A stretch of DNA of 64,000 bases from Podarcis bocagei. Taxonomy: Eukaryota. The first letter of the stretch is position 1, and each line of letters begins with the position of its first letter. A model generated the notes under the pieces. It saw only the letters and a list, made by a program, of their open reading frames with translations. It did no database searches and was not told where the DNA came from. A program made the translations under genes and the position numbers. Below, one piece after another: positions 1-64,000 of this stretch. The DNA lies in the NCBI GenBank assembly GCA_964188305.1, contig OZ076885.1; one strand, written 5' to 3'.

Positions 1-100
1 GATGGAGCCTTTTCATCTGGTGTGGAACCTCTCCCTGCTGAGCCCACCCCATTAATAATATCTTTGGTGTGAGGCTGCTTTCATACTTTCCATTTCTCAC

Positions 101-229
101 CTTTGGGAGTGGAAATGGCATAATAGATTGTCCAGATGTAGTGCAATTGGCGGGTCGGCCTAATAATCCCGCGTACAAAGATCTTTCCCCGAGCAGGAAT
201 TGTCCCTTTGTAGTGGTCAAGTTCTATTG
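101..229 (-). CDS. CFAP65: CFAP65 coding exon 16 ([15 protein letters not shown]...YYAISTPK)
   Basis: acceptor cacag / donor gtgaga; 129 nt, phase 1-1. Confidence 0.9.
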
Positions 230-1063
230 CTGTGAGGAGGAAAGACAAAAAACAAAATTGTGAGTATGGATGGAGAGAGACTTTAGGCAGCTGCAAAGCA
301 CAAGAAATCTGTCTTTCCATTAAATACCTAAGGAGTCACTGGCAACTTCTTCAGGGTCACACGGTCCAGTGATCAACTGCTCCACACTAAGGACGTATTT
401 TAAGCAGCAGGCTCCGTTGTTAAAGAAGGCAAATTCACATGACTGTGTGCTGCCAACCAGGATGTTGCCGACAGCTACCTGCTCTTTTTGTCCCTGCAGA
501 GCAAGCACAACACAGGAAGTTTATTAAGAGACACTGACAATGGGTATTCCATGCAAATAAATTCTGAAATTTAATACACTGAGGGAAAAGAATAGCATCA
601 GAGGGGTAGGCCAAGGGTCTCATTAGGATCGCTATTCAATCCGTCACTGCCAGCAGCAGTGGGCGAGTTTTCCCTGGTGGAACCCACCAGAACACAGTTC
701 CGGGAACTTTTTTTGTCAAATCTGCTCACCTTCTCTGGTGGGTGCAGCTATCTCCCCAAGCAAAACCATCTTCTCCGAGCCTCTTGCATGGCCTGGGGGC
801 AAATCCACACGCCAGAGCAAGCACAAAGCAAGGGCTAGGGCACTGCTGCTGAGCATGGCCAAAGGGTGGAGCGAGTGCATTCCAGAGGAGCCGCTCGGTG
901 CTCTGCTGTTCTGGATATACCTCACAGTGTTGCTTGGCGAGGGGAGGAAACACAAGCAGTCTTCCATTTTCCCACCAGAGAGCGCGGCAGCAAGCTGCAG
1001 AAGAGCAGCCATGAAGAGCAGTGGGGCAATGTCACTCATGGAAGGGGCGAGCGTGTGGCAGGA

Positions 1064-1109
<46 letters not shown>

Positions 1110-4100
1110 TCTTTATTGTCATTGCCCCCTTTGGGGACAACAAAATTACTTGACTGCTCCATAAAAACACTAATTAAACAATACAGTATAATACAGCAAG
1201 GGAGATTAGATGACTTTCAAAGTCCGGGCTTCCCATTCAGGGCCGAGATCGCTCTGGAGAAGCTGTTCTTAAGACGGCTCGTTCTTGTCTTCATCGTCCT
1301 GTATCTCCGTCCCGACGGCAAGAGCTCGAAGAGACAGTGACCAGGATGCGATGGATCTTTTACTATGTCCAGTGCCTTCCTATGGCACCTTGTGGCATAA
1401 ATCTGCTCTAAGGTGGAGAGTGGGCAGCCAACAATGCTCTCTGCTGCCTTAAATGCTGCTCTGCCAGCAAAGGTCAACCATGGGCTGGGTGACGGCAAAA
1501 ACAGTGGGCACTCTTAGGAATAAGAACCTCCATCCTGCTTTGCAAAGCCATTCCCAAAACCTGTTGGCCTGCTCGTTGGTGCCAAGTGACGATGCCAGCA
1601 TTGGAAAAGAGCAGTGTGCCTCTGAGCAAGTGCAGAGTGTTAACCCTCTGACCCCCCCCCTTGCAACTGAGCAGTACTTTTATTCTAGAAAAAAATGCAC
1701 TGGCCAGCAGGTAGAGGCTTCATAGCACTACCAACTGGAAGGGATATGTCCAGGCTTCCATAAATGCCAGGTGTCATCTGGGTATGCTTAAACTATCAGC
1801 TCTGTGATTGGACTTCCACCCTCTTCCAACATGGTCTTGATTACTTCTCCTGCCCCGTATGCTGTCACTTACTGTTAAAGTGCCCTGTGATCCTTCGCCG
1901 ATAACCCGCAGGATATAGCGGGCAGTCTTTGGGGTATTGTCTTCCAGAATTTCTTGCTCTCTCCACACTACCACCCAACTCCGCAGAAGGTATTTGATCT
2001 GCTCACTGGGAGTGAAGGTCCATGTCTGAGCCTGAAATTGCATACAAGAGAGAAGGCTGAGCGGGGATTCACAGCACTCTGCCTTCCTTGGATGGAGCAT
2101 CTGGGTGAGCCAGTTGCTAGGGATACAGGAGAACCACAGGGAGAACTCAACTTCCTCTCCTCCCCACTTCTACACCCAGAAGCATGCAGGGGTGAGCCCA
2201 TATATCTAACAAAACATTTGTCTTTGGCACTGGTTTCACATTCATTGGTATCTTTGGCTTGGGCTCAAGGAGGACTGTGCTATATTTCAATGTAATTGCT
2301 TCAGATTGCTTAGTGACCAAGGTCTACTCACCAAAGCTTCATTGGGCAATATAGTTCCTTCAGCAGGCTGCACAGATAAAAGGTTTTTGTCTGACTGCTG
2401 GATTTTCCACCTGAAGAGCATGGGTAACCGGGTGCAGTTCTTGATAGTGAAGGTGCGTGAGGAGGAGCTGCCCACATATGTGGGTTTGAAGTACAGGCAG
2501 CCATCACCTTCTAATAGCAAGACCAGGGGCTCAGCGCTGCTCTGAAGGTGGAGCTCCTGAGGAAGCAAACATCAGCAAGAATCTTCAGCCAATGTTGAAA
2601 GCCACAGCACTTTCACAGGAAAGGTGAGCTAGGTTCTAGGCTGGCATGGACAGGCCAGGGAAAACTGAGACAATACACAGAAGGAGGCACAAGGGCAAGG
2701 CTGCCAAAATAATTTTTTCCATTTGTGAAGTTCTAGAAGTGCCATTAAGCAACAGTTTTCAAGTGCAAGGTAAACCATTATACTGAACCAGGAACTGCAT
2801 GAAGGTGTGTGCATGGGATGGTGTATAAACATCGTCTATAGCATCTAGATTGAGCAAGAATAGCCCGGCAGATGTGAGATGCAGCCCTCCAAATCTCCTC
2901 TTCACCCAGGAGAGAAACAAAGCAAGCTGCCACTGTGGTTTAATTCTCTATCTTCATGTAGGTCTCCAGCCGGACAATTTTTTGGCAGGCTAGAAACTTT
3001 TGGAAGCTTATTTAAAGAAGGCTGATATAAACCAAAACGTGTGCATGTGCTGGAAGGCCTTTCCTCGTGAACCAATTTTCCCAATCATTAAAGGTGACGT
3101 AAGAAGCACAGGAACATAGGAAGCTGCCTTATACCGAGTCCAACCATTGGTTCATCTAGTTCAGGACCATTCGCACAGACTGGTAGCAGCTCTCCAGGAC
3201 TTTAGACAAAGAATCCTTCCCAGGAAGATATCAGGGATTGAACTTGCATGCAAAACATGTGCTCTACCTCTGAGCAACAGTCCCTCCTCAATTCATGACA
3301 GTTGTTATTCATATATTACAGAGGATCTAGGAGCCTCCTCTAACGGAGCACTTCTTTTATGTTTTCATAATAGTTAAACCAGTTATCTTGTACATTGGCT
3401 GTGATCACCATATAGAATGCAGTCCCTTAAATGTCACCAGAGCTACCAGTGAAGTGATGGCTGGCCACCTACCTCCAACCCATCAGTAGGTTATTTTGCC
3501 TTTTGAAGTGTTCTTTGCTAGGAGAGGCTCAGCTTCCCCAAATAGCTGAGATCTAAGTAGTCAAACAAAATATTTAATCTAGTCACTGGAATACCACTGC
3601 ATCACCTTTTTATGTCCATGATAGTTAAGAGAATGCACTGAAGACATTTGCAAGGTGTTTGGGCAGAAGGAGAAGGAAGTAAACAACTCCCACCTACCCA
3701 CCCGAGGACTTTTGTACCAAAATCAGCTGAGCACATGGACCTACAATAGCAAGGAGCTAAATAACAAGAAACAGCTTTCCTTTCCTCATGGTTTATCTAG
3801 TTTATGCTGCACTGCATCAGAAAACAGTTTTATTTGATGGATTCTATACATTATTGGGGAGTTTTAAATCTTGCCTGACCTAAACTGATCATTTTGATTT
3901 TAAGTATTACAAGTTGTCTTCGGACCTATTTTGCAGCTGATAAACAGAATGAAAAACAAAAATAATGCGTACTTCAACCTCATTCAGCCCATGTGGAAGA
4001 TGACCAAAAACCATACTACTTTTAAAAAATAGGGTAGATGTGGTTTCCAGGGCATCAAAGAATTCTTTGTATTTATTACCCGCCCTTCACTCTAAGGTCC

Positions 4101-7100
4101 CAAGGAGGATCACAATAATTTAAAATACAACATTAAAAACCATTTAAAACAAATTATAGTCACACGAATAGTATGGCTCCTCAAAAGAATTACCTCAAGT
4201 ATTGACGTGTCAAACTAAAGAAAAGAGATTAAAAAATGGTACTGCTGTGGACTGAGAGGGTAGCCATTTTTTAAAAAAGCTAAACAAATGTTCTCACATT
4301 GAACTATTACACCAGGGGTGTGCTTAGCCTCCAAATCATTAGAATATTAAGATAAAGAAATTAGGGGTCACAGAATTGTAGAATTGAAAGGGGCTACCAG
4401 AATCCTATTGCAGTCCAATGCAGGAATCTTTTGCCAAGTGTGAGGCTTGAATCCACAACCCTGAGTTTAAGAGCCTCATGCTTTACCAACTGAGCTATTC
4501 CAGGGTGTTACAGACAGGGTGAAGGGGTATGTCCCTCTTCACCATATAATGATAAAATGGGGCAGAGAATGAAAGGAAGAGTCTACCTCTTCCTGCCCCT
4601 ACCTGGGTGAAGGAGGGCCAGAAATTAAACTGCATGGACAAGATGTGCTGCTGTATAGATGTTTCCACTGGGCAAGTTGAGAGGAGAATGATCTGGTGAG
4701 CTCCAGGTGCAATATACCCACAGTTGGGCTTCACTAGGATGGAAGGACACTTCTCCCGGCTTAGGCTGAAGCTTATGGCAGTGCTACCCACGTTGGAGAG
4801 CAGCATGCTGCGATACGTGGTGATGTTTGGGCTCACCGGAGGGAAGACCTAGAAGACAGGAAGAGGTTTTGGTTGGAGGAATAACTCATCTGCATTATTC
4901 TCTTCTTAGCATCTCTGCCTTGAATAGCCAGTTGGGAAAGGCTGCACTTCTTCAAAAGACAAAGAAAACAACGAGGGCCACAAAAAATGCATAAAATCCG
5001 ACGCACTTTCCAAGATCACGTCCATGAGTTTAACGTTCCTACCCCTTTTATTGACTGGTGTAGAAGAACAAAATTAAAATCCCATGCATGCACAGCTACC
5101 CAATGATTACAATCCTGGAGTCTTTTGCAAGCTACACCTGTGTAAAAATTAACCTCATTTTGGAAGGGAGGGGGTGATTCAGAGGTGACGTACAGATGCA
5201 CATGCAAAGGGAAGTGTGCACACATGATTCTATTGTGGAGTTACCTCAGCTTCCTGCCATACTCTCACAGGACACAAACTTGGGGTTTCTGTCTTGCTTT
5301 CCAAGCACCTTGCCTATTTATCTGATCAAACATTTGTTCAGCACTGTTTTTAAGGGGGGGGGGGAGTTTTAAAATAGTTTTATGCTTTAAAGCCTGCTCT
5401 GGGTGTGTGGGGGCGGGGGAGAAGATTTAATGATTGACATAAAGGCTGGCCGATCAGCAATGTGCACAGCCTTTTCAAGTGCAAATTGGAAGTATGGGTT
5501 TCCCCTGAGCTTAAATGGACCAAAGCACAAGTGTGCGTCCACAGCAAGCTCACCACTCAAATGTTGTAAGTCTGTACACACCCAAATAGAATTAAAGGAG
5601 GTATGGTTTAGTTCAAAAACCCAGGCGTGAACAAGTGCCTCCTGTTGTAAAGAATAGGAAAAATGGCCTCCTTTGTTATTGTTCCCATTTTACAGATGGG
5701 CAAACTTTGACTCCAGAAATAAAGGGAGGGCCTGCAAATATGCTTTTACCATACTTTAAAACTGGCAGGTATTTCCCCTTGGAGGTGGACCCCTTGTTGA
5801 CCTCTGCTGTCACTGACTGGGTTGAGGCACCAGCCGAGACATGCTAACCCAGAAACTCTACTAAGGAGAAAATAATAATTTCCCCCAAAATAGAAGAAGA
5901 AAGGGAAGAGATCAAGAAAGCCACTCCAATTTCTACTTTATCAGGAAAGTACGCAATGCAAGGCTCTGGCTAGGTCTGTAAGTACACCAAAGCAGAAAGA
6001 ATGCTGGAGTGACTGAATGAGCCCTCAATCCGGTATGCCTAGATCAGCAAGTGCTCATCTCTGTGGCCACTGGGTGTCCTCATCATGACTTTCCAGAATT
6101 TGTTCCTTTCTGGAAAACGGAAAGAATAGAAACCAACATCTCATTATTGCAGGGAAACAAAAGTAAGATTGTAAAACACATTGCAGACACACAAAACTAA
6201 CAATGAATCCTTTCTACTTTGCAGGCAGTAGATGAGAAACACCCCACCCCAGAAGGCGAAGACTATCCCTCTCACCTTGTGACAGTCCAAGTTGTACTTT
6301 GGGATAAAGTGCTGCCGCCCAGGTTGAAAAGTGTGTCCGCGCAAGGAGATGGCTAAGTCCCAGGATGGGCACATGGTGATGGGCTCCTCAATGTTGTTGA
6401 AGTTCCGCAACACCTGCCAGCAACAAACAAAATATTATTAATTTTAAGATTTGTTAGTCGCTTTAACCTGCCAAAGACAAGCCAAAGTGACTTACAACCA
6501 AACTAGAGTATGCTGGGATCTCTCTGATGAGCAGCACAATACAGCAGGGCTTCATCTGTGTTCTACCTTAATGCCCTGCCATGGGGTTCCAAGCCAGAAT
6601 TTTGTATCAGAAAGAGAACAAAACTGCCCTTCAGCAGGAATCCCATCACTAATCATCATTTCTGTTTTTAAATCTGTTCCCTCTTGTCTTCTCAGCGGAT
6701 GTGGCAATTTAACATTTTGCTAGAGAGCGCTTTTGCCAAAAGGTTCTGTACTAGCCAGTCAACCAGCCCACATTGTGATGACTGAACCATCTTTTTTTTT
6801 CTTGCTGTCCTCATGACCAGGGGAAATTCTGAACCCAGGACAATGGGACCATACATTTAAGCAAATGCACTTTAAGCACATGGCTTCGCCCCAAAAATCC
6901 TGGAAACAGTAATTTGTTGGGGGTGCTGGGTATTCTAGCTCTGTGAGGACGGAACGACAGTTTCTTAGGAGGAAGTCATAGGCTTTAAAAGTGCATTGAT
7001 TGTGCTTTAAATATATGGTGGGGATCTGCCGAGGCCCGAATTTCTGTGCCATAAATGTCAATGCTTTGGACACCAAATTTCTACTCACCTTATAGAAGGC

Positions 7101-10100
7101 AAAACCCTCCAGTTCAGCTGCATACATGGAATTGAGCAAAGAAGGCTTGAAGGTGACATGGAAAGCCATAGTCTTCAGAGGTGGGATGTCGCAAATTTCT
7201 GGGAGCACTTGAAAAGGACTATGTGGCTTGTTTGTCCATATAACCGTGATTTTTCCCTTTGTGTGATTGGTCACGCAGAAAGGGAGTGGTTGTACCTCTT
7301 GGAGCTTTGCACAACAGCCAAAATCATACTCCTTGATGCTAAGGCTAACGTGGGGAGGAAACACCGTGAGGTCACTGCTTACACCGTCATGGAAATATTC
7401 AACCATGGGCTCAAGGGCAGGGTACTCTTCAGGAGGTTTATCCTCCAGCATCTAAAAAGGGGGGAAAGGAGAGGTGTATGCCTAAACCAAAGACTAACAT
7501 CTTACTGAAGACAACATTCAGCCCCCAGGCCTGAGTTTCCCATCTCTGCTATACTCAACAGAGTGCACTCTGGTACTTGAATAAGCACTCAAAGTCTAGC
7601 AACTGTGATCACATGCATACTCAGCATGGGCAGCAAGACATCATTGATTCTGCGGAATCTACCTCCAGGGGTGCAAAACTGAGTACTGTACCTCCGGTGG
7701 GAGTGTGAGAGCTCCGGTTTCATCCACCAACAGTTTGCCCTCCTTCAACATAGTGCCCAGGATGTCCGGTGGGAAAAAGGTCAGTCCTCTGGCCATGTGT
7801 GTCTTGTACCTGGTAATGTCGCTCAATCTCAGAATGTTTGGGCTCATTGTTTCCGAGTGGCAGGTCCCAATCAAATCTATGAATAATGGATCCTGAAACA
7901 GCAGAGACACAATGACTGAACAGTCCACTTCATCTGCATTCTTTTCAGGAATATAATTTTGCAACTTTCACCCATTAATATGTTGTCCCAGGGACCCTTT
8001 AAACATTATCCCTCCCTGTCCCTCCAGGGGCACTTTTCCATAAGCAGCTCCCCCACCAACTATGGGAGCCTTTAAATGCCAGATGTGAAAGGGCCAATCA
8101 TGTGGGATCTGATCACAGAATAAGCTTCTCCTTTGGTTTCTGGGCATTGATTCCATGAGAAAGATCGACCATGTGGGTGGTCATTTAAACATTTACTCCA
8201 ACTGTACAAGAACTGCTCACAGAAAAATAGCTCCGGTGTGGTTAGGGTGACATTTAAAGGGATCCTCAGTCAAATTTTCCAGTTATCGTCTCCTGCTTTT
8301 GAGAGCTGGACTTTGTTAAAATGAGAAAGATTACACACTGGCAGAGGCAGTGTACTATATGCATTTGCTTTAGTATTAGCTTCCCAACCTTTCTACAAGG
8401 AATTGCAGTGAACAAACCAGTAAATGAGGCTGGGAGATAATGACTTGTCTGTGTCCATCCAACTGGCTCAGAAGCTAAGCTGGGGTGTGAATCTGTGTTT
8501 CCCATGTCCACACTCAGCACTCCAGCAGCTATTCTGTGCTGGTTGTACGTATCCACAAAGCTTTCCTTTAGGGGGTAGGATGCTCTGTTCCTGTGCATCC
8601 AACCTCCATAGCAAACACAACCAAGTTGCTTCCCCTATCACAGCTGATAGACCACTGCAAAATCAGCAGTGTTGTGCATTCTGGGCAGTTGCCTTCTGTT
8701 CTGAGAGCAGGGCATCCCAAGGGAAAGCTACAGAATGCTTCTAAGCTTGCTTCATGCATTCTTGCTTTTATGCTACCACTTTGAACTGGAAATGCAGGAA
8801 ATTGCCTTGGGAAGATGCTCTATCCTTCCCTGCATTCCAAAATCAGCCTGAAAGCCACATTACAGGGGTATGGAGGTTAGGGCTTGAATAAAATGCTGTG
8901 CTTCTAGGTATGTTTAAGAAAAGCTATCAAAGATGTGGAAAATAAGGCATTGGCCTGAGCATTTCCATTTAAGGATATTTGCCTGATAAAGCACAATAAC
9001 CAGGCAAAAGAGAGGGTCCTGTTCTCTCCATGAAATGGCATTCAACCACCCCTGCTTGACTGGGGCACATAACCAACAGGCCTGTTTCAATGGAAGATGT
9101 ATCCTAGCCCTCTTACCTGATGATGAACAAGGCAAACCACTCGTCGGTAGAAAATTATTGGGTAGGTGGGTTGGAAGGTGACCTTCAGTGTGATAGTGGA
9201 CATCCCATCCAAGACCCCAACAGGACGGTCAAAGGAAAAGACACTTTGCTTGCAGTCAATGTTAAACTGATAGTAGGCTGGAACATCAGAGTTATTGGTC
9301 ATCTCTAAGGGCTGAACTAAGTACTCTCCAAGGTTAATGCAGCTAAAGTAGACAACGGGGTGCTGAAAGGAAACCTCAGGACCTGGAATGACAAACAAGG
9401 CCAATTTTCACACCATTGCTGCTATTGAGAAAGGAGGCTGCTTTTAGTTTTTGTATACCAATAGTTCCCAATTCCCTGCCCTCCAGGGTTGGTTGTTATT
9501 ATTGTTGCTATAAAAGCGGTTGATCCTCATCACCTATCTTCATTCAGCAGTGCTCCCAAATATAGAGACAGTCTAACTCACACAGCGGCAAGAAGACATG
9601 CACAGAGCCCCACTCCCTCCACCCAGATGGGGTCAGCCTCTTTCTGCTAGGAGGGCAGGGTTCCTTTTGCTAAAATCTCAAGAACAAACAGGAATAGGGG
9701 TCCAACCCAAACAACCTCTGGTTGCAACTTAACTATAATATACAACAACTCACAACTCTTCAAATGCAAATGCTATTGCAAAGTAGCACCAGCACAGCTT
9801 TGAAATCTTTGGACAAAATGTTTTGTACATGCTCAATATCCAGCAAGGTACCATAACCCAAATCTGCTGGAATCAGGAGCAAAACACTGGTATATGTGCT
9901 TTGATGAAGCACGGAGATGCAAAAGGGCTCTCACTGCCTTGTACCTTTGCATGAACCTGTCACCTTCAGCACAGAATGGGTGATGCTCCCAGCAGGCAGA
10001 ACAGTGAAGTAGTCCACACTCTTTACACCCACGGTGTGTGGGCTGAACCTCACAGGGATGACTGACTTCCCACGAGCTGGAGCAATGTTTTGGTTGGTGT

Positions 10101-13100
10101 CACAAGAAAAAACACGATCACGAAGCACTACTTCCTTTGCTCTCTCAATCCTGAATGGGGCACTGACCTGCCGAGAGACAGAAAGTGTTATCCTTCCACT
10201 CACTGAGGAGAGAAAAGCCTACAGCTTAGGCCAATCCTCTAAACTGGCAGTTTTTAATCTGATGGAAACTTTGCTACATTCCCACACAAAACACTCATAA
10301 TCCCCTTTGAGTAATTGGTGATGCATCTGGAAACCAGCAGTCTTAGCTTCTGAGACACTGTATTGCATGAATATAGGAGTTAAAAAGAAGAAGCCACCGC
10401 CTTTTTGGCCCTGTGCCTATAATGCCAGGGAAACTTCAGACAGAGACCAAAGACTTCAGCAGAATGGAAACTCACTAGCATCTGCCTGCCCTCTCTTTCA
10501 GGAGAGATCCATTCTACAACCAAGTGTCTCCATTAAATCCTATGTCCAGGCTCCTGCCATTCTTGACAGCTGAACTCTCTGCAGAGACTATAAATTCCCC
10601 TCAAAATTCCCAAGCAAAGGTTGCCACCTACTGTGTACATCTAGAGAAAACTTCCACATTGTGCAGATGCTTTCAGAGTGTTGCTGGAAGTGTGGTATTC
10701 AAAGAATAATAACTTAAAATAATTTATTATGGCAAATGTAAAGTATACAGTCAATGTTTACAGTTGCTGTTTACAATTAAGTCGACACAATTTCGAGAAT
10801 GGCAAAAAGTCTTGTCACAATTCATATGGCAGGGGAAAAGACGCAGGATAAAATTTCAACTATTGACTGATAAGAAAGAGGAGGATTCTTGGTGCCAAAT
10901 TTAAAGCTTTATTATGAAGCATCTTGCTTATGTTGGATAAAAGATTGGATATTATTGGAAAACACGGACCTGCTGGATCTAGAAGGGTATAATAATAGAT
11001 ATGGATGGCACTCCTATTTATGGTATAACAAGGTGAAAATACATAGAGGATTTGTAAATCATATAATTAGGGGTGCTTTATATGTTCGGGCAAATAGCAG
11101 GATTTACGTTAAATAAGAGCAAAACCAAAGTGTTGGGGGGAAATTTAAATAATGAGGAGAAAAAAATCCTTCAGGAAAAGACAGGCCTTGTTTTTGTGAA
11201 GAAAGTGAAATATTTGGGTATGAATTTATCGGTAAAAATTTTGAATTTATACAAAGATAATTATGAAAAATTATGGAATGAAATTAAGAGAGATCTTGAG
11301 GTTTGGTCAAATCTAAAATTGTCATTAATGGGCCAAATGTCGGTGGTTAAGATGAATGTATTGCCAAAGATGTTGTTTTTATTCCAAGCTTTACCAATCA
11401 TTGATAATCTAAGATGTTTTAAAGACTGGCAGAAAACACTGTCTAAATTCATCTGGCAGGGGAAAAAACCCAGAATTAAATATAAAATATTAACAGATAC
11501 AAAAGAGAGAAGGGGATTCTCCCTGCCAGATTTGAAGATATATTTTGAAGCTGCAGCTTTCTGCTGGATCAAGGAATGGATTCAACTAGACAATGTTGAT
11601 GTGTTAGATTTGGAAGGATTTGACAATGTATTTGGTTGGCATGCATATTTATGGTATGATAAAATATCGGCTCATAAAGGTTTTAAAAATCATGTAATTA
11701 GAAAATCTTTATATAATGTTTGGATAAGATATAAAGATCTCTTAGAAAGGAAAACACCCAGGTGGCTTTCACCAATGAAAGCAAAGGCACAGAAAAAGCT
11801 GAATATGGAGAGTAAATGGTTGAAATATGATGATTTATTGTTGGAAGATAATGAAGGATTTAAATTGAGACCATTTGATCAAATTAAAGATAGACTGGAT
11901 GGATGGTTACAATATTATCAGATTAATGAATTGTACAAGCTTGATAAGAAAATTGGTTTTGCGATAGAAAAATCCAAATTGGAAACGGAATTGTTAGACA
12001 CCAATGTTAAAAATCTCTCTAAAATGTATAATTTATTGTTGGAATGGCATACAAAGGATGAACAAGTTAAATCTGTGATGATTGACTGGGCAAGAGATGT
12101 TGGACACAATATAATGTTGGAAGATTGGAAAAGGCTGTGGAAGAAAGGGGTTAAGTTTACTGCATGTACTGTATTAAAAGAAAATATTACGAAAATGATG
12201 TATAGATGGTACTTAACCCCGATGAAATTAGCAAAGATCTATCATACAAATGATAATCTATGTTGGAAATGCAAAGAAAAAGAAGGTACTTTTTATCATA
12301 TGTGGTGGACATGCCCTAAGGTATAATACTTCTGGGAAAAGATTTATAATGAGTTGAATTTTTTTTTGAAAAATACATTTATTAAGAAACCAGAAGCCTT
12401 TCTTCTTGGAATAATAGGACTGGAAATGCCCCCCAAAAGATGTTAGATTGTTTTCATATGCCGCTACAGCAGCAAGACTTTTATTAGCCAAAAACTGGAA
12501 ATCGCAAGAAATTCCAACAATAGAAGATTGGCAGATGAAGATGTTGGATTTTTTAGAGCTGGCTGACCTGACTGGAAGAATCCGCAACCAGAAAGAAGAG
12601 GAGACACAAGAGGATAGGAAGAAATTTAAAGAATATTTAGCTAAATATTGCAATATAAGATAATTAGATAATACTTGGAAGTAACAAATAGGTTTAGGGG
12701 TAGAATAAGAATATGCGGCAGTAAATATTAATGATTTGAATAATAATAAAGGAGAAGAGCTTAGTTAATGAAAGGCGTTAATATTAGAAATATGAAATTG
12801 GAGAACTGTTATACAAGTGATATAATGAAATTTAGATAGAGGGGATTCGAGGAAGTCAGTTACCAATGTTAAGAGATTTAGGTATTTGAAGTAATAAATT
12901 TCTTTTGTGTTTAGTTTATTGTCTTTGTTGTGAGTTTTGTCATGTTTTTTTATTTTTTCTGTGTGGAAAATCTGGAAAATCAATTTTAAAAAAATTGGGG
13001 GGGGGGATAAAAATATAGGCATGTTGTAGGCACTGACAAAGCAGAATATGGACATGTCCTCTTGGGCACACATCTAGGTCATGAGAATATATCTGTTTGA

Positions 13101-16100
13101 AAACTCAAGGATCATCTTATCGTACCACAGACACATTGAAGACATCCACATATTTTTCTACAGTGCTGCCAGCAGCAACAGCACCAAAGCAGAGCACATC
13201 CCGGAAGTTTCTAAGCTTGGCATCTTCACACGAGTCTCCTGGCACATTCACCAGCAGGTGGGGATATTTAGCTGCAGAAAATAAAGATTACTTTTAAAAG
13301 CCAAAGGTGGAGGCCTTCCTACACTGAAAACATATTGGTTTGGGCATTTGCATCACTGTGTCAAATATCTAAACTGAAGCAAAATCATCCAGTGACCAGT
13401 AATCTGCCTTTTGAACAGTTCTCAGGCCATGAACTTTATATTCAGGACAGAAACCCTCTAAATTATGGATCTTCAAGAACAAAACACATGGAAATGAGAC
13501 ACATCAAACTTCCTATAAACATGAAATGAAGCAGCATTTATCCTTGTGCCTTTGGAAGAGCATGGAGATTAAAATGGCTGCTCCATGGGGCCTTTTGGAG
13601 CCTGGAATATCTATACTATATTTCATAACAATTGTACTCTTCCTTGAATGGATAGCTTAGGTATCTAAAAATGTAGCAGATACTATGATGATTTCTAGCA
13701 GGCATTAGGTATAATTTTAGGCAGCTGCACATAAAATAAGAATATGCGGCAAAATCAGATAAATTGCAAGTGGGGAAAGTGAGTGAGAGAACAGGTGAAA
13801 AATGAGGTTCAAATTAGAGATGTTCTCAGCAAAGAGGAACATCTGAGAGCTAAGACCCTTTGCAAAACAGCAGATGGGACCCTCTATTACAGGACTCCTT
13901 TAAGCTCATGGGGTTTCAGTGTTGCAGGTGAACCCATAGGCAAGAACACAGATACCCATAAAACCTAATGTTATGGCCTTCATTGTGTGCCCTTTTGCTT
14001 TAGAGCTGAAAAGTCCTCACCAACAGCTTTCAGCTGGATGGCCTTTTGCTCCGGAGTATCTCCAAAACTGCATATTGCTGATATGTTGTGCACTTGAGCC
14101 ATCTCAGGTTGAAATATCACTTTAATTGTGCACTCTTCACCTGGATCCAACATGCCACGAGAAGGAAGAATGCAGAAAGAAGGTGGCACCTCCCAACTAA
14201 AGCATGTCAGTAGTTCTCTAGAAGAAACACACACTGTAAACCGGGGATGGGGAACCCCAAATGTGGCCCTCATGGCCTCTCTGCCTGGCCCTCAGGACTT
14301 TCCCCAGGCAATACGACCTCCAGAGCTGCACCTCTCACGGGCCCCACATTGCACCCTCCTTGAATGTTTTTGCCTGACTCGAGTACATTCATGAACTACA
14401 ACAGTGATTCTTGCCTGCCTAGGTGGAGGATAGAGAAGGACATTTGGGGGTGAAGAAACTAGCCTGCTGTACAAAGATAAAATTTCTATTTAGTGCTCTG
14501 CCTACTTTCGCTATAGGCTCTGCCCACCACCAGCATGTGGCCCTCAGGAGGTAATGTGGCCCTCAGGCTGAACAAGCTTCCCCACCCCTGCTGTAAACCA
14601 AAGGCTTTAGAGCAAAATAGCTTTTCTTGACATCTCATTTGACAGTGTCTTTCCACAATATCCCAAACAGATGTCCTTTGGAAAACTTAGGGTCACTCTG
14701 TGTCTTAGCAGTATTATATGGAAAGACATGATAGCAATCTCCAATGGCAATCATAGCAGGAATGGGTCAGCTGTATGGATCCCATCCTAATCCAGTGAGT
14801 AAACAGCTTTCAAGGCTACAGACAACCGCACTTACCCATCATTGTACATGGTAAAGGAGGCCTCTGTAGAGTCATAGACAGCACATGAAGGAAGCTGGAT
14901 ACTCTCTTGGAAAAGCAAATCAAGGTGCGGTAGCTTGGCTACCAGAGCAACAGAAAACTCTCCTTCTGTCTTTTCAAAAAGAATGCTGTCTTCATACTCT
15001 TTCTGCATACGAAGTGGAGAGAGAAGATGCTCATCTGGCTGAACTCCACGCCAAGTGCAAAGAACAGGCAGGCAACTTCTACATACACAGAGCAGGAATT
15101 ACACATTCATGCATTCCAAGAGATAATAAAAGGATTGACAGCATGAGCAGCTGTGCTATGCTGTGATTAGGTCCATTTAGTTCAATTATTTCTGTCCCAC
15201 ATTTCACTTATTTTTTTCTGAACAGCTTACGTGACAATATGTGATGCAAAAAGCATATGCATACAGCAGCATTAAAAACCAGCAGAAAAAATAAAACCAA
15301 TACAAACAGCAGACTCTGTCATAAAATACCACGCAGATTTAAAATATATTCAAATACCATCTACAAATGGTAGACAGAGGGCCAATCAGACTTCCCAGAG
15401 AAGGGAATCTACAGCTGTGGTGTAACCTCTACAAAAAGAAGTCCTGTTCCTTGTACCCTCCAATCAGATCTTAGCTAATGATGGGCCCTAGAGCCAATAT
15501 TAAGACTCAGGCAGGATTACATAAGATGCAGACTACCTTTACGATAATCTGCTCCTGGGCCAAATTGAGCCGGAAAACAAAAAAAATCCCCCATAGGCAG
15601 TGGCAGAGGAACCCTCTCCGGCGCCCAGGGTGGGACCCCAAGGGGCAGGGCAGGATGCTCAGTGGCACATGTGCAACGTCCGTACAGACTGCACATGCAC
15701 AGCAGCCCATGCAGAGACCCGTATGGATGGCCCGCGCAAGCTGCAGCCCGTATGGACACCGTGCACGAGCTGCGCCCATACTGACTCCTCTGCCACTTTA
15801 CAGCTGGGGGGAGGCAGCGGGCCATCTTGTCACACACACCCCATATGGCACCCAGGATGGCTCCCCCCACACATACTTTGTACGCCCCTGCCCATAGCTC
15901 ATTAACTGCAATATTTTGCCACTTTGCTGAAAAGAATATTGTGAAGTTGGTGCAAATGAAAGGTGAACATAACAGTTTTGTAAATGTCAAGGGCATATGA
16001 TATTGCACTATTACCAACAGATCAGTATTTTTACTGTGTTCAAATTCTGCCCTGCTTCCCCCAGATTTGAATGCCTTTCTGTTACTGGAGCGGGAATGGC

Positions 16101-16862
16101 AAATCAAATCAGAATTCATACATTTGTGACACCAAACAATTAACAAGTTTGGGCTGAAACAGGAGGTAAACAGGGCGGTATATTGTCTCAATCTTCACAT
16201 AGGCTTGTAAGTTCAATTGTCATCAACTTTCCTTGCCGGCCATGTTAGAAGAGGACACAGAGAGAACGCTGCTCTGATAGATGGGTGCTTTTGGAAGAGA
16301 GGTATGATATCCCTGAACTGCTTTACCTTTTCCAAAGGGCAGAAGATGATGGGCAAAGTTATGGACATCCCAGGACTCAGAATAATTGGCTGTGGGAAAA
16401 CAGTATTGAAGAAACGAGTTGTAGGAGGCCTGGAAACAAATCAGAACAAAGTGACCATGGAAAGTGGAGATGGAGGTGATACAAAACAGAACAAAAAGCA
16501 TGACTATGAATATTTAAGAACATTTTGTATGCTCTTTTGTATGAAACATTGTGAAAAAGTCAAAACAAATTTTGCACTGTCAGATTTAAAGATACTTAAT
16601 ATGCAGGGGAAAATACTTCAAAGAGAATAGTAATAAAAATGTTAAAATTCATCACCAAATAAAGACTTGCCTATTTGCCCTGGAATTTTTAGTGTTGCAT
16701 TGTAATAACTGTAGTAGGCAGCCAGTGCTGTGGTTTCAGCAGTTTTTATTATTAAGGTAGTTTTATTATTTATGGTTGTTTTTATGGAATTTAATGGAAT
16801 CTATCTTATATCCCAGTCTCAGCTGGGGAGGGCAGGATACAAATAAAAGTTTATTATTATTA

Positions 16863-16922
<60 letters not shown>

Positions 16923-18062
16923 TCCGGCCCTGGGAGCCACTGAAATGAAGGGTGGGTTATAAGCATTTTAAATACATACATACATAAATACTAAAATTAT
17001 GGTAAAAACCAGAATTGTTGAAAAAGTACACAATACACCCATCAAATAATGTGAAAAACCTAACAAACCATGCAATCTGTGAGAAGTTGCCAGTAGATAA
17101 AATATATTATGGTGGCAACCCTATGCATATTTACTTGGGTGAAGTCCCACTGAAATCACTGGGACCTACTTCTAAATAATCATGTCTAGAATCAGGATGC
17201 AGTTGAGTAGGGTTTGCAGTGACCATCCAACATGTACACATTTGCGCAATGTGAAATATCAGCAAAGTTTTACTCAACAGAATAGGGTTGAGTGGCGAGT
17301 AGTAAATGACTACTACTGCAGTAGAAAGGAAATGCAAGGCAGAGAAATGGCAGCTCCTTTCGCCTTCTACATGGCTTACACACCTGAACTTCAACTTCTG
17401 GGGTTTCAAACACACATTTCTCAAAATGAGATGTTTTGTGAATTCTTTTCCTAGACACCATCCTTGCCAGGTGAGACTATCAGGTACTTCAATACCCCAG
17501 AAAATATTCTTGGTTTTTCTTGCAGTGAAGAATGAAGGCTTCTTCCGCACAGACACCACCAGCTTCTAAAGAAACAAAGAAAAACAAGTTGCCATGCTGC
17601 TCATTACTTCATCAGAAAGTATCCACTTGAGCCCAAAAATTTAACAGGAGAAACTATGCCAGATGAGCGCCGCAAACCCAGAGTCGTCCGCAACTGGACT
17701 CAACGGTCAGGGGTCCCTTTACCTTACACTGGAACAGATAAGAAAACATTGTTTTGAAAATCCTACCCAGCTGCATAGAAAGTTGAGGTAATTTTAATCT
17801 GTTTTAGTATTTTAACTTTTGTATGCTTAAGAGTAAGGTTGTGAATGTTTCTTGGTTTGTTTTATCTTTTTTGTAAACTGCTTTGATGTGTTTTACAGAG
17901 TATAAATTTTATTAAATAAATGAATAAAATGTCAGTTCAGTGGAAATTACTCACAATTTAAAACTATATAGCACAAAGATTACTCACCTGCTTGGTACCA
18001 CCACCACCGAGTCTCTGAAGGGGGTCTGAGTTGGCTGTGTATCTGTTCATATGAGTCAGCAT
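101..18062 (-). CDS. CFAP65: Cilia- and flagella-associated protein 65 (CCDC108), 5' portion: 16 coding exons, ~995 aa; gene continues beyond window start
   Basis: All exons have GT-AG boundaries with compatible phases (sum 2986 nt). Peptides [49 protein letters not shown] and [12 protein letters not shown] match recalled vertebrate CFAP65 in order. Confidence 0.96.
328..493 (-). CDS. CFAP65: CFAP65 coding exon 15 ([14 protein letters not shown]...SDSL)
   Basis: ctgcag acceptor / gtattt donor; 166 nt, phase 0-1. Confidence 0.9.
1063..1452 (-). mobile_element. 5'-truncated Rex1/Babar-type LINE 3' end with (TAT)n tail
   Basis: Peptide [10 protein letters not shown]...[20 protein letters not shown]...TSRLKNSF is the Rex-Babar RT C-terminus; the trinucleotide tail is at 1063-1109. 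Confidence 0.8.
1873..2031 (-). CDS. CFAP65: CFAP65 coding exon 14 ([14 protein letters not shown]...QGTLT)
   Basis: tttcag / gtaagt; 159 nt, phase 0-0. Confidence 0.92.
2332..2556 (-). CDS. CFAP65: CFAP65 coding exon 13 ([11 protein letters not shown]...PNEAL)
   Basis: cctcag / gtgagt; 225 nt, phase 0-0. Confidence 0.92.
3110..3285 (-). mobile_element. Degenerate squamate tRNA-derived SINE (related copy ~32480-32670)
   Basis: acataggaagctgccttata...gggattgaac...tgcatgcaaa...ctgagc pattern, with a reverse B-box GTTCAATCC. Confidence 0.55.
4603..4848 (-). CDS. CFAP65: CFAP65 coding exon 12 ([14 protein letters not shown]...PSFTQ)
   Basis: ttctag / gtaggg; 246 nt, phase 0-0. Confidence 0.92.
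6276..6413 (-). CDS. CFAP65: CFAP65 coding exon 11 ([10 protein letters not shown]...LDCHK)
   Basis: tggcag / gtgaga; 138 nt, phase 0-0. Confidence 0.92.
7089..7451 (-). CDS. CFAP65: CFAP65 coding exon 10 ([10 protein letters not shown]...GFAFYK)
   Basis: ttttag / gtgagt; 363 nt, phase 0-0. Confidence 0.93.
7692..7892 (-). CDS. CFAP65: CFAP65 coding exon 9 ([13 protein letters not shown]...TLPPE)
   Basis: tttcag / gtacag; 201 nt, phase 0-0. Confidence 0.93.
9117..9382 (-). CDS. CFAP65: CFAP65 coding exon 8 (GPEVSFQHP...CLVHHQ)
   Basis: ttccag / gtaaga; 266 nt, phase 1-0. Confidence 0.93.
9945..10167 (-). CDS. CFAP65: CFAP65 coding exon 7 (VSAPFRIE...VTGSCK)
   Basis: cggcag / gtacaa; 223 nt, phase 0-1. 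Confidence 0.92.
10776..12995 (+). mobile_element. 5'-truncated L1 (ORF2 RT end to CCHC knuckle, 3' UTR, A-tail); chimeric 5' segment
   Basis: ORF 11073-12326 has [26 protein letters not shown] and [16 protein letters not shown]; after a stop/frameshift, YAATAAR..AKNWK; G-rich 3' UTR; antisense in a CFAP65 intron. Confidence 0.92.
13126..13271 (-). CDS. CFAP65: CFAP65 coding exon 6 ([12 protein letters not shown]...VFNVSV)
   Basis: ctgcag / gtacga; 146 nt, phase 1-0; not in the ORF track, translated by hand. Confidence 0.9.
14021..14217 (-). CDS. CFAP65: CFAP65 coding exon 5 ([12 protein letters not shown]...IQLKAV)
   Basis: ttctag / gtgagg; 197 nt, phase 2-1. Confidence 0.92.
14836..15002 (-). 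CDS. CFAP65: CFAP65 coding exon 4 ([14 protein letters not shown]...TMYNDG)
   Basis: atgcag / gtaagt; 167 nt, phase 0-2; hand-translated. Confidence 0.91.
16327..16429 (-). CDS. CFAP65: CFAP65 coding exon 3 ([20 protein letters not shown]...PLEK)
   Basis: ttccag / gtaaag; 103 nt, phase 2-0. Confidence 0.92.
16851..16921 (+). repeat. (TTA)n microsatellite, likely a LINE tail
   Basis: Direct inspection. Confidence 0.9.
17384..17565 (-). CDS. CFAP65: CFAP65 coding exon 2 (KLVVSVRKK...IFWGIEV...KLKFR)
   Basis: ctttag / gtgtgt; 182 nt, phase 0-2. Confidence 0.9.
17661..17727 (+). mobile_element. Sauria SINE 3' fragment
   Basis: gatgagcgccgcaa.cccagagtcg...ggtcaggggtccctttacctt(ac) tail. Confidence 0.75.
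17988..18062 (-). CDS. CFAP65: CFAP65 first coding exon (MLTHMNRY...GTKQ); exon spans 17988-18070
   Basis: ctctcag acceptor at 18071-72, ATG at 18062, gtgagt donor, phase 0 into the next exon. Confidence 0.7.
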
Positions 18063-18493
18063 CTTTGCACCTGAGAGAGCCAAAGAACATCTCAGTTGTT
18101 CAGAAAATCGTAGAACAGCAAAGCTGCTGGTGACAGGAGAAGGCTGTTCTCTAGGGTGAGAATCTGGCAATAATGGAATTATGGGACCGATTACTCTGTT
18201 CCACATAAATTGAAAACAAAACATTTAAAATAAGTAATCTCATGTTTCTGTTTGCATGGCTGTTGCCAGGTACTTTAAAAACTCATTCATATGCAAATTG
18301 GTGCCCTAAGTATTTTTTGTGTGTGTGCAAATTACGTCACTGAGCAAATAAAGATGCTGGCTGAGCTGGGGTCTCCCTGGCACTGTGCTTTGAAACATGC
18401 CCAGCATAACGCTTTTTGTTTTTTCCATGGGTACTCAGTGGTATGCAGTACCGGTACCTCTTTTTTGTTGTTAAAAAGTGTGGTACTTACTGT

Positions 18494-18906
18494 CAGTGGC
18501 GTAGCGTGGGGGGTGCCAGGGGTGCCGGCCGCACCGGGCGCAACATTTGGGGGGGCGCGTTTGGCCGGCCCTCCTCGAGGAAGCAGGAACCCCACTGTCC
18601 TCGGACCTCCTCCGAAGCCTGGCGGTGGGGCGGAGAGACCTTCTCCCCGCACCAGCCTTCGGAAGGCTGCTCCGAAGCCTGGCGGTGGGGCGGAGAGACC
18701 TTCTCCCCGCACCAGCCTTCGGAAGGATGGCTGTCCTGAAGACTTGTGATGGGAGCAGTGGCATAGGGTGGGGGGTGCAGGGGGGCCTGCTGCACCTGGC
18801 GCAACATCTGGGGGGCGCGGAAGAGACTCGAGTGCTAAAATCCACGGGTTGGGGGCGCAAATTACTTGCCTTGCCCTGGGTGCTGAGAACCCACGCTACG
18901 CCACTG
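18494..18906. mobile_element. hAT-type MITE, long form, with an internal 60-bp tandem duplication
   Basis: TIR CAGTGGCGTAGCGTGGG; perfect 8-bp TSD CTTACTGT (18486-93 / 18907-14). Confidence 0.9.
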
Positions 18907-19147
18907 CTTACTGTAACAGCTTCATGGTAAGTAACGGCAGGGCTCTCTTTCTAGAAAAACAGGTGCCCAAGAGCATGTGATTTTTCACATTTTTTTAAAA
19001 AAAGGGAGTGAAGGACAGGAGATCTGGAGCGCACCGTCGGTGCCACTAAGTGGAAGGAATATCCTGCTTTCGGTGAGCCCTGCTAAGAGGGCGGCGGGAG
19101 TGTGGAGTGTGGAGGTCGAGCGTCCTGGAGCGGGTCCCGGGTCCTAC

Positions 19148-19250
19148 CTAATCTTCTTCACCTTCCCACAGCTCAGGAGAGGGGAAATCCTAGAACAGGC
19201 GAAGAAGGCGCCAGAGGAAGATCAAAGCAGGCGAAGAACGCGAAACCGGC
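19148..19250 (-). other. CFAP65: Putative non-coding first exon (5' UTR) of CFAP65
   Basis: Lies in a CpG island directly downstream of the X-box and ends in an AG|GTAGGA donor. It has no ATG, and there is an in-frame TGA upstream of the ATG at 18062. The TSS is approximate. Confidence 0.55.
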
Positions 19251-19264
19251 GTTGCTACAGCAAC
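19251..19264. promoter_or_regulatory. RFX X-box GTTGCTACAGCAAC in the CFAP65 CpG-island promoter
   Basis: Palindromic X-box match (GTTGCT-AC-AGCAAC), adjacent to CGGAAATGGC (ETS/YY1-like); RFX factors drive ciliary genes. Confidence 0.8.
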
Positions 19265-20248
19265 GAGACGCGGAAATGGCCTCGCCGAGTAAGTAAGTAC
19301 GGCCGCCGTGGAGGGACATTCCTATTACAAAAGGGCGTTTGAGGGCCGTCCCGGGAAAACGAGACCAAGGTGTGCGCGTCGTGAATGAGGCAAGCTGGGT
19401 AGCAGCAGGTCCAGGAGGTTTAGTTAAAAAATAAGAAGGAAGGAAGGAGATCAGACTCCACCCGCTCCGCTCCCCGTACCTCATAACGAAGCTAGCCTGT
19501 AGAGAGAGCCCTCGAGCAAGAAGTGGCATTTCTCCTCCCCCCCAAAAAGTGGCTTCTTGTCCAAACCGCCGCCAACTTCAAGAGGGTTCTGTTCCGTGTA
19601 ACCCCAGCATTTATTAATTTTTGCCAGCTGCGGCTCATTGAACTAGATGCAGCTGTTCCTTAGCCTGATCCCGCTCAGGTGCTTGAAGAAGCGGGTGGGT
19701 GTGTCGCGGGCGGAGCGGGGAGATCTAATGATCTTCTAAAATGCTGTGGTCCTCCAGATGTTTTCACTCCCAACGCCCAGCAGCCCCAGCTAGTATGACT
19801 AATGGCCCAGAGAGAGACCATGGGAGTTGAAGTCCAGCAACATGTGAGGGGGCAAAGCTGGGGTAGATTAATGGTTTCTTCTTTTGGTGTAAGATTTTGC
19901 ATAGAGGTTTTGCATGGATGAAGGAATAGATACAAATAATGGGTTTAAATAGCAGTGTGACAGTGCATTTTTTTAAAAAAATGCTTCAAACTGAGAGCAA
20001 TAGTTTGATGTGGAACATATTTCCATAACCAGCCCTTTTTTCATATGATATTTAACCCCTAGATCTCACTCCCAGTGTTTGGTAGATTTTAAGTGATAAA
20101 GTGCATAAACAAAACATACAACGTACTCAATACCTTGTGTGTCTGATGCATAGTCATGAGGTTTTCAAATTCCATTTTTTCTCATACATGGCCATATTTT
20201 GTTACAAAACTATTGACTGTATTTATTATATGTAAATATTGGAAGATA

Positions 20249-20496
20249 CAGTGGTACCTCGGATTAAGTACTTAATTCGTTCCGGAGGTCCGTACTTAAC
20301 CTGAAACTGTTCTTAACCTGAAGCACCACTTTAGCTAATGGGGCCTCCAGCTGCTGCTGCTGCTGCGCCGCTGGAGCACGATTTCTGTTTTCATCCTGAA
20401 GCAAAGTTCTTAACCTGAAGCACTATTTCTGGGTTAGCGGAGTCTGTAACCTGAAGCATATGTAACCTGAAGCGTATGAAACCCGAGGTGCCACTG
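20249..20496. mobile_element. Tc1/mariner-pogo (Tigger-like) MITE
   Basis: TIR CAGTGGTACCTCGG / CCGAGGTGCCACTG, TA TSD, internal TTAACCTGAA repeats; second copy at 60231-60442. Confidence 0.85.
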
Positions 20497-20880
20497 TATA
20501 CTGGAAGTGCACACTGTGTGCAAGAGACAGTTTTGTGGGACACAGGGAATGCAAAGATGGGATGGGGAAGAGGGTTTATATACCAGTTTGATCTCTGGGT
20601 TGTAGTCAGCCGGGTCCTGCTCAGAATAAACCCACTGAAATTAATCAACCTGAGCTGGTCAAGTCCATTAATTTTAATAAGTCTACTCTGAGTAGGACTA
20701 ACATTAGATACAACCTTTTGGCTAATTAGATTCCCCCTCCTAAAAAATGTGGCAGCTGTGATCTTAGTCATTCATTGATCAATTCTAGATGTTTGCTGCA
20801 AAGCTGGGTGATAAAAATATTATCAGCTTTTGTTCACCTGACAAAAACTACATTGGGACAAAAGTCCTTTTTTTTTTTTA

Positions 20881-22696
20881 GGGACTTCCGGGTTGGCGCG
20901 ATCTGGAAATGGCGGATTCCCTCCGAGCTGCGGAGGGAATCGGCTCAACTGAGGACGGGTCTTGCCGCGCCGGCGACGCGGGGACCCTTAGAAACCGCAG
21001 GCGGTGAAGCCTGCGGACTGAAGACTCGGTGGGCGCCTTAAGCGCCCCCCCGACCCACGAAGAGCCTTTTTAAAGGCTGCGGAGAGGGTACGGAGGGTGG
21101 CGTGGCGCTGAGAGTCGATCGCTACCTCGGTTGAGCGGAGCCGCGAGCCATGACTGGAGAGCGCTGACTTCCTTCCTTGAAATTCGGACTGAAAAAGAAT
21201 AACCCGTGAGTAAGACGGAATTGGACTTTAAGAATATTTTCTTGTGAATTCGAGACGACCGGGGGGGGGTGCTAAAAGGAAGTCCGCACCCCCCCCTCTT
21301 GCAGACGATCTAAAGCAACGATAGAAGAACTAAGCTGGAGAGCCTACCCTTTGTGGGGTGAGTTAAAAAAGACATTAACTTCCAAGATTTGGCAAAAAGA
21401 AATTTTGAGCTGGAGTGAAAGAGTGGAATTTTAGAAGCTTCTTTTCTGTTGTATACAACCCCCCCTCCCGGGCCCGGGAGCGTCCTGTGTTTGAGCTTGG
21501 GGAAGAGGATTACGGAGTTTGACAGCTGTCAAAGCTGTCAAACAGACAGTTTAAAGTTGAAAAATTGTCATCTAAGATCCCTCTGGACTAAAAATTAGTT
21601 AAAATTGAACTAAAATTGTTGGAAACAAAGTAACAACAACAAGTCAGAGGATTATTGGAGAAAGATTATTAAGTAACCAGATTCCCTCTAGGGGGAACTC
21701 TGTGACATTACAATGGCTGTGGATGGAAAGTTACTAGTGGAAATTGAAAGAATGTTTCATTTGGTGGGAATCTTACAAGAGCAGAGTCTGGCTATGAATA
21801 AACAACTCATGACCTTGACTTCTGGAACAAGCAGCTCTGCTGAATGTATTGAGGATCTGAATGAGAAAGAATCTGCAGCTGAATCGGAAATGATAACTCA
21901 AGAAGTGGACGAGACTAAACAAGGAAAAGAGAAAGCAAAGATGGAAAGTACCAACCAGAAGCTTACACCAGTGGAATATAAGCAAGGAGACTTTTGGATT
22001 ACATTGACTACAAATCTGCGAAAGATGCAAAAGACGAAGGAGGAGGCCTCGGGAGTATATGGAATACAGGAACTCAAAATAAAGAAGAAATATGATTGGG
22101 GCCTCCACTCTGACTCTGAAGATGCATGGCCTGCGGAACTTTTGCAGCAGTTGTTTTCAAATGTCCTTGTGGGAAGAGAACCTGGTTTGATGGGGACAGA
22201 ACTCCTTCGAGATTCGACGACCAATATCAAGGACTACCAACAAGACCGGCGGAGAGGGACTGAAAGAGATTTGAAAGCCTCGGACGTGAGGAATCCAGGC
22301 TAAGAACTGTTATTTGGACATGTATTGGGGAAGGGACAAAAACCGGGGATGGGAGGGAGGGAAGAATAACTTTAAAAACACTCAGGACCTTTGGGTGTAG
22401 TTAATACGACTTTTATCTAAGACAAAATGGGAAATCGATGGAAGGGAATTTGAGTCCAACTTAGAAAAAATTTATTTCTTTTCTTTTTTTTATAAAAGAG
22501 GTAATATTAAGATGGTTAGAAATTTTAATTTGCTGACACAATTATGGGAATTGGGATGCATGAAGGGGGGTGGGGGGAAGTCAAGGAACAAGGTTAAGAA
22601 AGTAGGACTTTCTGAAATTATACATGTTATTGTCTTGTCCCTTCTCTGTGTGTTATGTCTTTATAAAAGGTGAAAAACCAATAAAAATTATTATAA
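20881..22696 (+). mobile_element. Full-length non-autonomous L1-derived (HAL1-like) retroelement with a single ORF
   Basis: Starts GGGACTTCCGG...AAATGGCG (L1-type 5' end), CpG-rich 5' UTR, ORF 21713-22303, G-rich 3' UTR, AATAAA and A-tail, TSD AAAAGTCC(T)nA at 20860-80 and 22697-711; no EN/RT. Confidence 0.75.
21713..22303 (+). CDS. 196-aa intact ORF of the HAL1-like element (coiled-coil-like N-terminus, ORF1p-like position)
   Basis: ACA-ATG-G Kozak context, uninterrupted, E/K-rich helical N-terminal half; GVYGIQE only faintly recalls the ORF1 RRM IxGxPE motif. Confidence 0.55.
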   Translation: MAVDGKLLVEIERMFHLVGILQEQSLAMNKQLMTLTSGTSSSAECIEDLNEKESAAESEMITQEVDETKQGKEKAKMESTNQKLTPVEYKQGDFWITLTTNLRKMQKTKEEASGVYGIQELKIKKKYDWGLHSDSEDAWPAELLQQLFSNVLVGREPGLMGTELLRDSTTNIKDYQQDRRRGTERDLKASDVRNPG

Positions 22697-22704
22697 AAAA
22701 GTCC

Positions 22705-23093
22705 TTTTTTAAATTTTATTTTTCAGTTTAACAACAATAATCATACATTAAAAAGATAGATACATACATATTTATTTTGACTCCCCTTCCCCCCTTCCCT
22801 GGTTTCTTATAAAAGATTTTTTAAAACTGCATCTCCCCCTTAACACCTTTAACTTTGTTACTCTCTGGATTTCTTTTAAATTAACCTTTTAACTGCTTTG
22901 TTTTTATATTAATCCTGCTAATGTGTTTAATTGTTCCTCAGTCTATATTAAAAGTTCTTTTTTGCCATTTCTGCATAGTCCACTAACTTTGCCTGCCATT
23001 CTTCCTTAGTTGGGACAGTATCTTCTTTCCATCCCTGCACTGTAGATAAAATTGTTTATGTATGCAATTTTTTTCTCATCTTTCGGTATCTCT
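22705..23093 (-). mobile_element. Older 5'-truncated L1 3' end (antisense)
   Basis: Minus strand encodes QGWKEDTVPTKEEWQAKLVDYAEMAK (L1 ORF2 C-terminus); degenerate TSD CA(T/G)TGGGACAAAAGT(C/T)C at 20851-67 and 23094-110. Confidence 0.75.
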
Positions 23094-23189
23094 CAGTGGG
23101 ACAAAAGTTCAATAGGTTTAAAAGCAAATAGCTGCCCACCCCATTCAAGATGTCCCTATGCCATTTGAAGGCAATAGATGGACTGTTCA

Positions 23190-24135
23190 ATATCCTTGGT
23201 GTAATCCTTGATGCCTCCCTTTCCATGGAGGTGCAGGTTACTGCAACAGCCAAGGCGACATTTTTCCATCTTTGCCGCATTAAGCAGCTGGTCCCTTACC
23301 TTTCCTGCCCCGATCTGGCCACAGTGATCCATGCGATGGTCACCTCCAGGCTTGACTACTGTAATTCGCTCTATGCGGGGCTGCCCTTGAAACTGTCCCA
23401 CAAACTCCAGCGGGTGCAGAATGCTGCAGCGAGGCTCCTCATGGGGTCCCTGCCATGGGAGCATATTCACCCAGTGCTTTACCAATTGCACTGGCTCCCG
23501 ATGGAGCATAGGGTCAGATTCAAGGTGCTGGTATTGACCTTTAAAACCCTTTGTGGCTTAGGGCCCTCGTATTTACGGGACCGCCTCTCCTGGCATGCCC
23601 CACAGAGGACCTTAAGGTCCATGAATAACCATAATTTAGAGGTTACGGGCCCTAAGGAAGTCAGACTATCCTCCACCAGGGCCTTTTCAGTGATGGCTCT
23701 GACCTGGTGGAATGCTCTGTCGCATGAGACTAGGGCCCTTCAGGATTTAACCTCCTTCCATCAGGCCTGTAAGACAGAGCTATTCCACCTGGCCTTTAAT
23801 TTGAATTCAGCCTGATTTTTTATTTCCCTTCTCTTCCCTCCCCCTCCCTTTTTATGAAGATTACCTGCTCTGAGACCACACAGCTAATTCTCCCCTGGCC
23901 TCCTCGCTGGCCCAAGTGGGACTAATTCAGCCAGCTAGCCCTGGTGACTATCTAATGCTTATTAGATGGATTTCCCCCAAATTGATTTTTGAATTTTGAA
24001 TTTTATTGTTATTCGTGTTTTTATAATGTAGTTTATGCTGCTTTTACAATTAAGTGTTTGAAATTTGTTGTTAGCTGCCCTGAGCCCGGTTTTCTGAACC
24101 GGGAAGGGCGGAGTATAAATAAAAAATTATTTTTA
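23190..24135 (+). mobile_element. 5'-truncated L2-clade LINE (RT C-terminus and 3' UTR)
   Basis: LGVILD.SLSME.QV...SRLDYCNSLYAGLP...LQRVQNAAARLL...LHWLP; 3' end gctgccctgagcccgg...gggcgg..tataaataaa. Confidence 0.88.
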
Positions 24136-25386
24136 TTATAGTATCCAGCATCTTCTCTCCCAAAGGTACTCTTGGGAACAGTATTATGTTAGAACATATC
24201 CCAGATCTGTTCCTGAAAAGAGGTTTGTTCTGATGGCAAATGCACAGGCAACAGTGTCCAGATTCCCACGTTCCCCATCCTAGAGAGAGATCCATGGGAT
24301 CTAGAAACATCCTTGCCAGTGCCCTTGGTGTTGTAAAACTGCATTGGTTCTGAGATACGGGGAGAAGGGTAAAAATGTGTCTTTAATGGGGTATGTCTGT
24401 TTACATTCTGAGTCATGCAGCTAAATGACCATAAATCAACCCTTTCCCCTCTCTCTTCAATACCACCTCTCCCCCCAAACTGGACAGGTGCCCAGATGCA
24501 GCAGAAACAATCTCATAAATAAGAGCTACTAAATAACATGCTTTGTGCACCGGCAGGGAGCCACAAACAAACTCTGCATGAGCTGAATGCCACCATCCAT
24601 CACTTTAATGGGTGTACTCTGGAAATTAAACCTGTCATGGCCCATCAGGGGGAATGTTTCAGCATGTGACATCCTGATAACACACACTTCTTCCATCTTT
24701 TTCTCTGCCTCGTGCCACCTTCTCCATGTGCTTCCACTTAACCTGTGACCTTTGCTACTTTGAAGCTCTGGTGTCAGATTATGAGGTCAGTTCTGAGGGT
24801 GTGATAGGGCTTGGCTCTTCTATCAGAATTCATGGGTGCTCATGTGCCTGAGAGAGCCATTATTTGCTACCTGGCTGTTTTAAGCACAGTTCTAGAGACA
24901 CAGGGTTTGCAGAAAAGGACAAGTGGAATCTCAGTTATGCCAGTTGGGGGAACACAAAGCTTACCTGAATGCAGGATGCTGAAGGAACATGTTCCTTATT
25001 ATTTCTGTCTTGAATATCCATGCCTGGATGACAGGGGCAAGGCATTGGGCGTAATTGGAAGAATCTCATCTGCATGAAAAGTGGTGGCGGTGGCATCCTG
25101 AAAGTAAGAGGATCGCTTCAGGGAAGTCAGTAATTTGAACCTAACATAAAACTGCCCCTCATTAATAGATTTACATTAGCAGCAGTTCTTCTCAATAAAT
25201 TGCAGGGGAATGCAGCAAAAAAATTCTGTTGACATCCCTGCATATAACCACCCTGCAAACAGATCAGTATGAAGGCTTGATAAAGACCAGACATAGTGTA
25301 CCTTCCACGCAAGCTTTTTCAGAAGAAAGCAAATCCAGATGAAAGCTCAATAAACGGATCATCCAGAATAGCCCTTTGGTGTAAAA

Positions 25387-25522
25387 CAGGCTTCCTCAAC
25401 CTCGGCCCTCCAGATATTTTTGGCCTGCAACTCCCATGATCCCTAGCTAGCAGAACCAGTGGTCAGGGATGATGGGAATTGTAGTCTCAAAACATCTGGA
25501 GGGCCGAGGTTGTGGAAGCCTG
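25387..25522. mobile_element. hAT-type palindromic MITE (related copy 37954-38089; degenerate relatives ~28210, 29630, 32370, 56250)
   Basis: Long TIRs CAGGCTTCC.CAACCTCGGCCCTCCAGAT; perfect 8-bp TSD GTGTAAAA. Confidence 0.88.
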
Positions 25523-28500
25523 GTGTAAAACGATCAGGGCTGCATTTCTTCACTTCAGCCGCTGTGTGTCACTGTTGCTCTGTACCTCTTATCTGTTTGT
25601 AAGGAGCTGTACTAACTAGTTCATTTTATGGCACTGCCTTTGAGGCAGGCCTTCCTAGGAAGCTGAAGGCAATAGTTAGGGAAGTTCTTCCCCAATCCTA
25701 AGATGTAGTACAGTATATCCCAGGTTCTGATGTCATTACACTACTCACTTACCAAACCAATGTCATTAGCTGCTGCTGTTGGCAAATGTAAGGTTCAACA
25801 AAATAGTGTGAGGACACAATGCAAGTTGTGCTACATATTACTGAAGGAGAGACGTGGCTTTTAACTGAAATAAAACCCCTCATCTTAGAAGCAGTAGCAA
25901 TTTGTATTCCATACTGTGGTGTACTCTATACCACAGGAAGGTAGAATCCTCTTGTGCTCTAATCCTGCATGTTGTTGTCCCACAGGCATCTGGGTGGCCA
26001 CTATGAGAACAGGATGCTGGACTAGATGAGCCATTGGCCTGATCCAGAAGGGCTCCTCTTGTGTTCTTATTTTGAATGCTTCAGTGCTAGGTCTCCAGCT
26101 TATTGAGATCACTTTAACTCTTTGGAAATCTCCTCACTCAAGCTCCATAAGCTGCAATTTTGCAGTGTTTCTGAAAGGAGGCAGCAATAGCTTCCTTCGG
26201 TATGAAATGTACACCTCCAGATTCCTCCAGCCATAGTGGTCTATACTCAAGACCTCAGGGCCAAACTGTGATATTAATTGTGTGGCATTCAGCAGCTATT
26301 TCCTTTGGGAGGGAAGGCTCCCATTGGCACAGGAGAAAATGGTTTAATTCTCCCTTCCGATTTCTTGCAGTTCTGATGCTGGTCTGATCTCCTTTGCCTG
26401 ATATCTATATTGGGGGGGGGGGGTACAAAAAAATGTTGATTGCATTCCTGCGGGTTATGTGTACTTTGGCCCTTAAGATGTGCCTTGCTGTATTGGCTGG
26501 AGGCCCGCCCTGTCCACCAATCTTTTCAAGAATCCCAGCCCCATTAGCAGCGGAGACACCAACCTCTGCCCCACCAACCTCAGGCTTGAACTCAAGCTGC
26601 ACTGAGTTTCCAGCAGGATATCAGCCAATGCAAGTGAGGCTTCAAGTATTGATGATGACTTTAAGGCCCACTTGGACTAGCTACACATTGGAGCGCCTGA
26701 TGTTCTGAAGCACAGTCAAACCCAGCAGAGCCTGAAGTCACCACTGATCAGCTGATTGATGCCGGCTTTAAACCCTGCTTTCAGCTGGGATCAGGTCTAC
26801 TTGAATACTCCAACTTGGAGCTCAGAAACTCTGTGAATACAGAACTCTGGAAATCTGGGAATAGAGATTGCATGAAGCCTAGGCTAGATGGGTAATTGAA
26901 CAGTTGACTCCTGGTGATACATGTTGCCAAGTGTGTAGCAGGATGCTTGTGAAGAAGGAAGTCTTTATTTATGGAACAGGTGAAGTACCAGCTGATGAAT
27001 GTTTGTGGTTGGATGACTAATGAACATTGAGGTTTCTGAGGTTTGTGGCTCAACAGCATGAAACAGGTAACAATTACATCTCTTACTGAACCATCTTTTG
27101 TTATTCTGAAGGCTTCTAGACCACACACAGTCCCTCGTCAGAAAAGGAGGTACAGAGCAAAAATAATATTTGACTTGCATGTGATATCAGGATGGATGTG
27201 TGTACAAACATACACACACACTTAATTTTGATTTGCCCAAGGTAAAACAGTTTCAAGTCTCCCCACTGGCTCTTTCTTGAGGGGTGGTGTCTTTTATTTT
27301 TGCACTTATATTTTAAGTATCATTGTGAGGAACTAATAAACATTAAATGTGGAGAAAATATGACTGAATTATGAATATTGCTATGGGGGGAAAGAATGAA
27401 ACATTGTTTGCCCACAGCTGTTCCTTCCTCTATGCCAGATTTCTACATGTAGCCACTGAGTTCCTCACCTTTTGTGTGAGGGCATGGGGCCTTGGAGTGC
27501 AAACATACTTTGCCCTGTCCATATAGTATTACATGTGTCCTCTTACTTTGTAGAGCAGGAGTACCCAACATAGTGCCTTTGAGATATAGGACCACAACTT
27601 TGTGGGATATAATGCACTGAGAGCAGTCAAGTACAACATTCCTTGTTTTCCTAGAGTGGACATGCAAGGGAATATTTGGTCCAGCCAGTCGAAACTTCCT
27701 GTTCCTCCTGGCCTGAAGGACATTCCTTGCATGTGACTGGGGGTGAGCGTGAGCTTTCCAGACCTGGTAAAAGGACAAGGCATGCTGCCTCGCTGCCCCC
27801 CCCCTTTCCATCTTCCTTTTGTCCTGCAAACTTCCCAGACTGCTCACTGCAGTCATTGGGTCAACCCACATGTGGGGTAAACCTCTTTGTATATGCTTGT
27901 AACTTTAAGCCTTAAGCCTGCCTTCAGGGATCACACTGTGCTCTGCCTGATCGTGAGTAAAATTTCTTTTTATTATGAATAAGACTGTGGTGTCTTTATT
28001 CTTTTAGGAGGGATTCAAGGGGTCTTACCAGGAAAATAATAGAACACATTGCAATGTGGGCAATCCAGATTGAATTGCATATTGTCTTAAGAAACTCGTA
28101 CAAATTTGCAACTAGTTTTCTGCTGTGTAAAGGTGAATGCACTATGCTAAGTAAAGGAACTTGCTAGTGCAAGTTAGAAAGGATATTAATAATCAATATA
28201 TCTTCTCCTGCCACCCTGAACATTCCCAGAACTTCCATCATTCTTGATGACTGGCCCTGCTGCTTAGGACCACTTGGAGCTGTAGACCAAGAGCATCTGG
28301 AGAGCATCGTGTTGGCTACTCCTGGCATAAGCAATACAATAGCTGAGTGAAAGCACAGCAATACCAGTAGTGTTGCTATTGATAACTCATTCCCTGGAAG
28401 ACCACACACATGGAAAGTCAGCGTATTAAGTAACCTAATCTGCTTCCTACTTGCAGCCTGATCTTATACATGCTTATCTTCCTGGCATCATCATATGAGC

Positions 28501-29215
28501 ACCAGAATGTACAGTTTGTAACCCCCTAAAGGCCATAAAAGGGGCTTATAATTCCTACTACCTGGGTTACTATTGCAATCCATCTTCCATGCAGTATCTC
28601 TAACCTCAGCATGTTGCAAATGGCTCCTAAGTACCTCCCCCAAACTATCCATTTCAACTATTTGTGAATGTGTCAGGTTCTGGACCAGTTTTTCATTACC
28701 TCCAACTACATGTGTTTTTTTTTCTTATTTCTCCAATGAGAGGGATTCTACCCAGGAGGCTGGAATTTCCTCTTTTCCTCACCAGCCAACATTGTGGAGA
28801 CAATATCTAGAGCCCTGTCTCTTCCTCATTAGCGAGGGTTGAAGCAATTAAATTGCAGGGTGGAAAGGTTCTGTCATGAAGGGTTTTGTCAGAATACATG
28901 GATGGGGAGAAAAATGCCTTGAAACCACAGCAAAGCAAATCGCAGCTTGCTAGTATGCTGAAGTAAATGCCTTTATACCATCGTGAGGAGAATCCCAAGG
29001 CATGTGCTTCCCCTCCCTGCTCCAAATACACTAATAGAACAATTACAAGATAAATATATTCCAAACACACATAAGTTAAGTGGCACAGTTTCACCAGGGC
29101 ACCAGCCCAGGCAGAGTCTTTTTAGTCTATGAGCAAAAGGAGGGCACCAATCCTTTTTCAGTGATCTAGAGTTGGTTGCTGGATGCCCCCCCCCCTTGTT
29201 GGGCTTATGGTCCAC

Positions 29216-51655
<22,440 letters not shown>

Positions 51656-52092
51656 GGCCCCCGCTCCCCAGGAGCCTTTGGGGAAAGCGGCGAGCCCCTT
51701 CGGCACGCCGTCGCAAGGGCGAGATCTCCTCCGCTCAGCGGCCAGACAGACTCCAGGCTCCTTCTCGCGCGGGGTCGGAGGCTTGGAAAGGCTTCCGCTC
51801 CTGCACGCGCACCTGCTCGCCCCCTCCTCTGGAGCCACTTCTTCTCCTCGGTCGCTCCTCCTTTCCCTCCCGCCTCCGATCTTGCCTGACACGCGAGGCA
51901 ATTGTTTGAAATCTCCTCCCCACCTGTCTATTGGCTCCCGGCCCTTTTGTCCCTACCGCTGCGGATCAGGAGCTGCTGCCCAAGTCATGAATAACACACT
52001 TTGGAAGGCAGTTCTGGAGTAGCCTGAATAAAAGGGTAGGCTTCTTCAGAAGAGGGAGCGCTCACACCCAGTGCATTTACTGCAGAACCCTT

Positions 52093-52346
52093 CAGGCATG
52101 TCCAAAGTCCGTTTCGGGGGCCTAATCCGGCCCGCCAGTCTGTTTAATCCGGCCTCTGTGGCAGTTTATTTCCTGGAGTAAAATCCTTTAAAAATCCCCT
52201 CAACTCTCAACTTCAACCCTAAAAAAAGCCCAACAACTTCAATCCTTAAAAAAAGGTTAACAACTTTGGTTGGCCCTTTGGTCGGCCCTCACGGCCCTTC
52301 ACTTCATCAAATCTGGCCCTCTTTGAAAAAAGTTTGGACCCCACTG
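52093..52346. mobile_element. hAT/Charlie-like MITE upstream of the MNX2 promoter
   Basis: CAGGCATGTCCAAA...GGCCC-rich...TTTGGACCCCACTG termini; no clean TSD. Confidence 0.6.
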
Positions 52347-55300
52347 CAAGGCTTACAGAAATCGTGGTGGCTGCTTCCAGAGGATACGGTCTTGAGAACC
52401 ATCGCGGCCCCTTTCATAGGGTAACATGGAGATCACGCTGCTTTGTCAGCTGTTCACCTGGGAAATAGGGGGCAACCCTTCTCCACTGGTTGGCAATACA
52501 TGCTGAGGACTAGTAACTTGTGGGCTTATAATTGCAAAGCTACAGTAGCCCCCCTAATTCTTTGCCATGTGGCCACAGTATTATACTCAAGAACTGTTGT
52601 CCTGGTTGCTAGAACTATACCGAGGGGCGCCCTTGTACTCCTGGGGAGGTCTGTACTAAAGCAAATGTTCCTTTATAAGAGAAAGACACAATAATCTCAA
52701 TCTCACGGGACTCTAATTCTGCGCATAAACCAGCCCTGTTCCTTCTGATGAAGAGCTCTGTTTGCCCCCCCCAAAAAAAACCCTACCAATTTAAACTGGT
52801 TCCACAACCACAGAGCAAAGCTTTTTACGTATTTTGCTTAATTTGGTGGCAGATTAGAACACGCAGATAACAAACTTGTGTTCTCCATTGCCTCTAGAAA
52901 ACGCTCAGTGACACCCCCAAGATGAAGCAGCCGGCTCCCCAATGGTCTTGACTCTCTGCGGATGCGAAAACCGGAGGAAGCAGGAAGGAGGCAGGTGCTT
53001 TGGGGGGGGGGCACAACCCACTAGCCCAGTTCTGAAGTCCCAGCAGAAAAAAATAAATTGGATCCTTTTCCCCACTTCTGGGAGAAGAGATGTCAACTCA
53101 AATGCATTTCATACTATAAAACTAAAATGTGTCTTCTATTTGCCAAGATGATTGATAGATAGCTATTCCGCGCCCAGAGTCCTTCGGGTGCCTGATATTA
53201 AATAAAACTATTTATTTATGTGCTGTATTACTCCGTTAGACTTGTACCCTTCCTAGAGCTCAGAACGGAAAGAAGCATTCTTCACAGCACATGCATTTTA
53301 TATTGAAATGTTAAATTTGCAACACATGACGCCCACAGAACCCCAATCACATAATAATGAATCAATATTAAGAAATAAATTTGTCCATGATGCCCAATGA
53401 GATTCCATTGGAATATTAATTATATAATCACCCCTAAATTCATATTGCCCCCCATATAGCTGCCACTGAAGCAGCAATGTCCTGTTCTCATTGGACACAA
53501 TGGGACTTACTTCCGAGTAAGCAAGATCTTAATACAATAAATCGGTGGTGAATACCAGTGCATTGCTTTATTTCATAACTATTATTATTGATTCAATCTG
53601 TTTGCAGTTTTAACAAGGGCAGGGGTTACTTTCTTTCTAATTTTTCAGTTTCGCACAATCGCATTCTATCCTGTTTGCCGAAAGGACTTCTATCATTTGT
53701 CTTAGATTTATAGAGAGCATCGAAGACTATATAAAATCAAGATTTTAATCGCGGTTGCCAGCTAAACACACCAACTAGCAATCAGTTAGCAATCATTAGT
53801 CCCGGGACTCTGCGCCCAGTTTGGGGTAGTAATATAGTAAATACATTGAGATCATCGTTATATTAGGTCGTGAACAGTCATTTTTGTCTTCTTCAAGGCC
53901 TATACTTGCCTTTTCCCCACCTGAAATCCTGGAGCCAGTTGCGGGATGACCTATAGGTGTCCTCACCTGTTTTGTATATCAGACTTTGCAGGAAGCCCCG
54001 AACAATTCAGCTTTCTTTTGATATCCTTTACCTTCCCTTTCTAAGTTTCTATTCCTTATGTGAAGGATGCGTGGAATCTTTTGGAAGAGCAATGAAGGAC
54101 AGTTGAACACACTCCATTTCATGTAATATTCCTTTTAAGCTCCTATTTATTGGGAGTTAAAGATTAAATATGGTGCTGCTATTCAAAAGTGGAAGTTTTA
54201 ATTTTATATCAATGTGTTTCATGTTTCACTCATATTGCTTCTTATTTTAACCTTATTGGCATATTCATATGGGGTGACGGTAATGTCTGAACAGTTTAAT
54301 ACTTAGCATAATTTATTATCAATGTTCTATGTACTGGATGGTTTTAGATGCGTAGGATATTTTATTTATCCTTCCTCTTCTTACTTGTGTAAGAATGCAA
54401 ATACCTATTTCAGCAGAGTAATTTCGCTATCTGTGTGCAACTTATCTTTAGAAGCTTTTAGAGACAAGATGAGGGAGGGACTGAAATGAGATCAGCAACC
54501 CTCAGTGCATCAGGCTAGCACTTGCGGGAAAGTCAATGCATGTTTGTTCCTAAAAAAAAACGTTTAGAAGACTTGGAAGTTCCTCTCACAATCTAATCTT
54601 TCCCATTGCAGACACATCAGCCTCCAGTGCAAAGCTGAATTTCATTTAAAAACTTCCAACATAAACTGTACACATGGCTGAAAAACCCAATTGCCACCTG
54701 CATGTTAAAGTTTTATGGGTGCACCTAAATGCTTTGCATATTCTCCCTAAAACCATAATGTGTGATGTGACACTTAATGGATTGTCAATCGCTTTAGACC
54801 AACTGTATTTAGGCTTTAGATAAAGGTGGTGGATACACCTATGAATGAATTCACAATTTCTTTAGAGATGGTGGTGGTCCATCCTATGAGCAAGGAAGTC
54901 TCACTGGTTCCATTCTGTTACTTCCCAGTATGTCACTTTCTGTGAAGCTCAGAATTGAAACTAGCAGGAAGATGCTTGTAGGAAGGGAGCAGGGAGTCAT
55001 TTGGTAGAATTCAACCTACATGGTGGTGCAAAATATTTTCTATGGCTCCTCACAGTGGGAAAAATCCAAGCTGGCTTTAAACCAACATTTCCCTCCCTGT
55101 CTCCTGCCACTGGCCAAGGCCATAAACATTTGGGGAAACAAGCTCTTCATAACAACAGGAATCAGACAAACAATTAATTTTGTCCTTATCTCTCCTGGGG
55201 GTAATTTAGCATTTCATATACACATTTTTTTCCTTCAAGGGAGAGAAGTGGTTGGATCAAAGGTTAATGATCCCCAGCGTCAATCTAAAGTCAACAGTTT

Positions 55301-57709
55301 GCTCTGCATGAAGGATCTCTTTAAACAGCAAAGGAAGGCCTTGCTGATTACGTCTCAGTGGGAAAACTGGAGAGAATGGAAAATAATGTGGAAAACGACC
55401 AGCAGCGGAGGCTGGTCCATTAGAGTGAATGGGGGAATACTCCATCTGCCTCCAGCCAGCCCCTTCCTCAACAGATCAAGCCAGAGCTTTGAGTAAGGAG
55501 TTAGGAGTTATGTGAGCCAGAAGTGGGAGGCAAAAGAAGCCAGAAGAAAAATAGCAGGCAGAGCATGATGGTTGATGTCTATTTAAATCCCGGGCTGTAT
55601 TTATGGGAGAAGCAAGATCCTCTTGGGGTGATTATGCTGTGAAACCCCTCCATCTTGGGTTAAGATTGTATATATGCACAAATAAATGATAAAGACAGTC
55701 TCTGCCGGGTCTCATTTCCAAAAGGAAACACAAACCCTGGGTAAGTGATCCTGGAAACCCTGGAATCTTGGAGCACTCGGAGATGGCAGTTTCATACAAC
55801 CAGAGTTTTTTCCAGCTGGAACTCAGTTCTGGCCCCTCTCAGGTGGGTGCTGTCACCATTATAAGAGAACAAGGGAGGCATACATGGTGAGTTCTGGCAC
55901 CTCTTTTTCTAGAAAAATAGCACTGCGTACAACACTATTAATTGGGAGAGCAGTTTGGAAGCTGGAAGATCCCTAAGGGAATCATTCAGAGAGCAACTTA
56001 TTCCAGTGGCCACCTGATTTCATAGCCAACATTTCTCTGCTTGACAATTAACTTTAACATGCTGTCTTTAAGAGTCCAGGGCAATGGGGAGGGGTGAGTG
56101 GCAGGCACAGTCCTAAAAGGCAGAAGTTAAAGCTGGACAAGTTCATACTGTAAGGCTCCAAGCAACGATTAGGCAAACCTCCCAGAGAAAAAGGGTATGT
56201 CTACTCCTCCCATCATTCCTACTCTGCAATGCCAAACAGGGAACTCTGACAGGGTAGCCAACGTGGCGTCCTCCACTTGTTATTGGACTCTGATTCCCAA
56301 TAGCTACAGCCATCATGGCCACCGGTCAAGAATGATGAGAGATGTAGTCCAGCAATATTTGGATGGCACCACATTAGCTATCTCTGCAGGACATTCTTTG
56401 GTCATACACATGACTATAAATCCACTGGAGATGGGTTGATCTGCATTTCCTGAGGATTAAATCTACCGCCAATGTCTAATTGGCCAGCTGCTGGATAAGC
56501 CATAGCACGGGTCTTCCTATTTAATGTAATCAGTAGATCTGCGGCCAGGAAACCCCAGCTGGGACCAGGTGCCCTGGAAATCCCACAATCTCCTCTTGAG
56601 GTCTAGATCCTGCAGTGGAAGAGCTGGGCCTAAGACTAGGGCAAGGGGTCTAGGCAAGGCTCAAGACAGAATAGAAGTGCTGGCTGGAAGGGGCGGGCAC
56701 CAGTCAGTGATAGATGCCAGCAGCACTGATGAGTTCAGAGTCTGCAGGTCATCAATCAGACCCAAATCAGATTAAGGTGTCCAGGCTCTGATTAGCTTCA
56801 TTTCCCATTGAAGGAAGGTGCGAGTCCATTGCCATCCGTCACAACTAGGCTGACAGCTCACTTGGCCAGCAGCAAGGATGCATGGGTGATTAAAGTCAGC
56901 AAAAGAGCAAGTGTGGTAGCATTTCTGCCTGCACACCCAACTAAAAGGCAAGGAGAATTGGAAGAGGTTTCACCTGAATGTGAAGGCCCTGGTAATATGG
57001 AATAATTGCCAATTTGGGAAGGTTCAAAAAGAGAAGGGTGGGTGGGGAATGATCAAGGTAAAAGTGAGTTTCCAGCTAGATATCAAAGGTTAAATAGGAC
57101 ACGAAAATCAGACGGAGACAAGAGGTTCCTTCTTTTGTTCTCCCGTTGCTCAAGGCCATTAACAACAAAATATCCAGTAAATCTGTGAAAACAAAACTTT
57201 AAAGCCACTATAAGAGAAAACAGTTTGAGAGTAATCAGATAAAAATGTTTACTGCTTGGTCAAAGGGCACCAAATTTTATACACAAAAAGAAAGACTTCC
57301 TAACCTCACCTACCTCACTGAACGGAAGAAAAAAATGCAAGAAACAACAAAAATTAAAAATGATGGGTGAAAAGGCATGTTGGATAGGAAATACTGTCCT
57401 GTCTCTTACACACCTAGCACCTTTTGATATGCCACCTAGCATCTTGTGATGATCTCTCTCTTGAAGCTAAGTACCTTTTAATGCCCTTGACCCCCGGGGC
57501 CATTAAAAAGGACTACCTTTTGCTATGTACTTGAGTAAGTTTTCTCAAAAGGAAAAGTGTGGTTTTGAGCCAGGTCCTTGTGCTTGAATGGAAAACTGCA
57601 TTTAGTGCAGAATACCTGCAGCACAACTGCTGACAGAAGTGAGACCTTGTCAGCATATAATACCTGTGCTCAGATGTCTGCACTGGTTGCCAATTCGCTA
57701 CTACTGGGC

Positions 57710-58165
57710 CAGGTATATTAATATATAAAGCCCTTAACAACTTGGGACCAGTTTACCTGTGAGATCACCTTACCCATATATGCCCACTCAACCATTTTAA
57801 TCTGTAAAAGTGGCACTGATACAGGTACCGCATAATAGCTATTCTGCATACGCAAGAAAACAATCTTTTAATGTGGTGGCACCTATACTTTGAAATTCCC
57901 TGGTTATTGACATCAGGCAGGCACATTCACTGTACTGTTTTTGGTGTCTGCTGAAAACATTTTTGTTTAGACAAGGCTACCTAGCTATGTAGAATGTTGA
58001 TGTGTGTTTCCATCTGTTTTTAGTTTATCACTGATTTTAATTTTTCTTGAAATGTTTTAAATTTCAAGATTTTATTGTAATATTCTTTTTGTAAATCACT
58101 TCGAGGTTTTTTATTAAAAAAAACAAACAGCGTATAAATATTACGAAATTTAAAATAAATAAATG
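57710..58165 (+). mobile_element. Old L2 3' fragment
   Basis: YKALNNLGP.YL.DHL-like remnant and an AT-rich L2 tail ending aaataaataaa. Confidence 0.65.
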
Positions 58166-59126
58166 GAGGGGCTGATGCCGTTTACCCCTACTCTCTATCT
58201 TTGCTATGGACATGACCCCACACCCTTCTTCAGAGAAGCTTTTCATTAGCACACTTTTCCACTTGGCCTAGCAGTTCATTAAAGCCAGAGGGGTTTGTTT
58301 GAGGAGTAGCTTCATTAAATAAACAGTATCTTTGAAGAGTGGGCTGGTTGGGAGGAAACCTGCCTTGTTTACTTTCCCCATTAAGTCTGTGTGCTGGGAA
58401 GGGTAGTTCTTCTCCCTGCTTTGTCAAAATGGTTTGTGCTCCTCAACCACAGGCCTCCTTCCTCCTACTCCATCCTGTCCTTTAGCTCCCCCATATCTTC
58501 ACATCCAAGTGTCTCATACGGATTCCCTTCCAGTCTTCCACTGCTTGTTCCAGATAGAAGATCACAGTAGCAGAACTTTGGGTGGGGGGCAGAACAGCCA
58601 AGTATGTAAGCTCTTTTTCTTTTCTTTCAACACAGCATCTCTCATGGCCCTCCACAATGAGCTGTAGGCAGGAATCTGAGTCCATTGAAAACATTTTGCT
58701 TACCTGAGATAAGGTGCATAGTATCCATCAAGTTATTTTGGCATATAAGACAGAAAATCCCCAAAATGCCTCTACCCTTTCCTGGTAGCAAAAATACAAT
58801 AATACGTTAAATAACTAGCAACTTGCTGTCCTTTCATGGCACCCAAAACCAGCTGCCTGAGACAGCTGCCACACTCTGCTATATTGTAAGGTCAGCCCTG
58901 CAAATAGGGAATAGGGAATTTCAGCATGTGTGACTTACTCTTACATAGAAAGTTTCCTTTTCCTAAACTGTTCATGCAGCCCTGCTTCAAATAAGGACAT
59001 CAGAAAAGGTGATATAAGAAGAACAGCCTGCACCCATATGGGCCTGCCTGAGCTTTAGGATCTGCATCAGAGGTCCTGTTCATTGATTTGCTATTAAGAG
59101 CTATTCGATGGACGCATACCAGGGAC

Positions 59127-59510
59127 TGTAGGAAAATCTGCAGTCAAAGTGACAATCATGTTTGCTAAATAAGCATATGAAAGGGTTAAGGCTCACAGAG
59201 TTCCTGCATTCCTAGACTGGTCGGTGTGACATCATATCTCCTACTTCCTGTGGCAGGAAATAGGACAAAGGATCTTAATCTTTTCTCCTTGCCTCAGTCT
59301 CTCTCTTCTTTCATGCCAGCAATGTGAACACTCCATTTTGGAAACTAATTTTGTATTTTGTAACTAAGAAGCATTTTCACCTGCATACTGCAGGTATACT
59401 TAATATATTTGCTGCCTGCATTGAAATGTAAGTAAACATTTTTTGTTTTTATATCTGGTACATTCTAAAATGTCTGGAACATTCTTAGCAACAGGAACAG
59501 AGAGGGGAAA
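59127..59510 (+). mobile_element. Possible degenerate solo LTR
   Basis: TG start, AGGGTTAA / GTGACATCA motifs, AGTAAA-type polyA signal; boundaries and TSD not confirmed. Confidence 0.3.
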
Positions 59511-60230
59511 GCTTAGCAGACCACAAGTAAACTGGAATAAGAGGTGTAATTGTCTAATCTACGGCGGCTACTCTACGGCGGCTAGTGCTCCAGGAGAGCA
59601 GGCTGGGGCCCAGAGGAAGGCCGCGCGGCAGAGGAGACCACAGAAGAGATTACTTCTTTATATATATATTTAAATAATTTTTAAAATAACTTTTTTTTCT
59701 CTTTTCAAAAAAAGAAAAGTGACCTGGGATTGTTTTAAAAAAATCTGGTAACCTTATTCTGGCATCACGTGCTGTTCAGCATCTCTTAGCTACAATTTAA
59801 TAAAATAAGAAAAGGGAAGATTTGGCCATCAAACCAATCATATCCAGCAGCCTTTTCTCACGGCACCCAAGCAGGTGTCTGTGGGAAACTCACAAGCAGA
59901 CCACAAGTAAACTGGAATAAGAAGTGTAATTGTCTAATCCATAGCTTCCAGTAAGCTGCAAAAGCACATGTGTTTTTATTCTGCTAAAAGGGTTTCACAG
60001 CCTGTTTACTCTCATATTTCTCCCACACATGGGACAGGAGGTTTAAATTTAAATTTTCAGATTTAACCCTCAATTCATCCCCATCAGGGACAAGGCTTTT
60101 TCAGCGGTGGTTCAGAACCTCTGAAATATATGTGATTTCATTGCTGTTGGTCTTCAAGCAGCCCTTTAAAACATTTCTTCTCTCCCTGCTTTTAAAAACA
60201 AAAACTGATAACTTTCAGTAAGTTGTAATA

Positions 60231-60442
60231 CAGTGGTAACTTGGGTTAAGAACTTAATTCGTTCTGGAGGTCCATTCTTAACCTGAAACTGTTCTTAACC
60301 TGAGGTATCACTTTAGCTAATGGGGCCTCCCGCTGCCACCTGATTTCTGTTCTCATCCTGAAGCAAAGTTCTTAACCTGAGGTACTATTTCTGGGTTAGC
60401 GGAGTCTGTAACCTGAAGCGTCTGTAACCCAAGGTACCACGG
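60231..60442. mobile_element. Tc1/pogo MITE (second copy)
   Basis: CAGTGGTAAC...GGTACCACGG termini, TA flanks, homologous to 20249-20496. Confidence 0.8.
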
Positions 60443-63012
60443 TACAAGCTTTGCATGAATCTATAACATTCCATGTGAAATAAAGATGCAGGAGAAATAT
60501 ATAGTAAATTCCATTTACAGAAGATGAAAGGAAATAGAAGACAAGTAATAAGCATTTGTGATTCTTTGTGGTTGCACATTATTTTGCACTTGATTATTCC
60601 ACTCCAAACAATGACCATTTTTCAATAGAGTTTTTGCTTCCTTGCTGACATTTTTGATTTCTCTGTTTTTGATTATGTCTGTCAACTTTAGCATATCTCA
60701 TGTCCTGTTCAACCATTCTCTTAATGATGAGGAATCTTTCTCTTTCCACTTTTTGCAAATTGGCATTCTGGCAGCTGTAAGTAAATAAATAAGCATTTCT
60801 ATTTTCTCCCCGTTTCTTTCATTTTTTTATGTTACCAAACAAAATGACTAATAGGTCCTGAGTTAAATTATAACCTGCCATTTTCCCAATATTCCCCAAC
60901 AAAACTTCTTAATAAATGTACATTCTTATCCTCCTCACTCTATCGCCAACATTTGTCATCTGCTCCAGGACACATAGATACATATAAAAATACTGTAGAT
61001 AGATATCAAGACATTTCAATTCCTTGATGCATTTGGTTAATTTTTAAAAAACAAGAAAATAACTTCAAAAAGTTTTTGAAAACTGAGTTTAAGATACAAA
61101 CATTAGATGACAATAATGCCTGTAACAGTACATTAATGAGAGAATTGAGATGGTACTATGATGAGGCATCAAGGCTTCTGACTAGAAACAAAAGTCCAAT
61201 TAAGGAAGGTCTTTCAAATGTTGTATTAACCAAGATCAGATCTTCATGGGTTCATGGTGGATTATGGTTATTTTATGAAGTGGAAGCGTATTCAATAAAG
61301 CAATACCATACTCCTGGAATGTGTCTGATTCTGTTCCTTTTCACCTGGCCACATCCTGATACCAAATTTCTATTACATTTGTGTGTGAAGTTTTCCATTT
61401 TTTAAAGCAACTGTTAATCCTGAAGTTATTGCTACTGTTCTTGTGTGTTTTAAATTATTGCAAACTATCTTGTGAGAGTAGTGTGCCCTGAAAGGATTAG
61501 AAATCTATTAAATATAGTAACTAACTACAGCCTCCTATGGAAATGGAGGTTATCATCATCACATTGCAGCACAGCCAAGAAAAGAGAGCAGAGATGAAGC
61601 CCAGCAGGATGGATGGATGTACATAGAGACATAGTCAAGGCTTCTACACAAAGCTTATTCCCACCACCAGTCCAGCTGATAGTACACTCTCCTCTTCTTC
61701 ATTCCATCTTAATGCTCTTTTCATTGAGCAGACACTCCAGCATGGGCAAGAGGAGTTGGATAAATCAGCCCCCTTTCCCACGACCTTGAGCTCTAATTAA
61801 TGTCAGCTCATTAAAAAGATAATGGGCATTTATTACTGTTGCTCTGGCTTCTGATTAACCCACTTCTCCCTCCAACACTGCCAAAGGGAGGTGGGTAGCT
61901 GCTTCCTCTCAACCAAGTTAACCCTGAAGCAGGTGAGATTGACACCCATCTAGAAGCAGTGGGTAGTCTGGCAACAAAAAAGCAAGGGGGTGGAGGGAGC
62001 CTGGCTAGTGAAGTTGCACCCCACCCTGTGCATGCTAGAAATAAATTGCACCAAAGATAACTATCTCTTTTTGACAAAGGAATCCATTGTGAGCAAAACT
62101 TCACCTGCTGAATATTTGATTGTTTATTCCATCGGTTGACAACATGGTGTCTGTGGGCACATCCACACCTACAGAGGCCTTCCCTGCCAACCCAGAATCT
62201 ACCCTCTGCTGAAATTAGTCTTTAGATAGTCCTATTGCACTCAACAAAAAGTATTTCATTCCTAACTGTGAGGCCCATGCAGAGCTTGTCTGAAGCCCAG
62301 GGCAGGAGTCTAATTAGAATAAAATTATAAACTTAAACAAAAAAGTAGCCAGTCTCTGGAGGGTGCCACCATCCAATTTAGCCCTCTGAGGCCAGGAGCA
62401 AGCATACCCGGCTCCCGCCACCCCTGCCACACAGGCCTACTAATTGTGGTGGCATGTGTGTTAAACTTACCCCTGCATCTCTGTGCCCCCACAGAAAACA
62501 CTCCTCACTACAATTAGGGCTGAGAGAAGCCTTATACTGGTGCCAACAGAAGGCTTTTTTTTACACAGCCCAATTGCAAGGGAGGAGGGGCGGTTTTTGG
62601 AAATCAACTGGTGAAGGTAAAATTTAATCCCATCCTTGCCCACAGTATTTATTATTATTTTTTATATTTTTCAAGTCTAATTGTTGGAGGGGGGCATCTT
62701 CTTGGAGATTGCCGCTGGATAGGGAAATGTAACTCTTGCCTCCCCATACATATATTCTCTTCTTGCCCTCATTATGCTTGGAGAGGAAAACAAAAACATT
62801 TTTTCAAGCCTAATCGCTGTCACAGTTACCTGTTTGTGGTGTGTGCCTGGTGCAGTGTATATATGCTTGTGTGGTTGCAATATGTTTGTGGCGTGTGTAC
62901 AGTTTGTGAGAATTTTTCACTTCAGCCACCAAATAATTTGATGCTCCTGGCATACTCTGCACTTTGCCATTTGCTGCTCTGCCTCAGGTAGCAAAATGGC
63001 TTGAGCTCTATA

Positions 63013-63187
63013 AAAGGTAAAGGGACCCCTGACCATTAGGTCCAGTTGTGACTGACTCTGGGGTTGCGGCGCTTATCTCGCTTTATTGGCCAAGGGAGCC
63101 GGCGTACAGCTTCTGGGTCATGTGACCAGCATAACTAAGCTGCTTCTGGCGAACCAGAGCAGCGCACGGAAACACCTTTACCTTCCC
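63013..63187 (-). mobile_element. Sauria SINE 3' half
   Basis: aaaggtaaagggacccctgaccattaggtccag...gggtcatgtg.ccagcat.actaagc...accagagcagcgcacggaaac. Confidence 0.85.
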
Positions 63188-63659
63188 AGACAGAGGCAAA
63201 TCAGGAGCCAAAAGCCCTGAGACTGACACCATCTCTCTTTTTTATGAATTTATTTTCTGTAGCTTTAACAACAGCTGGATGTGGCTGCTAGACATGATGG
63301 CTGCGTTCTTCATCCACTGCTGGAAGACAGTGTGCTTCTGAATACCAGTTGCTGGCAAGTGCCAGGCTTCCCACATGCATCTGGTGGAGGGCTGTGAGAA
63401 CGGGATGTGGGACTAGATGGGCCTTTCACCCCATCCAGCAAGGCTCTTCCGATGTCCTTATCATGATAATCTCCATTAAATGAAAAGCTGCGGCTTTTGA
63501 TTTCTGCATGCCAAGTCTGGAAGGGAGCTTATTTGTGTTTCTGGCCAGTTGGCAACCCTCACTTGTGGTCCAGGCAAGAGCAAGGAGTCCCTTCTGTTCC
63601 TTACCCTGATGGAGCGAGACCCTCAAACGACCTTCCCTTCCAATCCAGGTGCCATCGTG

Positions 63660-64000
63660 TGGGTGTGAACGCCATAAATAAAGCGCCGACTCGCTTCTCC
63701 CCCGGCAGCCTTTAAGGCTAATGAGCCCCATTATATCAATCACTCCGCTTAGCGCGGCTCTATTAGCCGGAGCGGTGGCGGATCAATCAGGCTGAGGACT
63801 TCACCTCGTCACGCTGACACCTCGGAGGCGAGGGCCACGCCGGGCGCTGCTCGCTTATTGACTCCTTGCCTAGGGAATAGATTAAACAAATTAAATTTCT
63901 GGGGCGTTTCGGATCGCCGCCGGAGGGGGCTGCCTGCCTGCGGGGGAAAGGAGCGAGGCGCACCACTGGGGCGCACCATTCTCGCCACGTTTCGTTCTCT
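63660..64000. promoter_or_regulatory. CpG-rich candidate enhancer with two Pbx-Hox TGATTGAT sites
   Basis: ATCAATCA at 63735-42 and 63782-89, CCATAAA, several TAAT cores, non-repetitive. Confidence 0.5.

What the first reader, a model, noticed from the sequence alone, without database searches (positions are those of the whole stretch)
20881..22696. Complete 1.8-kb 'half-L1'-like retroelement with one intact ORF that I could not assign
Seen: an L1-type start (GGGACTTCCGG...AAATGGCG), an ~830-bp CpG-rich 5' UTR, a stop-free 196-aa ORF, and a 3' UTR with the same G-run+GGAAGTC motif as the L1 3' ends at ~12850 and ~31040. It also has AATAAA, an A-tail and a TSD on both sides, but no endonuclease or RT. 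Known: HAL1 elements (ORF1 only) are described mainly from mammals. Inference: this is a young squamate non-autonomous family mobilised by L1 ORF2p. Its protein is much shorter than ORF1p and has no clear RRM/CTD, so it could be a reduced ORF1p that co-assembles with or competes against L1 ORF1p. It sits 1.6 kb upstream of the CFAP65 promoter.
Basis: partly seen in the sequence, partly recalled or inferred. Interest (0 to 1): 0.8.

Follow-up and report, generated by a model that had tools for sequence, protein, structure and literature searches.

The report
Lizard L1 parasite with own protein
This is a young, complete copy of an abundant lizard "half-L1" retroposon that keeps an L1 promoter and tail but has no reverse transcriptase. 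It carries one small conserved protein that is not a recognisable L1 ORF1 protein, so it probably borrows the L1 copying enzyme.

Summary
Window 20874-22696 (+) is a complete 1.8-kb poly(A) retroposon between 14-bp target-site duplications (AAAAGTCCTTTTTT). Contigs from two related species carry the precise empty site, so it is a recent, lineage-specific insertion.

- **Family:** it is not a one-off deleted L1. Copies with the same architecture but different flanks and duplications occur in Podarcis lilfordi and in several sequencing runs. Summed contig depth suggests roughly a thousand copies. The scan's first readers noted at least 17 similar elements elsewhere in this genome.
- **L1 origin:** its first ~330 nt and last ~170 nt are L1-derived. 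The head matches the published lizard L1 start and also sits on a mini-L1 that carries an ORF2 tail. The tail profile hits true L1 3' ends.
- **The protein:** the 196-aa ORF belongs to an orphan family of 170-215 aa. Members share N- and C-terminal motifs down to ~28% identity, and dN/dS is 0.25-0.48.
- **What it is not:** it has no detectable RRM/CTD and no detectable homology to ORF1p or ORF2p. One distant subfamily links it to the ORF1 coiled coil.

Best reading: a HAL1-like, non-autonomous L1 derivative mobilised in trans by L1 ORF2p, and a new variant of a known kind. The protein's function and its expression are unproven.

The parts
20860..20873 (+). 5' target-site duplication AAAAGTCCTTTTTT
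   Evidence: It is identical to 22697-22710. The empty-site joint in X7 has 14 letters that fit either side.
20874..20880 (+). Seven extra letters (TTTTTTA) between the duplication and the canonical element start. Their origin is unknown: they could be T-run slippage, a short 5' transduction or untemplated addition.
   Evidence: They are absent from the empty site. Other copies start directly at (G)ACTTCCGG.
20881..21712 (+). L1-type 5' UTR and presumed internal promoter. It holds an ACTTCCGG (ETS-like) plus AATGGCGG (YY1-like) start at 20884-20915 and a CpG island in the first ~440 nt.
   Evidence: The start motif is unique in the window and not expected by chance. It matches the published lizard L1 clade 1 consensus GACTTCCGGTGN8ATGGCG apart from spacing (PMC5381506). 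A profile of the first 330 nt hits a mini-L1 at L008:348-680 with E 4e-55. ATG is depleted: 2 observed against 9.3 +/- 2.3 expected.
21713..22303 (+). ORF of 196 aa plus stop, an orphan family. It has an N-terminal amphipathic helix, an acidic middle, and a conserved basic C-terminal module ending in RGTERDLKASDVRNPG.
   Evidence: dN/dS is 0.25-0.48 with confidence intervals below 1. The start context ACAATGG is conserved. There is no Pfam or PDB match.
22304..22519 (+). Variable proximal part of the 3' UTR
   Evidence: This is the least conserved 3' segment among copies, at 51-79% identity.
22520..22696 (+). L1-type 3' tail: G-run plus GGAAGTC, TGAAATTATACATG, AATAAA (22680-22685) and a short A tail
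   Evidence: It aligns with L1 3' ends. The nhmmer tail profile hits L012:10136-10310 (E 2e-12), window 12839-12991 (E 3e-5) and L008:2264-2411 (E 2e-7).
22697..22710 (+). 3' target-site duplication AAAAGTCCTTTTTT

Best explanation
The element is a young, full-length copy of an abundant lacertid family of non-autonomous, L1-derived retroposons that resemble HAL1 in design.

**Proposed mechanism**
1. An L1-type internal promoter at the 5' end (ETS-like ACTTCCGG plus YY1-like AATGGCGG inside a CpG island) drives a 1.8-kb polyadenylated RNA.
2. The RNA is translated into a ~196-aa protein, helped by an ATG-poor leader and a good start context.
3. The protein most likely acts in cis on its own RNA, as a minimal RNP or chaperone factor that stands in for ORF1p.
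4. L1 ORF2p supplied in trans by autonomous L1s engages the poly(A) and L1-type tail. It nicks at TTTT/G, reverse-transcribes by target-primed reverse transcription, and leaves a 14-bp duplication.

**Shown:** the anatomy, the insertion event, the family, the L1 origin of head and tail, and coding constraint on the ORF.

**Inferred:** promoter activity, translation, what the protein does, and the use of ORF2p in trans.
For: - **Insertion event:** two related species have the precise empty site, and the duplication is 14 bp.
- **Family:** L008:3930-5723 in P. lilfordi is a full-length copy, 83% identical over element positions 4-1810, with its own duplication AACT(G/A)TTTCTATC. Four more copies end at the same 3' terminus with unrelated flanks.
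- **Abundance:** summed contig depth in the element is about 6e4-4.4e5 against 75-88 in the unique flank of the same run.
- **L1 head:** the published lizard L1 start consensus matches. The same head sits on a 2.1-kb mini-L1 whose ORF ends in the L1 ORF2 C-terminus (WWTCPRIK...).
- **L1 tail:** the family tail profile hits true L1 3' ends at E 2e-12 and 3e-5.
- **Target site:** the nick is TTTT/G here and TT/AAAA in L008, as read.
- **ORF constraint:** 22 related proteins of 129-215 aa (most 170-215), representing 15 of the database's sequence clusters, share N- and C-terminal motifs down to ~28% identity. In four independent pairs dN/dS is 0.25-0.48 with bootstrap intervals below 1, while shifted frames give 0.5-1.0.
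- **Translation signals:** the leader is ATG-depleted and the start context is conserved.
Against: - No autonomous partner with the same head and a full ORF1/ORF2 was in my hands, so the parent L1 lineage is unidentified.
- The protein has no detectable homology to ORF1p, ORF2p or any Pfam/PDB family. Its model is confident only for residues ~3-40. An RNA-binding or ORF1p-like role is therefore conjecture.
- The copies used for dN/dS were found through called intact ORFs, which biases towards preserved frames. Two genomic copies are broken: L008 has a frameshift and L001b has a 3' truncation.
- RNA-seq reads from a related species cover family sequence on both strands at low depth. With ~1e3 copies, this cannot be told from intronic or read-through RNA.
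- The copy number rests on summed contig depth, which the tool itself warns is not a copy number.
Confidence: 0.77

Rival explanations
1. The elements are mobilised purely as RNAs with an L1 head and tail, like SVA or processed transcripts. The ORF is a decaying relic that plays no part in mobilisation. Its apparent conservation reflects youth of the copies and ascertainment of intact ORFs.
For: All proteins came from ORF callers, so only open frames were sampled. Two of the genomic copies I could read are disrupted. The excess of third-position differences is modest: 0.22 and 0.24 at positions 1 and 2 against 0.31 at position 3. No protein domain is recognisable.
Against: Subfamilies whose ORF middle is only 36-43% identical at the DNA level still hold an open frame of similar length with the same N- and C-terminal peptide motifs. 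That is hard to get without selection. dN/dS is below 1 in all four independent pairs and higher in the shifted frames. The leader is ATG-depleted and the start context conserved.
Confidence: 0.12
2. The protein is not a helper but an antagonist. It would be a truncated, coiled-coil-bearing ORF1p descendant that co-assembles with or titrates L1 ORF1p or ORF2p. That would favour the parasite over its L1 host, or damp L1 activity.
For: [quoted passage not shown] The only confidently modelled part of the protein is an N-terminal helix with a/d-type hydrophobic spacing (my reading of the sequence). A distant subfamily (L001:2497-4146) has an N-part homologous to a lacertid L1 ORF1 coiled coil (BLASTP E 1e-8) and a C-part homologous to this family (HHalign probability 96%).
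Against: This family's own N-part shows no detectable similarity to the ORF1 coiled coil available to me (probability 0.3%). The self-association prediction gave no verdict. No interaction data exist.
Confidence: 0.1
3. It is a single ordinary L1 that suffered an internal deletion after insertion, or a processed pseudogene of a host gene.
For: No second copy lies in the 64-kb window. The ORF has no known family.
Against: The same 1.8-kb architecture, with the same ORF-to-3'UTR junction, recurs at other loci with different duplications and flanks. Contig depth is hundreds to thousands of times the single-copy level. The head and tail are L1 sequences, not host-gene UTRs.
Confidence: 0.01

Closest known systems
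HAL1 ('half-L1') elements of mammals (Smit 1999; Bao and Jurka 2010, as cited in PMC5753468)
   Same: Both are non-autonomous derivatives of L1 that keep L1 ends and a single ORF in the ORF1 position and lack ORF2. Both are multi-copy and flanked by target-site duplications. HAL1s arose independently several times.
   Different: HAL1 encodes ORF1p. This family's protein is about 200 aa, with no detectable RRM/CTD or Transposase_22 signal, and has its own conserved C-terminal module. It is found in lacertid lizards, not mammals. I found no description of such elements in squamates in the held literature. Repbase and Dfam could not be queried.
Lizard L1 clade 1 (Anolis L1 families; Boissinot and Sookdeo 2016, PMC5381506)
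   Same: The 5' extremity motif is GACTTCCGG...ATGGCG. The 5' UTR is long and CpG-rich, and is conserved across otherwise divergent families. The tail is poly(A).
   Different: There is no ORF2 and no recognisable ORF1 domains. The 5' UTR is 0.83 kb rather than ~1.3 kb. The spacing between the two start motifs is 14-15 nt in the lacertid copies I read, rather than the published N8.
Internally deleted 'mini-L1' with an in-frame ORF1-ORF2 fusion (L008:348-2485 in P. lilfordi; protein P0072 of P. raffonei)
   Same: Same head (E 4e-55) and related tail (E 2e-7), a similar size of 2.1 kb, a poly(A) tail and no RT.
   Different: Its ORF is plainly L1: an ORF1 N-terminus and coiled coil joined to the last ~100 residues of ORF2. 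The window element's ORF matches neither part.
Truncated ORF1 proteins of defective human L1 loci (PMC5605252)
   Same: Short proteins translated from L1-type transcripts that retain an N-terminal helical region.
   Different: Those are accidental truncations of individual copies. Here the short protein is the conserved product of a whole family.

Membership tests
HAL1-type non-autonomous L1 derivative | The ends (5' UTR/promoter and 3' end) derive from L1 | tested here: met
   The head profile hits a mini-L1 carrying an ORF2 tail (E 4e-55). The tail profile hits L1 3' ends (E 2e-12 and 3e-5). The start motif matches the published lizard L1 consensus.
HAL1-type non-autonomous L1 derivative | Lacks ORF2 (endonuclease and reverse transcriptase) | tested here: met
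   The element is 1.8 kb in all. Its only ORF of 100 aa or more on the element strand is 196 aa with no Pfam hit.
HAL1-type non-autonomous L1 derivative | The single ORF encodes ORF1p (coiled coil + RRM + CTD) | tested here: not met
   None of 17 members hits Transposase_22 or related models, even at E up to 10. The profile finds no ORF1p in PDB. HHalign against a lacertid ORF1 coiled coil gives probability 0.3%. The models contain no beta strands. A full-length lacertid ORF1p was not available for comparison.
HAL1-type non-autonomous L1 derivative | Amplified as a family by retrotransposition (many copies, each with its own duplication and poly(A) end) | tested here: met
   Searches show distinct flanks and duplications. 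One search shows depth hundreds to thousands of times the single-copy level and the empty site.
L1-mediated (TPRT) insertion | T-rich/A nick site, 7-20-bp duplication, 3' poly(A), precise empty site | tested here: met
   Bottom-strand nick at TTTT/G, 14-bp duplication, AATAAA plus A tail. The empty site is present in two species.
L1-mediated (TPRT) insertion | Mobilised by L1 ORF2p | not testable with these tools
   This needs a retrotransposition assay.
L1 ORF1p (Pfam Transposase_22) | Sequence match to the RRM/CTD models | tested here: not met
SINE | Small-RNA-derived (tRNA/7SL/5S) pol III head, non-coding | tested here: not met
   There is no Rfam match at E up to 1 in 20000-23500. The element carries a selected ORF and an L1 pol II-type head.

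The most novel reading that the evidence does not exclude
The ~200-aa protein is not a degenerate ORF1p. It would be a distinct, minimal retroposon protein: an oligomerising N-terminal helix plus a basic C-terminal RNA-binding module. A non-autonomous lineage evolved it and needs it in cis to capture L1 ORF2p. That would make this a protein-coding parasite of L1 that sits between SINEs and LINEs and has diversified into deep subfamilies of its own.
Probability: 0.25. Interest if true: 0.75.

Novelty: new variant of a known kind. Interest (0 to 1): 0.55.

Why it matters
HAL1 elements show that an L1 parasite can profit from keeping ORF1p. This family would show how little of an ORF1-position protein is enough. 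The RRM and CTD, which are required for ORF1p function in mammalian L1, are not detectable here. Yet the frame and two short terminal modules have been kept through divergence down to ~28% protein identity, in a family of roughly a thousand copies that is still inserting in living lacertid species.

That makes a long-standing question testable in a natural system: what ORF1p-type proteins contribute in cis to capturing ORF2p. It also supplies a young, polymorphic insertion class that could serve as a marker in lacertid population genomics. For annotation, these ORFs already appear as 'hypothetical proteins' in Podarcis gene sets and should be flagged as transposon-derived.

Tried and rejected
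**Searches on the protein that found nothing**
- Pfam on the ORF and on 17 family members: chance-level hits only.
- PDB sequence and profile search: nothing.
- ESM Atlas look-alikes: best score 0.88, unrelated fungal clusters.
- Exact look-up of the window's protein: not on record.
- Two AlphaFold2 runs (9 and 17 sequences): mean pLDDT 48-50, with only helix 3-40 confident. I ran no fold search because the matches would be meaningless.
- Complex prediction with three copies of residues 1-90: no verdict. This is evidence neither for nor against self-association.
- Profile search of 1.84 billion representatives: only 10 proteins, all 129-215 aa, and no ORF1p or ORF2p.

**Tests of where the ORF came from**
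- *The C-terminus is the last codons of L1 ORF2* (a lead from other first-reader notes). The C-termini of 60 squamate L1 ORF2 fragments and all six frames of the L1s I held do not match the family profile. A DNA profile of the C-terminal module hits no L1. Rejected for the L1 lineages available.
- *The N-part is the ORF1 coiled coil.* HHalign probability is 0.2-0.3%. Not supported directly.

**Other attempts**
- Second copy in the window: none.
- Rfam on the region: none.
- RNA structure in the head: the hairpins are conserved but show essentially no covariation, so I make no claim.
- RNA-seq of a related species: reads fall on both strands at low depth, and one strand-biased patch probably comes from a single copy. 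Inconclusive for expression.
- The L1 locus fetched to obtain a full-length lacertid L1 (L012) proved 5'-truncated, so I obtained no ORF1 or 5' UTR of an autonomous element.
- The Bao and Jurka 2010 paper is not held. The supplementary L1 consensus file of PMC5381506 is not held.
- Dfam and Repbase cannot be queried with these tools.

Full report
**1. What is in the sequence**

- It starts GGGACTTCCGGGTTGGCGCGATCTGGAAATGGCGG.
- The leader is 832 nt. Its first ~440 nt form a CpG island with 42 CpGs and CpG o/e of 0.8-1.5 in the first 400 nt, against 0.08 in the flanks.
- An ATG ORF runs from 21713 to 22303 (196 aa).
- A 393-nt 3' UTR holds a G-run followed by GGAAGTC, then AATAAA (22680-22685) and a short A tail.
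- The duplication is exactly AAAAGTCCTTTTTT, at 20860-20873 and 22697-22710.
- Seven extra letters (TTTTTTA) separate the 5' copy from the canonical start.
- The window has no N and no second copy of the element.

**2. It is a true, recent insertion**

I laid Logan contigs of four runs on 20400-23200.
- One contig of organism E (record 17) covers 20666-20859 and continues at 22697-22904. The joint skips 1837 nt, and 14 letters fit either side.
- One contig of organism B (record 9) covers 20563-20860 and then 22698-23106.
- The best holder, organism A (probably the window's species), has junction contigs that end at the element's borders with no mismatches.
- So the site is empty in two relatives and filled here, and the 14 bp is a real target-site duplication.
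- Read on the bottom strand, the first nick was at TTTT/G, which is the L1 endonuclease type of site. This is inference plus established L1 biology.

**3. It is one copy of a family**

The protein word search found eight relatives of 129-201 aa, two of them in the Podarcis lilfordi assembly. Fetching their DNA gave the following.
- L008:3930-5723 is a full-length copy, 83% identical over element positions 4-1810. It has its own 13-bp duplication, AACT(G/A)TTTCTATC.
- L001:4149-5521 is a 3'-truncated copy.
- Logan contigs L002, L005 and L007 end at the same 3' terminus (TATAAAA.GTGAAAA.C.AATAAAAATT plus a short A run) and continue into unrelated flanks.

Summed contig depth inside the element is 6e4-4.4e5 in run X1, against 75-88 in the unique flank. 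The tool warns that this is not a copy number, so I take it only as an order of magnitude: hundreds to a few thousand.

The ORF middle is about 900 times the flank depth in organism A but only about 50 times in organism E. This suggests lineage-specific amplification of this subfamily.

The scan's index lists at least 17 first-reader notes of ~1.8-kb RT-less elements with 193-201-aa ORFs elsewhere in this genome. Those are unchecked leads, but they fit. The scan has therefore met this family before on other DNA.

**4. Head and tail are L1**

- *Published consensus.* The start motif pair matches the consensus that Boissinot and Sookdeo give for Anolis L1 clade 1, GACTTCCGGTGN8ATGGCG, apart from spacing. 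They also report that lizard L1 5' UTRs are long, CpG-rich and conserved across divergent families, with the first ~120 bp most conserved (PMC5381506).
- *Mini-L1 with the same head.* An nhmmer profile of the family's first 330 nt hit L008:348-680 at E 4e-55. That is the start of a 2.14-kb poly(A) element. Its ORF joins an ORF1 N-terminus and coiled coil to the last ~100 residues of L1 ORF2 (WWTCPRIK...). The N-part is 63% identical to P0072 of P. raffonei. P0072 runs on into NLRIRALPE, the start of the ORF1p RRM as I know it from human ORF1p (that last point rests on my own knowledge).
- *Tail.* A profile of the family's last ~215 nt hit three L1-type 3' ends: the L1 in L012 just after its ORF2 stop (10136-10310, E 2e-12), the window's own L1 (12839-12991, E 3e-5), and the mini-L1 tail (E 2e-7).
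- *Conservation along the element.* The first 200 nt stay 71-78% identical even between subfamilies whose ORF middle is 36-43% identical. The last 113 nt of the ORF stay 57-72% identical.

**5. The ORF**

- *Size of the family.* A profile search of 1.84 billion representative proteins found ten proteins, all 129-215 aa. With cluster members there are 22 sequences.
- *Shared motifs.* They share an N-terminal MAxxGKLxAExxRxFxLVGxLQ and a C-terminal LLRDxxxNxKDYQQNRRRGTERDLRASDVRNPG. The middle is variable and acidic. Identity to the window protein falls to 27-31%.
- *Selection.* Nei-Gojobori dN/dS among eight copies is 0.25-0.7. In four independent pairs it is 0.25-0.48, with bootstrap 95% intervals below 1. 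The two shifted frames give 0.5-1.0. Third positions differ most.
- *Translation signals.* The 832-nt leader holds 2 ATGs against 9.3 +/- 2.3 in shuffles. The start context ATTACAATGGCT is conserved.
- *Caveat.* These copies were found through ORF callers, so open frames are over-represented. L008 and L001b are broken.

What the protein is remains open.
- No Pfam family is hit by any of 17 members.
- There is no PDB relative and no Atlas lead.
- AlphaFold2 is confident only for a helix at residues ~3-40, predicts no strands, and gives mean pLDDT 48-50.
- A three-copy complex prediction gave no verdict.
- HHalign against the lacertid ORF1 coiled coil gives probability 0.3%.
- The idea from other first-reader notes that the C-terminus is the end of ORF2 found no support. 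Sixty squamate ORF2 fragments and a DNA profile of the module against the L1s I held gave no match.

One bridge to ORF1 exists. An older, frame-shifted element at L001:2497-4146 has the family head (73% identity over 330 nt). Its N-part is homologous to the ORF1 coiled coil of P0072 (BLASTP E 1e-8; alignment). Its C-part is homologous to this family's C-terminal half (HHalign probability 96%, E 5e-9). This fits descent from ORF1 with heavy reduction and possibly mosaic evolution, but it does not prove either.

**6. How it most likely works**

- *Shown:* an L1-headed, L1-tailed, ORF2-less RNA-derived insertion, made at an L1-type target site, belonging to a large and recently active family whose ORF is under constraint.
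- *Inferred:* the head acts as an internal promoter, and the mRNA is translated. The protein binds its own RNA in cis, and L1 ORF2p supplied in trans carries out target-primed reverse transcription from the poly(A) and L1-type tail.
- *Alternative role:* the protein may antagonise or titrate L1 ORF1p. The precedent is truncated human ORF1p (PMC5605252). Nothing here tests it.

**7. Comparison and membership**

In design it works like HAL1: an L1 derivative with only the ORF1-position gene (PMC5753468). It meets the HAL1 criteria of L1-derived ends, absence of ORF2 and family amplification. It fails the criterion that the ORF encodes a recognisable ORF1p. I therefore file it as a new variant of a known kind, not a plain HAL1 member.

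I found no description of such elements in squamates in the held literature. Repbase and Dfam could not be searched, and the key HAL1 paper is not held. Prior description in those databases therefore cannot be excluded.

**8. Limits**

- I obtained no autonomous partner with this head.
- The species are coded.
- The copy number is rough.
- Expression is unproven.

Noticed in passing
L008:348-2485 (Podarcis lilfordi OX395132.1): A 2.14-kb poly(A) 'mini-L1'. It has the L1 head, then one ORF that joins an ORF1 N-terminus and coiled coil in frame to the last ~100 residues of ORF2, then the L1 3' UTR. An annotated P. raffonei protein (P0072, LOC128406054) is a similar ORF1-ORF2 fusion. This looks like a second class of RT-less L1 derivative in lacertids.
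   Followed up: partly
L001:2497-4146 (Podarcis lilfordi OX395126.1): An older element with the same head. Its ORF N-part resembles the L1 ORF1 coiled coil, and its C-part, after a frameshift, ends in GRDLRASDIRLPG like the family studied here. Its 3' part is interrupted by a younger copy of the 1.8-kb family inserted at 4149.
   Followed up: partly
window:20249-20499: A ~250-bp element with terminal inverted repeats (ACAGTGGTACCTCGG ... CCGAGGTGCCACTGTAT) and internal TAACCTGAAGC repeats. Part of it (20400-20493) has summed contig depth about 2e5 times the unique flank, and many RNA-seq reads. This looks like a very abundant MITE-like repeat.
   Followed up: no
window:6762-7451 (-): An ORF with a HYDIN/CFA65/VesB-like Ig domain (Pfam E 3e-5). 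This is consistent with a CFAP65 exon on the minus strand. The 5'-truncated L1 ending at ~12990 would then lie in an intron.
   Followed up: no
window:30876-31176: A short poly(A) retro-insert of ~270 bp, flanked by the duplication AGTCCCTCAGCTCCA. It has a GGGAAGTC plus long G-run 3' region. The tail profile did not match it significantly.
   Followed up: no
window:21207-21305: The 5' UTR holds a consensus-like splice donor (CCCGTGAGTAAG) and, ~90 nt on, a pyrimidine tract followed by CAG. The donor is conserved in distant subfamilies, but the acceptor is not. All copies retain the interval, so it is probably not spliced before retrotransposition.
   Followed up: no
window:22374-22561 as laid in run X23: RNA-seq reads of a related species cover this part of the 3' UTR on one strand only, and all carry A>T at 22469 (125 of 125 reads, 39 start sites). 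This probably means that one particular copy is embedded in an expressed transcript of that species.
   Followed up: no
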